Below are positions 1 to 64,000 of a DNA stretch of 64,000 bases, piece after piece. A program made the translations under genes and the position numbers. The stretch's first letter is position 1, and the number at the start of each line of letters is the position of its first letter. The notes beneath the pieces were generated by a model. It did no database searches and was not told the origin of the DNA. It saw only the letters and a program-made list of their open reading frames with translations. Source of the stretch: Spirochaetota bacterium (lineage in GTDB: Bacteria > Spirochaetota > UBA6919 > CBDBPB01); the NCBI GenBank assembly GCA_965208615.1, contig CBDBPB010000008.1:78331-142330 (forward strand). The letters run 5' to 3'.

Positions 1-264
1 ATCAAAAGCTGGTACTACATTATTCTTAAGATTCTCTTTTCTGTCAAGGATAAAAAGCTTATACTCCTCTTTGGGTTCTAACCTCTTATTGACTTTAGCT
101 AACTGCCTTATTCTATTACCATACTCACTATCAGACGGCTCTTTTAAAAGCCTTACCTTGCAACCCTTATCTCGTAAATACTTAACCAGCATATTACACT
201 GAGTTGTCTTGCCTACACCGTCTATACCCTCTATAGCAATTAATTTTACTTGTCCATTATCCAT
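1..264 (-). CDS. tmk: Thymidylate kinase (5' part; runs off window start)
   Basis: Manual translation from ATG at 264: MDNGQVKLIAIEGIDGVGKTTQ...KEPS...LFILDRKEN. Contains the P-loop EGIDGxGKTTQ plus the EP and DR motifs of dTMP kinases. Not in the ORF track. Confidence 0.9.
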   Translation of the reverse strand, partial: MDNGQVKLIAIEGIDGVGKTTQCNMLVKYLRDKGCKVRLLKEPSDSEYGNRIRQLAKVNKRLEPKEEYKLFILDRKENLKNNVVPAFD

Positions 265-334
265 ATTAGATCATCCTAATATATTTATTAGTGATAGTCA
301 TCAATATCCATATTGTATTATATATTTTATAGGG

Positions 335-1336
335 CTAACTAGGAGTACCAATAAACTTAATATCAGCAGTCATACTACTAATGGTACTACACTTTAGCTT
401 AATACTATGAGCCTTTGCATTCTCTATAACCTGCTCTGCTCTGCGAGCACCACATAAAATATGAGTTATACCAGTTTGAGCTATAGTCCACGCTAACACT
501 AACTGACCCATACTACAATTATACGACTCAGCAATAGAAGTCCATTTATCAAGGAGGTTTAACACTTTCTGTCTATTCTCAAGTTTATACCAAGGATTCC
601 ACATACTATTACCCCTCCACTCAGCCTTATCAAAAACCTTATCCATATTGATTTTGCCCGTTAATAATCCCTGCTCCAAAGGCTGATATGCCAATATACT
701 AATACTCTTATCCACGCAATACGGTATAATATCCTTTTCTATATAACGCCACAACATACTATATCTAAGTTGTACGCTATCAATATCCCCTATTTCAACG
801 TTATCCCTAAGCTGACTCACGGATACATTAGATATACCAATAGCCCTAATCTTACCCTGATCCTTTAATTTAGTCAATATATCAATAGTATCAGCTATTG
901 GAGTTTTATCAGGCTTAGCCGATGGCCAATGAGTTTGATAGAGGTCTATATAATCGGTGTTAAGACGTCTTAGGCTGTTCTCAACCTCAATAGCTATTGT
1001 ATCCGGCCTTAAAGATCTGCGTATCTCCTTACCATCAAGAGTACCAAATGCTGATCCCTTTTGATCATCCCACCATAATCCACATTTAGTGGCAATAATA
1101 ACCTTATCCCTAATACCCTTAATAGCACTGCCAACAATAGACTCACTCCTACCAAAACCGTATACAGGTGCAGTATCAATTAAGTTTACCCCAAGGTCAA
1201 TAGATGAGTGAATAGTATTAATAGATTCCTTATCCACAGGCTCTTTGCCCCATCCTTGTCCTCCACCCATTGACCATGTACCAAGACCTATTACAGAGGC
1301 ATTTATATCAGATTGTCCTACTAGCTTATATTCCAT
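335..1336 (-). CDS. Aldo/keto reductase
   Basis: IGLGTWSMGG, DTAPVYG, IATKCG, SLRRLNTDYIDLYQTHWP and GKIRAIGISN motifs. Confidence 0.95.
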   Translation of the reverse strand: MEYKLVGQSDINASVIGLGTWSMGGGQGWGKEPVDKESINTIHSSIDLGVNLIDTAPVYGFGRSESIVGSAIKGIRDKVIIATKCGLWWDDQKGSAFGTLDGKEIRRSLRPDTIAIEVENSLRRLNTDYIDLYQTHWPSAKPDKTPIADTIDILTKLKDQGKIRAIGISNVSVSQLRDNVEIGDIDSVQLRYSMLWRYIEKDIIPYCVDKSISILAYQPLEQGLLTGKINMDKVFDKAEWRGNSMWNPWYKLENRQKVLNLLDKWTSIAESYNCSMGQLVLAWTIAQTGITHILCGARRAEQVIENAKAHSIKLKCSTISSMTADIKFIGTPS

Positions 1337-1424
1337 GTTTTACCTGTTAGTTTAGCATACATTAATGGATAACTTAAAAATAGACAAAATAGTATAGAAA
1401 ATCAAACAAGGCTAAACAATATTA

Positions 1425-3764
1425 TTAACTTTCGATAATTATATCCTTTTCTCTTTTATAAAAGTTGGCTTGTTTTATATTGTTTACTTTTCGGTAGGCC
1501 CTAATAATGTTATTATAACATCTTGCCACTAACCTGTCTGTCATATTAAGCCTTTTATAGTTTATAATGGCCATCTTTAAATGTTTTATAGCACTATTAA
1601 ATCTTTTTATATTATAATATATAACCCCAATGTTGTTATAGGTATTAGCCATACCTTCTATATCCTTTATCCTTATTTTTATTTTGAGGGACTTCTTATA
1701 ATATTCTAATGCTTTATTATAGTCCTTTTTAACGTTATAAACGGCTCCAATGTTATTAAGGCATGTAGCCATGTTAAATTTATCACCATACTTTTTATAT
1801 ATTGTAATGGCCTTATTAAAATGGTATATTGCTTTATCATAATTAGATTTACTATATTGGCTATACCCAATCTTAAGGTGATTTTGAGCTTCTTTTGAGT
1901 CTATATACTGCTTTAATTTTTTCTTGGCAATATTTAACTTTATAGTATTTTTATTTTGAACGTAAATATTTATTGCTTTTTTCTGATAGTAAATAGATTG
2001 ACTAATATTTTGTTTATTATAGCTTTTTTTTGCAAGATTATTATAGTTATCCCCCAGAATAGACAAGTTACTACCAGAAGCAGGAATATAATTTAATCCC
2101 TTTCTATAAAAGTTTATTTTTTCTTCTGAATTACTACTTTCTTTTCCTAATGCAAAGTAGCACTCAGCAAGCCTATTATCAATATTTTTGTATTTAACTC
2201 CTCCTCGTCTTACTACTCCAAGGAACATACTCACCGCAGACTCATATTTACCTTGATTTTGTAGTCTTATAGCTTTAGCATACATAGCTTTTAGTAGTTG
2301 GTCCTCTTTGGCTAATAGCAGTTGTCTTTGGAGTAGGGTATTAAATAAAATATAGTTATTTCTTTCTTCTTTAAACTTTGACCCTATAATGGGTAGCATT
2401 TTTGGCCTGTGGATATATATACTGCCTTCCTGGAAAGCGGATATCTTACTATTTATGTAGGAGTTTATAGTTTCAAACCTGACCTCTGCTTGGCTTTCAC
2501 TAAAAGAGAAGTCCGCAAAGAAGGATACAAACAGCATAGTAAACAATCCATTACCTTTATTATTGGCGTTTATCTGATCCAATAGTCTGTAGGACCTCCT
2601 AAAATATTTATTATATTTATTTGTATATACACCTTCTTTTTTGTCCTTTGATACAAGATTACTATAAAACCTTAATACATTTTCTTTTAAGCCATCCTCT
2701 TCGGTTATTCGTATAAGATTTGTAGTAGTTTGATTTATATAAGAACTATCCATAATTAAAACAGTATCGTTAGCAAAGGAGTTTACAAGACCATAAAAGG
2801 CTTTGGGCTTAATGGACTTCATATCAGTAAATATTGGCATTCCATTATTATTAGAGTGTCCTGAATATATTATCATAATAAGTTCGTCTATATTAATGGT
2901 TTTGATAAACTTATTAAACTCTGACTTAAAGCTATTTAGGGTTATATTCTTTGTTGTATAAATTCTCTCTAGCGGTGTATCCAAAATTATATTAAACAGA
3001 TTTTTGTATACTATTAGATCATTCTCAGTATACCTTAATTTATACTTATCATCATCGTAATCCTGATTGACTATAATAAAGGCACGTATCTTAGGTTTTC
3101 TGTAGTTTTTGTATGATGATAGGTAATCTCTTTTATTGATACGTAATTCTGGTGATCTATAAATATAAGGGGCAAGTTTTTTATCTTCCTTGTTGTTTAG
3201 GTAGTCAAAGTAGGGCGAAGATATTGTCTTTTGTCTTTGTGTTCTACTTTTTGCTATAAAGCCATAAGGACTTTTAGACTTAATTTCTTTTTCTTTTACT
3301 GGAGTATATAAAATATATCTATTTTTTGTAAGACTATTAGTTTTTTTATATGTAGGACTATCTAATAAATATGGACTTTGTTTTTTTTTTCTTTTGAAAC
3401 TAATTAATCCATATCTATTTTTTGTTAGTTTTTTTATTTTATCTTCTTTATCAGAGGTTCGCAAAAGGTAGGATGAAGACGTTATTTTATTTAGTTTACT
3501 TTCTTTTTTAGAGTTAATTAATCCGTATCTATTTTTAGTTATGAATTTAAGTTTTTCTTCTTTAGGATGGCTTACTAATAAATATGCGCCTTTTGCTTTG
3601 GCCGATTTTAAAGGTTTATCCTTAAGTCCATAGGGATGGGATGATTTACTCTTATCTATATGAAAAGGCTTAGTCGTCTTACTAGAACTACATAACGTTA
3701 AAACCATCAATAGGATTATGTTATATATTATAAAAAAGCTTTTACAATTAAGCCCTATATTCAT
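1425..3764 (-). CDS. Exported caspase-like (peptidase C14) + TPR protein with catalytic Cys->Ser (probable pseudo-caspase)
   Basis: Hydrophobic N-terminus; basic repeat region; AFIIVNQDY..L....ND, IIYSGHS and VLIMDSSY motifs; C-terminal TPRs (NNIGAVY, ALEYYKKSL). Paralog of 5062..8016. Confidence 0.8.
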   Translation of the reverse strand: MNIGLNCKSFFIIYNIILLMVLTLCSSSKTTKPFHIDKSKSSHPYGLKDKPLKSAKAKGAYLLVSHPKEEKLKFITKNRYGLINSKKESKLNKITSSSYLLRTSDKEDKIKKLTKNRYGLISFKRKKKQSPYLLDSPTYKKTNSLTKNRYILYTPVKEKEIKSKSPYGFIAKSRTQRQKTISSPYFDYLNNKEDKKLAPYIYRSPELRINKRDYLSSYKNYRKPKIRAFIIVNQDYDDDKYKLRYTENDLIVYKNLFNIILDTPLERIYTTKNITLNSFKSEFNKFIKTINIDELIMIIYSGHSNNNGMPIFTDMKSIKPKAFYGLVNSFANDTVLIMDSSYINQTTTNLIRITEEDGLKENVLRFYSNLVSKDKKEGVYTNKYNKYFRRSYRLLDQINANNKGNGLFTMLFVSFFADFSFSESQAEVRFETINSYINSKISAFQEGSIYIHRPKMLPIIGSKFKEERNNYILFNTLLQRQLLLAKEDQLLKAMYAKAIRLQNQGKYESAVSMFLGVVRRGGVKYKNIDNRLAECYFALGKESSNSEEKINFYRKGLNYIPASGSNLSILGDNYNNLAKKSYNKQNISQSIYYQKKAINIYVQNKNTIKLNIAKKKLKQYIDSKEAQNHLKIGYSQYSKSNYDKAIYHFNKAITIYKKYGDKFNMATCLNNIGAVYNVKKDYNKALEYYKKSLKIKIRIKDIEGMANTYNNIGVIYYNIKRFNSAIKHLKMAIINYKRLNMTDRLVARCYNNIIRAYRKVNNIKQANFYKREKDIIIES

Positions 3765-3781
3765 AACCTTAACTATGTATT

Positions 3782-4327
3782 CTAGAACCTATAACCAATT
3801 GATGGAGTTACATCCAAAAAAAATCCCATTCCACCTGCATGTACTTTTACACTTAATCCAAGATATAGGTTATTATATATATAGAATTCTGTACCAAGTG
3901 CAAAGGCTCCACCATGTTTTTCAGTATTTTCGTTATCGTATCCACTTAGATATAAAAACTCATATCCTACTTCTATGAATATAACAAACCAATCCGGAAA
4001 GTTAGAGTTACCAAAAATAAATCTAATACCTAAAAAGATAACGTGTACCATATTGTCATTGCTAATAGAGGGAATATTAAAATTATGAAAAGTATAATTA
4101 AGTCTAAACTGAGTCATAACCTCAGTACTAATTCTAGCTATATCTATTCCTATACCAAGCCCAAAACCTGTTGAGTGACCAATAACATCAGCAGGCTTAT
4201 TAAAAGGCCTTGGAGCAAAAGTAAATTGAGCCTCTATATTTAATAAAGGAAATAATGACTTTGAAGTTAATAGCAAAAAAACCACTAAGATTAACCTTAG
4301 TAAAGGCTTTTTTATCATAATATACAC
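3782..4327 (-). CDS. Small outer-membrane beta-barrel protein
   Basis: Signal peptide, alternating hydrophobic beta-strands, C-terminal SIGYRF (BAM-type signal). Confidence 0.7.
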   Translation of the reverse strand: MYIMIKKPLLRLILVVFLLLTSKSLFPLLNIEAQFTFAPRPFNKPADVIGHSTGFGLGIGIDIARISTEVMTQFRLNYTFHNFNIPSISNDNMVHVIFLGIRFIFGNSNFPDWFVIFIEVGYEFLYLSGYDNENTEKHGGAFALGTEFYIYNNLYLGLSVKVHAGGMGFFLDVTPSIGYRF

Positions 4328-4346
4328 CTTTTATCTTATTTTTAAG

Positions 4347-4937
4347 TTATAAATCATCTTCATCATCTTCAGTTAGTTGTTGTTGATATACCCATAGTTC
4401 TATCCAGTCTATATAGGTATAGTCCTCTCTTGATAAATGTTTAATTGAGGGATTTATACCAAGAGGCATTCCATCACTCAAAATGGGATCTATACTCAAA
4501 AGAGATCTTATAATATGCCATTTACTCTCCCTAATCCTTACTGCACCAAGAAGTTTAGAAGGTGTATAAAAACCTATAAGAGCTCTAAAAGGATTATCAG
4601 TTTTAACTTTAGCTATGATTAGATAGCTTGTTTTTGGTATTCGCCTTACTCTAGTGTTATAATAAACACTACCCCCATTAGTACTATATCCAAACTCGAA
4701 TATGCCGTTTTTTACTTTTACCACTCCACCCTTTCCTGTTTGAGTGATGAGTTCATGGTTCCACTCTTGAGTATTGTTATAAAAGTCCCATCTTTTAGCT
4801 AACACCCATCCACTGGATATCATAACCTCATAATGATGGTTTTTATTTGCATAACTCATTGCTAAATCGTTACCACAAGAGCTTGTTATAATTAATACTA
4901 ATGTCAATAGGCTAAGCCTTAAAATAAAAGCTATCAT
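4347..4937 (-). CDS. Putative lipoprotein, beta-rich domain
   Basis: Hydrophobic signal ending in IITSSC (lipobox-like); acidic C-terminal tail. Confidence 0.6.
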   Translation of the reverse strand: MIAFILRLSLLTLVLIITSSCGNDLAMSYANKNHHYEVMISSGWVLAKRWDFYNNTQEWNHELITQTGKGGVVKVKNGIFEFGYSTNGGSVYYNTRVRRIPKTSYLIIAKVKTDNPFRALIGFYTPSKLLGAVRIRESKWHIIRSLLSIDPILSDGMPLGINPSIKHLSREDYTYIDWIELWVYQQQLTEDDEDDL

Positions 4938-5061
4938 TTTATATACCTAATTTAGCTATATCTCTCATATAGACTAGGTTATAGTCAATTTTAGTATAAA
5001 AACACCTAACTTACTATTTTAGATATAATTTATGTTCTAATTTAGCTTAAGGTTAATAATA

Positions 5062-8016
5062 TTATTGAGTTTCTATTATTTTGAGGGTTTTTTCATATTT
5101 GTCTATGTTGCGGTGGTTTATACTCTTAGCTATTTTAATGAGCTTCTTTTGAAAGCTGATAGCCTTGCTATAATCCTTTAAATGATAATAGCTAAGAGCA
5201 ATAATATTATATACTTCGATAAGGATAGGCTTTTGGTTTTTTATTTTTGCTAAAATGGCCAAAGAACTCTTAGAATATTTTATAGCTCTATTATACTTAT
5301 TTTGGTTATAAGCTTGTTCTCCCAGTTTGTTATATGAATATGCCATATAACTTTTGGCTTTTATTTCCAACTTTATATTTTTTATAAAGTTAAAGTACTT
5401 TAGTGATTTAGTAAAATACTTTAACGACTTATTATAAAGGCTTTTATTATAATTTATTATAGCAATATTAAAATATACGTTTGCCATAGTGTTATACGCA
5501 CTCTTATTCCTTAACAGTTCTATGGTCCAAAAATAATGCTTTAAAGCTTTATTGGGCTTATTCAGTTTTTCATAAATAGAGGCAATATTAACTAGGGTAT
5601 TTGCAACCATAGTATTATGGAATAAGCCTTTTTTGATCTCCAAAGATATTCTAAGGTACTTTATAGCAGAATTATAATCATTATTTTTAGAATACATAAC
5701 TCCCATATCGTTAGTAATTTTTGCTTTTAGATATAGGGCATTTTTTAGTCCACTTTTGTCATTGGTATTTAATCCTTTAGATATGGCTTTATTAATGTTT
5801 TCTAATGCTATAGTATATTTTTGTTGTTTATAATAGTTATACCCAATATTGGTATATGTTCGTCCAAGAGCAATATCGTGTTTTACTAACTCATAGATAG
5901 TTTTGACTTTTTTTAGGTATATTATAGACTTTTTATATTCCCTTTTTTTAAAGTAATATTTACCTAAATTATCATATACCCCCATTAACTCAACTATTAT
6001 TCTAGCATTACCCTCTTTATATTTAGTTTTAGTACTAATTTTTTTAGCTTTTATTAATAGTTCTTCGCTTTTATTATAGTTATTACGTTCATTTTCAACC
6101 ATAGCCATTTCTATAAGAATATCCACTTTAGCCCTCAAGTTATTATGTTTAAATCTTATGGCATAGGTTTTTTTTAAATAATTATAGGCCTTATTATACT
6201 CTTTTTTTTTGTAGTATACCATTGCTATACTGTTATAATTATTCGCAAGGAAATATTCATCTTTTTCTTTTCTATATATGTATGCAGAACTCTTATAATA
6301 TTTAATTGCGTTATCATATTCGTTTAGAGCCTCATGTACTCTTGCTATATTATTTTGACACATAGCAATTTCCTTAGTCTTATTCAATGATTTAACAATT
6401 CTAAGGGCCTTTTTAAAGTATCCCAAAGTTTTTTTATACTGCCTTCTAATAAAATAGGCCATGGCAATATTATTGGATGCACTTGATATTCCAAATGAAT
6501 CATTAATTTGTTCACTTATTTTTAATGCTTTATTAAAGTATCCAATGGCTTTTTTAGGCTGATGTCTTTGTATATAAAATCCACCAATATTGTTATTAGC
6601 GGTAGAAATGCCATATAAGTCTTTATTTTGTTTACTAATATTCAGGGCTTTTTTAAAAAGCGATAATGCCTTATTAAACCTACCCTGATAACTGTATACT
6701 GTACCAATATTGTTATTTGATCTTGCTATCCAATAGTTATTTTCGGCGTTAGTAGACAGCCATAAAACATTAGTAAAGTATTGCAATGCCAATCTATATT
6801 TTTTATTATAGAGATATATTTGTCCTATAGTATTATTAGCTTCAAGATGGTTAGAATTATATTCTAGAGCTTTGTTTAGGTTTGCTATTGCCTTATTAGG
6901 ATATCTTACACCATAAGCTTGTCCAATTTTAGTATATATACCTGCCAGACGTACACGTACATCTTTATAGTTGTAGTTTATTTTTAATATTTGTTTGTAT
7001 AAGCTAATGGCAGTATAATATTTACTTTTAATCTGTTGTAAAACGGCTTTATAATATAGTCTTTCAATTTTAGGTAGTTTTTTTCTTTCTATATTTTTGT
7101 AAAACAAATAAAAGTTTTCTTTGACCTTAAAAGGAGATTGAAATGGTATCATTTTAGGTCTCTGACTATCAAATCCGCTTTCTTGTAAATCAGATATCTT
7201 TAGATTAACGTGGGAGTTCAAATCTTCAAATGAATAGGCATTTTTATTTGGATCAAGCTCAGAAAAGAATGCGGCCAATATAATACTAAACATCCCATTA
7301 CCCACACCATTATATCCTAATCCCTCTAAAAACTTATATGTGCTACCCAAGTGGCTTTGCATACCTTTTATTTGTTTATAATTAGCCTCTCTCGACTGCT
7401 GATGAGCAAGACTGCTATAAACCCTAATAATATTTGATCTATACCTTAATCTTTCCTTAACCTCTTTATTGTTATTAGACAGTCCCACTTGTTTATAGGC
7501 ATTATCTGAGTTATCAGAGATTAGTATATTATTCCCTCCTTCTTCTGCTCCTGAATAGCAGGAATCCATTATTATTACTGTATCATTTTTAAAAGAGTTA
7601 AAGAAATCATAAAATAGTTTTGGTTTTATAGTTTTTCTATCAGCAAAAATAGGCATACCATTGTTATTACCATGACCTGCATAAATAAAAACAATAAGCT
7701 CATCCTTTTTGACCCTGGATTTAAACTCGTTTATAATGGATATAAAGTCATATAGCTCTACATTTTTATATGAGCTAATCCTATTAAGAGGAACCTTATA
7801 TAACCTTCTAAAAATAGTCTTATAAACCTCTATATCATTAATGGTATATTTTAAGTCTAAATCCTGACCTTTATAATCCTGATTGGCTATCATTAAAACA
7901 TGGAATTTTGGTGTTTTATAGTCCTCTAGCTGGGATAGTTCAATAGAAAATAGGACATTAATAAAATTAAAGCAAAATATACATATAACAATACCCTTTA
8001 TAAGGCTCTTATTCAC
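5062..8016 (-). CDS. Exported caspase-like (peptidase C14) + long TPR-array protein, catalytic dyad intact
   Basis: Signal peptide; VLMIANQDY, FIYAGHG (His codon 7672-7674), IIMDSCYSG (Cys codon 7558-7560), GNGMFS; more than 12 TPR-like repeats. Confidence 0.85.
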   Translation of the reverse strand: MNKSLIKGIVICIFCFNFINVLFSIELSQLEDYKTPKFHVLMIANQDYKGQDLDLKYTINDIEVYKTIFRRLYKVPLNRISSYKNVELYDFISIINEFKSRVKKDELIVFIYAGHGNNNGMPIFADRKTIKPKLFYDFFNSFKNDTVIIMDSCYSGAEEGGNNILISDNSDNAYKQVGLSNNNKEVKERLRYRSNIIRVYSSLAHQQSREANYKQIKGMQSHLGSTYKFLEGLGYNGVGNGMFSIILAAFFSELDPNKNAYSFEDLNSHVNLKISDLQESGFDSQRPKMIPFQSPFKVKENFYLFYKNIERKKLPKIERLYYKAVLQQIKSKYYTAISLYKQILKINYNYKDVRVRLAGIYTKIGQAYGVRYPNKAIANLNKALEYNSNHLEANNTIGQIYLYNKKYRLALQYFTNVLWLSTNAENNYWIARSNNNIGTVYSYQGRFNKALSLFKKALNISKQNKDLYGISTANNNIGGFYIQRHQPKKAIGYFNKALKISEQINDSFGISSASNNIAMAYFIRRQYKKTLGYFKKALRIVKSLNKTKEIAMCQNNIARVHEALNEYDNAIKYYKSSAYIYRKEKDEYFLANNYNSIAMVYYKKKEYNKAYNYLKKTYAIRFKHNNLRAKVDILIEMAMVENERNNYNKSEELLIKAKKISTKTKYKEGNARIIVELMGVYDNLGKYYFKKREYKKSIIYLKKVKTIYELVKHDIALGRTYTNIGYNYYKQQKYTIALENINKAISKGLNTNDKSGLKNALYLKAKITNDMGVMYSKNNDYNSAIKYLRISLEIKKGLFHNTMVANTLVNIASIYEKLNKPNKALKHYFWTIELLRNKSAYNTMANVYFNIAIINYNKSLYNKSLKYFTKSLKYFNFIKNIKLEIKAKSYMAYSYNKLGEQAYNQNKYNRAIKYSKSSLAILAKIKNQKPILIEVYNIIALSYYHLKDYSKAISFQKKLIKIAKSINHRNIDKYEKTLKIIETQ

Positions 8017-8043
8017 AACTACGACCTTAATTAATATAGTATT

Positions 8044-8994
8044 TTAATCAGTCTTACTAATAATCTCTAAATATTTTTTTCTTTTGTTTATTTTGACTTG
8101 ACTTGGTGGTCTATCTTCTTTCATTAGCATATTATATTTGTTATTAGTTTTTTTAACCTTTTTTATTTTTTTAGCCTTATATATCTTAGACTTAGGTTTT
8201 TTGTATATTTTCTTTTGTAGTTCAGTATACTGTTCATCTTTAGAAGGCTTATCCTTGTATTGTTCATCTTTAGACGGCTTATCCTTGTATAGTTCATCTT
8301 TGTATAATTTGTTTTGTTCTTTAAATAGGCTAATCAATTTGGGATAGTTATTTTCTTTTGCTATATCTATGGGGGTTTTACCATCATTATTTTTTATGTA
8401 TATTGAGTTAGTGCTTAGCCTTTTTATCAGGAATAGGGATATATCATCATTTCCTTTGTAAGCACTAATGTGAAGTGGAGTATTATTAAATTTATACTTA
8501 ATATTTAGATTTACTCCTATATTAATAAGATCCATTATTTTTTCTTTATTGTTGTTAATAATGGAGTCATATAGTTCTAGGCTAAGATTTTTAGTTAATA
8601 TTGTTTGTATATTAAGACTTTCGTCTTTTTCGAAAAGGGTTAATTTATAGGGTATATCTTTATATAATTTTAGATTAAAGGTTATATATTTCTTTTTATT
8701 TTTATCTATCTCTTTTATTGAAAGGGTTTTTTTATTTATTTGCCAGTAAAATCTTTTAATAATGTTATTATCTTTGATTATAAAGCCTTTTTTATCCTGA
8801 AAGAAGTGATATTCTTTATTTATATCCGAATTTAACTTGTTATCTTTATTATATATAAAATCTACTTTCCAGCTTCCGATTATGGATCTAAACAGCTTAT
8901 TTTTGTAATTGTAATTTGATCCCAAAGAAAATATTAATAATAGTATTATACAGATTTTGATATACATATTGCTATAAACACCTGTATACTCCAA
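8044..8994 (-). CDS. Exported protein: lipocalin-like N-domain + ankyrin repeats + basic tail
   Basis: IIGSWKV (lipocalin GxW motif); GVNLN...NTPLHISAYKG and GKTPIDIA ankyrin motifs; likely start is the second Met (MYIKIC...). Confidence 0.7.
   Translation of the reverse strand: MEYTGVYSNMYIKICIILLLIFSLGSNYNYKNKLFRSIIGSWKVDFIYNKDNKLNSDINKEYHFFQDKKGFIIKDNNIIKRFYWQINKKTLSIKEIDKNKKKYITFNLKLYKDIPYKLTLFEKDESLNIQTILTKNLSLELYDSIINNNKEKIMDLINIGVNLNIKYKFNNTPLHISAYKGNDDISLFLIKRLSTNSIYIKNNDGKTPIDIAKENNYPKLISLFKEQNKLYKDELYKDKPSKDEQYKDKPSKDEQYTELQKKIYKKPKSKIYKAKKIKKVKKTNNKYNMLMKEDRPPSQVKINKRKKYLEIISKTD
8231..8305. repeat. 30-bp intragenic tandem repeat (~2.5 copies) encoding KDKPSKDEQY
   Basis: gttcatctttaga[a/c]ggcttatccttgtat repeated. 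Confidence 0.85.
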
Positions 8995-9147
8995 CTTATT
9001 AATATTATATTAATTTAGGTCAAATTATTTTAGAGATAAGTTGAGATAATGTTAACAAGCCTTATCCATAGTCTAAAAGCTGGACGTAACTATAACAAGT
9101 AAACCAAGATACCTTCATCTATAAGTATTTCAATGTTATTAAAAGCA

Positions 9148-9288
9148 ATCATAAAAAAAGAGGAGCTATACTCCCCTTAATTTTATAACAAAAATAAATA
9201 TACTTATTAGTCTGACTCAAAATATGGTTGTACCTGACTCAATGTCTGACTGTACCTGACTCAAGGTTTGACTGTACAAGTTTATATG
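9148..9288 (-). repeat. Partial inverted copy of the dispersed non-coding element (segment A), including a 3x22-bp tandem at 9212-9277
   Basis: Reverse complement reads catataaacttgtacagtcaaaccttgagtcagg...ttttgagtcagactaataagtatatttatttttgtt...aaggggagtatagct...ttttttatgat, matching 11508-11603 and the array units. Confidence 0.8.
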
Positions 9289-11257
9289 TATTATCAACCC
9301 TTTTATTTTCATCATCACCCTCTCCATAGGTTGGAGTACCTGTTATGCTTGAATTATTATTATAAATAGCCCCACCTTTGCCTACTTTTTCTTTTCCACT
9401 TTCAATACTACCAGCAATGTTTTTATTAAAAATCACCGTATTATCTAAAGTGGGCTTGCTATTATCACTATTATACATGCCCCCTCCGTATTGCTTAGCC
9501 TCATTGCTATTAAAAGTCACATCTTTTAAAGTGGGAAAGGTTTTATAATTATACATGCCCCCTCCTTTAGTAGCCGTATTACTAGTAAAAGTCACATCTT
9601 TTAAAGTGGGAAAGGTTTTATAATTAGTCATGCCCCCTCCGTGTATAGCCGTATTACTATTAAACTCCACATTTGTTAAAGTGGGAGAGCTATTACCATT
9701 AGCCATGCCCCCTCCGCCGTCATTTGCCGTATTACTAGTAAACTCCACATTTGTTAAAGTGGGAGAGCTATCATAAGCATTAAACATGCCTCCTCCGGCC
9801 TCGGCCGTATTACTAGTAAACTTCACATTTGTTAAAGTGGGAGAGCTATTATTATTAAACATGCCCCCTCCGTACCTATTAGCCGTATTACTAGTAAAAG
9901 TCACATTTGTTAACTTGGGAGAGCTATTATTATTATACATGCCCCCTCCTAAGTCGGCCGTATTACTAGTAAACTCCACATCTTTTAAAGTGGGAGAGCT
10001 CTTCTCATTACCCATGCCCCCTCCGAGTTTGGCCTTATTACTAGTAAACTCCACATTTGTTAAAGTGGGAGAGCTATTATTATTAAGCATGCCCCCTCCG
10101 GCCTCGGCCGTATTAGTAGTAAAAGTCACAGTTGTTAACGTTGGAGAGCTATTATTATTATACATGCCCCCCCCTCCTAACAATGTGGCCGTATTACTAG
10201 TAAACTCCACATTTGTTAAAGTGGGAGAGCTTTTATCCCAATTAGCCATGCCCCCCCCTCCGTACTTTTTTGCTGTATTACTATTAAAAGTCACAGTTGT
10301 TAAAGTGGGAGAGCTATTATTATTAAGCATGCCCCCTCCGGCCTCGGCCGTATTACTAGTAAACTTCACATTTGTTAAAGTGGGAGAGCTATTATTCTCA
10401 TTATACATGCCCCCTCCGATCCAGTTAGCCGTATTACTAGTAAACTCCACAGTTGTTAACGTTGGAGAGCTATTATTATTATACATGCCCCCTCCGAGCA
10501 AGCTAGCCGTATTAGTAGTAAAAGTCACATCTTTTAAAGTGGGAGAGCTCTTCTCATTATACATGCCCCCTCCTAAGTCGGCCGTATTACTAGTAAAAGT
10601 CACAGTTGTTAACGTTGGAGAGCTATTATTATTATACATGCCCCCTCCGATCCAGTTAGCCGTATTAGTAGTAAAAGTCACATCTGTTAAAGTGGGAGAG
10701 CTATTATTATTAAACATTCCCCCTCCCCTATCATGGGGAGAACGACCATTAGCATTACCTTTGGTAATAGTAACCGCCGCTAGCTTTGCTGAGTTATTTA
10801 ACTTTGCTTTGTCTTCTTTATCACCCGGATGATAAAAAACATGATAGACATTATCATTATCACTATCCTCTGTTCCAACATCACCGCTTAGAATAGTCTT
10901 ATATTGTTCAGGATCGTTAGACTCATAAATATTTACACCAGGATAACTGCCAATAACCTCTACACCATTCTTTAAGGCAAAATGCTTATTACGATCACCA
11001 CTACCACCATTTGGATGACTAGTAGGTTTATAAGTTCCTTTTGATACATATACCTTAACAGGTTTTTTACTAGACTTAAACTTTTCTGAGGCTTTATTAA
11101 TAGCCTTTTGTAGATCACTAAAGGCAGTATTCCAGGATTTCCCATTTTTAGTAGTACGCTTTTCACCTTTTTTTAAAGCTTTTACAAAGAATCCATTTAC
11201 TTGTTTGCATTCTATTAATAAAACTAAAATTGCTAAAATAAATAATACTTTTTTCAT
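9239..11257 (-). CDS. Surface (lipo)protein with right-handed beta-helix repeats (Pmp/pectin-lyase-like)
   Basis: Signal peptide ending in Cys (LLIEC); GKSWNTAFSDLQKAI cap; 17 repeats of GGGMxNxxSSPTLxxVxFxxNxA. Confidence 0.85.
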   Translation of the reverse strand: MKKVLFILAILVLLIECKQVNGFFVKALKKGEKRTTKNGKSWNTAFSDLQKAINKASEKFKSSKKPVKVYVSKGTYKPTSHPNGGSGDRNKHFALKNGVEVIGSYPGVNIYESNDPEQYKTILSGDVGTEDSDNDNVYHVFYHPGDKEDKAKLNNSAKLAAVTITKGNANGRSPHDRGGGMFNNNSSPTLTDVTFTTNTANWIGGGMYNNNSSPTLTTVTFTSNTADLGGGMYNEKSSPTLKDVTFTTNTASLLGGGMYNNNSSPTLTTVEFTSNTANWIGGGMYNENNSSPTLTNVKFTSNTAEAGGGMLNNNSSPTLTTVTFNSNTAKKYGGGGMANWDKSSPTLTNVEFTSNTATLLGGGGMYNNNSSPTLTTVTFTTNTAEAGGGMLNNNSSPTLTNVEFTSNKAKLGGGMGNEKSSPTLKDVEFTSNTADLGGGMYNNNSSPKLTNVTFTSNTANRYGGGMFNNNSSPTLTNVKFTSNTAEAGGGMFNAYDSSPTLTNVEFTSNTANDGGGGMANGNSSPTLTNVEFNSNTAIHGGGMTNYKTFPTLKDVTFTSNTATKGGGMYNYKTFPTLKDVTFNSNEAKQYGGGMYNSDNSKPTLDNTVIFNKNIAGSIESGKEKVGKGGAIYNNNSSITGTPTYGEGDDENKRVDNTYKLVQSNLESGTVRH
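9440..10730. repeat. Intragenic tandem array, 17 units of 75-84 bp
   Basis: catgccccctcc...gccgtattactagtaaa...gttaaagtgggagagct recurs about every 75 bp. Confidence 0.95.
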
Positions 11258-11507
11258 AATTCCCCCTATTGTTTTTTTAGCTTAAAACGTTAAGCTCTAA
11301 TAGGCCAACGCATATAAAGCTATATCATTTAAAAATAAGCCCACTATAATGTAATAAATCCCGGGGAAAAGTAAAACTAAAAAAACTTAAATTTACTTTA
11401 TGAGGGGGATAACTTTTAATATTCTCAATTGGCATACCTATACATAATATGTAATAATTTAGTATAACGGATACTTCATCAAGTTTAGGTTGTTGAAAAT
11501 AGACATG

Positions 11508-11998
11508 CATATAAACTTGTACGCTCAGACCTTGAGTTAGGGCTGGTAGGTATATTTATTTTTTGTTAAGGCTAATGTTAGTATAGCTTTTCTTTTTTAT
11601 GATAATTTAGGTTATTTAGAGTGATATTATTTAGTAATTTAGTTATCATTTTATGACAAAGTTATGACAAAGTCTACAAGGTAAAAAGCAAGACATATAA
11701 CGTAAAGGCGGATGTATTTTATATCTCTTTGTGGAACAGGAAAGTTAAAATATTTATGTAAAAGTTATTTTCCTGTGTCAAGCAGGTTATCCCTATATGC
11801 TCTTTAAGTGCTGTTTAAATGCCTTAGTAATGAACACAAAATATCACTTTTTATGCAAGTAGTCATCATTACGGGAGCTATTAAGAATCCCTTACTGAGA
11901 CTAAGAATTATAGACCCTTATTAAGTGTTAACGGATTTGTAGTTCCATAAAGGCGTAGAGCGGATTATTTAAATATTACATGTTGACTTTATATGTAA
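11508..11998 (+). repeat. Dispersed ~490-bp non-coding element, full single copy
   Basis: Aligns by eye (high identity) to 45140-45607. Shared blocks include ggaacaggaaagttaaaatatttatg, tgtgtcaagcaggttatccct and agtaatgaacacaaaatatcactttttatgcaagtagtcatca. Confidence 0.9.
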
Positions 11999-12110
11999 AA
12001 CCTCAAAAAGTATACCTAATCCTCTATGATAAATAACAATCATAAAAAGTAAACTACTAAAACCTTCACTAACTAAATCTATCTAAAATTGTCTTAGAGT
12101 AATTCCTTAT

Positions 12111-15100
12111 CTAATAAGAACGCTTGAAAAATAAATAGTAAATACATGGGATTAATAATAACGACGTAAATGTCGAAAAAGAAAGACCCGCAATCACTGA
12201 TAGGGCCATAGGTACCTGTAATTCACTACCCTCACCTATCCCAATTGCAAGAGGTATTAATGCAAAAGTAGTTGTAAAACTCGTCATAAGAATCGGCCTT
12301 AATCGCCTGTTAGACGCCTCAATAATCGCACTCTTAAGGCTAATACCTGTTTTACGTGAGCGCTCTATAAAATCCACAAGTACAATAGAATTGTTAACCA
12401 CTATACCAATAAGCATAATAAAACCTATAAATCCCTGAACATCAAAGGACATATCCAATAAATAAAATACCATAATCACTCCACTAAATGAAAATGGTAC
12501 TGTAAACATAATAATAAAAGGTATCTTTAATGACTCAAACTGAGCCGCCATTACCATATATACCAATAAAATAGCTAAAACTATAATGAAATATAATCCC
12601 TCATAAGCTGTTTTTTGCTCCTCAAATATACCCCCATAATTAATCCTAAACTCAGAAGGCAAATCAATTGTATTAATAGCATCCTGAATGTCAGTAAGTA
12701 CAGATTGGGAGTCACGATTATATATATTACCCCTAATATAAATTACCCTCTGCTGATTTAACCGCTCTATAACAATAGGGCCAACCTCCTCTTTCACATT
12801 GATCAAACTCCTTAATAATATCTTCTTACCGCCAGCAACTGGATAGGACAGATTATTAATAGCCTCAATATTATTAATATCCGCTTCAGAAATGCGTATT
12901 CTAATATCATGCTCATACTCCCCATCAGTATAGCGTGTGGAAACCTTACCCAATAAAGCAGTCTGTAAGTAGTCCCCCAAAAGCCTTACAGATAAACCAG
13001 CCTCCTTAGCCTTCTGACGATCAACATAAACCGCATACTCAGGACTACCATACTCCCTTGACTGTCTCAGACCATGTATGCCCTCAATACCCTTTATAAG
13101 CCCCATAATCCTTTTGGCTAACTTATCCCCAGCCTTAAGGTTATGACCCAATATCTCCAAACTAATTCTCTCATCACCCCCTCTTAAAAAGCGAAATATA
13201 AAAAAACTACTAGGATAAACCCTAAGCTTAACATTACTAACCTTGGATAAACTCTTTCTAATCCTAGAGGCAATCCTATCAGAACTATCCCCCCGAATAG
13301 ATAAAGCCTTTAAAATAAGAATCATCCTCCCAGCATTCTCTTGCAACCTTCTATAGCCAGATTGACCAATCCTCGCATATATACTCTCTATCACATTATT
13401 ATAGTCTTTTAATAGTATGCTCTCTATCTCCCTAAACTTAAGATCAGTAGTCTTTAGGTTAGTTCCTACAGGAAGTTCTGCCGTAATTCTAATTTCTCCC
13501 TCGTCAGACAAAGGCATAAAATCAAATCCCATAAAGCCTAATAACAATAAACTAAATAAAAAAACAATAGCAAATAAACTCACAGTTAACTTACTGCGAG
13601 ATAATGCCTTATTAATAAGCTCGTTATAAATACTAGCAATCTTATCCAAAAATAGTGATATGCCATTACTAATAAAAATAAATACTCTATGATTAGCCTT
13701 ATTATTAAAACTTAAAAACTTTGCAGAAAATGACGGTATTATAGTAATAGCAACCAATAAAGATGCAATTAATGCAAAACTAATCATATATGCAAGCTGA
13801 CCAAACATAACTCCTACTGCACCCTCTAAAAAAAATAGCGGTAAGAATACCACTAAACTAGTAATAGTGGATACAGTAATAGGCATGGATACCTCACTAG
13901 TACCAATACTAGAGGCAGTCATACTATTTTTAGCCTCATCCTTATGCCTGAATATATTTTCTATTACCACAATGGAATTATCAACCAACATACCTATTCC
14001 AAGAGCCAATCCACCAAAGCTCATCATGTTTAGCGTAAAGTTAACCCCCTTCATAAATATAAAAGTGGCTATTATGGATATAAACATAGAACAGGCAATT
14101 ATAAATGTACTCCTAACACTCCGTAAAAAGAATAAAAGTACCAATATAGCAATTAATCCACCAAATAAGGCCGCCTGTTGTACGTTAGATATTGACCTCT
14201 TAATAAACTTTGACGTATCCCGAGTAATGGCTATATCAATATTCCTATTTGGATCACTACTAATCTCATTTACCTCTTGCCTTATTCTATTGGCAACGTC
14301 AATAGTATTGCCATCAGGTTGCTTTACTATCATAAGTAATAAGGCATTCTTAGCATTCACCCTAACAAAACTACTAATATCTTTATATTTATCCTTAACA
14401 TAAGCCACATCCCTCACCTTAATAGGAATGCCGTCTATAGTTTTTATAACCACATCAGATATTTCATCTATATTCTTAAACTTACCCTTAGTCTTAACAA
14501 CGTACTTAGTCCTACCAACACTAAAATTACCAGCGGCAATATCAATATTCTCTGACCTAATAGCGCTAACAACCTCATTAATAGATAAATTCTTAGCTTG
14601 AATGTCGTTATACCTTAGCTCAACAACGATCTCTCGCTCTAAACCACCGCGAACTACTACCTGTGCAACACCAGATAGCCTTTCAAACCTATGTTTAAGC
14701 TCTTTATCCGCATACTCCCTGAGCTTAACCCAGCTCATATTACCACTTATACCCAAAAATATTATTGGTATATCCCTTAGATCAAACTTAAAAACTATTG
14801 GTGTATTAGCATCCTCAGGCAGGCGTTCTCTTATTCTGTCAATCTTGGCACGAAGATCATTGGTTAACTCATCAAGATCAACACCCCATTTAAAACTAAG
14901 CCTTACAATACTTCTCCCCTCCAACGACTGAGAGGTTACCTTATCAGCACTCTCTATTGTGGATGCCACCTCTTCAATGGGTCTTGTTATAAGGGTTTCT
15001 ATTTCTTGGGATGATACACCCTCATAGTCTGTTTGTATGCTTATTATTGGAAAGGTTATATCGGGCATAAGATCAAGGCTAAGATCGTTATAGCTGAATA

Positions 15101-15176
15101 TGCCTATTGATACCACCATTAAAGTTATCATTAATGTGGCTATGGGTCTTCTTATGGAAAGGTCAACTATTTTCAT
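12111..15176 (-). CDS. RND efflux permease, AcrB/SwrC family
   Basis: SIRRPI, LMPDITFP, GMLVDNSIVVIENI, GIVVNNSIVLVD and RLRPILMT motifs; 1021 aa. Confidence 0.95.
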   Translation of the reverse strand: MKIVDLSIRRPIATLMITLMVVSIGIFSYNDLSLDLMPDITFPIISIQTDYEGVSSQEIETLITRPIEEVASTIESADKVTSQSLEGRSIVRLSFKWGVDLDELTNDLRAKIDRIRERLPEDANTPIVFKFDLRDIPIIFLGISGNMSWVKLREYADKELKHRFERLSGVAQVVVRGGLEREIVVELRYNDIQAKNLSINEVVSAIRSENIDIAAGNFSVGRTKYVVKTKGKFKNIDEISDVVIKTIDGIPIKVRDVAYVKDKYKDISSFVRVNAKNALLLMIVKQPDGNTIDVANRIRQEVNEISSDPNRNIDIAITRDTSKFIKRSISNVQQAALFGGLIAILVLLFFLRSVRSTFIIACSMFISIIATFIFMKGVNFTLNMMSFGGLALGIGMLVDNSIVVIENIFRHKDEAKNSMTASSIGTSEVSMPITVSTITSLVVFLPLFFLEGAVGVMFGQLAYMISFALIASLLVAITIIPSFSAKFLSFNNKANHRVFIFISNGISLFLDKIASIYNELINKALSRSKLTVSLFAIVFLFSLLLLGFMGFDFMPLSDEGEIRITAELPVGTNLKTTDLKFREIESILLKDYNNVIESIYARIGQSGYRRLQENAGRMILILKALSIRGDSSDRIASRIRKSLSKVSNVKLRVYPSSFFIFRFLRGGDERISLEILGHNLKAGDKLAKRIMGLIKGIEGIHGLRQSREYGSPEYAVYVDRQKAKEAGLSVRLLGDYLQTALLGKVSTRYTDGEYEHDIRIRISEADINNIEAINNLSYPVAGGKKILLRSLINVKEEVGPIVIERLNQQRVIYIRGNIYNRDSQSVLTDIQDAINTIDLPSEFRINYGGIFEEQKTAYEGLYFIIVLAILLVYMVMAAQFESLKIPFIIMFTVPFSFSGVIMVFYLLDMSFDVQGFIGFIMLIGIVVNNSIVLVDFIERSRKTGISLKSAIIEASNRRLRPILMTSFTTTFALIPLAIGIGEGSELQVPMALSVIAGLSFSTFTSLLLIPCIYYLFFKRSY

Positions 15177-16357
15177 GGCTTATTGTTAGACCGAAGTTTT
15201 ATTATATCCCCATCCTTTAAACGGGGATTATATGGGCTAACTAATCTATCATTTTTTGATATACCCTTAAGTATAACAAGTTCAGAGCTATTATAAGGAT
15301 TAACTTTTATCTCTTTTATGCTAACTTTATCGTTATTTATTAGTTGCACCCATGTTTTTTGTTGTATCTCGTCAACCTTGACCGCCTTAACTGGGATGAA
15401 TATTGCATTCTTTTTAGTATTTAGGGTTAGTTCTGCCTGACAGTAAAAGCCTGGTTTTAGTAGTCTTTTTATATTTTTAACCCTTATCTCTATGGTAAAG
15501 GTTCTTGTTTTAGGGTCTATTGTTGGGTAAACCTTATATATTTTAGCATTTAACTCTTTATTAATAGAGTTAATAATAACTCTAACGTTAATGTTTTTTT
15601 TAATAAGTCCGTTTTGATCAATAATATTAGAGTATTCCCCTTCTGATAAGTTGATAATTAGTTTAACCTCGCTAATATCTATAACTTTTAAGATAGGCTT
15701 AGCTGGATTAGCAAGATCACCAACATTCAAATACCTTTTAGCAATTGTACCACTAAGCGGTGAGTGGATTTTAGTTTCGGATAGTTTAACAGTAATCTCA
15801 CGTATACTAGCTCTAGCCTCATTAATCTTAGCCTTTGCAAGTTCGACTTGAGCCGCAGATGTCTCATAATCAGCTATGGCATTATCCAGCTCTTGTTGGG
15901 GTATTATATTTTCTCTATATGCCTTTTTTAGTCGACCTAAGGTTAGTTCTTTATTTTTCATTATAACATTATCTCTGTTTAGTCCAGCTAATTCAACTTT
16001 TAATACGGCTTCTTTTTGTATTTTACGTTCTATAAGTTCAGAGTTCATTAGCTGTACTAATATTTGTCCTTTTCTAACCCAGTCTGATGTATCAGCGTAT
16101 AATTTAACTATTCTGTTTTGTTCTTTTGTATATATATCCACGGATGTTATTGCTTTTAGAGTTCCAAAGGACTTTATCGTTTTACTATAGCTTTTTATAT
16201 TGGGGGATATTGTCTTAATTATACTGGGTTTTTTAGTTTGCTTTTTAGGGTTAGTGCCTTGACTTATATCGTAGTATAGCTTTATAAATATAACTAATAC
16301 TATAACAATTGGAATTACTATTATAACCTTTTTTATGATGGAGCTTTTTATCTTCAT
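15173..16357 (-). CDS. RND periplasmic adaptor (membrane fusion protein)
   Basis: N-terminal TM, VRKGQILVQL lipoyl half, IHSPLSGTI, DPKTRTF, LKPG; overlaps the permease start. Confidence 0.93.
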   Translation of the reverse strand: MKIKSSIIKKVIIVIPIVIVLVIFIKLYYDISQGTNPKKQTKKPSIIKTISPNIKSYSKTIKSFGTLKAITSVDIYTKEQNRIVKLYADTSDWVRKGQILVQLMNSELIERKIQKEAVLKVELAGLNRDNVIMKNKELTLGRLKKAYRENIIPQQELDNAIADYETSAAQVELAKAKINEARASIREITVKLSETKIHSPLSGTIAKRYLNVGDLANPAKPILKVIDISEVKLIINLSEGEYSNIIDQNGLIKKNINVRVIINSINKELNAKIYKVYPTIDPKTRTFTIEIRVKNIKRLLKPGFYCQAELTLNTKKNAIFIPVKAVKVDEIQQKTWVQLINNDKVSIKEIKVNPYNSSELVILKGISKNDRLVSPYNPRLKDGDIIKLRSNNKP

Positions 16358-16391
16358 AAAACCTTATTAGATATTTGCTTACTCTTTATAG

Positions 16392-17687
16392 CTATAAATT
16401 AACAATCCTAAACATCTTACTAGGGGGATCAACAATATCAAGCAAGTCAATCTTTGATATGGCATTTATAATATCAGCCTCATAAGCTTTATGAGTTTTC
16501 AAAACCAAATGTACAAACCTATCCTTATGATGGCCTTTTTGTATTACCCTTGCAATACTAATGTTATTATCAGCGAATATACCAGCTATCTTAGCTAAAA
16601 TACCAGGCTTATCTAATGTGTTAAAGCGTAAATAATATTCAAAACTGCTCTCATTTATGCTTAGTATTTGCTTTTTCTCATAGTGTATATTTCTATTATC
16701 GTTAAACTCAAAGTTATAGGCGGTATGCTCGGCAATGTGGACTATATCCCCCACTACAGCATTGGCAGTGGGATAACGCCCAGCACCTTTGCCAACATAT
16801 ATAGACTCAGTAAGAAAGTCAGAGTTTAGTAATATTGCATTAACCTCATTTTTAATGTTAGCCAATGTACTCTGAGTGGGTATAAGCGTCGGATGAACAG
16901 CAACAGTAATTTTATTTTCTTTTGTATTACTTGCAACACCCAAAAGCTTAAGGGTATAACCTAGCTCTTTTGCATAAGAAATATCCACTAGCTCTATGTT
17001 TTCAATACCCTCTTTGTGGACAGACTCATAGGGTACCTCTGTATTAAAAGCAAAAGACGCCAATATAGCCATCTTATGAGCCGCATCACCACCGTTTAAG
17101 TCCAGTGTAGGATCAGCTTCTGCAAAGCCAAGTTCTTTAGCCTCATTAAGACTATCACTAAAGTTTTTATTTTCATCCATCATTTTGGTTAGTATATAGT
17201 TAGTGGTACCGTTAACTATACCATAAATAGACTTTATACGATCCCCAACCAGAGCCTCTTTGATAGTCATTATAATGGGTATACCACCGCCTACACTTGC
17301 CTCAAAACCAATTTCTAATTTATTATTGTTGGCCAGCCTAAATAAATCCCGTCCTTTATAAGCTAATAAGGCCTTATTAGCTGTGGTAACATGCTTTCCC
17401 TTTTTTAATGCACTTTCTATTAAATCGTATGCAAAGGTTGTACCACCAACAAGTTCCACTACAATGTGTATGTTGGGATCATTAATTATATCATCGGCAT
17501 TAGTGGTAAATATATTTTTATCTATACCAAAAGACTTAATCTTAGATATGTCTTTATCAGCCACCTTAGTAACATTAATTTTAATACCCCTTCGCCTATA
17601 TATAAGGTCTTTTGTACTTTCTAAAATTGAATATACTCCGCCACCTATTGTACCAAGCCCTACTAAGCCTATGTTTATCTCTTTCAT
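16392..17687 (-). CDS. hom: Homoserine dehydrogenase with ACT domain
   Basis: GLGTIGGG, TANKA, EASVGGGIP, NGTTNYIL, GFAEADPT motifs; C-terminal DKPGILAKI ACT domain. Confidence 0.97.
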   Translation of the reverse strand: MKEINIGLVGLGTIGGGVYSILESTKDLIYRRRGIKINVTKVADKDISKIKSFGIDKNIFTTNADDIINDPNIHIVVELVGGTTFAYDLIESALKKGKHVTTANKALLAYKGRDLFRLANNNKLEIGFEASVGGGIPIIMTIKEALVGDRIKSIYGIVNGTTNYILTKMMDENKNFSDSLNEAKELGFAEADPTLDLNGGDAAHKMAILASFAFNTEVPYESVHKEGIENIELVDISYAKELGYTLKLLGVASNTKENKITVAVHPTLIPTQSTLANIKNEVNAILLNSDFLTESIYVGKGAGRYPTANAVVGDIVHIAEHTAYNFEFNDNRNIHYEKKQILSINESSFEYYLRFNTLDKPGILAKIAGIFADNNISIARVIQKGHHKDRFVHLVLKTHKAYEADIINAISKIDLLDIVDPPSKMFRIVNL

Positions 17688-17730
17688 AACTAACTCTCTA
17701 TTAATTTATACTTTAAAACAGTTTATATAC

Positions 17731-18234
17731 TTATTGCTTTGGATTAAAACCCATACTTTTATTACTATTATCTATATTCCTATATAGATTTATCATCTCA
17801 ATAGCGACCAATGCCGCATCAGCACCCTTATTACCATGTTTAGTACCAGCTCTCTCAACAGCCTGTTCAATGGTATCGGTTGTTAGTACGCCGTAAATAA
17901 TAGGCATACTGCTATCCATACCAAGTTTTGCTATACCTTTGGCATTTTCAGCAGATACATAATCAAAATGCGGAGTAGCTCCCCTTATAACCGTACCCAA
18001 ACAAATAATGCCGTCGTACTTTTCTAAATTAATAAGCTTTTTGGCTAAAGGTGCAATTTCTAATGCACCAGGTACCTTATAAATATTAATATTATTCTCA
18101 TCACAATCGCAACGCCTTAAAACGTCCAAAGCCCCGTCTAAAAGCTTGGTTGTTATAAAGTCATTAAAACGACTAACTATAATGGCTATCCTAAAACCCT
18201 TAGCTGATAACCCCCCCTCAATTATTTTACTCAT
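17731..18234 (-). CDS. ribH: 6,7-dimethyl-8-ribityllumazine synthase
   Basis: SRFNDFIT, VPGALE, IRGATPHFDYV and ERAGTKHGNKG motifs. Confidence 0.98.
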   Translation of the reverse strand: MSKIIEGGLSAKGFRIAIIVSRFNDFITTKLLDGALDVLRRCDCDENNINIYKVPGALEIAPLAKKLINLEKYDGIICLGTVIRGATPHFDYVSAENAKGIAKLGMDSSMPIIYGVLTTDTIEQAVERAGTKHGNKGADAALVAIEMINLYRNIDNSNKSMGFNPKQ

Positions 18235-18355
18235 AAATAACTCTCCTAAGTGCTATAACTAACAATGAGGCTTACATAAACGTATATAATAATATATATT
18301 TTTTAATCTAAAGAAAAGAAGATTTATTAAAAATGTTATAGAGGATTATTAAACT

Positions 18356-20734
18356 TTATTTAATCTTTTTATCTTCTGACTTGCCATCCTTTTTATCAGC
18401 TTTGTCAGTGCCAAGACTATATTTAACAACTCTATGGTTACCTTTGTCTGCAATATAAATACCATTTTTGTTTGCTATTATATCCCAGGGATAAAATAGC
18501 TTATCTATGTCCCAGCCAACCCCACCAATAGTACCAATCAAATTATTATTATTATAAACCAATATTCTATGGTTATAGGTATCGGATATAAATAAATGAC
18601 CATTATAATAGGCAATCCCCTTTGCATAACCCATAAAGCTATTACTAGCCTTTTCAATATTAACTTCTGACTCATAAATCCCATGAGAATTAAACTTTAG
18701 TATTTTATTCTCAGCTAATATATAAACCTCATTATTTGGGCTTACAGCTATATCCTGGGGATAAATAATGTTATTTTCCTTATCTTTTATATAAAAACTC
18801 TTTGTCATACTACCATTTGAGTTAAACCCTACTACCCTATGATTCTCTTTATCAAGAACATATACTTTATTATTTGAGGATGCAAGCTGTATAGGTTGAT
18901 TTAGCTCTCCCAGCTCTTTACCTCGATAACTATGGCGATTATATTTTGAGTTACCATAAAAAAACATAAGGGAACTCTTTTTGGTATCAGATACAAAAAC
19001 ATCCCTAGGACCAACAGATGTAATACCTCTTAATGATAAGCTTAAGTCAGCCTTTGACAAATACTTTATGCTTGTCTTTGCTGAATCAGTATTAGCATTC
19101 TCAATAAGATAAAGTCCTGTATTACCTGTTACAATATTAAGGCGTCCAAGACCATCCACAGCTATGGATAAAGGAGAGTCAAACTCCTTTTCGCTGTGAG
19201 AAAACGAACTTAGTACCTTAATAAGCCTGCCATCAAGATGATAAAGACGAATATGACTATTATTATCATAAGCAACAGCTAATATGCCAGTAGAACTAAC
19301 TTTCATAAAACTAGGATTACCGCGTCTCGTAAGTATATTACCAGCAAAATACCTTATGAACTTGCCCTTTTTAGTATATATACCAATTTTTTTAGTTTTA
19401 GAGTTTAATATATAAATTCTATCGCCTATAGCTGATATTGACTTGGGATACTCCTTTTTAATACCATGATAGGTGGATATACTACGGTTTTTAGTCATTT
19501 TTTGAATACTATTTTTTGTAATCCAAAAAAGCTTATTGTTATTAAAGTCGCTATCGATTATATCTAAAGACAGGCCTTCACCATCCCTTCTTACTAACAT
19601 TTGGCTAATTAAGCCGTCAGTCTTTTTTTGCAATGAAACATGAAAAAGCCTATTAGTATCCGATGTAATAAAAACCTCATTGCCATAAGTCATAATCTTC
19701 TTTGGCTTAATATATTTTAGTATATTGGAATAGTTATACTTTTTGACTATTTTAAGATTTCTATTTAATACTAAAATACTTTTTAATCCACTATCCAAAA
19801 CGTATACCTGACCAGACTTATTTACCGCAAGACTTATGGGATTATCAATAAGAGGTTTATTAATCTTTATAATATTATTTACATCACCTTTATGTATATC
19901 TTTTTTATTATCAGGTTTTATAAAATGCTCTGTTAGGCCTGATAGTACTATTTTTCTAATTTCTTTATAGCCTTCATCTATTATGTATAGGTTATTATCT
20001 TGATCAAAAGCCATATCCTTAATGGAGCCAAAATGATAATATGGATTGCCTCCATATTGCTGAGTAGGCTTTATAGAGTCTAGTGAAAAGTTTTCTTTTT
20101 TGCTTTCAGAGTTATTAGTATCCTTTTTGTTAGGGGGCTTATTATTTTTTATATTTACAGATAACTCATCTCTAATTAAAGGTTTAACCCTGTTTATTGG
20201 AACTATAACAAAGTTATTATTATAGGATGTTAATATACCTATAATATGTTTGTTTACATTTAATACAGGTTTGCCAATATCGGCTTTGTTATACCTAATG
20301 TTGGGGATGAAGCATGGATAGTAATATTCATTAAAGTTATTTAGCTTAAACAATACTTTAGCTTTTTTATAGTTCTTACCAGCCGCTACCGGAATATATA
20401 TTTTATCCCCTATATCAACGGTATCAGAGTCCCCTAGCGTATAAGGCTTGTCTGACTCCTTAGTTTTAAGTATGGAATAGCCCTCAAGGAGTTTATTACT
20501 TATAACATAAGCCTCTTGACTAACATTCCTTGACATAACTATATTACCAATAGTTATACCCTTAGTAATAGTTGAATCTGTTATAAAATGTCCTTTATTA
20601 CTAATAAAAAAGCCATACCTACTTCCATTGGCAGTCTTTATTTTATAAGCAGTCCCTTTAGCACTTATCTGCATAGGAATAAACAATAAAATATATATAA
20701 ACAATATAAATTTTAATTTCATACTTAACCTCAT
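18356..20734 (-). CDS. Exported protein: degenerate trypsin-like domain + NHL beta-propeller repeats
   Basis: Signal peptide; GFFISNKGHFIT, LGDSDTVDIGD and GKPVLN...IIGI (trypsin-2-like); NHL motifs YVLDKENHRV, ISDTYNHRI and IADKGNHRV. Confidence 0.75.
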   Translation of the reverse strand: MRLSMKLKFILFIYILLFIPMQISAKGTAYKIKTANGSRYGFFISNKGHFITDSTITKGITIGNIVMSRNVSQEAYVISNKLLEGYSILKTKESDKPYTLGDSDTVDIGDKIYIPVAAGKNYKKAKVLFKLNNFNEYYYPCFIPNIRYNKADIGKPVLNVNKHIIGILTSYNNNFVIVPINRVKPLIRDELSVNIKNNKPPNKKDTNNSESKKENFSLDSIKPTQQYGGNPYYHFGSIKDMAFDQDNNLYIIDEGYKEIRKIVLSGLTEHFIKPDNKKDIHKGDVNNIIKINKPLIDNPISLAVNKSGQVYVLDSGLKSILVLNRNLKIVKKYNYSNILKYIKPKKIMTYGNEVFITSDTNRLFHVSLQKKTDGLISQMLVRRDGEGLSLDIIDSDFNNNKLFWITKNSIQKMTKNRSISTYHGIKKEYPKSISAIGDRIYILNSKTKKIGIYTKKGKFIRYFAGNILTRRGNPSFMKVSSTGILAVAYDNNSHIRLYHLDGRLIKVLSSFSHSEKEFDSPLSIAVDGLGRLNIVTGNTGLYLIENANTDSAKTSIKYLSKADLSLSLRGITSVGPRDVFVSDTKKSSLMFFYGNSKYNRHSYRGKELGELNQPIQLASSNNKVYVLDKENHRVVGFNSNGSMTKSFYIKDKENNIIYPQDIAVSPNNEVYILAENKILKFNSHGIYESEVNIEKASNSFMGYAKGIAYYNGHLFISDTYNHRILVYNNNNLIGTIGGVGWDIDKLFYPWDIIANKNGIYIADKGNHRVVKYSLGTDKADKKDGKSEDKKIK

Positions 20735-21222
20735 ACATACAACTCAAAATACTTGCAATTAATATATAATAAAATATAGCTTTATTAAAATGCTATACGT
20801 GAACTTAATATTTAGCTGTAAATTACAAACGTAATACCTTTTAATATCGATAGATATAGGCTTAAAATTAAGTTTTATATACAAATGTACTTAAATTAAG
20901 TTATCTATAAAGGAACTTATTAGTTTTTTTATTGAAAAAAACGTCTTATACATATTATCATAAAAACAGGTAATAACAAACTACGATTTACAAAGAAAAC
21001 AGCTTTTATTTTAACGGCTTTTTTTGATTTTATAAAAAGCGATATACTTAATTATTAACTTTATTATATATTGATATAATATTCAGATAGGGCAGATTAT
21101 TGCCTTAATTTTGTTTAGATAAATAACTGCTGATAAACCTTTTTTAACATATTTAATAAGCTGAAAATTGTATTAATAATAAAGTTAAATTATATTAATG
21201 TATAATTTTATCTATAAGTGCC

Positions 21223-24200
21223 TTGGATTATAAAATGAAACAAAAATGGACTAAAGCTATATATATTCCCTATGAGCTAAACAAACTTAGCGTATTACTA
21301 AAGTGGGAGATTGTTTTACTAGTTTTTAGCTTTCTTTTGGTTGATGTATTAATAATAATAAAATATAGTGAATTTGCGTTAACAATTAAGGATAAGCATG
21401 CTCTTATTTTGGACTGGATTAAAACTACTTTAGAAAAGGACTTCAAAAAAAGTGATCTTATGGTTTTTGTTGGAGTTATAGTTTTTACTCCCTTAGTTTT
21501 ATTTTTTATTACAAGGTATTTGATAGGACTATTAGAGAATGTTAAAAAAAGCAGTCTTAACTATATTACTATTCAGATCATTGTTAGTGGTATAGCCACT
21601 ATTAGTATGGCTTTTTATATTATTATAGTTCCCCATAGTATTATTACTATATCTATACTTATTTTTATAGTTATAACTTGCACTTCTATAAACACTCTAA
21701 AAATATTAGCTCTACATAAGGCTAAGGGAGCTAATATAATATGGACTAATACAAAAAGGAGATATAATAAGTTTAGTTTTAAGACGGTTTTTGAAAGTGA
21801 TATTGTTATTAACTTTTATTTATTTTTCTTTTTATTCCTAGCCCACCTTACTATTATATTCGGTCTTTTATCGAAAAACTTGGAGCATAATGTTAATTTA
21901 ACTTCCATGCTACCGGATGACTCTCCTAGTGTTATCGGATTAGAAAGCATTAAACAATATTCTTCTGGATATCTAATGATAGTTATAGAGACTGATGAAG
22001 GGAAAACAGAAAGACATACTTTTGAAAAGGAAAATAATATAAAGCTAATAGATGAATATATTTACCTTACTGATAGTGAAAAAAGGCTTATTAAAAACAA
22101 TAAAAAACACTATAAGTATTATAGCCGTATAGATGAGGATGGTAGGGTTATTGCAAATGATGAAAAGCTTATTAAAGAAACCTATTACTATCCTATAAAG
22201 GCTAGTAAACATAGAAAAAATAGGATAGTATGGGAGGCTAATTTAACTAAAACCAAATTATTTATTGACAAGCTGGTAAATAGGTTAGAAGGTTTACCTG
22301 AGGTTTTATGGTGCGAATATAAAAAGCCTGTTAGTTTTTTTAAAAAGAACCAAATACTATTTTTTGATATTGGTGATATTGCATTAATTTATAGTCGTCT
22401 AAAGGAAGCTTTATTTGATAAAACAAAGGCTGTAAGTAGGTTTAATGATATATTAGTTAAATATAACAATCCAAGGCTTTATAGTAATAGGAGTGGATAT
22501 TTATTAAAAGGGAATAAGATGTTTGTTATTATGATTAAGCCTTCTGGAGATTATCGTGATATCAATTTCTTACAGATGTTTTATAATAAGGTTAAAGATC
22601 GGGTTACATTGGCTAAGAAGGAGTTAAATAATAAGGATAAGCCAAATATTAAAATTGCTTATGGGGGACAGTATAAACGAAAATATGATTTTAATATTAT
22701 TATGGAAAAAGATAGAAGGCTTATTTATCTTATAGTTCCTTTAATGATTATAGGGATAATTACTATATACTTTAGAAAGATAATTGTAGCTTTTATTATT
22801 GCCATTCCATTATTTATGACTATAATATGGCTCTTTGGGATTGCTTATTTATTCTTTGGATATTTTAATATATTGTCTAGTTTTTGGTTTGTTATGCTAA
22901 TGGTATTGGGAGCTTGTTTTGGAGTTAATTTTTTATCGGAGTATTTCAAGGGGATTAGGGAGGATAATTCTATTACCAATAGTTTATATATAATGCTAAA
23001 AGAGACCAGAAAGATAAACCTTATAACACTTTATACTTTTATAGCTATATTAGTTGTATTATTTTTTAGCAAGGTTAAGGGTTATAGTGAGTTTGCCATA
23101 ATTGGAATCACTGCTGGTGTTATATGCTACGGTATTATGTATTATGTTATTCCCATTATTATTATAATAGAGAATAAGATTAGCTCATACATTAAGTTAT
23201 ACGTTAAGCCATATATTATCAACTTATTTTATAGAAAAGGCTTAAACTATAAATACTTAATAATAGCCGCTAAGTGGACTACCTTAGTATTTTTTCTAAT
23301 CAACTTTTATTTGATTTACCATTTTTTTAATGCTAACCATTTATTCTTACTAATACCGGTTTATTTATTTATATTACCTTACTTAGCTATACTAAAAGGA
23401 ATAATAATACTATTGTCATGGGTTAATTATAAGTATGATAACTTATTAGAAAGCATTTTTAAAAAACCTAGTTTAGTTCTATCGGTTATTGGTATTCTTA
23501 TAGTGTTGTCTTTTATTATGGCTAATAAAGCTAAATTTGAGTATAACATTATAAAAGTAAATGAAATGAATATGGATTCTTATCTTATCGAAGAAAAAGT
23601 TAAAGGTCAGTTTAACCTATCAACAAGTCCAACAGTTATTACAGCCAATAATGAGGATATAAAAAAGTTATACAATATACTAAATAGAAGGCTAAGAGAA
23701 GGACAAACAACTAATATTGCCTTGCTTGATAATATATATTCCTATATACCAACTAATAAAGTGGAAAAGATTATACTCATTAACGAGATAAAAAAGCTCA
23801 CTAATGAATTTAAAAAAAGTCTCATAAAAAAAGACATTAATAATAGTCATAAAAATATAGTGGATCAGATAGTTAATTTTGAAAATAAATATCTAAACAT
23901 TGATCCTGCATTACTATCCACAGGATTTACTAATAAATTTACGGGCTATAATCTAAAAACCAATAAGGGATTTATGTATATATACCCCACAAATGGTTTA
24001 ACAGATGATCCAATCAAGCTTAAGGCCTACCTAAAAGAGATAGGGAATATTAAACATATAGCTATAGGAGAAGATATTATCCTTAAAGAGTTACTTATTT
24101 CTTTGGAGAATGAGATTTTCTATATTACAGTCGGCATATTTATATTAGTTATTTTGGTGTTATATATAGGATTTAGAGATATTAATATAGTAGTTCTTAT

Positions 24201-24582
24201 AGTTGGCTCTTTATTAATAGGGGGTATATTTATGTTTGGTATTACAAATATACTTGGTATAGAGTTTAACTTGTTAAATATTATAGTATTGCCAATTATT
24301 ATTACTATTGGCCTTTATATTAACGTTAACCTAGGTTATAAGTATTATTTATCTGGTAATATACTAGATAGCCTATCTTATAATGCTAAAACTATTAGCA
24401 TTACTTTTTTAATATCGGCTTTTGCTTTTGGAGTCCTTTTATTTGCTGAGAGTAATAGTTTTAACACCATAGCCAGTATAGCTCTCATTGGAGTAATTAG
24501 CATATATATTAGTACGTTATTTTTTATACCTGCTATGGTTTTGCTATTAAAGGCTTTTAATAAGGATAAACCTATACTATAG
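21223..24582 (+). CDS. MMPL/HpnN-like RND-superfamily membrane protein
   Basis: Two TM bundles separated by large loops (LTSMLPDDSPSV, IAYGG, AIGED); extra N-terminal TM segments. Confidence 0.7.
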   Translation: MDYKMKQKWTKAIYIPYELNKLSVLLKWEIVLLVFSFLLVDVLIIIKYSEFALTIKDKHALILDWIKTTLEKDFKKSDLMVFVGVIVFTPLVLFFITRYLIGLLENVKKSSLNYITIQIIVSGIATISMAFYIIIVPHSIITISILIFIVITCTSINTLKILALHKAKGANIIWTNTKRRYNKFSFKTVFESDIVINFYLFFFLFLAHLTIIFGLLSKNLEHNVNLTSMLPDDSPSVIGLESIKQYSSGYLMIVIETDEGKTERHTFEKENNIKLIDEYIYLTDSEKRLIKNNKKHYKYYSRIDEDGRVIANDEKLIKETYYYPIKASKHRKNRIVWEANLTKTKLFIDKLVNRLEGLPEVLWCEYKKPVSFFKKNQILFFDIGDIALIYSRLKEALFDKTKAVSRFNDILVKYNNPRLYSNRSGYLLKGNKMFVIMIKPSGDYRDINFLQMFYNKVKDRVTLAKKELNNKDKPNIKIAYGGQYKRKYDFNIIMEKDRRLIYLIVPLMIIGIITIYFRKIIVAFIIAIPLFMTIIWLFGIAYLFFGYFNILSSFWFVMLMVLGACFGVNFLSEYFKGIREDNSITNSLYIMLKETRKINLITLYTFIAILVVLFFSKVKGYSEFAIIGITAGVICYGIMYYVIPIIIIIENKISSYIKLYVKPYIINLFYRKGLNYKYLIIAAKWTTLVFFLINFYLIYHFFNANHLFLLIPVYLFILPYLAILKGIIILLSWVNYKYDNLLESIFKKPSLVLSVIGILIVLSFIMANKAKFEYNIIKVNEMNMDSYLIEEKVKGQFNLSTSPTVITANNEDIKKLYNILNRRLREGQTTNIALLDNIYSYIPTNKVEKIILINEIKKLTNEFKKSLIKKDINNSHKNIVDQIVNFENKYLNIDPALLSTGFTNKFTGYNLKTNKGFMYIYPTNGLTDDPIKLKAYLKEIGNIKHIAIGEDIILKELLISLENEIFYITVGIFILVILVLYIGFRDINIVVLIVGSLLIGGIFMFGITNILGIEFNLLNIIVLPIIITIGLYINVNLGYKYYLSGNILDSLSYNAKTISITFLISAFAFGVLLFAESNSFNTIASIALIGVISIYISTLFFIPAMVLLLKAFNKDKPIL

Positions 24583-24707
24583 CTGCCTTACAAATATATT
24601 ATAAATAGTTAAGAAAAGTATTTTAGCGAGTAAGGAATTATGGCGATCATATTTTAATAATAACAAAAAGCTAGCGAATAGCGTATTCATAGAGTTAATC
24701 ACAAAAT

Positions 24708-26036
24708 ATGAATTATAAAAGTATGAATCATCAAAGAATGAAGCAGCTTTATTTAACATCCAAAAGACTTATCAAAAATGAGTACTTTTTAAGGGCTCTA
24801 AACATTTTAATTAAGATTTCCTTAGGCCTAAAGCTTTATAGAAGGCCTCCTTTTAAAAGGGATGATATATTAAATCTTGCCTCAATATGCTGTGAACAGC
24901 TTAATAGAAAGTCTATTAATGAAGAAGCCTTACTTGCTTATGGCGTTATATTAAGGAATGCCAATTCCATAGAAGAAAGCATTAAGGTTTTTGATAGTGT
25001 ATTAAGTACTAAGCCAAATAAAGAGGCCATTTTAGAAAAGGCTTGTTCTTTCGAAATAATAGGGGAAAATAAAAAAGCTTGTTCGTTATTGTTGAAGGCA
25101 TTAAAGATTTATCCATTTGATAAGATGGTTTTAAACAACTTGGCAACATTATATGAAAACGAAGGTAATTTAGACCTTGCATTAAACTATTATAACTTAG
25201 CTCTAGACGTTGACAAGACGGCTGGAATAACCTATTATAATAAAGGTAGGGTATTATACATCCTTGATCAGTTTGATGAGGCACTATCCCATTTTAAAAC
25301 GGCAATACAATTGTATGACAAAAGCGATGTTAGAATTGTGGATGTTTATATTTTTTTAGGAGACTCTCAATTTAACTTAAACCAGTATAAGCTGGCTGAG
25401 GGAACTTATAAAGAGATTATTAGTTTATTCCCTAAAAGGGGTGAAGGATATTTTAGTCTAGGGGAGTTTTATTTTAATATAGGAAAGGTAATACAGGCTC
25501 TAAACTTGATTGATAAAGCTATTAGATATTCTCCACCCAATTGTAATTATTATCATAAAAAAGCACTTTTATTAGTACATTTAAATATGGGTGAAAAGGC
25601 TATTAGCATAATAGAAAAGGCATTTAACTACTTTCCTGATGACGTTGGACTATTAGATTTATACGGTGAAATTAATTTATCCTGCGCTAACTATAATAAG
25701 GCAATTTATTCTTTTAGTAAAAGGCTGGATATTGAAGCTGATAATGAAAGATTATATCTTCTTGCTATATCTTATTTTCATATAGAGGATTACAGTAGCT
25801 CTCTTTATTTTGTTAACCAGTTTATTGTTGAAAACAAAAGCTTTGTGGATGCATATATACTAAGGGCAAAGATAAATGCTATTACTGGTTATTATCACCT
25901 TGCTATGGCTGATTTATATAAGGTTTTGCAGATCGATAGTGAAAAACTTTATTTAGATGATAGCGACTGGTATTACTTTGAAGATCTCTTACACATTGAG
26001 GAATATCAAAAGTTTATAAAAAAAGTTAGAAGATAA
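24708..26036 (+). CDS. Tetratricopeptide repeat protein
   Basis: Repeated TPR motifs (LNNLATLY, YYNKGRVL, YFSLGEFY). Confidence 0.85.
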   Translation: MNYKSMNHQRMKQLYLTSKRLIKNEYFLRALNILIKISLGLKLYRRPPFKRDDILNLASICCEQLNRKSINEEALLAYGVILRNANSIEESIKVFDSVLSTKPNKEAILEKACSFEIIGENKKACSLLLKALKIYPFDKMVLNNLATLYENEGNLDLALNYYNLALDVDKTAGITYYNKGRVLYILDQFDEALSHFKTAIQLYDKSDVRIVDVYIFLGDSQFNLNQYKLAEGTYKEIISLFPKRGEGYFSLGEFYFNIGKVIQALNLIDKAIRYSPPNCNYYHKKALLLVHLNMGEKAISIIEKAFNYFPDDVGLLDLYGEINLSCANYNKAIYSFSKRLDIEADNERLYLLAISYFHIEDYSSSLYFVNQFIVENKSFVDAYILRAKINAITGYYHLAMADLYKVLQIDSEKLYLDDSDWYYFEDLLHIEEYQKFIKKVRR

Positions 26037-26151
26037 AATATTCTATTTTAAAATAAGCCTACTTTTCTATTTTCCTACTTTAGTTTTTCATTCTTTATTA
26101 TTTAATCCTTTTATACGGGTGTTAGTTAGTTTTGTAATTAGGTTTTTAGTT

Positions 26152-26988
26152 ATGGCTAACAGCTATTATTATTTGGTATCAGGTTTAGCGGATATTACTA
26201 TTAATGATAATAAGCTTTTGTTTAGTCAGACCAGCTTTAGGGATGACATTAGGGATAAGATAGCTCTTAGGGACTATATTTTAGTTGAGAGTTTATTTTT
26301 AGTTTATGACAATGAAAATCTTATTAGCCTGCTTAAGGATGAGGATACTTTTAACAATAAAGGCAACTATACAAAAGACTTTATAGATAGTGCTATACGC
26401 TATGATAGCGGTTTACCTGATTATATGAGGACTTTTATTCATCTTTTTAGGAATGCAGATTTTAAATATGATGGTATTAGCTGGGAGGTTCAGTTAGCTA
26501 GTTTGTATTATGAGCATGTTTTATCACTGGATAATGATTTTCTTAAAAGGTGGTTTTTATTTGAGTTATCCCTTAACAATATTATTTCTGCACTCAACTG
26601 TCGTAAACACGGATATAATCCAAAGAAAGAGTTAGTATATGTAGAAGGTAATGTTATTTACGACAGTATTATTAATAAATACAACACAAGGGATTTTGAT
26701 ATATCCAGGCATTTTCCTTTTATGGATAAGCTTATCAACTTGCATGAGCATAGTTATCTTTTGGAAAGGGAAAGAAAGGTTGATCTCTACAAATGGCAGA
26801 CTTTGGATGAGCTTGGATTATTTTACTACTTTACTATTGAGAGAATTTTAATATACATATTAAAGTTAAGGATAGTAGAGAGGTGGCTACAATTAGATAT
26901 ACTTTTTGCTAAAAAGGTGTTTAATAGTTTATTTAAAACTTTAGAAAAGGACTCTGAGTCATTGTATACTTATGTTGGTAAAGGGTAA
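26152..26988 (+). CDS. V-type ATPase subunit C-like (DUF2764)
   Basis: N-terminal YYYLVSGL, FLKRWFLFE, C-terminal ILKLRIVERW; directly upstream of subunit A. ATG at 26152 preferred over the GTG at 26119. Confidence 0.85.
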   Translation: MANSYYYLVSGLADITINDNKLLFSQTSFRDDIRDKIALRDYILVESLFLVYDNENLISLLKDEDTFNNKGNYTKDFIDSAIRYDSGLPDYMRTFIHLFRNADFKYDGISWEVQLASLYYEHVLSLDNDFLKRWFLFELSLNNIISALNCRKHGYNPKKELVYVEGNVIYDSIINKYNTRDFDISRHFPFMDKLINLHEHSYLLERERKVDLYKWQTLDELGLFYYFTIERILIYILKLRIVERWLQLDILFAKKVFNSLFKTLEKDSESLYTYVGKG

Positions 26989-28729
26989 AGTTTTTGGTAT
27001 TATAGCTAATTTGGTAATTGTGAAGATTTATGGTGATGTTGCTCAAAATGAGGTTTGTCATATTCACATTAACGATATTAGGCTATTGGCTGAGGTGATT
27101 AAGGTAATCGATGACAAGGCTTATGTACAGGTGTATGAGAGTACTGTAGGTCTTAGAGTTGGTGCTGAGGTATATTTTTCTGGTCACCTTATTGAGGTTA
27201 CTTTGGGACCAGGACTTTTGTCCAGGAATTATGATGGACTTCAAAATGACCTTAACAAAAGGGATGGGCTTTTTTTAAAAAGGGGAGAGCATGTTGACCC
27301 TTTAGACTATAATAAATTATGGACATATAATCCCATTGCTAAAAAAGGTGACTTCGTTTCTGCAGGAGACTGGATTGCTGAAGTAAAAGAAAATTGGATA
27401 TCCCATAAGATTATGGTTCCATTTAGCCTTAGTGATCGCTGGGTCATTAAGGATATTGTTAATTCTGGTGAATATAGTATTTCTGATACTGTTGCTATTC
27501 TTGCTAACAAGGATGGTAAAGAAGTTAATATTACTATGGCTCAAAACTGGCCTATTAAAAAGGCTATAAAGGCATATTCAGAGAAGATAAGGCCATATAG
27601 GCTTATGGAGACAGGCATTAGGATGATCGATATGATTAATCCTATGGCAGAAGGTGGTACTGGCTTTATACCAGGACCTTTTGGATGTGGTAAAACTGTT
27701 TTACAGCATAGCTTATCCAAACAAGCCAATGCGGATATGATTATTTTTGTTGCCTGTGGAGAAAGGGCTAATGAGATAGTGGATATTTTTTATAAATTAC
27801 CAAATCTTGATGACCCAAGGACTAATAGAAAGCTCTCTGAGAGAACAATAGTTATTTGTAATACATCTAATATGCCTGTGGCCGCAAGAGAAGCATCAGT
27901 TTATACCGGAATGACCATTGCTGAATATTATAGATCAATGGGACTTAAAGTATTACTCCTTGCTGATTCCACTTCCAGATGGGCACAAGCCTTACGAGAA
28001 ATGTCCAATAGAATGGAGGAGATACCAGGAGCTGATGCTTTTCCTGTAGATTTATCTACTATAATATCCAATTTTTACTCAAGGGCGGGTATTGTTCTCC
28101 TCAACAATAAGATGACTGGTTCTATAACCTTAATTGCTACTGTATCCCCAGCTGGAGGTAATCTTAAAGAGCCTGTTACTGAGGCTACAAAAAAGGCCAC
28201 TAAGTGTTATTATGCCTTATCACAGGATAGGGCGGATAGTAAAAGATATCCGGCATTAGACTACACTGAAAGCTACTCAAAGTATTTGGAATATAAGGAA
28301 ATTAGAGACTTTCTTTATTTTAATATATCACATTTATGGTTAGCGGGTGTTGAACATTTAAAAAATGTACTGGTTAGGGGGAGAGAGGCTTATGATCAGA
28401 TTAACATTTTAGGTGATGATGGTGTTCCATTGGATTATCATATAAGGTTTTGGCGGTCTGAGCTGATTGATTTTATAATTTTACAGCAGGATGCTTATGA
28501 TGAACAGGATTCCTCTACTCCTATAGAGAGGCAGAAATATATGTTAAATCTTGTTGTAGACTTATGCAAAACTAATTTTACCTTTGATAAATTTGAAGAG
28601 GTTAGAATATTTTTCAAAAGGCTTATAAATCAGCTTAAGCAAATGAATTATAGTATATTTAAGTCTGAGGGTTTTTATGTCTATGAAAGAGAGTTGGATA
28701 ATATTGTCTTAGAACGAAAGTTAACATGA
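26972..28729 (+). CDS. atpA: V/A-type ATP synthase subunit A
   Basis: GPFGCGKT Walker A, CGERANE, NTSNMPVAAREAS and DSTSRWAQALRE motifs. Confidence 0.97.
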   Translation: MLVKGKVFGIIANLVIVKIYGDVAQNEVCHIHINDIRLLAEVIKVIDDKAYVQVYESTVGLRVGAEVYFSGHLIEVTLGPGLLSRNYDGLQNDLNKRDGLFLKRGEHVDPLDYNKLWTYNPIAKKGDFVSAGDWIAEVKENWISHKIMVPFSLSDRWVIKDIVNSGEYSISDTVAILANKDGKEVNITMAQNWPIKKAIKAYSEKIRPYRLMETGIRMIDMINPMAEGGTGFIPGPFGCGKTVLQHSLSKQANADMIIFVACGERANEIVDIFYKLPNLDDPRTNRKLSERTIVICNTSNMPVAAREASVYTGMTIAEYYRSMGLKVLLLADSTSRWAQALREMSNRMEEIPGADAFPVDLSTIISNFYSRAGIVLLNNKMTGSITLIATVSPAGGNLKEPVTEATKKATKCYYALSQDRADSKRYPALDYTESYSKYLEYKEIRDFLYFNISHLWLAGVEHLKNVLVRGREAYDQINILGDDGVPLDYHIRFWRSELIDFIILQQDAYDEQDSSTPIERQKYMLNLVVDLCKTNFTFDKFEEVRIFFKRLINQLKQMNYSIFKSEGFYVYERELDNIVLERKLT

Positions 28730-30051
28730 TTAATTCTTGTGCTTTTCAGAGAATATATACCAAAATAGATAAAATTACCAGAGCTACTTGTTCATTAAGG
28801 GCTTATGGTGTTAGTTATAGAGAAATGGCTGTAGTAAACAAAAGAATGGCACAAGTTATCAAAATTATTGATAATGAGGTTACCCTTCAGGTATTCTCTG
28901 GAACTGAAGGTATTCCTACTAATGCAGAGGTATTTTTTCTTGGTAATAGCCCCACTATTACAGTTGGGGACGATTTAATTGGTGGTTTTTTTAATGCTTA
29001 TGGAGAACCTCTTTATGGGGATATTTATATAGAGGGTGAAAAGAAAGAAATTATAGGTTCATCGGTTAATCCTGTTAGACGGGAATTGCCTTCTAAGCTA
29101 ATTACCACTGGTATTCCGGGAATAGATTTAAATAATACCATTGTTACAGGGCAAAAGATACCATTTTTTGCTGATGCACATGAGCCATTCAACCAGATTA
29201 TGGCTATGACGGTTTTAGGTGCTGGAGCTGACAAGATTATTTTAGGGGGTATTGGTTTATCCAACGACGATTTTTTATTTTACAAGTCCACTTTTGATAA
29301 TAAGGGTATATTAGATAAGATTATTTGTTTTATAAATACTACTGAGGATCCGCCTGTTGAAAGGCTTTTGATACCTGATACGGCATTGACTGCGGCTGAA
29401 TATTTTGCCGTTGAAAAAGATGAGGATGTTTTAGTACTACTAACTGATATGACTAACTATGCAGAGGCTCTTAGTATTGTATCCAACAAAATGGATCAAA
29501 TACCGTCTAAGGATAGTATGCCTGGTTCTTTGTATAGTGATTTGGCCAGAGTTTATGAAAAAGCTGTACAACTACCATCTGGAGGGTCTATTACTATTAT
29601 TTCGGTTACCAGTATATCAGGGGATGACATTACTCATGCCATACCTGATAATACTGGCTATATAACCGAAGGACAGCTTTTTTTAAGAAGCGATTCTGAT
29701 ATTAACAAAGTTATCGTTGATCCATTTAGGAGCTTATCCAGGCTCAAGCAGTTAGTTATTGGAACTAAAACCAGAAAAGATCATCCACAGGTTATGAATA
29801 CAGCAATACGTTTGTATACTGATGCGGCTAATGCCAAAACTAAGTTTGAAAACGGATTTGAGCTATCCGATTATGATAATAGGGCTATAGCTTTTGCAAG
29901 GGATTATTCAGAAAGTCTTTTGGCTATTGACGTTAATCTTGATATTAATTCTATGTTGGACAAAGCATGGCAGTTATTTGCAAAGTATTTTACCCCTATT
30001 GAAACGGCTATTAAGCAAGACTTGGTAGACAAATATTGGTATAGACAATGA
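28726..30051 (+). CDS. atpB: V/A-type ATP synthase subunit B
   Basis: GQKIPFF, VLVLLTDMTNYAEAL, PGSLYSDLA, PDNTGYITEGQ and SLSRL motifs. Confidence 0.97.
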   Translation: MINSCAFQRIYTKIDKITRATCSLRAYGVSYREMAVVNKRMAQVIKIIDNEVTLQVFSGTEGIPTNAEVFFLGNSPTITVGDDLIGGFFNAYGEPLYGDIYIEGEKKEIIGSSVNPVRRELPSKLITTGIPGIDLNNTIVTGQKIPFFADAHEPFNQIMAMTVLGAGADKIILGGIGLSNDDFLFYKSTFDNKGILDKIICFINTTEDPPVERLLIPDTALTAAEYFAVEKDEDVLVLLTDMTNYAEALSIVSNKMDQIPSKDSMPGSLYSDLARVYEKAVQLPSGGSITIISVTSISGDDITHAIPDNTGYITEGQLFLRSDSDINKVIVDPFRSLSRLKQLVIGTKTRKDHPQVMNTAIRLYTDAANAKTKFENGFELSDYDNRAIAFARDYSESLLAIDVNLDINSMLDKAWQLFAKYFTPIETAIKQDLVDKYWYRQ

Positions 30052-30653
30052 ATATAAAGTTCCACTATACTAAAACGTCCTTACAAAGCCTGAATAAACA
30101 ACTTAACACTAGACTAAATGCATTACCTACAATAAAAAACAAGGAGTCTGCCCTTAGAACTGAGGTACAAAGGGTTAAATCGGAGTTAAAGGCTGTTGAA
30201 ACGCTAATAAACAAAAAACTAACCGAATATAAAAATATTATTAGTCTTTGGGCTGAGTTTGACCCTAGTATAGTTACCATAAGGGAGCTTATATTGGATA
30301 GTAAAAAAATTGCCGGGATTAACGTTCCTATTTTGAGGGATATTATCTTTTCTATAAAGAACTTTAGTTTATTTAATAGTCCCAAATGGTTTTTGGATGG
30401 CATTGTTATTATTAAGGATATATCCAGGATTATTATTGAGAAGAATATATTATCCAGCAGGATTAAACTTCTTGATCATGCAAGGAAAAAGGCTACTCAA
30501 AAGGTTAATTTGTATGAGAAGGTACAAATACCCGACTACCAAAAGGCTATTATAAAGATTAATAATTTTCTAGAGGATGAAGAGAACTTATCCATTGCCG
30601 CTCAGAAAATGGCTAAGAAAAAAAGGGAACATAATAATATTATTATGGGCTAA
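30048..30653 (+). CDS. atpD: V/A-type ATP synthase subunit D
   Basis: LPTIKNKESAL and TQKVNLYEKVQIP motifs. Confidence 0.93.
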   Translation: MNIKFHYTKTSLQSLNKQLNTRLNALPTIKNKESALRTEVQRVKSELKAVETLINKKLTEYKNIISLWAEFDPSIVTIRELILDSKKIAGINVPILRDIIFSIKNFSLFNSPKWFLDGIVIIKDISRIIIEKNILSSRIKLLDHARKKATQKVNLYEKVQIPDYQKAIIKINNFLEDEENLSIAAQKMAKKKREHNNIIMG

Positions 30654-30656
30654 TTT

Positions 30657-32429
30657 ATGATTATATCAATGGAACATTTTAGTTTTTTAATTTATCACAA
30701 AGAGTATAAGGCTTTTTTATATGAGCTTAGGGATATTGGTGTAGTCCATATTATCGAAAAAAAGAACTGGATAAATAAAGAAAACCTGGATAAGTATGAG
30801 TTAATAAAGGAATTTAAAAGTACAATTAAATATCTTAAAAATAGAAAGACTAATACAATATGTTATAGCAAATCGACCAATGGCTTTTTGATACTGGATG
30901 ATGTTAATAAACTAAGATCCTTGCTGACAGAGTATAAACAACTTAGAGCCGATATAGAAAAGAAAATCAACGATATTGAGCCATGGGGTGATTTCTCCAT
31001 TGAGGTTATAAACCGTTTAGCGGATAATGGTATTAGAATTCGTTTTTTTACATGTCTGGATAAGTTGTTTAACCCAGAGTGGGAAAGCTTATATAATTTA
31101 GAGGTTATACATAGAAGCTCTAATATAGTTTATTTTATAGTACTACACAAGGATAGTGATAATATAGATATTAACGTAGAGGAGGTTAAATTAGAAAAGC
31201 AGTCATTATCTGCTCTTAGGAATGACTTAAAAAGTGTAATATCCGATATTTATGACATCAATAGGGCTATTGATGGGTATACTAATAAATGTATAGGCTT
31301 TTTAGAGAGTAGTTGCAATAGCCTTGAGGAAAGCTATGACTATGATATGGCTTTCTTTAGCGGAAATAAGACGGCAGATGATAAACTTATAGTTTTAGAG
31401 GGTTGGGTGCCTCAGTCTAAGATAGATTGCCTTATATCATATTTAGAGGACAAACGTATAGTATATTCTATATCCCTAGTCAATAAGGGGGATAGTGTAC
31501 CTATTTTATTGAGTAACAATAGGTTTACAAGGCTATTTGAGTGGATTGGTAAATTATTTTCTTTACCTGCTTATGTTGAGTTAGATTTAACTGTATTTTT
31601 TGCACCTTTTTTTATTATGTTTTTCGGCTTTTGCCTTGGTGATGGGGGATATGGTCTTATTCTTTTTTTATTTGTTAGCACTTATAAGTTTTGGGCTAAG
31701 GAGGATATAAAAGTTTATTTATCCATGGTACAACTTTTGTCATTATCGGCCGTATTCTTTGGTATGTTGTCTGGAACTTTCTTTGGCATTCCACTAATTG
31801 GGGTTAATATAGGTTATACATTTTTAACGCCTAATATTATGTTTAATTTAGCCTTAGTGATTGGGATTATACAGGTTATATTTGCCATTATTCTGCGTAT
31901 AGTCAATATTATTATTCAAAGGGGATTTATTTATTCATTATCGAGTATTGGGTGGTTAGGTTTTGTCCTATCCTTCATACTATATTTTATATTGCCATAC
32001 TTTGGCATTTCATTAATCCCCTTATACTTGTGGATAACAGCTATTATTAATATAGCTGTAATATTATTATTTACTGATCCTGATGAGCCTGTTGTTAAGA
32101 GGTTTTTAAAAGGACTTTTTAGTATATATCTTAGTGTTACTGGCTTTTTTGGCGATGTACTATCATATATTAGGTTATTCGCATTAGGTTTATCCAGTTC
32201 TATATTGGGTTTAGTTATTAACGACATAGCCATAAATATAAAAGGCTCAGGGGGACTTTTTAGAGAGCTGTTATTCATTATTTTTTTGCTAATAGGACAT
32301 AGCTTAAATATTGTAATATCTTCACTTAGTGCTTTTGTGCATCCAATGAGGCTTACCTTTGTTGAGTTTTATAAGAATGTCGGGTTTATAGGAGGAGGCA
32401 AGGTTTATAAGCCTTTTTCTAAGAAATAG
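30657..32429 (+). CDS. atpI: V/A-type ATP synthase subunit I (a)
   Basis: EGWVP, FFGFCLGDGGYG, DVLSYIRLFALGL and HPMRLTFVEF motifs. Confidence 0.95.
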   Translation: MIISMEHFSFLIYHKEYKAFLYELRDIGVVHIIEKKNWINKENLDKYELIKEFKSTIKYLKNRKTNTICYSKSTNGFLILDDVNKLRSLLTEYKQLRADIEKKINDIEPWGDFSIEVINRLADNGIRIRFFTCLDKLFNPEWESLYNLEVIHRSSNIVYFIVLHKDSDNIDINVEEVKLEKQSLSALRNDLKSVISDIYDINRAIDGYTNKCIGFLESSCNSLEESYDYDMAFFSGNKTADDKLIVLEGWVPQSKIDCLISYLEDKRIVYSISLVNKGDSVPILLSNNRFTRLFEWIGKLFSLPAYVELDLTVFFAPFFIMFFGFCLGDGGYGLILFLFVSTYKFWAKEDIKVYLSMVQLLSLSAVFFGMLSGTFFGIPLIGVNIGYTFLTPNIMFNLALVIGIIQVIFAIILRIVNIIIQRGFIYSLSSIGWLGFVLSFILYFILPYFGISLIPLYLWITAIINIAVILLFTDPDEPVVKRFLKGLFSIYLSVTGFFGDVLSYIRLFALGLSSSILGLVINDIAINIKGSGGLFRELLFIIFLLIGHSLNIVISSLSAFVHPMRLTFVEFYKNVGFIGGGKVYKPFSKK

Positions 32430-32433
32430 TAAT

Positions 32434-33390
32434 TTATGTTTTAAACTTAGTAATAAAAATCTCAAACTTGACCATATAGCTAATTTTATCCAGTACTCTT
32501 ACGGAGTAGTCAAGGTTGGTTAGAAAGTGGAATAGGCTTTCTAAGTGCGAAAATGAAAATCTTTTTTCTTGTGCATATAGTTTATTGACAACAAATTGGG
32601 GAAGCCCTATTACCTTATTTATCTCTTTAGCATGAGTATTTGACTTTTTTAGAGTTTTTAGCCTCCATAATAGCCTAAGCTGTCTGTGGATCATGGATAT
32701 TAAAAATATACATTTATCATCTTCATTGATTATTAGTCTAAATAGTCTAAGACTTTTTAGTATATCGTTAGAGAATAGGCATTCTATAAACTCAAATACC
32801 GATGGAATGCGAGATGCACACAGTATATGAGGGATGTCGCTAGCTTTAAATGTTTTACCATTAGTATAAAAGTTTTTAATGGTATTAACTATATAGTCTA
32901 TGTTGGTTAAGTATCCCTCTTCTTGCTCTATTAGATGGCTAATGGCATTTATTTCATACTTTATTTTAGCTTTATCTAACTTTGTGGATAATAGCTCCAT
33001 TAACTCATTGGATTTCTTTTCCATAAAGACTTGACATAAACCGAACTCCTCAGAATATTTAACTATATTTTTATTAATATCTTTTTTAGCTTTAGAAGAA
33101 GTTAAAATTAAAACAGCACTACTACACGGACTTTCAATATACTTAGTTATGATTTTGTGATCCAACAGATCACTGTTAAATACCTTAACTATTTTTACAG
33201 CAGATAATATTGAATATGTATTACACTCAGAGACTATATCTTGTGCATGACTATCTTCAGCAAAGAAAGAAAAGGAATCAATCTTATTACCTTGTTTTAT
33301 GATATAGTTTTCAATTTCTTTTATACGTTTTTTAATACCTTCATGATCTGTTCCGGTTAACAGATAAACCGAATGTACTTTGTTAGTCAA
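32434..33390 (-). CDS. holA: DNA polymerase III delta subunit
   Basis: VYLLTG N-terminus, SVFEFIECL, MIHRQLRLL and LDYSVR motifs; typical size. Confidence 0.8.
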   Translation of the reverse strand: MTNKVHSVYLLTGTDHEGIKKRIKEIENYIIKQGNKIDSFSFFAEDSHAQDIVSECNTYSILSAVKIVKVFNSDLLDHKIITKYIESPCSSAVLILTSSKAKKDINKNIVKYSEEFGLCQVFMEKKSNELMELLSTKLDKAKIKYEINAISHLIEQEEGYLTNIDYIVNTIKNFYTNGKTFKASDIPHILCASRIPSVFEFIECLFSNDILKSLRLFRLIINEDDKCIFLISMIHRQLRLLWRLKTLKKSNTHAKEINKVIGLPQFVVNKLYAQEKRFSFSHLESLFHFLTNLDYSVRVLDKISYMVKFEIFITKFKT

Positions 33391-33411
33391 GGTTTTTCCT
33401 TATAATAATAT

Positions 33412-34161
33412 TTATATTAAGGCAAAAAATGACATAATTCTACCACTTTTACTACCTTCTTTTCTATGCGAATAAAAAAGGTCTATATTGCATGACGTAC
33501 AAAGGGCAGAATCGCTAAATATATTGCTTATTCCAAGGGTATTCGCTTGTTGAGTGTTTTCTTTAACCAGATTTAGATAGTAATGATTTTCTTTTTCTTT
33601 TAGAACTTCTTTGCTAAAAGTATTTTTAAAGCTGTCAGATACCTCATAACAACACTCTCTAATACAAGGACCAAAGGATATAATAATATCCTTGGAATTG
33701 GAGTTGTATAATTTAATAAAAAGGTTAATAGCCTTTTCTATTATTCTTTTAGCAGTACCCTTCCATCCTGCATGCAAAAGGGATATAATACTTTTTTCTT
33801 TATCTAAAATGAATATAGGAAGACAATCTGCACTTTGTATACATAAAACAATATTTTTGTTATTGGTTATAAGTCCATCGCAGTCTTTAATGGCATTATT
33901 ATCACTAAAAGCTCCGCTCCCCCTATTAGAAACGAAAACAGGTGTAATACTACTATGATGTATCTGTTTTGCAAATACGCCAAAGTCAAGGGGTAATGAT
34001 ATACTATCAAACAAGTTAAGACGATTATCTAAAGTATTATATGTATTCCCTTTGCTAAAGCTAATATTGAAATCTTTATTGTTTAAACTTCTATAAGAGG
34101 TACCACAAATAACATTACCATAGTTTTCTATTATGTTATGCTGGAACAGTTGATTTATAAT
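33412..34161 (-). CDS. pgeF: PgeF/YfiH family purine nucleoside phosphorylase / peptidoglycan editing factor
   Basis: KQIH, DGLIT, SADCLPI, HAGWKG, GPCI..CCYEV and FYSHR motifs. The frame stays open upstream of the TTG at 34014, to 34161, with a family-like N-terminus. Confidence 0.9.
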   Translation of the reverse strand: MINQLFQHNIIENYGNVICGTSYRSLNNKDFNISFSKGNTYNTLDNRLNLFDSISLPLDFGVFAKQIHHSSITPVFVSNRGSGAFSDNNAIKDCDGLITNNKNIVLCIQSADCLPIFILDKEKSIISLLHAGWKGTAKRIIEKAINLFIKLYNSNSKDIIISFGPCIRECCYEVSDSFKNTFSKEVLKEKENHYYLNLVKENTQQANTLGISNIFSDSALCTSCNIDLFYSHRKEGSKSGRIMSFFALI

Positions 34162-34863
34162 CTATCCTTTACCAATATAAAAATCTTCAATTCTATAGGT
34201 AGTCTCTTTTTGAAGAGATGCTTTTTTCATTCTCTCAGATGTACGCTCTATCTTAAAGGACTTTTTAACCTTTTGAGAATTAGGTTGTTCTGCCACAATC
34301 AAAAGTTCAAATTTACGGGTTGTAGAATTATTATAGTTATCCTCAATAGGCTTGGGATAAAAAGTATAATAGCCGCTTGTCTTATCAGATATGATATACG
34401 GATTATGCCATAATGAGTTTATCATAGCAACACTCTTATAGGAGCTATTTGTCTTATATTTTAATGTTACTGCTATACCAGAGACCTCTTCCCATGTATC
34501 TAGCGAGATTATCTTGCCAACAAAGCAAGGAAAATGAAAGTAATATCCTTCATTTTTATAGTCTTTACTAATAGTTTGTTCCTGACTAGTTATTTCATCA
34601 CCTTTCCTACGGGAATAGATAACCCTCATACCCTTAGCTACTAATGCAAAAATATCAACATGTTCCTGTAAGTTTTTATCAAGCTTGCTTTCGGAGTGTA
34701 TAACCCCTCTACCACTTGTAACATACATAGGTTTTAATCTATTTAATACATAACATGCCAGATCGTTTTTGTGTATATCGTTTTTCCAAAAATTATCGTT
34801 TGTCTCTTTTAGCATAACATTAACTGCATAAAAGACTACTTCTTCCATATTATTTTTCAACAT
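34162..34863 (-). CDS. ComFB (late competence development) family protein with C-terminal extension
   Basis: LKNNMEEVV...DLACYVLNRLKPMYVTSGRG signature. Confidence 0.85.
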   Translation of the reverse strand: MLKNNMEEVVFYAVNVMLKETNDNFWKNDIHKNDLACYVLNRLKPMYVTSGRGVIHSESKLDKNLQEHVDIFALVAKGMRVIYSRRKGDEITSQEQTISKDYKNEGYYFHFPCFVGKIISLDTWEEVSGIAVTLKYKTNSSYKSVAMINSLWHNPYIISDKTSGYYTFYPKPIEDNYNNSTTRKFELLIVAEQPNSQKVKKSFKIERTSERMKKASLQKETTYRIEDFYIGKG

Positions 34864-35167
34864 AGGCTGTCCTTTTTATAAGGTTAGTCTTTTTCTAATA
34901 AAAAAATTATAGATAAATATAACCATATATCAACAAAAAGTTTTTTTTAGCTTAAAAACTAAACTTAGAAACTCGAGTATATTAATAAAGTTAATATAAG
35001 GACTAAATGTGGGCAAGATAAAACAAAATTTTTGGTATGTTTCGTATAACGAAGAAGATGACGAAATACTTATTTCTGAAACTTCTTTTATAAGAAGGGA
35101 CTTCATTAAACAACAAATCCAATTAAATACTAAAAAAACGGATAAAACTTATATATATTAATATCTT

Positions 35168-36886
35168 ATGATAAGATTTTTATCCAAAGAGACCTATCAA
35201 AAGATAGCCGCAGGTGAGGTAATAGATCGTCCTCTTGCAGTAGTAAGAGAACTTATGGATAATGCTATAGACTCCAAAGGCGATAACATAAAGGTTCAAA
35301 TTATTGCTGGCGGTAAAAAAGCCATTGAGGTAAAAGATAATGGCTTTGGTATGTCTAAAGACGATATTAAAATATGCCATCTAAAGCATACCACAAGTAA
35401 AATTATTAACTTTGATGATATATACAAAACAACCTATATGGGCTTTAGGGGTGAGGCATTAAATGCTATCTCTATCGTATCTGAGCTAACTATAACGAGC
35501 AAAAATCAAGATGATAGTATAGGCAATTCTATTATCATAAAAGGTGGTGATATTGTAACAGAAAAAGAAGTTCCCACCAATAGAGGGACAAGTATAAAAG
35601 TTAATCATCTATTTTATAATATACCCGCTAGAGCAAGGTCGTTAAAGTCTGACATAAGTGAATTTAGACATATTAAGAATATATTTATTCAAAAGGCTAT
35701 CCCCCATAATAATATTGGTATTACTCTTGTTAATAATGAAAAAACTGTTTTTAATATACCAAAGCCCTACTCCATTCTTGATAGGATAAAAATATTCTAC
35801 GGACAAGAACTCTCAGATCATCTAATCCCAATTGATAAAGACTTTGATGGCTTTAGTATATCTGGTTTTATATCAAAGCCTAACTTTTTCAAGGGATCAA
35901 AGAAATATCAATGCTATTATATTAATAATCGTTCTATATTCTCTAATAGCATGGCTCACGCTGTTTATCTGGGATATGATAGTATTACGCCTGTTGGACA
36001 ATATCCCGTTAGCTTTTTATTTATAAAGATTGATCCTAAGCTGATTGATGTTAACGTTCACCCCACTAAACGGGAGGTTAAATTGTTTAATGAGAGTACT
36101 ATTCATAATGAACTTTATCAGCTTATAAAAAATAGTGTCTCTAAACACCCATCTTTGCCAAAAATTGAGTTTAAGAGTAACATAAAAAACTCTATTAAAA
36201 CTTATTACAATAAAAAAAGTAAAAAGCTCGATCTAAGGCATAATGCTTTTGTATACAAAAAATCAATGATAAATAATAAGTCTAACACTATCCCAAATAC
36301 TGATGAGAGTATAGACTATAAAATAATAGGTCAGCTTTTTAATACGTATATCGTTATGGAAAAGGATGAAGAGCTTATTTTATTAGATCAACATGCCGCC
36401 CATGAGCGTCTTTTATACGAACAAATAAAAGAAAAAATAGGTGATAATAATATTCCATCACAGTCGCTGTTAGTCCCGTTCCACGTAGACATCCCCATTT
36501 CTGATTTTGAAGTTATAGCGTCTAAGCTCGATAGACTAAATAGTTTAGGCTTTCAGGTTGATGTATTTGGTGATAATAGTTTTATAGTGAATGCTATCCC
36601 TTATTTTCTTAAGCTTGAAAAGGCAAAAACTGTTATTGAGAAATTACTAGATAACATTAGCGATAAAGATATACCAAGTATAAAGTCATTTTTGGATGAT
36701 ACTATCAAAATGAAAGCGTGTAGATCAGCCATAAAGAGTGGAGACTCACCTTTTGACAATGAGATAAGCTATTTAATAAAGCAACTTTTAAAGTATGATA
36801 ATCCTTTTGCTTGTCCCCACGGGCGTCCTACAACATTATCCTTGACTAAGCTTGAGTTAGAACAGCTTTTTCTTAGAAAGAAATAA
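35168..36886 (+). CDS. mutL: DNA mismatch repair endonuclease MutL
   Basis: IAAGEVIDRP, GFRGEAL, DVNVHPTKREV, DQHAAHER, ACR and CPHGRP motifs. Confidence 0.98.
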   Translation: MIRFLSKETYQKIAAGEVIDRPLAVVRELMDNAIDSKGDNIKVQIIAGGKKAIEVKDNGFGMSKDDIKICHLKHTTSKIINFDDIYKTTYMGFRGEALNAISIVSELTITSKNQDDSIGNSIIIKGGDIVTEKEVPTNRGTSIKVNHLFYNIPARARSLKSDISEFRHIKNIFIQKAIPHNNIGITLVNNEKTVFNIPKPYSILDRIKIFYGQELSDHLIPIDKDFDGFSISGFISKPNFFKGSKKYQCYYINNRSIFSNSMAHAVYLGYDSITPVGQYPVSFLFIKIDPKLIDVNVHPTKREVKLFNESTIHNELYQLIKNSVSKHPSLPKIEFKSNIKNSIKTYYNKKSKKLDLRHNAFVYKKSMINNKSNTIPNTDESIDYKIIGQLFNTYIVMEKDEELILLDQHAAHERLLYEQIKEKIGDNNIPSQSLLVPFHVDIPISDFEVIASKLDRLNSLGFQVDVFGDNSFIVNAIPYFLKLEKAKTVIEKLLDNISDKDIPSIKSFLDDTIKMKACRSAIKSGDSPFDNEISYLIKQLLKYDNPFACPHGRPTTLSLTKLELEQLFLRKK

Positions 36887-36899
36887 TATTTATAAATAA

Positions 36900-38252
36900 T
36901 TAAAGTATATACCGTGTTAGATCACGATCTTCTAATACACCATTCAATTTTTCATTAACGTACTTTTTACTAATAAGCACTTTTTTATTTTTACGATTGG
37001 GTGCATCAAAAGAGATATCCTCTAAAAGTTTTTCCATTACGGTATGCAGTCTTCTTGCTCCAATATTCTCTGTTCTTGAGTTAATATGAAAAGCAATTTC
37101 AGCTAAGTTATCAATTGCTTCATTTTCAAACTCCACCTTAAGCCCCTCTGTACCCAATAATGCTTTGTACTGCTTTATAAGAGAGTTTTTAGGTTCAGTC
37201 AATATTTTAAAAAGATCGTCTTTATTAAGAGAATCAAGCTCCACCCTAATAGGAAAGCGTCCTTGTAGTTCAGGTATTAGGTCTGATGGCTTTGACATAT
37301 GAAAAGCACCAGCCGCTATAAATAAAATATGCTCGGTTTTAACAACGCCATACCTAGTGTTAATAGCAGAACCCTCAATAATAGGTAAAATATCTCTTTG
37401 TACGCCTTCTCTGGATACATCCTGACCAGAACTATGAGATTTACCAACAATTTTATCAATCTCATCTAAAAATACGATTCCCATCTCTTCAACACGTTGA
37501 ATAGCCTCACTGGATACCTTATCCATATCAATTAACCTATCATACTCCATCTCAATAAGAATCTCTCTTGCCTCCCTAACAGAAAGCCTCTGTACTTTAG
37601 TCTTTGGAGGAACCATACTATTAATAATATTTTGGAAGTTAAGATCCATCTCTTCTATGCCAGTAGTAGAGAACACCTCAACCACAGGATTTCTTTGAGT
37701 CTCCACCTCGATTCTAACTATTTTATCCTCTAGTTCACCATTTTGAAGTTTAGCACGAATCTTATTTCTTGTATTGTTTGTAGATTCGTATATCTCACTA
37801 TCCTTAGAAGACTTATGCTTTTTTGATATAGGTACTAGTAAAGTTAAAAGTTCTTCTTCAGCAAGCTTTTTAGCTTTACTTTCCATCTTTTTTCGTGTTT
37901 CTTTTTTAACCAAGTTAACTCCAACAGTAGTTAAATCCCTAATTATGGACTCAACATCCCTTCCCACATATCCAACCTCAGTAAACTTAGTAGCCTCTAC
38001 TTTGGTAAAAGGTGCATTAGCAAGCTTAGCGAGCCTTCTAGCGATTTCAGTCTTTCCAACACCAGTAGCACCAATCATAATAATATTCTTTGGAACAATC
38101 TCATCTCTTAAGTCATTATCCAATGCTCTTCGTCTGGAACGATTACGTAAAGCTACTGCTACAGCTCGTTTAGCATTAGCTTGTCCAATAATATATTTAT
38201 CTAACTCTTTAACAGTCTGTCTTGGGGTAAACGAGTCGACTATTTTAGCCAT
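36900..38252 (-). CDS. hslU: ATP-dependent protease ATPase subunit HslU
   Basis: GVGKTEIARRLA, DEIDK, VSREGVQRD, PELQGRFPIRVEL and NIGARRL motifs. Confidence 0.98.
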   Translation of the reverse strand: MAKIVDSFTPRQTVKELDKYIIGQANAKRAVAVALRNRSRRRALDNDLRDEIVPKNIIMIGATGVGKTEIARRLAKLANAPFTKVEATKFTEVGYVGRDVESIIRDLTTVGVNLVKKETRKKMESKAKKLAEEELLTLLVPISKKHKSSKDSEIYESTNNTRNKIRAKLQNGELEDKIVRIEVETQRNPVVEVFSTTGIEEMDLNFQNIINSMVPPKTKVQRLSVREAREILIEMEYDRLIDMDKVSSEAIQRVEEMGIVFLDEIDKIVGKSHSSGQDVSREGVQRDILPIIEGSAINTRYGVVKTEHILFIAAGAFHMSKPSDLIPELQGRFPIRVELDSLNKDDLFKILTEPKNSLIKQYKALLGTEGLKVEFENEAIDNLAEIAFHINSRTENIGARRLHTVMEKLLEDISFDAPNRKNKKVLISKKYVNEKLNGVLEDRDLTRYIL

Positions 38253-38822
38253 CTAGAGCTCCTTAATAATAATTTGGTTATTAGTATATATACATACAGA
38301 TGCAGCTATTTTTAAAGACTCCTCTACAAGTTGTCTGGCAGTAAGCTTAGAATGGCCATCTAATGCCTTTGCAGCCGAAAGAGCATAGGTTCCACCAGAG
38401 CCAATAGCAGCAATATTATCATCAGGCTGTATTATCTCTCCATTACCAGATAAAATATAAAGTACATCCTTAGAAGCTACAATTAACATTGCCTCTAGTC
38501 GTCTTAACATCTTATCATTTCGCCATTCTTTAGCAAGCTCAATAGCCGCTATGGAACAGTCTCCACTATACTTGTTCAACTTTTCTTCGAAGCGATCAAA
38601 TAAAGTAAAAGAATCTGCAACACTACCAGCAAAACCAGCTAATACTTTTCCCTTATACATAGTACGAACTTTATTAGCAGATGATTTAACAACAGTATCA
38701 CCTAAAGTTACCTGTCCATCGCCTCCGATAACAACACTATCATTTCTTCTAATAGCTAAAATAGTGGTTCCATAAAACTTCATATTTTTTTCCTTATCTT
38801 CCATGGGGGTGACTCTTTTCAT
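38253..38822 (-). CDS. hslV: ATP-dependent protease subunit HslV
   Basis: GTTI, GDGQVTLG, GFAGSVAD and IGSGG motifs; true start is probably an internal Met (MEDKE or MKFYGTT). Confidence 0.97.
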   Translation of the reverse strand: MKRVTPMEDKEKNMKFYGTTILAIRRNDSVVIGGDGQVTLGDTVVKSSANKVRTMYKGKVLAGFAGSVADSFTLFDRFEEKLNKYSGDCSIAAIELAKEWRNDKMLRRLEAMLIVASKDVLYILSGNGEIIQPDDNIAAIGSGGTYALSAAKALDGHSKLTARQLVEESLKIAASVCIYTNNQIIIKEL

Positions 38823-39711
38823 AAATCTTTTTTAACCTATCCTTAGATACATGAGTATAAATCTCGGTTGTAGACAAATTCTTATGTCCCAAAAGCTCTT
38901 GCACAGATCTAATGTCAGCACCACCATTAAGAAGATGGGTTGCAAAAGAATGTCTAAGGACATGAGGAAATACATTTCTCTTAATAGGAAGTACCATAGA
39001 ACGTTTTTTAATTATATACCACACATTACTAGGGTTAAGAGGTTTTCCATTTTTTTTAATAAAAAAATTAGATTCATCTGTCATAAGGCTATTCCATACT
39101 TTACGATAACTTTTTAGAGTTTTAAGGAGTTTTTTACCAAAAAAAACTAAACGCTCATTATTACCCTTACCTAAAATCTTAATTAAACCTCCAGCAAAAT
39201 TAATATCTTTTTCTTTAATAGAAACAAGCTCGGAGACCCTAATACCTGTAACATAAAGGGTCTCAAAAATAGTCTTATCCCTAACGTCAATAATATTATT
39301 AAGGTCAAATTGGGATGATATTAACTTAATCTCTTTAGAGTAAAGAAATTGAGGAATAGATTTGCTAAACTTTGGAGTAGTAATTAAAAGCATGGGATTG
39401 TCTATAAGTATTTTTTCTTTTAAAAGGAAATTAATAAATGCTCTTAAACTAGCTATTTTTCTGGCAATAGTTCGTGAAGAGTATCCCATTTCGTTTAATA
39501 CAAAAATAAACTCCTTTATGTCTTTTCTGTTTAGCCTTGTAATATTAACTTTACGATCTTTTAAAAAGTTAATAAATAATTTTAAATCGATTTCATAATT
39601 TTTTATAGTATGCTTAGCATAATTTTCAACTGTTAAAAAATCAATGTAAAGTTTTAAGTAGCGATCAGGTAGACTTTTTTTTGGGTATTCTTTCATATTT
39701 ACACTTCTCAT
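38794..39711 (-). CDS. xerC: Tyrosine recombinase XerC/D family
   Basis: TGIRVSEL, GKG, HVLRHSFATHLL and QELLGH..LSTTEIY motifs; topA-xer-hslVU context. Confidence 0.9.
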   Translation of the reverse strand: MRSVNMKEYPKKSLPDRYLKLYIDFLTVENYAKHTIKNYEIDLKLFINFLKDRKVNITRLNRKDIKEFIFVLNEMGYSSRTIARKIASLRAFINFLLKEKILIDNPMLLITTPKFSKSIPQFLYSKEIKLISSQFDLNNIIDVRDKTIFETLYVTGIRVSELVSIKEKDINFAGGLIKILGKGNNERLVFFGKKLLKTLKSYRKVWNSLMTDESNFFIKKNGKPLNPSNVWYIIKKRSMVLPIKRNVFPHVLRHSFATHLLNGGADIRSVQELLGHKNLSTTEIYTHVSKDRLKKIYEKSHPHGR

Positions 39712-41743
39712 TTTTGCAAGTTAAAACACGTCCTTTAGCTTTAGTGAACTTCTCAAATAACACCTCATTACACTTAGGGCATGACTCTTCAGATGGAGCA
39801 TCCCAAGATATAAACTTACAATCGGGATAATTAGAACATCCATAAAACTTACGTCGTTTTGCTTTTTTTTCGACAATTTTGCCATTACAGGCATTTTCAG
39901 GGCAATTACAAATGGGTATAGGTTTACTATTCTTACACTCAGGGAATCCACTACAAGCAAGAAAATATCCGTATCTACCAAGACGTTTTATCATACTATT
40001 GCCACATTTTTCACAAATCTCATCAGTTTCTTTATCAAAGATATTTTTCATACTTTCCATTTTCTCGCTAGCGAGTTTAACAGTCTTAGAAAAAGTTGGA
40101 TAAAAATCTTTTAATATCTTTATCCAGTCTATCTTAGCTTCTTCTATTTCATCTAAGAGTTCCTCCATCTTAGCTGTAAAGTCAACGTTGGTTATATCTG
40201 GAAAATACTCGGATATCAATTTATTAGTCAGCTTACCCAATTCAGTTGGAGTAAAGCTCTTATTAGTTCGTGTAATGTAATGTCTTTTTGCTAAGGTAAA
40301 AATGGTAGGAGCATAAGTACCTGGTCTACCTATACCAGTCTCTTCCAGTTTTTTTACTATACTTGCCTCAGTATACCTAGGAGGAGGCTCGGTAAAATGT
40401 TGAGTCTGGTCTAATTTATTTAATTTAACCTCATCACCCTTAGCAAGTTTGGGCAAATTAATATTATCACCATTAGAAATACCCAATACCTCTAAAAACC
40501 CTTTGAACTTAACTTCTGATAATATTAACTTAAATAATCCTTTTCCTCCAGTAATATCAACTTGTAGCTGATCATAAATAGCATCCTCCATTTGAGAGGC
40601 TAAAAACTTATTCCAAATAAGAGTATACAGTTTAAGCTCGTCTTTGGATAAATATGGACTAACATCTTTTGGAGTTCTAAGAACAGAAGTAGGTCTAATA
40701 GCCTCATGTGCATCTTGAGCACCTTTTTTATTAGTATAATGGATAGGCTTAGACGGCAAATACTTTTTTCCATATACCTTTAAGATGTAGTCTCTGACCT
40801 CTTTTATAGCGACATCAGAAACTCTTGTAGAGTCAGTTCTCATATATGTTATTAATCCAACAGTTTCTTTTTTTAAATCTATGCCCTCATAAAGTCTTTG
40901 TGCTGTCCACATTGTCTTATCAGCCTTAAACCTCAAACTATTAAAGGCCTCCTGCTGTAGTTTACTAGTAGTAAAAGGGGCAAGAGGTTTTCTTTTTCTA
41001 TCTTTTTTGGCAACTTTACTTACTATAAACTTTTCTTTTTTAAGCTTAGCTACAACAGCATTAGTATCTTTCTCATTTTTTAAGTCAATTTTTTTACCAT
41101 TATATTCTTGTAGTTTAACTTTAAACTTTTTTTTATCTTTAGAAAATGTACCTTCAATATTCCAGTATTCTTGAGGTATAAAGCTTAAGATGGCATCCTC
41201 ACGATCGCATATAAGCTTTAGAGTAGCAGATTGCACTCTACCGGCAGATAAGCCTTTTTTTAGCTTCTGCCACAAAAGAGGACTTAAATTATATCCAACA
41301 AGCCTATCTAATACCCTGCGTGCCTTTTGAGCATTAACTTTGTGCATATCTATAATAATAGGATTTTTTATAGACTCTTTTATTGCATCTTTAGTTATCT
41401 CATTAAAAACGATTCTTTTAAACTTAACTTTTGGATTAGACTTTAAAATAGCATTTTGTATATGCCATGATATAGCCTCACCTTCTCTATCATTATCCGA
41501 AGCTAAAAGAACGACTTTTGACTTGTTAGCGGATTTTTTTAGGCTGTCTAAGAGCTTACCACGACCTCTTATGGTAATATAGTCAGGTTCAAAGTTATTT
41601 TCAACATTTACAGCCAAACGAGATTTTGGTAAATCAACTACATGTCCCATAGAGGATAGGACTTGAAAACCTCTTCCAAGATATTTAGTTATTGTTTTAG
41701 CTTTAGCAGGAGATTCTACTACAACAAGTATTTTATCAGACAA
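39665..41743 (-). CDS. topA: DNA topoisomerase I
   Basis: VESPAKAKTI, DREGEAI, SAGRVQS, ITYMRTDS, GIGRP motifs; C-terminal zinc ribbons. Confidence 0.98.
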   Translation of the reverse strand: MSDKILVVVESPAKAKTITKYLGRGFQVLSSMGHVVDLPKSRLAVNVENNFEPDYITIRGRGKLLDSLKKSANKSKVVLLASDNDREGEAISWHIQNAILKSNPKVKFKRIVFNEITKDAIKESIKNPIIIDMHKVNAQKARRVLDRLVGYNLSPLLWQKLKKGLSAGRVQSATLKLICDREDAILSFIPQEYWNIEGTFSKDKKKFKVKLQEYNGKKIDLKNEKDTNAVVAKLKKEKFIVSKVAKKDRKRKPLAPFTTSKLQQEAFNSLRFKADKTMWTAQRLYEGIDLKKETVGLITYMRTDSTRVSDVAIKEVRDYILKVYGKKYLPSKPIHYTNKKGAQDAHEAIRPTSVLRTPKDVSPYLSKDELKLYTLIWNKFLASQMEDAIYDQLQVDITGGKGLFKLILSEVKFKGFLEVLGISNGDNINLPKLAKGDEVKLNKLDQTQHFTEPPPRYTEASIVKKLEETGIGRPGTYAPTIFTLAKRHYITRTNKSFTPTELGKLTNKLISEYFPDITNVDFTAKMEELLDEIEEAKIDWIKILKDFYPTFSKTVKLASEKMESMKNIFDKETDEICEKCGNSMIKRLGRYGYFLACSGFPECKNSKPIPICNCPENACNGKIVEKKAKRRKFYGCSNYPDCKFISWDAPSEESCPKCNEVLFEKFTKAKGRVLTCKNEKCKYERIPKKKST

Positions 41744-41759
41744 ATAGTCCTCCTTAAAA

Positions 41760-42932
41760 TTATAAGTTTCGCTTATAACAGTTTCCCAATTTAGAACACA
41801 ATCCTTTAAAGGTTAAACTGGTTAAGCCGCTAATAACTTCTTCTACTTTAAGTTTACTAAGTTCTACGATTTTATCAAAAGTTTTTTTTTCAGTTACAGA
41901 AAGATATTTTAAAATAATAGCTTCTTCTTTAGTTAGTTGTGAATTTTCAAAGTTACTATTAGTTTCGTTTTTTATTTTGTTATTTTTTATTTTATTATTT
42001 ATATTACCAGTTAGTTTAGAAAAATCTTTTTTATTTTTACTAACTAAATCCAAGTCTAACACTAAAGAAAGATCCTCTAACAAGTCTTTAAAGTTTTCAA
42101 TAAGCTTTGCACCTTTTTTAATTAAAAGGTGAGTACCGGTATAATTATAACTTCTGGCATCTCCAGGAAAAGCATATATTTCTCTACCATAGTCTAGTGC
42201 ATACTGTGCAGTATATAAAGAGCCAGAGTCTTTACTACCCTCAACAACAACAACTCCTACGCTTAAACCGGCTATAATTCGGTTTCGTATAGGAAAATGA
42301 TAACTTTTTGGATATGATCCAATTGGGAACTCACTAAAAATACATCCTTTTTCGCTAATAATATTTTGTAAATCAATATTAGCCTTAGGAAAATATTTAT
42401 CTATTCCACATCCCAAGACAGCAACAGTTCTACCATTACTCTTAAGCGTACCCTTATGAGCTTCTGCGTCTATACCCATAGCCAATCCACTAACCACTGT
42501 AATTCCAATTTGTCCAAGCTCATAACCAAGCCTATAACTATTATTCAAGCCATAACTGGTTGCATTTCTGCATCCAACAACAGAAATAGAGTTAAAATCA
42601 CTTTTGGCCAGATTACCTTTATAATATAAAACAATTGGAGGATCAGGTAACGATAAAAGATTCTCTGGATAGTCATTGGAGTGTATATAAGTAATTCCTA
42701 CATTTAGTTTTATAGTCTCATAAAACTCCTTTTCTGCTTTTTCTAATAACTCTTTTTTATTAAACGCCTTTGAGCTATTTTTTATTCCAAGTAATCGAAC
42801 TAATTCCTTATCATCAATAGAAAAAATAGTTTTAATATCTTTGTAATGGTCAAGAAGTTCTTTTTTCTTAAAAGCTCCCAATCCAGCCATATTAAAAGCA
42901 ATATAATATATTTTTTTATCCAAATCATACAC
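41760..42932 (-). CDS. dprA: DNA-processing protein DprA
   Basis: VSGLAMGIDAEAH, FPIRNRIIAGLS, SGSLYTA and LIKKGAKL motifs. Confidence 0.96.
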   Translation of the reverse strand: MYDLDKKIYYIAFNMAGLGAFKKKELLDHYKDIKTIFSIDDKELVRLLGIKNSSKAFNKKELLEKAEKEFYETIKLNVGITYIHSNDYPENLLSLPDPPIVLYYKGNLAKSDFNSISVVGCRNATSYGLNNSYRLGYELGQIGITVVSGLAMGIDAEAHKGTLKSNGRTVAVLGCGIDKYFPKANIDLQNIISEKGCIFSEFPIGSYPKSYHFPIRNRIIAGLSVGVVVVEGSKDSGSLYTAQYALDYGREIYAFPGDARSYNYTGTHLLIKKGAKLIENFKDLLEDLSLVLDLDLVSKNKKDFSKLTGNINNKIKNNKIKNETNSNFENSQLTKEEAIILKYLSVTEKKTFDKIVELSKLKVEEVISGLTSLTFKGLCSKLGNCYKRNL

Positions 42933-42987
42933 TAATATGCGGCCTATAACTTTATGAGCTTTATAGTATTTCTTAGTAGTTTATAAT

Positions 42988-44160
42988 CTACTTTATTTTT
43001 ATATTATTAGTTAGCTCATTTTGAATTATTAAATAATTTTTTTCAGCATTTTTATAAGAGATAGAATTTTCAGGAAGGATTGCCATTAATCTATTTTTAT
43101 AAACCTTCATAGCCTCATCTAGCCTATCCATAAGATAGTATATTCTTCCCAGTAAAAACCAACTTAGCTTGTCACGGCCACCAAAACCGTTTTTTACAGA
43201 AAGATCAACTCTTCTTTTAAGTAGCTCTTCTGCCTTTTCTAAGTAAAAATGCTTTTTATAATCATTAAAATGTTCATATCTATAAACATATAGTTCTGCC
43301 AAATTATAAATACCTTTATAATACTTGCTGTCAACACCTATTGCAATTAAAAACTCTTTTTCAGCGTTATCCAAATACTTTTTTTGATCTTCTTTAAGAA
43401 TGGAGGGATCATAACTAGTAAAATAAGATAGTTGTCGATAAATTATTCCTTTTTTGTGATGTAAGCTTGGTTTAACTCTGTTATAAAGGTATTCTTTTCT
43501 AAAGTTTTTATTTGGACTAGTCTTATTAAGTTTATGTTTTATATTTAACAATCTATCCAAAGACAGGGCCAAAGCCAGGTTTGACCAGTTTTTTTTAATA
43601 CCTATACGGTTGACAGATAGAGCATTAGTATTTTTTATAATTTCATAAATATCTGAAGTTTCATCTTCTAAAGCTTTAGTTGCCTCACTATAAGACTTTA
43701 ATGACAGCATTCTAGAGCTTATTAGTTTTTTAATAGTCTTTTTAGCAAGGGAATCCTTTTTTTTTATATAATGAAGTAGCTCATTTTGGCTTAACCTATC
43801 ATAGGTTATTGGGGGATTTTTATCACTAAGATATTCTTCATAAAGATAGTAATCACCTTTTAGTTCAAAGACCTCTGCCAGCTGATGTTGAAAGGTTAGT
43901 TTTTCTTTAATAAGTTTTTTTATTTTTGGTGTAATTTTAGGGTCTAAAAAAACATATTTTGGAAGCTTTTTACCTTTGTAGTAATCAGCAATAGAGTTAT
44001 TTATTTCTTCAACATCTTCTTTTATATTATTAATATTTCTATTAAGTTTTTCAATTCTATTTTTGGGGGCATAATATTCTTTTACTATAACAATGGCTAT
44101 AATAAATACTATTAACGTTATAATATATAATTTTTTACGTTCCTTCATAAGAGCATCCAT
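42988..44160 (-). CDS. Membrane-anchored TPR-containing hypothetical protein
   Basis: N-terminal TM, coiled coil, C-terminal TPR-like helices (YNLAELY, WFLLGRIYY). Confidence 0.65.
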   Translation of the reverse strand: MDALMKERKKLYIITLIVFIIAIVIVKEYYAPKNRIEKLNRNINNIKEDVEEINNSIADYYKGKKLPKYVFLDPKITPKIKKLIKEKLTFQHQLAEVFELKGDYYLYEEYLSDKNPPITYDRLSQNELLHYIKKKDSLAKKTIKKLISSRMLSLKSYSEATKALEDETSDIYEIIKNTNALSVNRIGIKKNWSNLALALSLDRLLNIKHKLNKTSPNKNFRKEYLYNRVKPSLHHKKGIIYRQLSYFTSYDPSILKEDQKKYLDNAEKEFLIAIGVDSKYYKGIYNLAELYVYRYEHFNDYKKHFYLEKAEELLKRRVDLSVKNGFGGRDKLSWFLLGRIYYLMDRLDEAMKVYKNRLMAILPENSISYKNAEKNYLIIQNELTNNIKIK

Positions 44161-44371
44161 AAATTGTTAACAATAATTAATAAATCCCTTTTAATTGTCA
44201 AGTTTTTTTAATATTTTCTTTAAAAGAAGCTTTAACATAGAGGCTGGAAATAGTATTATAGTGTATAGCTATTTTTTTTGTAGACGGCAAACATAGTAAA
44301 TTGTTATAAACGCAATAAATTCTTTTTAGTTGTCAAGTTTTTTTTTAATATTTTCTTTAAAAGAAGCTTTA
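44161..44371. repeat. ~74-bp direct repeat (44161-44234 and ~44298-44371) carrying TTGACA on the minus strand
   Basis: aattgtta...aataaat...ttgtcaagttttttt(tt)aatattttctttaaaagaagcttta occurs twice. Confidence 0.85.
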
Positions 44372-44468
44372 ATTATTACTAATTGTTCTAAATAGAGTAG
44401 CTCAAAAGTATTCTAAGGTAATTTATATTTCTAAGACTTAAAAAATATAGATAAAATCTATTTAACAA

Positions 44469-45308
44469 TTTATGACAAAGAGCAAAGTGTAAAGGAATAA
44501 GACATATACGTTCAGGTTTTGAGTCGGACGAGTAAGTATATTTATTTTTGTTAATGTTAAGGGGAGTATAGCTTTTCTTTTTTTGATATTAGTTTATTTA
44601 GAGTGATATTATTTAATAATTTATTTATCATTTTATGACAAAGAGCAAAGTGTAAAGGAATAAGACATATACGTTCAGGTTTTGAGTCGGACGAGTAAGT
44701 ATATTTATTTTTGTCAAGGTTAGTATAGCTTTTCTTTTTTTTGATATTAGTTTATTTAGAGTGATATTATTTAATAATTTATTTATCATTTTATGACAAA
44801 GAGCAAAGTGTAAAGGAATAAGGCATATACGTTCAGGTTTTGAGTCGGACGAGTAAGTATATTTATTTTTGTTAATGTTAGTATAGCTTTTCTTTTTTTT
44901 GATATTAGTTTATTTAGAGTGATATTATTTAATAATTTATTTATCATTTTATGACAAAGAGCAAAGTGTAAAGGAATAAGGCATATACGTTCAGGTTTTG
45001 AGTCGGACGAGTAAGTATATTTATTTTTGTTAAGGTTAGTATAGCTTTTCTTTTTTTGATATTAGTTTATTTAGAGTGATATTATTTAATAATTTATTTA
45101 TCATTTTATGACAAAGAGCAAAGTGTAAAGGAGTAAGACATATACGTTCAGGTTTTGAGTCGGACGAGTAAGTATATTTATTTTTGTCAAGGTTAAGGGG
45201 AGTATAGCTTTTCTTTTTTTTGATATTAGTTTATTTAGAGTGATATTATTTAATAATTTATTTATCATTTTATGACAAAGAGCAAAGTGTAAAGGAATAA
45301 GGCATATA
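44469..45308. repeat. Non-coding tandem array: 5 full units of 157-164 bp plus one partial unit
   Basis: atgacaaagagcaaagtgtaaagga starts at 44472, 44635, 44793, 44951, 45108 and 45272. Confidence 0.97.
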
Positions 45309-45607
45309 ACGTAAAGATAGGCAGGTTTTAGATTTCTTTATGGAACAGGAAAGTTAAAATATTTATGAAAAAGTTATTTTCTTGTGTCAAGCAGGTTATC
45401 CCTTTATGCTCTTTAAGTACTGCTTAAATGCCTCAGTAATGAACACAAAATATCACTTTTTATGCAAGTAGTCATCACTATGAGAGCTATTAAGAATCCC
45501 TTGCTGAGACTGAGAATTATAGACCTTTATTAAGTGATAAGGAATTTGCCCTTCTACAAAAGGATAGAGCGGATTATTGGAATATTCTATATTGACTTTA
45601 TGTGTAA
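45309..45607 (+). repeat. Unique right part (segment C) of the dispersed element, continuous with the array
   Basis: Homologous to 11700-11998. Confidence 0.9.
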
Positions 45608-45720
45608 TTGCATGTCTGAATTAAAAATAATAGAACAGTCTATATCTATAAAAATTCATAAGCTTAAAACGTTTTTACAATAACCTACTAAAACACTTGA
45701 TAACAAAACGGTAAATAGCA

Positions 45721-46584
45721 ATGGCTTATAATAAACTTATTCCTAAAGACATAAATCACTTTTCTAGTAGCATGATAGAGGAGTTTTTGTATGCCGTAGA
45801 TAAAGAGGTTTATCAACCCTTTTTCAACTCGAGTACAAAAATTACTCCAAAGTATGATACTGTTGGTAAAATCGTTATAACTAATTACTGTCAGTTAAAT
45901 TGTAAGTTCTGTTCTTATAGAAAAGATAATAATATAAAAAGATTCTTTATATCAGAAAATCGCCTGAAAGACTTATGCAATAAAGCAATAAACTTAGGAG
46001 TTAAAGAAATCATTATAGAAGCTGGTGCAATGAATAGTATTTATTATAAAAACTATTTAATCCTTCATTATAACGTAATTGCCAATCTACCCGTTAAAAC
46101 CTATATCGATATCGGAGCAAAAACTTTAATATCCTCGTCAGAAATCCTTAACGTTAATAAAAATATTTTTATAGACTATTCACCAAGAGATATAGACTTT
46201 TTATCAACGTTATGCTCCTTTGATGAGCAGGATAAAATAATTAGCATAATTAACTCATATAAAACTCATAACTCTTATGCTAACCTTATTATAGACCTAC
46301 CCGGACAGGACTTTAGCGACCTTGTAAAAGATATTATTTTTCTCAAAAACTCTAATATTAAAGGTATTAAACTATCCCCTTTTTCGCCTAGTAGTGGAAC
46401 TCCCTTTTCTATTTTTGGCATAGCCTGTTCCCTAACTACGTTTAAGGTAATATCTCTTTTAAGGCTAATAAAACCAGACTGGGATATTTTTATAGATATT
46501 AGTATAAATAGCTTAGAATATAATGATCCTATGAATAAGGCATTGAAAATAGGCGGTAATAAGAGGATTATACTAGTTGATTAA
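45721..46584 (+). CDS. Radical SAM protein, divergent HydE/BioB-like
   Basis: TNYCQLNCKFCSYRKDN (CxxxCxxC), IIDLPGQ, PFSPSSGTPF and ISLLRLI motifs. Confidence 0.8.
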   Translation: MAYNKLIPKDINHFSSSMIEEFLYAVDKEVYQPFFNSSTKITPKYDTVGKIVITNYCQLNCKFCSYRKDNNIKRFFISENRLKDLCNKAINLGVKEIIIEAGAMNSIYYKNYLILHYNVIANLPVKTYIDIGAKTLISSSEILNVNKNIFIDYSPRDIDFLSTLCSFDEQDKIISIINSYKTHNSYANLIIDLPGQDFSDLVKDIIFLKNSNIKGIKLSPFSPSSGTPFSIFGIACSLTTFKVISLLRLIKPDWDIFIDISINSLEYNDPMNKALKIGGNKRIILVD

Positions 46585-46597
46585 AAATAATCCTTAG

Positions 46598-47560
46598 TTA
46601 TTCCTTTTTAAGTTTATCTTTTTTAAGCTTGCCTTTCAGATTTTTTATGAACTCCAAATCTCTTTTTAGATTACTATCCCCAATAGCCCTTTTAGCATCA
46701 ACCCTCTTTTGTGAGTAGAATAAAGCTTGCTCATAGTCCTTTTCTATAAGGTATACTATAACTAAACTTCCAGACCTCTGCATAATAGCTTTATGATCCT
46801 CCATTTTACTTGCAATATTCAATGCCTTTGTAAAATAGATTATGGCATCCCTATAGTTTTTACGCAAGAAATTGGCTCTAGCAATATTATTATATACTAT
46901 TCCAATAAAATACTCCAAACCTATACTACTAAATAACTTTTCTGCTTCTAAATAATGATCAATAGATTTACTATAATCTTCCTTAGCCTCATAAAGAAGT
47001 CCAAGTTCATTATAGCTAATCCCTAATCCATAAGAATCAGACAGCCTCTTCTTTATCCTAACTGCATTATTAAAATGTTTAAGGGATATATCAAGCTTTC
47101 CCCTATCTCTATATAACTTAGCCAAATTATTATAGTTTATAGCTAGGCTTAATTTATCCCCTATAATTCTATTTATTTTTATGGCTCTATTATAAAAAAT
47201 TATGGCATTATCCCACTTTCTTTTTGCTCTATGTACCTCTCCTATATTATTATAAGCTAACGCAAATATCTTAGGATCCTTAGTTAGTTTAGCCTGGTTT
47301 AAAATACGATTGAAAATATCAATACTATGCTCATAATTCTTAAGATAAAAATAACTTTTACCCATATAATTTAAAAGAAAAATAGACCACTCTTTTATTT
47401 TAAGCCCCTCTTTACACTCCTCTATAACCTTATTATATTTTCCCATGTTAAAGGCTTTACTAACCTCGGCTTTATAGTCATCTAAAGTTTTAACCTTTAA
47501 GTGGTATAGAGTAGAACTTAATATTATAAGTAATACAAAAAATAAGTTGGTTTTACTCAT
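46598..47560 (-). CDS. TPR protein with N-terminal signal/TM segment
   Basis: Repeats AYNNIGEVH, NYNNLAKLY, SYNELGLLY and VYNNIARAN. Confidence 0.85.
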   Translation of the reverse strand: MSKTNLFFVLLIILSSTLYHLKVKTLDDYKAEVSKAFNMGKYNKVIEECKEGLKIKEWSIFLLNYMGKSYFYLKNYEHSIDIFNRILNQAKLTKDPKIFALAYNNIGEVHRAKRKWDNAIIFYNRAIKINRIIGDKLSLAINYNNLAKLYRDRGKLDISLKHFNNAVRIKKRLSDSYGLGISYNELGLLYEAKEDYSKSIDHYLEAEKLFSSIGLEYFIGIVYNNIARANFLRKNYRDAIIYFTKALNIASKMEDHKAIMQRSGSLVIVYLIEKDYEQALFYSQKRVDAKRAIGDSNLKRDLEFIKNLKGKLKKDKLKKE

Positions 47561-47732
47561 ATTTAATTACCTTTTTGCATAAGGATATTAATAAATGCCT
47601 CTTAAAAAGATCCATATTATTTAGACTATACAAGCAAAGATAGTTATATTAAAAGAATAACTAAATAAAAATAACAAAATTAAAGTTATATTAAATTGTA
47701 TAATAACTTTTTGAAAACTATTAATAAAAAAA

Positions 47733-47761
47733 TTGACATAATAATATAAAACTACTATTTT
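47733..47761 (+). promoter_or_regulatory. Putative sigma70 promoter for tRNA-Ser/SRP RNA
   Basis: TTGACA-17 bp-TATTTT with an A-rich UP element, 13 bp upstream of the tRNA. Confidence 0.6.
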
Positions 47762-47774
47762 TAAATACTTAGTT

Positions 47775-47859
47775 GGAGAGATGTCCGAGAGGCCTAAGGA
47801 GCACGCTTGGAAAGCGTGTGTAGTAAACGCTACCGAGGGTTCGAATCCCTCTCTCTCCG
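47775..47859 (+). tRNA. tRNA-Ser(GGA)
   Basis: Acceptor stem GGAGAGA/TCTCTCC; anticodon arm CACGC-TTGGAAA-GCGTG; long variable arm; GTTCGAATC; discriminator G; CCA not encoded. Confidence 0.97.
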
Positions 47860-47884
47860 AGTGAACTGCATAGGGAACAGTAAA

Positions 47885-48032
47885 ATAGGATTATGATCAA
47901 GATCACTATCTATTAGCCAGCTCATGAATTTATTTAGGGTGTTAATTCGCCAGGCCCTGACGGGAGCAACGGAATACCTTAAAAAATGTTGTGATAACTG
48001 GTTTTGGATAGTGGTCAAGATGATAAGCTTAT
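47885..48032 (+). ncRNA. ffs: Signal recognition particle RNA
   Basis: Helix 8 motif CCAGGCCC-TGAC-GGGAGCAACGG at the tip of a long hairpin (gatcactatcta/tggatagtggtc; ttagggtgtt/aataccttaa); conserved tRNA-Ser-ffs-dnaX synteny; ends approximate. Confidence 0.85.
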
Positions 48033-48070
48033 AAAATAGTAGATAAATGCTATAAAATAAAGAGAATTAT

Positions 48071-49642
48071 ATGTCATACAAGGTTATAGCAAGAAAGTGG
48101 AGACCTCAATCCCTTGAGCAGGTTATAGGACAAGACCATATTACTAAATCCCTTAAAAATAGTTTATTATCAAAAAAGATTGCTCATGCCTATCTATTTT
48201 CTGGACCAAGAGGTGTAGGAAAAACTTCTGTAGCTAGAATACTTGCTAAATCCTTAACCTGTGAAAAAGGTATATGCGAAATAGCCTGTCAGAAATGTAG
48301 TAACTGTATTGAAATTACAAATGGTACTTCCTATGACATACTAGAGATTGATGGTGCATCAAATAGGGGAATAGATCAAATTAGAGAACTAAGAGATAAT
48401 GTAAAATATCTTCCCAATAAAAGCAGGTTTAAAATCTTTATTATTGATGAAGTACACATGCTTACTGATCCCGCATTTAATGCTCTACTTAAAACCCTTG
48501 AAGAACCTCCTAAACATATTATTTTTATTTTTGCTACTACAGAACCACATAAAGTTAAAATTACCATTCGTTCAAGATGTCAGCATTATCACTTTAAACA
48601 TATTCCTATAAATACAATGCAAAAGCATATTGAAAAAATAGCTCTTGATGAAAATGTTATAATTGATAAAAATGCTTTATTTAAAATTGCTAAGATTGCT
48701 GATGGCTCCATGAGAGATGGACAAAGCCTTTTGGATCAACTTATTGCTTATTGTAATAATGAAAGAATTACTGCTGAAAAGGTTGAGGAGTTGTTAGGTG
48801 TTTTTTCTGAAAAGTATTATATAGAGTTTATTAGTTTATTAGTCAAAAAGGATACTATTGGCTTGGTTAAGCTATTGTCGTCTATCAGAGACGGCGGAAA
48901 AGACTTAATAACATATTCTGCTGAGCTTGTTAGCTATTTTAGAAACCTGTTTATACTAAAAAAAACTGATGAAAATGAAAGCTCATTATTAGGCATATCC
49001 GATGAAGATATAAAAAACCTCCCTGAGTTTGTAGGATGCTTTACTGATAAACAACTAATTGACATTATAAACTTAATAATAAGCCTAAATCAAGAGCTAA
49101 AAAAGGCTACTAATCAAAACTATTTATTCGAGTCCTATCTATTTAGACTAGTGGGTTATGAAGATTTTATACACCCTTCTACAATTATAAAGAAAATTGA
49201 GGATTTAGAACAAAAGTTATCAGATGCTAGCCCGTCTTTGGAGGTGGAAGAGCTTACTATAAAAAGTAATAATATTTCTGAGGAATCAAAAAATACTTAT
49301 AATAAAATAACTCTAGATAAAGAAAGTAAAGACTGGAAAAGCTTTATAAGTGCTATTAAGGATAAAAAACCATTTTTATCCAGTTATCTTGAACAAGCAC
49401 AATTGACCATTGACAAAAACCAGCTTCTAATTAGCTTTAAGGAACCATTATACTATGAAGAAGTTTCAAAAAAAGAAAATATTGATAAGCTAAAGGATAT
49501 TTTTAATATTGTATTCAATAGAAATATTGACATAAGGGTTATTATAAAAGACTCTGAAGATAATAACAGTGTTCCAAATGGCCATAACAGGCAGTCTATG
49601 ATTTCTTCTGTAATAAAGTCGTTTAAAGGAGAGATTGTATAA
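48071..49642 (+). CDS. dnaX: DNA polymerase III gamma/tau subunit
   Basis: ARKWRPQ, GPRGVGKTS, DEVHML and FNALLKTLEEPP motifs. Confidence 0.98.
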   Translation: MSYKVIARKWRPQSLEQVIGQDHITKSLKNSLLSKKIAHAYLFSGPRGVGKTSVARILAKSLTCEKGICEIACQKCSNCIEITNGTSYDILEIDGASNRGIDQIRELRDNVKYLPNKSRFKIFIIDEVHMLTDPAFNALLKTLEEPPKHIIFIFATTEPHKVKITIRSRCQHYHFKHIPINTMQKHIEKIALDENVIIDKNALFKIAKIADGSMRDGQSLLDQLIAYCNNERITAEKVEELLGVFSEKYYIEFISLLVKKDTIGLVKLLSSIRDGGKDLITYSAELVSYFRNLFILKKTDENESSLLGISDEDIKNLPEFVGCFTDKQLIDIINLIISLNQELKKATNQNYLFESYLFRLVGYEDFIHPSTIIKKIEDLEQKLSDASPSLEVEELTIKSNNISEESKNTYNKITLDKESKDWKSFISAIKDKKPFLSSYLEQAQLTIDKNQLLISFKEPLYYEEVSKKENIDKLKDIFNIVFNRNIDIRVIIKDSEDNNSVPNGHNRQSMISSVIKSFKGEIV

Positions 49643-49711
49643 GTTAGTTTATGGGGCAGTTTATTGGCTTAATTTTATTGTTTATATTATAGTTTAAATT
49701 AGGAGAATATA

Positions 49712-50044
49712 ATGAAAGGTCAAATGAAAAATATGATGAAGCAAATGCAGGAAATGCAGGCTAAAATGAAAGAAGTCCAAGATGGACTTGCTGAACAGGA
49801 GGTTGAAGCGTCTGCTGGAGGAGATATGGTAATTGTTAAAGTTAATGGACATCAAATGGTTAAGAGTATTAAAATTAGCTCTGAAGTCGTTAATCCTGAT
49901 GACATTGAGATGCTTGAAGACTTAGTTTTAGCGGCTGTTAATGAGGGAATTAAAAAAGCTGGTGAATTAGCCTCAAAAGAAATGGGAAAAGTTACCGGAG
50001 GTATAGACTTAAACGGTATTCCTGGTCTTGGAGGCATTTCTTAG
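49712..50044 (+). CDS. ybaB: YbaB/EbfC nucleoid-associated protein
   Basis: ASAGGDMV and DIEMLEDLVLAAVN motifs; dnaX-recR context. Confidence 0.95.
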   Translation: MKGQMKNMMKQMQEMQAKMKEVQDGLAEQEVEASAGGDMVIVKVNGHQMVKSIKISSEVVNPDDIEMLEDLVLAAVNEGIKKAGELASKEMGKVTGGIDLNGIPGLGGIS

Positions 50045-50046
50045 TA

Positions 50047-50652
50047 ATGGGGTATTATCCTACTTCTCTTGAAAAGCTGATTATTGAGTTTTCAAGGTTT
50101 TCTGGTGTGGGACAAAGGAGCGCTGAAAAGATGGCTTTTAATATTTTAAAATGGAATAATAAAGAGGTTGAAAATCTTTGTGAAGTATTATTAGCCCTAA
50201 AAGAGAAGGTTACTTTTTGTAAAAAATGTTTTAACATTACAGAAGAAGATGAGTGTATTATTTGTAAAGACATACACAGAGATCGAAAAACTATTTGTGT
50301 TGTGGAAAAGTTTAAGGATGTTATTAGCATTGAAAAAACTCATGAGTATAAAGGTTTATATCATATATTACAGGGGCATTTATCTCCTATAAAGGGAATA
50401 GGCCCAGATGACCTTACTATTAAGGAATTAATTAGTCGTATAAAATTATTAAAGATTTCTGAGGTTATTATTGCCACAAACCCTAATATTGAAGGTGATG
50501 CAACTTCATTATATTTAGCTGATGTTTTAAAACCTTTATCGATAAAGGTAACCAGGGTTGCAAGAGGACTACCTATTGGAGGAGACCTTGAATTTGCTGA
50601 TCCTATTACTCTTTCTAGATCCATAGTGAAAAGAGAAGACTTTAATCTTTAA
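50047..50652 (+). CDS. recR: Recombination mediator RecR
   Basis: C4 zinc finger, ICVVE, ATNPNIEGDAT and ARGLPIGGDLEF motifs. Confidence 0.98.
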   Translation: MGYYPTSLEKLIIEFSRFSGVGQRSAEKMAFNILKWNNKEVENLCEVLLALKEKVTFCKKCFNITEEDECIICKDIHRDRKTICVVEKFKDVISIEKTHEYKGLYHILQGHLSPIKGIGPDDLTIKELISRIKLLKISEVIIATNPNIEGDATSLYLADVLKPLSIKVTRVARGLPIGGDLEFADPITLSRSIVKREDFNL

Positions 50653-50774
50653 TCTATACTATAACTACTTATCAACTAAAAAAATAAAAAAAACATGATT
50701 TTATAAAAAGCTCTATTTATAGTTTCATCTATTTTAATGTGTTATATATAAAAAGTGCTTATGGGTTAAAGTCA

Positions 50775-51119
50775 ATGAATATAAATGAAAAAAGACTTGA
50801 CAAAAGGTTAACAGGATTTTGGAGAACTTTTAGAGATGGTTCATTGTGGGGTTATGTGCTTGACATTAGTAGTAGCGGTATAAAAATGATTCTTAACAAA
50901 AAGGAACATATAGTAGAGGATAGCTTTAGTATAGAAATATACCCTCCTGATGACTATCACAGTGAATCCATAGAGATTTCAGTAAAGAAAGCTTGGGTTA
51001 AAAAAATAGATGAGCTGTTTGATGAAGTAGGATGTTATTTTCTTGACTTAAGTCCAAAAGAAGAAGATATGATTAATAAGCTGGTTAACTTTTTTGAAAG
51101 TTACGATAAAAGTGATTAA
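50775..51119 (+). CDS. PilZ-domain protein (candidate c-di-GMP receptor)
   Basis: EKRLDKR (RxxxR) and LDISSSG (DxSxxG) motifs; ATG at 50775 preferred as start. Confidence 0.75.
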   Translation: MNINEKRLDKRLTGFWRTFRDGSLWGYVLDISSSGIKMILNKKEHIVEDSFSIEIYPPDDYHSESIEISVKKAWVKKIDELFDEVGCYFLDLSPKEEDMINKLVNFFESYDKSD

Positions 51120-51317
51120 TTTATTAGTTAGTGTTTTTTATTTATTGCTATTTTTATTCAGCATAATCAACATTAAATACTTTATAAAGATAGTTAATTT
51201 TAGAATTGCCAAAACCGAATATATATAAAAGTTTAGATACTTTTTATACGGCTTTTGTAAAAGTTGTTAACTATATTTGTGTTTCTTAAACAAATTAAAT
51301 AATAAAGGAATTTTATA

Positions 51318-52175
51318 ATGAAAAGATTATTGCTGATTACTATGACTATACTTAGTATTTTATTAGTTGCTAATATAGTATTTACTGAAGAAGATAAAGA
51401 TGCAAATATTATTACCTCTGTTATTGATGGCTTTGAAGAAGAAAATGCATGGAATATACATTTTTCTAGATTTAGATCTCACTCATGGAAACAGGGTGAT
51501 AATAGTCGTATGCCATCTAATAAGTGGATTAAGTGGATTAAGGCTGATGATAATCAAATAGACTATATGGGAAAACATATTCTATCAGCCAGCGTAGGCA
51601 GGAAGCAAGAGTTAACTGGTGAAAAAACAATATTAGCTGTTAGAGCCAATTGGGATCAAAAAGGTCAAAATTGGCTAAACCTGGAACCATCAAATAGACG
51701 TCTCGCAAAACAAAATATAGGAAATGAACTGTTGGGTCATCAATTAAAGCTTAAAAATGAACTTGATCCAGAAACCTATATTCTTTTGAGCGGTAAGACT
51801 AAAAAAATCTTATGTTATTTTTGGGGTATGGGGTATAATTATAAAGCCGAAGTCCATATAATGGATTATAAAGGAAATACCTTTATAATAAGTGGGGGAC
51901 ATCTTAATTTTGCAGGCTGGAAAAACCTCGAATTTAAGATACCTCGTTTTATTAAGCAATTTAGTCCTTATCTTCCTATAACTCGTCCTTTAAAACTCGT
52001 AAGGATTAAAATATTAGCTGCTCCTGGCTCAGAAAATCAAGGTTTTTTTACCTATCTTGACTACTTACACGCAAAAACTGATATTTATGCTAAATATTTT
52101 AGAGGAAAATATTTAGAACGTAATCATATCTATTGGAATAAAAAACAATCCTCTAATAAAACCAATAAAAAATAG
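51318..52175 (+). CDS. flaA: Flagellar filament outer-layer (sheath) protein, FlaA family
   Basis: Signal peptide; IDGFE, WGMGYNY, DYKG, HLNFAGWKNLEFKIP and FFTYLD resemble spirochaete FlaA. Confidence 0.75.
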   Translation: MKRLLLITMTILSILLVANIVFTEEDKDANIITSVIDGFEEENAWNIHFSRFRSHSWKQGDNSRMPSNKWIKWIKADDNQIDYMGKHILSASVGRKQELTGEKTILAVRANWDQKGQNWLNLEPSNRRLAKQNIGNELLGHQLKLKNELDPETYILLSGKTKKILCYFWGMGYNYKAEVHIMDYKGNTFIISGGHLNFAGWKNLEFKIPRFIKQFSPYLPITRPLKLVRIKILAAPGSENQGFFTYLDYLHAKTDIYAKYFRGKYLERNHIYWNKKQSSNKTNKK

Positions 52176-52197
52176 ATAAAAGATATTATAATTGTTA

Positions 52198-52246
52198 TTT
52201 TCTATGCTAATATAAAAATTAATATAAAAAATATTAGCATAGAAAA
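52198..52246. terminator. 16-bp perfect inverted repeat downstream of flaA (terminator-like hairpin)
   Basis: ttttctatgctaatat-N17-atattagcatagaaaa. Confidence 0.6.
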
Positions 52247-52364
52247 ATATTATGACATTAACCTAAAAAGCCTTTCAAAGTAAAATAAGATAATTAAAAT
52301 AAAAAATATATTTTTTTTTATAAATATTTTTTTGACATTCAGTAAATATTTTTTACCTTATTAG

Positions 52365-53297
52365 ATGAAACTCGAATCCAAGGAGTATAAAATGTTAAAA
52401 ATAAATTCACTAATAATAGGATTTTTTATTTCAATACTAATAAATAATTATTCATCAGCAGGTAATGATAAACCTATTAAGCTATATAGTTCTGATGATG
52501 GATTTGAAGTATATTCAAGCGGATATGAGGTTAGAGATATCAAAGGAAAAAAAACCTTTATTCACTATTTCCTACTTAAAAATAATACAGATAAAGAACG
52601 TGAACTTAGTATATATCCTGGTTTTTCTATGCATGATGATATAGGTAATTCATACATTAAGCAACTAGTGTATATGAGGGATGGTAAACACCTTAAGCGT
52701 TCTAGACATACTGATAAAGTTGCACCAAAAAGCTGGATTAAGGCTGGTATAGTTATTAAAGGTTTTGATCCAAAGTGTAACTATCTTAAGGTTAAATATA
52801 CTTTTGGCTATAGTGGAGAATATACTTTTTATAAAAAGTTCAAAAATAATAAACCTAAAATTACTACTACTAAGCCGTCTGATATTCCTATTACTAAAAA
52901 ATCTGATAAACCCATTATAAAAGACAGAATTAAAAAAAGTGATAAAAAAGTTACTATTGATAGTCTTGATTTTGAAATCAAAGAAAAGCAGTTCTCACAA
53001 GACTTCTCTATAAAGAATAATACTGATAAAAAGCAAACTATTATAATCAGTAATATTGCTTATATAAACGATGATCTAGGTAATAAATTTGACTCTACAT
53101 CTCTTTATATAAATAATAAGGTGGTTAGTATTGTTAATAATATGTCAATCACCTTACTCCCTGGAGAAGACAAAAAGATTAAAATTAAAATAAACGGCTT
53201 TGATTCGAATTGTAAGACATTTAAAGCTAGATATGCCTTTAAATTGCCATCCAATAAAGAATATAGTATTATGTTTGTGGACTATGAAAATAAATAA
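52365..53297 (+). CDS. Exported protein with two tandem Ig-like domains
   Basis: KNNTDK...DD(I/L)GN...GFD..C..(L/F)K..Y.F occurs twice, joined by a Lys/Pro/Thr linker. Confidence 0.6.
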   Translation: MKLESKEYKMLKINSLIIGFFISILINNYSSAGNDKPIKLYSSDDGFEVYSSGYEVRDIKGKKTFIHYFLLKNNTDKERELSIYPGFSMHDDIGNSYIKQLVYMRDGKHLKRSRHTDKVAPKSWIKAGIVIKGFDPKCNYLKVKYTFGYSGEYTFYKKFKNNKPKITTTKPSDIPITKKSDKPIIKDRIKKSDKKVTIDSLDFEIKEKQFSQDFSIKNNTDKKQTIIISNIAYINDDLGNKFDSTSLYINNKVVSIVNNMSITLLPGEDKKIKIKINGFDSNCKTFKARYAFKLPSNKEYSIMFVDYENK

Positions 53298-53316
53298 CTA
53301 AATTGTGGTGGAATAG

Positions 53317-54597
53317 TTAGTTTTTATTAACTTCGTATTCCACTGCATGCTTAACTCCCTTTTCTTCATTTATCCATAGAGTTAGAATTAGCCCCAGTAA
53401 AAAAAAGCATAGAGTAGAAAGAAGTGCCAACTGTTGAGAATTCGTTATATAACTAAGAAATCCAAATAAATATATGCCTAATACAGATGATAACTTACCA
53501 AAAAACCCCCAAAAACCATAGAACTCGGAAGACTTACTTAAAGGACTAAAAAGACCTACCATAGCTCTAGTTGCAGATTGCGTATTACCAATACCAATAC
53601 CAGCAATACAAGCTAATATCCAGAATATTAGTTTTGTTTGAGCTAAATAAATACCCCCTATAACAATAACCCACATAAAAAGTGCAATAATAAGGGTATT
53701 TTTTCCAGTAATCTTATCCTCTATAATACCAAAAACGAAGGCTCCAAAAGCGGATGATATATTTATCATAATTATTAATAATATTAGCTCTTCATTAGAA
53801 AAGTTAAACGTTTTTTGTGCATAATTTGACGAAAAAGATATTACAGTAATAAGTCCGGCATAATAAAAAAAATAGCTAATTAGTAATTTTACTAACTCTT
53901 TAAATGCCATTATATTACGAAATGTGTTTAAAATACGACCATAACCAATACGAAAATAACTAGTTATATGGATATGCCTTATAGTTTTTTTGTCTTCTTT
54001 TAGCCACATAAAAGTAGGAATAGCGGATAACCCAAAGAAAATAGCTGTAAATAAAAAAGTTAACCTAATAGAATAAACGTTATCACCAAAAAACTTGACA
54101 ATAATTATTGAAACTAATAAAGCTAATATTCCTCCAATATATCCAAAGCCCCATCCAAAGCCGGATACTCTACCTATTTTATCATGACTTGCAATGTAGG
54201 GAAGAAAAGAGGATATAAGGTTCTCACCCAAAGAAAAACAAATATTCGATAGTATAAAAAATATAATTGCAATTAAAATATCCCCGTTACTGACTAGGTA
54301 TAAAAGAGCTGTAAACAATATACAGCCTATATATGTTATAAATAAAAACTTTTTCTTTTGTGAGGCAAAGTCAGCCATAGTCCCAATAATGGGTGAGACT
54401 AAAGCCACAATTAAATATGATATAGAAAGAGTTATACCCCAAAGATTTTCACCTCTATTGCTGATATTATCTCCAACAACAGTATTTATAAAGTATCTGC
54501 CAAACATAGTAGTTATTATTATTGTGGTATAGCTTGAGTTAGCGAAGTCAAACATTGCCCAGCCAAAGACTTCTTTAGTTAAAATATTTTTTTTCAT
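53317..54597 (-). CDS. MFS transporter, ATG22/UMF1 family
   Basis: GWAMFDFANS, GRVSGFGWGFGYIG and SSEFYGF motifs; about 12 TMs. Confidence 0.92.
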   Translation of the reverse strand: MKKNILTKEVFGWAMFDFANSSYTTIIITTMFGRYFINTVVGDNISNRGENLWGITLSISYLIVALVSPIIGTMADFASQKKKFLFITYIGCILFTALLYLVSNGDILIAIIFFILSNICFSLGENLISSFLPYIASHDKIGRVSGFGWGFGYIGGILALLVSIIIVKFFGDNVYSIRLTFLFTAIFFGLSAIPTFMWLKEDKKTIRHIHITSYFRIGYGRILNTFRNIMAFKELVKLLISYFFYYAGLITVISFSSNYAQKTFNFSNEELILLIIMINISSAFGAFVFGIIEDKITGKNTLIIALFMWVIVIGGIYLAQTKLIFWILACIAGIGIGNTQSATRAMVGLFSPLSKSSEFYGFWGFFGKLSSVLGIYLFGFLSYITNSQQLALLSTLCFFLLGLILTLWINEEKGVKHAVEYEVNKN

Positions 54598-54746
54598 AAC
54601 ATTAGTATATCTAAATATGAAAGTGCATTTTTCTTACAAATATTTACCTAAACCTTTAGGATATTTATTATTTATTGTTCAAACATAATAAAAAGCATGG
54701 ATAATTTAACAATTTAAAAAAGCTTATTATTTATAATAAATTTTAC

Positions 54747-55045
54747 TTATGATAAAACATATAACGCAAGGATAAAGACATTTTGTTTTTTTTGTGGAAA
54801 AGAAAATTAAAATATTGAAGAAAAACTTAATTCCTAATAAGACATATTATTTTAATATGCTTCTCTAATACTGTAAACATAGTTTAACTATTAAAAAATT
54901 TAATTTTTTATAGCTAATACATAATGTCAGCAAGTATTAAGAAACAGTAACTAAAACTAAAAACTACATAATAAATCAAGGGTCATTATCTTATAGTTAT
55001 AGCAAAGACTATATAAGGTCAATTTTATATTCGACCTTAAAGTAA
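54747..55045 (+). repeat. Diverged third copy of the dispersed element (segment C)
   Basis: catataacgcaaggata, tttgtggaaaagaaaattaaaatatt, tattaagaaacagtaactaaaactaaaaacta and tcgaccttaa are colinear with 11695-11998 and 45303-45607. Confidence 0.6.
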
Positions 55046-55252
55046 TCTTGGTTATGCCTTTTAGGCTATGGTATATGGCACTCTAACAAAAAGATTAATA
55101 AATTAATTCTTTAATAATTGTTAAAAATAGATAGTCTTTATAGGGATAGTAATTTAAGACTAAATATAATAACGCTATAATGAACTAATTATTTTACAGT
55201 AAGTAAGTTAACTAAAGAACAACGGATAAGATCTCTTTACCTTATTACTAAG

Positions 55253-55714
55253 CTATCTGCCTATCTTATGGAGTTCAGGTAAGGATTCGTCTTCTTTTTT
55301 GTCTAGATCCTCTTTTTGGGTACCTTGTAAAAAAAATGTAGATGCTGTACCACTTTTAATATCACTAAAGAGTAATCCATATCCAAGAATAATAGTTTTT
55401 GATGCAATATAATTATTAAAATTATCAACCTTAACCACATCAATATCCTTATTACTTCTTAGATGCTCTAGGTTACGTCCATACCGTTTTATCCAGCCCA
55501 TTACAGTAACATTGCTCACACCCAACATACGCTCAATAAACTTGAATCCAAAGCCTTCTAAGTAGAGTAGTAAAGCCATTTTCTTTAACTCTCTTGCTCT
55601 CCCTCTTTCTAAAACAGTATAATTATATGAGCAACTCTTACAGCGATAACGTTGCCTATTATTAACTATACCATATTTTATATAATTAGACCCTTGACAC
55701 CTAGGACAGTTCAT
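55253..55714 (-). mobile_element. IS1-family InsA-like ORF (Zn ribbon + HTH); InsB frame destroyed
   Basis: CPRC..RQRYRCKSC and LYLEGFGFKFIERMLGVSNVTVMGW motifs; the -1 frame after AAAAAC reads KNYYSWIWITL* (InsB start remnant). Confidence 0.8.
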
Positions 55715-55973
55715 ATTAAATTATCCCCGTATTAATTTGATTTAATTAAATATACTAACGTTGAACTAAATAGTCAAAAGACTATAACCTTATACAGATA
55801 CTATATAACTAGTTGGTACTTATGTTAACTATATCTAAATACGACAAATAGTCAATATTAAATATATTAAAATTATTATTTATCTTAAAGAGATATAAGT
55901 AAATATAGCATTTTTTAAAAAAATAGCTATAAAATAAGCTTTTTATTTTATAAAATATAATACTGGAGGATAT

Positions 55974-57701
55974 GTGCTATTATCAAAACTACTACTGGCA
56001 ACTTTAAAAGAGATTCCATCAGATGCTAAAATAATCAGTCATAAGCTAATGCTACGTGCTGGACTAATAAGAAAAATATCCAGCGGACTGTATAACTACT
56101 TACCTTTGGGTACAAGGGTATTAAATAAGGTTACTCAAATAGTTAGAGAGGAAATGAATAACTTTGGTGCTCAGGAGGTAATATCCCCTATTTTATTACC
56201 AAAAGAACTTCTTAATATAAGCGGTAGGTATAAAGTTTTTGGAGATGATATGATGAGGGTTATTGATAGGCATAATAAAGAATATGCCCTTAGTCCCACT
56301 AATGAGGAGTCCATAACTGACCTTGTACGCCAGGAACTTAAGTCTTATAAAGAATTACCCCTAAACCTTTATCAGATAAACACTAAATTTCGTGATGAGA
56401 TACGCCCTCGTTTTGGTGTTCTTAGGACAAGAGAGTTCATTATGAAAGATGCTTATTCTTTCCACAGGGATGATAAGTGTCTTGATGAAATATATAATTT
56501 GATGTTTAAGGCTTATAAACAAATATTTAAGCGTTGTGGTCTTAATACTATAGCGGTTGATGCTGATTCTGGTGCTATGGGTGGACAAGGCTCCCAAGAG
56601 TTTATGGTTAGGAGTGAGGTAGGTGAAGAGACTATATTTGAGTGTAAGTGTAGATATATTGCAAATGCTGAGAAAGCTTATTGTGCTGAGGATAGTTTAT
56701 TGTCTGACTCTATGTTGGATAAAGAGATAGTTGATACTCCTAACTCTAAGACAATAGAAGAAGTAAGTCAGTTTATGAATACCTCTCCAAAGGCCTTTAT
56801 CAAAACCCTTATATATAAAATTGACAATAGGGATTTTATAATGGTATTAATCCGCGGTGATCTTGATGTTAACGATGTTAAGTTAAGTAATGCACTGGGT
56901 GGTAAAAGTGTTATTCTTGCTGATAATGATTTAATAGAGCAAAAGTTAAATATACCTGTAGGTTTTCTTGGTCCTGTTGATTGTAATATTAGCATTAATA
57001 TTTTAGCGGATAACTCTATAAAAAACATTGTTAACGGTATTACTGGAGCAAATATTAAAGATAAACACTATAAAAATATAAACATTAATAGGGATTTTAT
57101 CCCCAATACTGTTACTGATATTAGGCTTGTAAAAGAGGGAGATTTATGTCCTAGGTGTAATAGTAATCTTATGGCATTTAAGGGAGTTGAGGTTGGACAT
57201 ATATTTAAACTTGGTACTAAATATTCAAAAGCATTTGAGGTTAAGTATTTGGATGAGCATGGTAAAGATCAGATACCCACTATGGGTACTTATGGTATTG
57301 GTGTTAATCGTATCCCTGCGGCTGTTATTGAGCATAGTCATGATGATAATGGTATAATTTGGCCTATATCTATTGCTCCCTACGAGGTTATAATTGTCCC
57401 CATTAGCTGGACCAATAAAAAACAAAAAGAAACTGCTGTTAATATATATAATGAGCTTTTGTCCAAAAAGATAGATGTACTGCTGGATGATAGAGACTTA
57501 AGACCCGGGGTAAAGTTTAAGGATGCTGATTTAATTGGTATACCCATACGCATTAATGTTGGGGACAAGGCTTTAGCTAAAGGTTGTGTTGAGCTAAAGC
57601 TGAGGGATGAAAAAACTTTTAATTTGGTTAATATAACTGAGGCAGTTGATGAGATTATTAATATAATATCTGAGCGGATGAGTTTACTTAATAGGGGTTA
57701 G
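55974..57701 (+). CDS. proS: Prolyl-tRNA synthetase (with editing domain)
   Basis: LSPTNEE, KFRDEIRPRFG, REFIMKDAYSF, GHIFKLG and KFKDADLIG motifs. Confidence 0.98.
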   Translation: MLLSKLLLATLKEIPSDAKIISHKLMLRAGLIRKISSGLYNYLPLGTRVLNKVTQIVREEMNNFGAQEVISPILLPKELLNISGRYKVFGDDMMRVIDRHNKEYALSPTNEESITDLVRQELKSYKELPLNLYQINTKFRDEIRPRFGVLRTREFIMKDAYSFHRDDKCLDEIYNLMFKAYKQIFKRCGLNTIAVDADSGAMGGQGSQEFMVRSEVGEETIFECKCRYIANAEKAYCAEDSLLSDSMLDKEIVDTPNSKTIEEVSQFMNTSPKAFIKTLIYKIDNRDFIMVLIRGDLDVNDVKLSNALGGKSVILADNDLIEQKLNIPVGFLGPVDCNISINILADNSIKNIVNGITGANIKDKHYKNININRDFIPNTVTDIRLVKEGDLCPRCNSNLMAFKGVEVGHIFKLGTKYSKAFEVKYLDEHGKDQIPTMGTYGIGVNRIPAAVIEHSHDDNGIIWPISIAPYEVIIVPISWTNKKQKETAVNIYNELLSKKIDVLLDDRDLRPGVKFKDADLIGIPIRINVGDKALAKGCVELKLRDEKTFNLVNITEAVDEIINIISERMSLLNRG

Positions 57702-57763
57702 GGTGTATAGACAATAATATTTGCTATATAGAGTTCTTTTTAGGTTTTATGGGCTATTAGGAT

Positions 57764-60025
57764 ATGACAGAAAAAGAGTATACATTCAAAAAGGGAAAGT
57801 GGTTAGTCAATATAAGGCGATTTATACAGGCTTTTGCTTTTATACTTTTCTTTTTTTTGTTGTTTCATACTAACAAAGTAAAAAACTTAGACTTTCCTAT
57901 ATTAACTTATATTTTCATAGGTCTAACTGTTTTAGTTATAGTTTATGTATACAGAATGCTTAGGGCTTTTGTAAGCAAAGAACTGACTAAATTGCTTATA
58001 ATAAAAAGCTTATCTTTGGTTTTATTGACTATAGTTTTAGGCTTAGTACTTTCGTATTACCAGCAATTCCACAGACCAGAACGAATTACATACCTAAAAC
58101 AGAGTGAATATACTATTAAGCAGGCTATTAGCCTATACCAAAAGGATAAACAACTATACAAAAGGTTTAGGGACTTTAGTACAATAAGTACTAAAACATC
58201 TGAGGATACAGACTACGATATAGTTGTATACATACCGTTATTAGTTTTAGCTATAAATTATTTATTGTTATTATTGTCTGTTGGGCTAATACTAAGGCTT
58301 ATATATCTATTTTTTAAAGGAAAGGTTAATGCACTAAAGCCAATCTTTACGATTTTGATAATATGTTTTAGTATATCCTTATTGATCTTTTCCCTGTTGG
58401 AGTACGACTTTAAGAGTGAGTTTAAAAGTGGATATAATGCAGAAGGGTTTTATTTTTTCCCTATAGACTTTGTCCACTACGACTATTTTATAACCATACC
58501 CCAAAACATATTTTTAAAGACCTCTTCATTTCTCGGTATAACTACGTCTATTGCGTTGAAGTCGGTTGTAATAGGTATTGGATTTATACTATTTTTCTTA
58601 GTTATATCGGTTATATTGGGAAGGCTGTTTTGTGGTTGGATATGCCCATTTGGCACTCTTCATCAAATTATATCCTTTATCAGAATGAAGTTTAGAAAAG
58701 GTTATGTACACGAGGTATACAACAAAAATCAAAGGATTAAATATATAGTACTTTCGGTTATTCTTATTACAGCATTATTCTCTATTAATTTTTCTGGTTT
58801 ATTTGATCCTATTTCTATACTTAGCAAGTCAACTTCGGTATTTGTATTGCCATCCACACAGTATTCTGTTACCTCGACTTATGACTATATAAATAAGGAG
58901 TCCCAATACGAAAAAGAAGGGGGTATATTTACATTATTAAATAATTTGTATACTCCTATAAAAGACTATTTCGATGAGTATGTATTTTATTATACAGATC
59001 CCACTGAATCGTCTGGATATGTTCCCACTCATTATTCTTATTTCTTTTTAAACGGACTTATATTTATTGGATTATTATTGCTAAACCTCAAGAGAACAAG
59101 GTTTTGGTGTATATATATATGTCCATTTGGTGCACTACTGGGTATTTTTGCTAATCGGTCTAGTATACGTATTGACGTTAATGAGAATTGTACGTCATGT
59201 AAAAAGTGCGACAGGTTTTGTCAGGGTCCATCAAGCGTAGGCATTAAGGATGAGTTTAAGACTAGTGAATGTATGTATTGTTTTAATTGTCTTAATGGTT
59301 GTCCCAGTGAGTCTTTAGCCATTAAGTGGACTTTACCTATTAAAAAGAGTAATGAGTTAGTACCTCAGAAAATTAATATCACAAAGCGTATTGTATATAG
59401 TTCTTTGCTCACTGGATTTTTATCAGTTTTGTTGTTGAGGTCTAGTTTATGGGGCAAAAGGGTTAATAAGGGGCTGATAAGGCCTCCTGGAGCTGTAGAG
59501 GAGACTGATTTTTTAGCACGGTGTATAAAGTGTTCTGAGTGTATGAAGGTATGCCCTAAGAACTTTTTACATCCTTCGTTTTTGGAGGCTGGATTAGAGG
59601 GTATGTTTACGCCTATTGCTATTGCTAAACTTGGTTATTGTGAACATACCTGTAATGCTTGTGGATATGTTTGTCCTACTCAGGCTATTAAGAAGTTAAC
59701 CCTTTATAAAAAGCAGGAGCTAAAAATTGGTTTAGCTTTGGTTAGGAAGGATAGATGTCTTACTTATGCACACCAAACCCCATGTATTGTATGTGAAGAA
59801 CACTGTCCAACGTCGCCAAAGGCAATTTGGATTAGGCCTAAGGAGCTTGAGAGGCATGATGGTACAAGGCTTACTGTTGATCAGATATACGTGGATGCTG
59901 GTTTATGTATTGGTTGCGGGATATGTGAGTATGTTTGTCCTGTTGTAGATGAGCCTGGTATATATATTAGCTCTATACAGGAATCTAGATCTAGGTCTAA
60001 TCAATTATTGCTAAGAGAAGATTAG
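57764..60025 (+). CDS. Membrane polyferredoxin: NapH/MauN-like fused to NapG/MauM-like domain
   Basis: GRLFCGWICPFG, RFWCIYICPFGAL, RPPGA..E..F...CIKCSECMKVCP and further CxxCxxC..CP clusters. Confidence 0.88.
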   Translation: MTEKEYTFKKGKWLVNIRRFIQAFAFILFFFLLFHTNKVKNLDFPILTYIFIGLTVLVIVYVYRMLRAFVSKELTKLLIIKSLSLVLLTIVLGLVLSYYQQFHRPERITYLKQSEYTIKQAISLYQKDKQLYKRFRDFSTISTKTSEDTDYDIVVYIPLLVLAINYLLLLLSVGLILRLIYLFFKGKVNALKPIFTILIICFSISLLIFSLLEYDFKSEFKSGYNAEGFYFFPIDFVHYDYFITIPQNIFLKTSSFLGITTSIALKSVVIGIGFILFFLVISVILGRLFCGWICPFGTLHQIISFIRMKFRKGYVHEVYNKNQRIKYIVLSVILITALFSINFSGLFDPISILSKSTSVFVLPSTQYSVTSTYDYINKESQYEKEGGIFTLLNNLYTPIKDYFDEYVFYYTDPTESSGYVPTHYSYFFLNGLIFIGLLLLNLKRTRFWCIYICPFGALLGIFANRSSIRIDVNENCTSCKKCDRFCQGPSSVGIKDEFKTSECMYCFNCLNGCPSESLAIKWTLPIKKSNELVPQKINITKRIVYSSLLTGFLSVLLLRSSLWGKRVNKGLIRPPGAVEETDFLARCIKCSECMKVCPKNFLHPSFLEAGLEGMFTPIAIAKLGYCEHTCNACGYVCPTQAIKKLTLYKKQELKIGLALVRKDRCLTYAHQTPCIVCEEHCPTSPKAIWIRPKELERHDGTRLTVDQIYVDAGLCIGCGICEYVCPVVDEPGIYISSIQESRSRSNQLLLRED

Positions 60026-60227
60026 GTTTATATACGTTATTTTTATAGTCCCTTTAGTTTATTAGACTATAGCAAAAATGTTCTATCAATTATTTTTTTT
60101 GATAAAACCTTTGCTAATAAAGTGAACCTATTCCCTTTTGTTATATTATAACAAAACTTTAATTCTAAACCTAAAACAATTATATTAAATTATCTAAAGA
60201 ATATATCAATTTTGAAAGGATAACTAT

Positions 60228-61184
60228 ATGAATAGGGTGGGATGGATTACACATCCAATTTATATTGAGCATGATACTGGTAAATATCACCCCGAGAGGC
60301 CTGAGCGTTTAAAAGCTATAATAAGACAAATTAAAAAAGATAATCTTGACGAAAAACTAATTGATATAAAACCATACCCCGCTCCTGTTGAGTGGATTAA
60401 AGAAATCCATAACGATAGTTATATTAAAAAGGTTAACCAGGCATGTAAAAATGGCTTAACTTTTTTGGATACTGATGACTGTCCTATTAGTAGTATGACT
60501 TATGAGTCGGCTTTATGGGCTGTGGGAGCCACCCTATCCGCTGTGGATAAAGTTATGGATAATACAATAGATAGTGCTTTTTGTAATATACGTCCCCCTG
60601 GTCATCATGCTGAATATAATATGGCTATGGGTTTTTGCTTTTTTAATAATATTGCAATAGCGGCTAATTATATAAGAAAACGTTATAACCTTAATAAGGT
60701 GTTTATATTAGACTGGGACGTACATCACGGTAATGGTACTCAACACATTTTTGAAAAAGATAATACTGTATTTTACTGTTCTATTCATGAGAGTCCTGAT
60801 ACATGCTACCCTGGTACTGGTTATGCTGAGGAAATGGGTATAGGTAATGGGTTTAATTTTACTCTTAACTATCCGATGCAACCTTTTAGCTCTGATGATC
60901 AGTATAACAGTATATTTATTAGTGAGATTATCCCTGTGATAAAGCATTACAAACCAGATTTTATATTAATATCCGCTGGGTTTGACGCCCATAAAGATGA
61001 TCCTTTGGCATATATTAATTTAACTGATGAGGCTTATACCATAATGACCAAGCATATTGTGGATGTGGCTAAAGAAGTTTGTGATGGACGTATTATATCC
61101 GTTTTAGAAGGGGGATATAATTTATACGTACTTGGTAATTGTGTTAGCAAGCATATAAAGGCTTTGCTGGAGGTTAATGATTGA
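60228..61184 (+). CDS. Histone deacetylase / AcuC family Zn-dependent deacylase
   Basis: HPERPERL, RPPGHHA, GFCFFNN, DWDVHHGNGTQ, SAGFDAH and LEGGY motifs. Confidence 0.96.
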   Translation: MNRVGWITHPIYIEHDTGKYHPERPERLKAIIRQIKKDNLDEKLIDIKPYPAPVEWIKEIHNDSYIKKVNQACKNGLTFLDTDDCPISSMTYESALWAVGATLSAVDKVMDNTIDSAFCNIRPPGHHAEYNMAMGFCFFNNIAIAANYIRKRYNLNKVFILDWDVHHGNGTQHIFEKDNTVFYCSIHESPDTCYPGTGYAEEMGIGNGFNFTLNYPMQPFSSDDQYNSIFISEIIPVIKHYKPDFILISAGFDAHKDDPLAYINLTDEAYTIMTKHIVDVAKEVCDGRIISVLEGGYNLYVLGNCVSKHIKALLEVND

Positions 61185-63087
61185 TCAACTCAAGCGAACA
61201 TACAGATTATTTAGAATATTTTAAAGAATTATATCCAAAGAAGTTTGCATCTGAGACAACGGTTTTTAGAAAAATACAAAGGGGTGCAAAGTTATTTATT
61301 GGCACTGGATGCGCTGAACCTGAATATTTAATGAGATCATTTGTAAAATATGTTGAGGATCATCCAAATGCCTTTTATGACGCTGAGATCTATCACAGTT
61401 GGGCATTGGGTACTGCACCGTATACTGATGAGCGATTTAAGCATAATTTTCGTCATACGTCATTTTTTATTAGTGATCACTCAAGAGCCGCAGTTAATCT
61501 TGGTTTAGCGGACTATTCTCCTATTTTCTTATCACAATTACCCGATTTATTTTATCGTGATATAATTCATATTGATGTTGCCTTTGTACAGGCCTCTCCA
61601 CTGGATAAACATGGATATATGAGTTTAGGTATTAGTGTTGACTCTACAAAGGCGGCTGTGGATAATGCTGTATTAGTTGTTGTACAGGTTAATGCTAATA
61701 TGCCAAGAATACATGGGGATGGTTTTATTCACATCGACAACGTGGACTACATAATACCTTTTGATGAGCCTCTAATTGAGTATGAAAGGCGTATATCCAC
61801 TGATATTACTAAAAAGATTGGTAAATATGTATCCCGGATAATAGAGGATGGGGATACTCTGCAAATTGGTTATGGTACTACTCCCAATGCTATACTACCC
61901 TATTTACACGACAAAAAACATTTGGGTATACATACTGAGCTGTTAACTGACGGTATTGTTGGGCTTATGGAGGCTGGTGTTATTGATAACTCTAAAAAAA
62001 CCAAAAATAGGGGTAAAAACCATAGCCAGCTTTTGTATGGGCAAAAAAAAGACTTATGATTGCATTCATGATAATCCAGCCATTGAGTTTAGGACAATAG
62101 ATTACACCAATAATCGTCTTATTATAGCTGGGCAGAATAATATGGTTGCTATTAACAGTGCATTACAAATTGACTTGACTGGTCAGGCAACGTCAGAATC
62201 GGTGGGAAAGCTGTTTTATAGTAGTGTAGGGGGGCATGCTGACTTTATGAGGGGTGCTGTTTTAGCTCAAGGTGGAAAAGCTATACTAACTTGCCAATCT
62301 ACTGCCAATGATGGTAAGGAGTCAAGGATTGTTCCAATGCTGGATGAGGGGACTGGAATAACTTTAACTCGGGGTGATATCCATTATGTTGTTACCGAAT
62401 ATGGAATAGCTTATTTACACGGTAAAACAATAAGAGAGAGGGCTATGGATTTAATTGCTATAGCTCATCCGAAGTTTAAGCCTTGGCTTATTGATAGTGC
62501 TAAGGAATTAGGTTTAATATTTAGGGATCAGGCATTTATACCGGGTAAGCGTGGTGAATATCCTGAGAATCTCGAGATTTATAGATCATCTTCATCTGGA
62601 TTAAGGTTATTATTACGTCCTGTTAAGATTAGCGATGAGCCTTTGTTAAAAGAGTTTTTTTATTCCTTATCCGATGAGAGTATGCGTCGTAGGTTCATAT
62701 CCCTATCGTAAGGACATGCCACATGAGGTATTACAGGATTTCGTTATTATTGATTATACAAAAGAGATTATCATACTTGCTATTATTGTCATTGATAAGA
62801 TCGAAAAGATAGTCGGGCTTGGACAATATAGTATTGATGAGCTTAGTCATACTGCCGAAGCGGCTTTTGTAGTTAGGGATAACTATCAGAGTAAGGGTAT
62901 TGGTAGGGAATTATTATCCTATTTGACTAGACTAGCTAAAAGGCAGGGTCTATTAGGTTTTACGGCAGAGGTATTAACTGAGAATAGGCCTATGTTAAAG
63001 TTGTTTGAGAGTATGGGTTTTGATGTTCACAAGCGTATTGAGGAGGGTTGTATTGAGCTTAAGATGGATTTTAACGATCGTTTATAG
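61181..63087 (+). CDS. Acetyl-CoA hydrolase/transferase fused to a C-terminal GNAT domain; split by two +1 frameshifts (~62017, ~62702)
   Basis: Three ORF pieces join into one protein: LQIGYG, LGIHTE, NSALQIDLTGQ, GGHADF, VVTEYGIAYL, then GNAT AEAAFVV..YQSKGIG. Confidence 0.85.
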
Positions 63088-63187
63088 ATTTATCTTAGGT
63101 GTATTTTAGGTTTTAATAGTATTTTATAGTTATACGGTTTGGTATAGGGGTTATATTTTTATACAAGCTTTTTATGCGAGTTATTAG

Positions 63188-64000
63188 GTGAAAACTATTA
63201 TTATTGGTTCTATACACAGAAATGCTGGTAAGACCAGTATTATAACCGGCATAGCAAAGGCTTTGGATAAAAAGACAGCTTATTTAAAGCCTTTTGGTGA
63301 TAGGTCATTCTTTCATAAAAAGCGGTTATGGGATTACGATTCAGCTTTAGTTAAGGATATTCTAAACCTACCTTATGATTTGGAGAATATCACTATTGGG
63401 GTTGAGCATATTAAACTTAGGTCTATTTACAATGAGGATCGTATTAGGGCTAAGTTTACTGAGTTGTTGACTAACGTTAGCGAGAGGGATATTCTCTTTA
63501 TCGAGGGTGGACGTGATTTAGCTTATGGATCATCTGTACATTTAGATTTAATGTCAGTGGCTAAGTATACTAATGCCAAGGTTGTTATAGTGGTTGATGG
63601 CCAGTCTGATAGTGCTATGGACGATATATACTTCTTAAAAGCTTATGTGGATAAGAAAAAACATAAACTTTGACGGTATTATTATCAACAAGCTAAAAGA
63701 CGCTAATGACTTTACTAATACCTATATTGATGAAATAATGTCTATAGGCATAAAGGTTAGAGGGCTTATTCCTTATGATAGTTGTTTAACGTTTATTTCG
63801 GTTATGGATTTATGCAAGGTTTTTATTTGCGAAGCTGTTAACCGATGATATTGCTACTAACAATATTATTGAGAATATCTTTTTAGGGCTTATGACTGCT
63901 GATAACGCTCTTAGGGATGCCAATTTTAATAAGGAGAATAAATTAGTGGTTACCACTGCCGACCGTGAGGATATGGTTATAACAGCTTTAGAAAGTAATA
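63188..64000 (+). CDS. Phosphotransacetylase N-terminal-like (BioD-like/AAA_26 + DRTGG) protein; frameshifted at ~63658 and ~63822, runs off window end
   Basis: NAGKTS, YLKPFG, FIEGG and GIIINK motifs; third frame reads LVVTTADREDMVITAL (DRTGG-like). Confidence 0.75.

Follow-up and report, generated by a model that had tools for sequence, protein, structure and literature searches.

The locus analysed here raises the question of what a tandem array of approximately 158-bp units, located between two divergent genes, represents, how it was generated and whether it serves any purpose. Within the 64,000-nucleotide stretch of DNA examined (hereafter the window), the original prediction placed an array at 44469..45308, with units of 163, 158, 158, 157 and 164 bp plus a partial unit and no spacers. 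Tandem Repeats Finder identified a single array at window positions 44455-45308 (period 158, 5.3 copies, 95% matches, 2% indels, score 1509), and BLAST with one unit both confirmed the array and reproduced these lengths in the same order, followed by a partial unit of 43 bp. In the BLAST matches and in an alignment of the units, successive units abut directly with zero spacers. A 32-base unit core was found five times in the window versus zero times in 100 shuffles, and the units are 94-100% identical to one another. Each of the unit variants listed previously was also recovered in the alignment. At one variant site AATAAGAC was present in u1 and u2, AATAAGGC in u3, u4 and u6 and AGTAAGAC in u5; at a second, TTAATGTT was present in u1 and u3, TCAAGGTT in u2 and u5 and TTAAGGTT in u4. 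An AAGGGG insert was restricted to u1 and u5, and a T-run was seven bases long in u1 and u4 and eight in u2, u3 and u5. All four combinations occurred at two pairs of variant sites, indicating that the units exchanged segments or mutated recurrently.

Inflation of a single unit by the assembler is extremely unlikely to account for this pattern. Short-read unitigs do end within the array, which is not spanned by any listed contig, but a consistent mosaic of differences at several sites distinguishes the five units, and the depth of one unit-internal unitig is 17.4 compared with 5.2-6.2 in the unique flanks, an approximately threefold excess. In addition, 18 other such arrays were assembled at other loci of this 2.46 Mb spirochaete genome (9 contigs, 99.4% complete). 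The array is non-coding: its period of 158 is not divisible by 3, a unit-long minus-strand ORF (53-55 aa) is interrupted in u1 and u4, and the start motif of this ORF has 48 genome matches, mostly in element copies, where the ORF varies from 3 to 56 aa and no conserved ORF was found. As regards the proposed neighbouring genes, DprA and TopA were confirmed, whereas the TPR and radical SAM assignments correspond only to sub-cut-off Pfam matches, the gene adjoining the array scoring 19.3 bits against TPR (cut-off 27.9) and the right-hand neighbour 26.1 bits against radical SAM (cut-off 29.5).

That the array was formed from the left portion of an element occurring more than once, as the original prediction had it, is borne out by mapping of that element. 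The array belongs to the left arm of an element that is modular, non-coding and about 0.75 kb long, with the module order M1-M1b-M2-M3-T-R. A family with this fixed order exists in the genome as 40 full-length copies plus fragments; the 300-bp core (module T) gave 53 blastn matches, 40 of them at least 270 bp long, and the modules were colinear at every locus. The right edge of the element is sharp and its left arm variable. No other dispersed repeat reaches a high copy number in this genome, of which element and arrays make up ~2% by rough estimate. Relative to local GC skew, 14 copies are co-oriented and 23 anti-oriented, which is not significant. The middle third of the core shows 94.6% mean pairwise identity compared with 75-90% in the arms, and this better conservation could mean function; strong selection on the core as a whole was considered and rejected, as identities of 88-95% for the core and 85-90% for the left arm differ only mildly. 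A search by tblastx for an extant gene of which the core might be a fossil returned only other element fragments, and no protein-level relatives of the core were found. A lipoprotein-like mini-ORF in the core (MKKLFSC...) was discarded, being broken by ATGTAA in copy A and variable across the family.

The array-bearing copy lies on the + strand. Module M1 (44374..44465, canonical element positions 1-~80) forms its left end and, in the end alignment, carries two GTTCTA-type sites like the transposase-site pair of the prophage described below. The array itself (44466..45308), comprising five full units and the 43-bp partial, corresponds to canonical positions ~157-299 and continues directly into the ~300-bp module T (45309..45607), as had been predicted; the same segment is found again, with one unit only, at window ~11488-12079. 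The right arm (45608..45709) comprises an R1 variant with the beginning of R2 and breaks off short of the phage-type terminus; a search for right-type ends gave none at this locus. At the left terminus TG is mutated to TA, giving TATTAC instead of TGTTAC (TATTACTAATTGTTCT...), which together with the truncated right arm indicates that this copy is a relic. Its module T is the most isolated of the family (nearest relative 90.7% identical); against this divergence the mutual likeness of the units indicates an array younger than the insertion. A second copy (11488..12079, + strand), consisting of M2-M3-T-R with a single unit and without M1 or a right terminus, lies divergent to a Pmp-like gene, and a third, strongly diverged T-like fragment was detected at 54754..54958 (+ strand; C8:133084-133288) using nhmmer with a T profile (E 8.4e-6).

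Within each unit M2 is flanked by M3 sequence, the second half before it and the first half after it, and the unit junction is CATATA followed directly by CGTTCAGG. The suggested seeding of the array by a repeated 'catata' holds in part: CATATA is present at the junction, but single-copy relatives read CATGTA or CTTGTA just before the left breakpoint, so that the microhomology is an imperfect CAT(A/G)TA rather than an exact repeat. The exact CATATAA at 11508 sits 8 bases upstream of the real breakpoint.

Alignment shows that module M2, which is present in every unit, is the fossil of a Pmp-like lipoprotein gene's 3' UTR with its intrinsic terminator. The gene within the window (9239..11258, - strand) encodes a predicted beta-helix lipoprotein of 672 aa with GGGMYNNNSSPTLTNVTFTSNTA-type repeats of about 25 residues (PF02415 Chlam_PMP, E 7.2e-8), and its tail matches the array unit at 77% over 75 bp (blastn, E 2.5e-13). 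A terminator scan located the intact terminator behind this gene (AAGGGGAGTATAGCTCCTCTT plus a T-run, window 9178-9158, - strand), and the scan combined with an alignment of the gene 3' end to the array unit, copy A and the canonical copy located the fossil counterpart in unit 1 at 44558..44583 (+ strand; AAGGGGAGTATAGCTTTTC plus a T-run). The AAGGGG indel of the units corresponds to the 5' half of the terminator stem, and the fossil terminators are broken, with stems mutated or half-deleted. At another locus, 318-bp units at C1:406506-407780 translate to 43 residues of the Pmp-like C-terminal part (58% identity, E 2e-5). At ten of the 40 element loci the element lies divergent to a Pmp-like gene and beside its 5' end, with about 20 paralogues in the genome; the M2 fossil points backwards relative to the adjacent gene, and no intact Pmp-like gene followed by a core in gene-to-core orientation was found. 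Derivation of M1 from the 5' UTR or start of a Pmp-like gene was rejected, alignment scores for five paralogues being no better than shuffles (observed score reached in 143, 49, 153, 8 and 130 of 500).

A counterpart of the element ends was found in a Mu/B3-like transposable prophage of 35.3 kb (C7:424829-460177), recognized from its junction sequences and profile matches. This prophage is inserted in one copy of the element core, which it splits at C7:424829/460178, and its junctions (...CAGCAC/TGTTATT...GCTAACA/CAGCAC...) contain a perfect 6-bp CAGCAC target duplication. It encodes a 532-aa transposase (phrog_310, E 3.4e-35), whose rve match of 23.4 bits when scanned alone is sub-cut-off, and a 282-aa MuB-like transposition ATPase (phrog_296, E 1.8e-26), and further carries Phage_Mu_F and tail genes. 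Each prophage end contains two copies of AAACGTTCTAA, 24 bp apart. The element ends begin 5'-TGTTA and are inverted, of the TG...CA type, and in alignment TGTTA and two GTTCTA-type sites stand at equal spacing in the element left ends and the prophage ends. The element right end scored 25 against the prophage ends, compared with a mean of 4.2-4.8 (sd 2.1-2.3, maximum 15-17) for 4000 random genome 50-mers, and 11 of 13 regex matches to right-type ends had 41-44 of 55 bases identical to prophage ends; the left end scored a modest 10-13, about 3 sd above random. Comparison of their bases shows the element ends to be homologous to the prophage ends. As the identity is only 75-80%, a lost relative rather than the resident prophage may have supplied the mobilising transposase. 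The phage-type right end is kept at 10 of the 40 full-length loci and the left-type end at 24; the copy at C4:153.6-155.5 kb is an example in which both ends are intact. A search of viruses for the paired 11-bp phage-end motif gave 7 loci, all of them tandem 48-bp repeats without relation to phage ends, as judged by match spacing only.

The element flanks were also consistent with transposition. In a 6-bp register 27 of 54 flank positions matched, compared with 19.7 +/- 2.6 in permutations, of which 10 of 1835 reached 27, and at all 15 other offsets only 12-20 positions matched; no single copy has a perfect 6-bp duplication, so the signal is statistical only. An integration or rolling-circle footprint had been among the readings proposed. 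Its integration part came closest to the data, given the phage-type ends and apparent, decayed 6-bp duplications, but rolling-circle origin is contradicted by inverted ends of the DDE type (5'-TG...CA-3') and by the lack of any match to the Y1 family PF01797. This family, together with PF07282, PF01548, PF01609 and PF00078, had no match in the genome at E<=0.001 with controls working. Searches with PF04986, PF02914 and PF09299 were also blank but say little because their controls matched nowhere either, and PF00665 had no match at E<=0.001, with only the sub-threshold rve similarity of the prophage transposase. An IS200/IS605 or IS91/Helitron-like footprint was rejected on the PF01797 result and the inverted ends, the blank for the Y2 family PF04986 saying little, as its control was silent too. 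The family has matching inverted ends, a transposase-bearing partner in the same genome and dispersed non-coding copies, as in non-autonomous DDE elements; the array-bearing copy does not have both ends intact.

The array is probably a VNTR, here a putative one, within an old immobilised copy of a ~0.75-kb non-coding, non-autonomous transposable element that would represent a natural mini-Mu build. The two ends of the element imitate those of the Mu/B3-like prophage of the same genome. Its interior would be DNA captured from the host, namely the tail of a Pmp-like gene (last codons, 3' UTR, terminator), followed by the 300-bp core, and the element would have spread in trans through the transposase of this phage or a related one. 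At the array locus the first 158-bp duplication may have arisen between the imperfect CAT(A/G)TA microhomologies, with expansion and variant shuffling presumably by RecA-type unequal crossing-over and gene conversion. The original interpretation is, overall, partly supported.

Relapsing-fever Borrelia carry upstream and downstream homology sequences, and on that model the element might instead be shared flanking homology for exchange of Pmp-like genes, with the arrays as conversion by-products. The Pmp-like gene tail in M2, the 318-bp units that still translate and the ten loci beside Pmp-like genes would fit, and neighbouring element copies are more alike than distant ones, as expected of gene conversion, which could also be the source of some cores being 98.4-100% identical to each other. 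This is nevertheless very unlikely, since no Pmp-like gene is near 30 of the 40 loci, the fossil lies backwards to the adjacent gene with no intact gene-to-core arrangement anywhere, and the phage-type ends and apparent target duplications are left unexplained.

A search for similar arrays elsewhere in the genome had been suggested. A whole-genome census (period >=60, >=90% matches) gave 26 arrays, 19 of them within 400 bp of a full-length core, so that the window array has 18 counterparts near element cores with various periods. These core-associated arrays have periods of 74 to 318 bp and occur at 18 of the 40 loci, 16 on the left side and 3 on the right. Different arrays amplify different element modules, and at least 13 junction types were distinguished by reading the printed maps and units. 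In at least four of these (units of 201, 169, 110 and 318 bp) the unit begins exactly at the terminal TGTTAC. Several sister arrays may have begun when an element copy inserted into a resident copy and recombination produced the first duplication, a process that would leave a junction of an internal point with the exact left terminus. Neither the window array nor the 144-146-bp arrays start at the element terminus and self-insertion cannot explain them; moreover phage Mu shows target immunity, and immunity of this type would speak against frequent self-insertion. The left-arm concentration of arrays (19 of 26) may require more than neutral slippage. About 58 phage-type left ends are scattered among 24 loci, at some of which they form tandem arrays of 12 and 15 copies. 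A bolder extension, which we regard as quite unlikely, is that the mini-Mu system is living: during prophage induction the phage-type left ends would act as decoys or packaging-start sites, either sapping phage transposase (as host defence or phage parasite) or enabling frequent packaging and transfer of the neighbouring host DNA by the phage (a natural 'mini-Muduction'), and arrays would be by-products or tuners generated by aberrant end-directed transposition, not plain slippage.

Phage Mu itself generates a 5-bp target duplication, compared with apparently 6 bp here. Mini-Mu units, in the available text of PMC3145075, are Mu derivatives in which nothing of the phage but the L and R ends is retained and which depend for movement on MuA/MuB acting in trans. 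The present family resembles them in its non-coding cargo between two inverted phage ends with 5'-TG...CA-3' termini, its repeated transposase-type sites at each end (two at fixed spacing here, three in Mu according to the same part of PMC3145075), an apparent short target duplication in its flanks, and a transposase and AAA+ partner encoded elsewhere, here in the resident transposable prophage. It differs in being a natural family of about 40 copies, where the mini-Mu units in the text available are laboratory constructs, in having ends 75-80% identical to those of the resident phage with most copies lacking one end, and in that its mobility is putative; no enhancer-like element was found in the family. 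Full-text literature searches, judged from their listings, contained no description of a natural Mu-derived MITE family, which does not prove its absence.

An alternative reading of the array as a multi-unit non-coding RNA, either as processed RNAs of ~158 nt or with the core as an RNA gene and the array as its variable 5' part, was not borne out. The conserved middle third of the core and promoter-like sites facing the core would be in keeping with it, but an Rfam search of array and element gave no family at the gathering threshold or at E<=10, and the folding of two units and of the 300-bp segment, examined on both strands, did not surpass that of shuffles (z -0.04, +0.96, +1.12 and -0.57). 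In an alignment of 40 element copies the RNAalifold consensus reached a weak -20 to -21 kcal/mol over 374 columns and compensatory changes were nearly absent, no terminator is predicted in the array, and the unit indels fall in the sole stem-like feature. Nothing in the analysis supports a structured RNA, and this alternative is highly improbable. The proposed resemblance to an array plus leader is likewise a likeness of layout only, there being no spacers, and 15 other left-side and 3 right-side arrays with other periods; as repeats without unique spacers the units are not CRISPR-like, and the sole match to a CRISPR-repeat model scored 18.6 bits against a gathering score of 45.

The array may have a protein-binding or expression-tuning role, in which unit number would set expression of the divergent flanking genes, and of Pmp-like genes at sister loci, as a contingency locus. 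Each unit contains the near-palindrome TATCAT-TTT-ATGACA together with TTGATA-N18-TATTAT, a site that resembles a promoter with a TG-extended -10 and was recognized by consensus match only (44583..44612, with others at 44741, 44899, 45056 and 45220, + strand). Such sites number 23 in 1.7 kb compared with 11.4 +/- 3.4 in shuffles, an excess due to the repetition of units. The divergent position beside Pmp-like 5' ends at a quarter of loci and the heavy concentration of arrays in the element would also favour regulation, as would the closest analogue, the BOX elements of Streptococcus pneumoniae, which can stimulate or inhibit neighbouring genes (PMC3049150, in the part available). However, the other 30 loci lie near unrelated housekeeping genes (Hsp70, RibBA, LysRS, CysRS, FtsH, FlgG, thioredoxin), the downstream gene is co-oriented with the element at only 24 of 40 loci, and the module that is amplified differs between arrays, so that none of the motifs is multiplied throughout. 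The fossil terminators are no longer intact, and, counter to a reading as phage operator, the M3 palindrome has no match within 3 mismatches in the 9 kb at the prophage early end. A tunable regulatory array finds no support in the tests made and is on this evidence unlikely, and a role of the element as a regulon leader was rejected as the genes adjoining the 40 full-length copies are functionally unrelated. Most likely the array has no dedicated function, and it may alter expression of the divergent genes as a side effect, as changes in the array would affect both the spacing and how many fossil terminators and promoter-like sites lie between them.

The likeness to BOX is of architecture only, both being dispersed composite intergenic repeats with fixed outer modules and an inner tandem module varying between loci. 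In the accessible text of PMC3049150, BOX consists of boxA, a variable number of boxB and boxC, is thought to be a MITE moved in trans, and has changes in array length that are put down to slippage, to unequal crossing-over or to excision with reinsertion. There is no sequence relationship, the units here (74-318 bp) are far longer than boxB, and amplified segments and junctions differ by locus; according to the same excerpted source BOX folds into a stable RNA structure, which the present element does not (PMC3049150). In the present family a phage takes the place of an insertion sequence as partner. Taken by itself, the array would be an ordinary long-period VNTR. The portion of PMC3287509 available describes VNTR-141 and VNTR-105 of Wolbachia as intergenic arrays with periods of 105-141 bp, 98-99% identity between periods and indels in some periods, copy number changes being ascribed to slipped-strand mispairing; the long-period non-coding arrays here are comparable, although the Wolbachia arrays are two single loci rather than part of a 40-copy element, and their periods have hairpins and internal repeats and no transposon ends. 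BIMEs, as given in the parts of PMC3333891 and PMC2817692 to hand, are mosaic REP clusters tied to RAYT/Y1 transposases and are similarly intergenic mosaics of few modules linked to a trans-acting transposase, but REPs are 20-40-bp GC-rich palindromes served by HUH Y1 enzymes, whereas here there is no Y1 and the ends are of DDE type.

A search for similar arrays in relatives had also been suggested. None of 40 related genomes carries the element; two gave matches of 24-32 bases only (E 5e-4 to 7e-4). A related strain is present at low depth in sequencing run X3. A conserved element 21-mer and the right-end pattern each had 0 matches in genome contigs, no match to the element was found in plasmids, and a single metagenome-contig match to the 21-mer (42.5% G+C, alignment limited to 21 bases) was dismissed as chance.

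It is the setting that makes the array unusual. Insertion sequences are the source to which MITEs are normally traced, and the high-copy non-coding element here carries transposable-phage ends in a genome where the five insertion-sequence and reverse-transcriptase families had no match with working controls. If the phage transposase moves these elements, they would be an example of a temperate phage seeding its host genome with repeats. Fossil terminators and promoter-like sites would in that case have been carried into intergenic regions, including upstream of half of the surface-lipoprotein paralogues, and the family would offer a naturally occurring system in which to study end recognition of the Mu type, target immunity and the transfer of host DNA by phage.

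One tandem array was detected by Tandem Repeats Finder at window positions 44455-45308 (period 158, 5.3 copies, 95% matches, score 1509). A BLAST search of the genome with one unit resolved it into head-to-tail units of 163, 158, 158, 157 and 164 bp plus a 43-bp partial unit, confirming the array and the unit sizes of the original prediction, and alignment of the units recovered every variant named there. All four combinations were present at two pairs of sites (AAGAC/AAGGC paired with AATGTT/AAGGTT, and presence or absence of AAGGGG paired with TTAA/TCAA), showing that units have either swapped segments or mutated recurrently. The array is non-coding; its period is no multiple of three, a unit-long minus-strand ORF is broken in two of the five units, and the length of this ORF varies between 3 and 56 residues across element copies, which make up most of the 48 genome sites matching its start motif. 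The flanking genes predicted were recovered in part, with DprA and TopA identified further left but the TPR protein immediately to the left and the radical SAM protein to the right recognized only below Pfam cut-offs. The stretch separating the element from the TPR-like gene contains a 59-bp direct repeat unique to this locus (window 44179-44235 and 44314-44372, 91.5% identical and 135 bp apart), the first copy of which contains a promoter-like site (TTGACA-N17-AATTAT, minus strand) facing the TPR-like gene.

The array forms part of a dispersed non-coding element of approximately 0.75 kb. In the genome (2.46 Mb in 9 contigs, 99.4% complete) the element core T, the roughly 300 bp directly after the array, was matched 53 times by blastn, with 40 of the matches spanning 270 bp or more; a profile search with nhmmer gave 63 hits in all, some of which were array units, and brought in a few additional pieces of greater divergence. 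When these 40 loci were compared all against all, a sharp right edge appeared approximately 350-400 bp past the T start, and the left arm ranged in length from 200 to 1600 bp. When mapped on a single-copy example (C4:388260-389028, the ruler), all loci were colinear strings of modules M1, M1b, M2, M3, T, R1 and R2. Within the window lie the array-bearing copy (44374-45709), another copy that has a single unit (about 11488-12079) and a degraded fragment (54754-54958). Self-comparison of the genome indicated that the element is its sole high-copy dispersed repeat. Mean pairwise identity of T was 88.7%, although some pairs at separate loci, mostly neighbours on the same contig, were 98.4-100% identical, which points to gene conversion or else to recent movement. 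Large ankyrin-repeat proteins of 510 aa (L052:2342-3871) and 399 aa (L082:2785-3981) and a 567-aa WD40 propeller protein (L056:6253-7953) lie beside element copies, and such eukaryote-like repeat proteins may hint at a host-associated lifestyle. A second sample from the same study (sequencing run X3) yielded a short contig that is identical to part of an array unit (window 45158-45253) before passing into different sequence, together with a core fragment with 11 differences (window 45450-45600); there is probably a related strain that carries the element family.

One T copy, on the minus strand of contig C7, is split (ruler 407-609 at C7:424627-424829 and ruler 200-413 at C7:460178-460398) because 35.3 kb of DNA, a Mu/B3-like prophage outside the window (C7:424829-460177, L090-L092), has inserted into it. 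The junctions (...AAACAGCAC/TGTTATTAAACGTTCTAA... and ...TTAGAACGTTCGCTAACA/CAGCACTTAAAG...) reveal 5'-TG...CA-3' ends and a perfect 6-bp duplication, CAGCAC. The prophage holds a Mu F-like head gene. Genes close to one of its ends encode a sigma factor, a transposase of 532 residues (phrog_310, E 3.4e-35; rve match sub-threshold) and a MuB-like transposition ATPase (phrog_296, E 1.8e-26), and tail and baseplate genes sit at the opposite end; AAACGTTCTAA occurs twice at each end, 24 bp apart. Element right ends, read inward (TGTTAACAAACGTTTTAGCAAATATAACAAAAAACGTTCTA...), are similar to the prophage ends, 11 of 13 regex hits sharing 41-44 of 55 bases with either one, and scored 25 against them where random genome 50-mers (n=4000) reached at most 15-17. 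Left ends (TGTTACTAATTGTTCTAG...AAAAGTATTCTAAG) carry a TGTTA tip and two GTTCTA-type sites spaced as in the prophage ends, with a weaker likeness (score 10-13). At least one left-type end was kept at 24 loci and a phage-type right end at 10. In the nine copies with both ends placeable, the 6-bp flanks immediately beyond the ends matched each other at 27 of 54 positions, compared with 19.7 +/- 2.6 for permuted flank pairs (27 being reached in 10 of 1835 permutations) and 12-20 in the other 15 flank registers. Among the families tested with working controls, no other transposase or reverse-transcriptase family was found in the genome. On the strength of the prophage-like ends, the flank matches and the absence of other tested transposases, the family is read as a natural non-autonomous mini-Mu-type element, phage ends around captured host DNA, which would have been spread in trans by the transposase of the resident phage or of a close relative. 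The likeness in mechanism is to laboratory mini-Mu units, whose cis requirements are confined to the L and R ends, with MuA and MuB supplied in trans (PMC3145075). No report of natural Mu-derived MITEs was found in full-text literature searches, subscription journals being mostly outside their scope. Away from any core copy, a solo phage-type right end (C4:114761, 44/55 bases identical to prophage ends) was also observed, as were solo left-type ends at four places (C1:400133, C4:148079, C4:148424 and C9:17072); all may be left over from other elements or from aborted events.

M2 of the array unit aligns just past the stop codon of a Pmp-like lipoprotein gene (window 9239-11258, minus strand; 672 residues, Chlam_PMP repeat) with 77% identity over 75 bp (blastn, E 2.5e-13). 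This gene closes with a clean intrinsic terminator, AAGGGGAGTATAGCTCCTCTT then a T-run, and the corresponding place in the array units reads (AAGGGG)AGTATAGCTTTTC plus T7-8, indicating that the 6-bp AAGGGG indel corresponds to the 5' half of a terminator stem now ruined, and that T7 versus T8 is a difference in the T-run of this terminator. At another locus, longer units can still be translated into 43 residues of the C-terminal part of the Pmp-like protein (58% identity, E 2e-5). The genome has about 20 Pmp-like paralogues, and 10 of the 40 element loci adjoin the 5' end of such a gene in divergent orientation, the neighbours of the remaining 30 being unrelated housekeeping genes.

Similar arrays were sought elsewhere in the genome, as originally proposed, and were found: 19 of 26 arrays (period at least 60, at least 90% matches) lay no more than 400 bp from a full-length T, occupying 18 of the 40 loci; 16 flank T on its left and 3 on its right. 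Periods were 74, 96, 109, 110, 137, 144, 146, 156, 158, 165, 169, 175, 201, 203, 208, 222, 263 and 318 bp. The stretch of left arm amplified varies by locus, as (M1)n, with 15 and 12 copies, (M1-M1b-M2)n, (M2)n or (M2-M3)n, and reading of the maps and units distinguished at least 13 junctions. In the window's array the amplified stretch is that of canonical positions ~157-299, as it is at C3:160883-161365 (165 bp x 2.9). The right-side arrays (C2:149964-150783, 175 bp x 4.7; C2:113903-114151, 109 bp x 2.3; C4:382547-382924, 96 bp x 3.9) indicate that the right arm is amplifiable too. At C4:91068-92178 (L066) and C4:131028-131917 (L068), a 74-bp unit, repeated 15 and 12 times respectively, is the element's phage-type left end itself; these are arrays of putative transposase-binding ends and might act as decoys or packaging starts. 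An unrelated tandem repeat at C7:28084-28946 (42 bp x 20.5, 96% matches) probably codes for a repeat of 14 residues.

Of all the copies, the one that carries the window's array is the most isolated (nearest relative 90.7%); its left tip is TATTAC, its right arm ends before the terminus, and it is a relic. Its units are 94-100% alike, indicating that the array is much younger than the element insertion. The unit starts exactly at the terminal TGTTAC, joined to a variable internal point, in four or more of the junction types (those with units of 201, 169, 110 and 318 bp), and in the 74-bp type it starts one base inside the terminus. Terminus-starting arrays could have arisen by insertion of an element copy into a resident copy, followed by homologous recombination deleting the duplicated distal part to give [1..p][1..end], which would then be enlarged by unequal crossing-over. 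Units of the window's array and of the 144-146-bp arrays lack the terminus start. At the junction of the former, CATATA/CGTTCAGG, the M3 end meets a site within M2; the proposed microhomology does extend over 6 bases but is imperfect, CATGTA or CTTGTA preceding this M2 site in single-copy relatives, as would be expected of a slippage or template-switch duplication. The mosaic of unit variants would fit unequal exchange and conversion, for which other element copies may also have served as sources, as these variants are found in further members of the family.

A processed RNA array, as first proposed, was not borne out. There was no Rfam match up to E 10, two units and T folded no better than shuffles on either strand, RNAalifold with 40 copies gave a weak result with almost no compensatory changes, and no terminator was predicted in the array. 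The gene downstream of the element is co-oriented in 24 of 40 loci, element orientation did not track GC skew (14 against 23), and conservation is fairly even along the element (left arm 85-90%, T 88-95%, right arm 75-79%). Taken together, these observations speak against a dedicated function. The mildly better-kept middle of T, the near-palindrome of the unit and the promoter-like site leave room for a regulatory side effect, as does the marked concentration of arrays in the left arm. Among the original interpretations the mobile-element footprint is retained, given the phage-type ends and flank matches, and the rolling circle is set aside. In architecture the nearest described counterpart of the element is the pneumococcal BOX element, likewise composite and dispersed, in which an inner module is tandemly repeated a variable number of times (PMC3049150), whilst as a locus the array resembles the long-period intergenic VNTRs of Wolbachia (PMC3287509). 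The array itself is an ordinary VNTR; its setting, in the element family that it reveals, is not ordinary.
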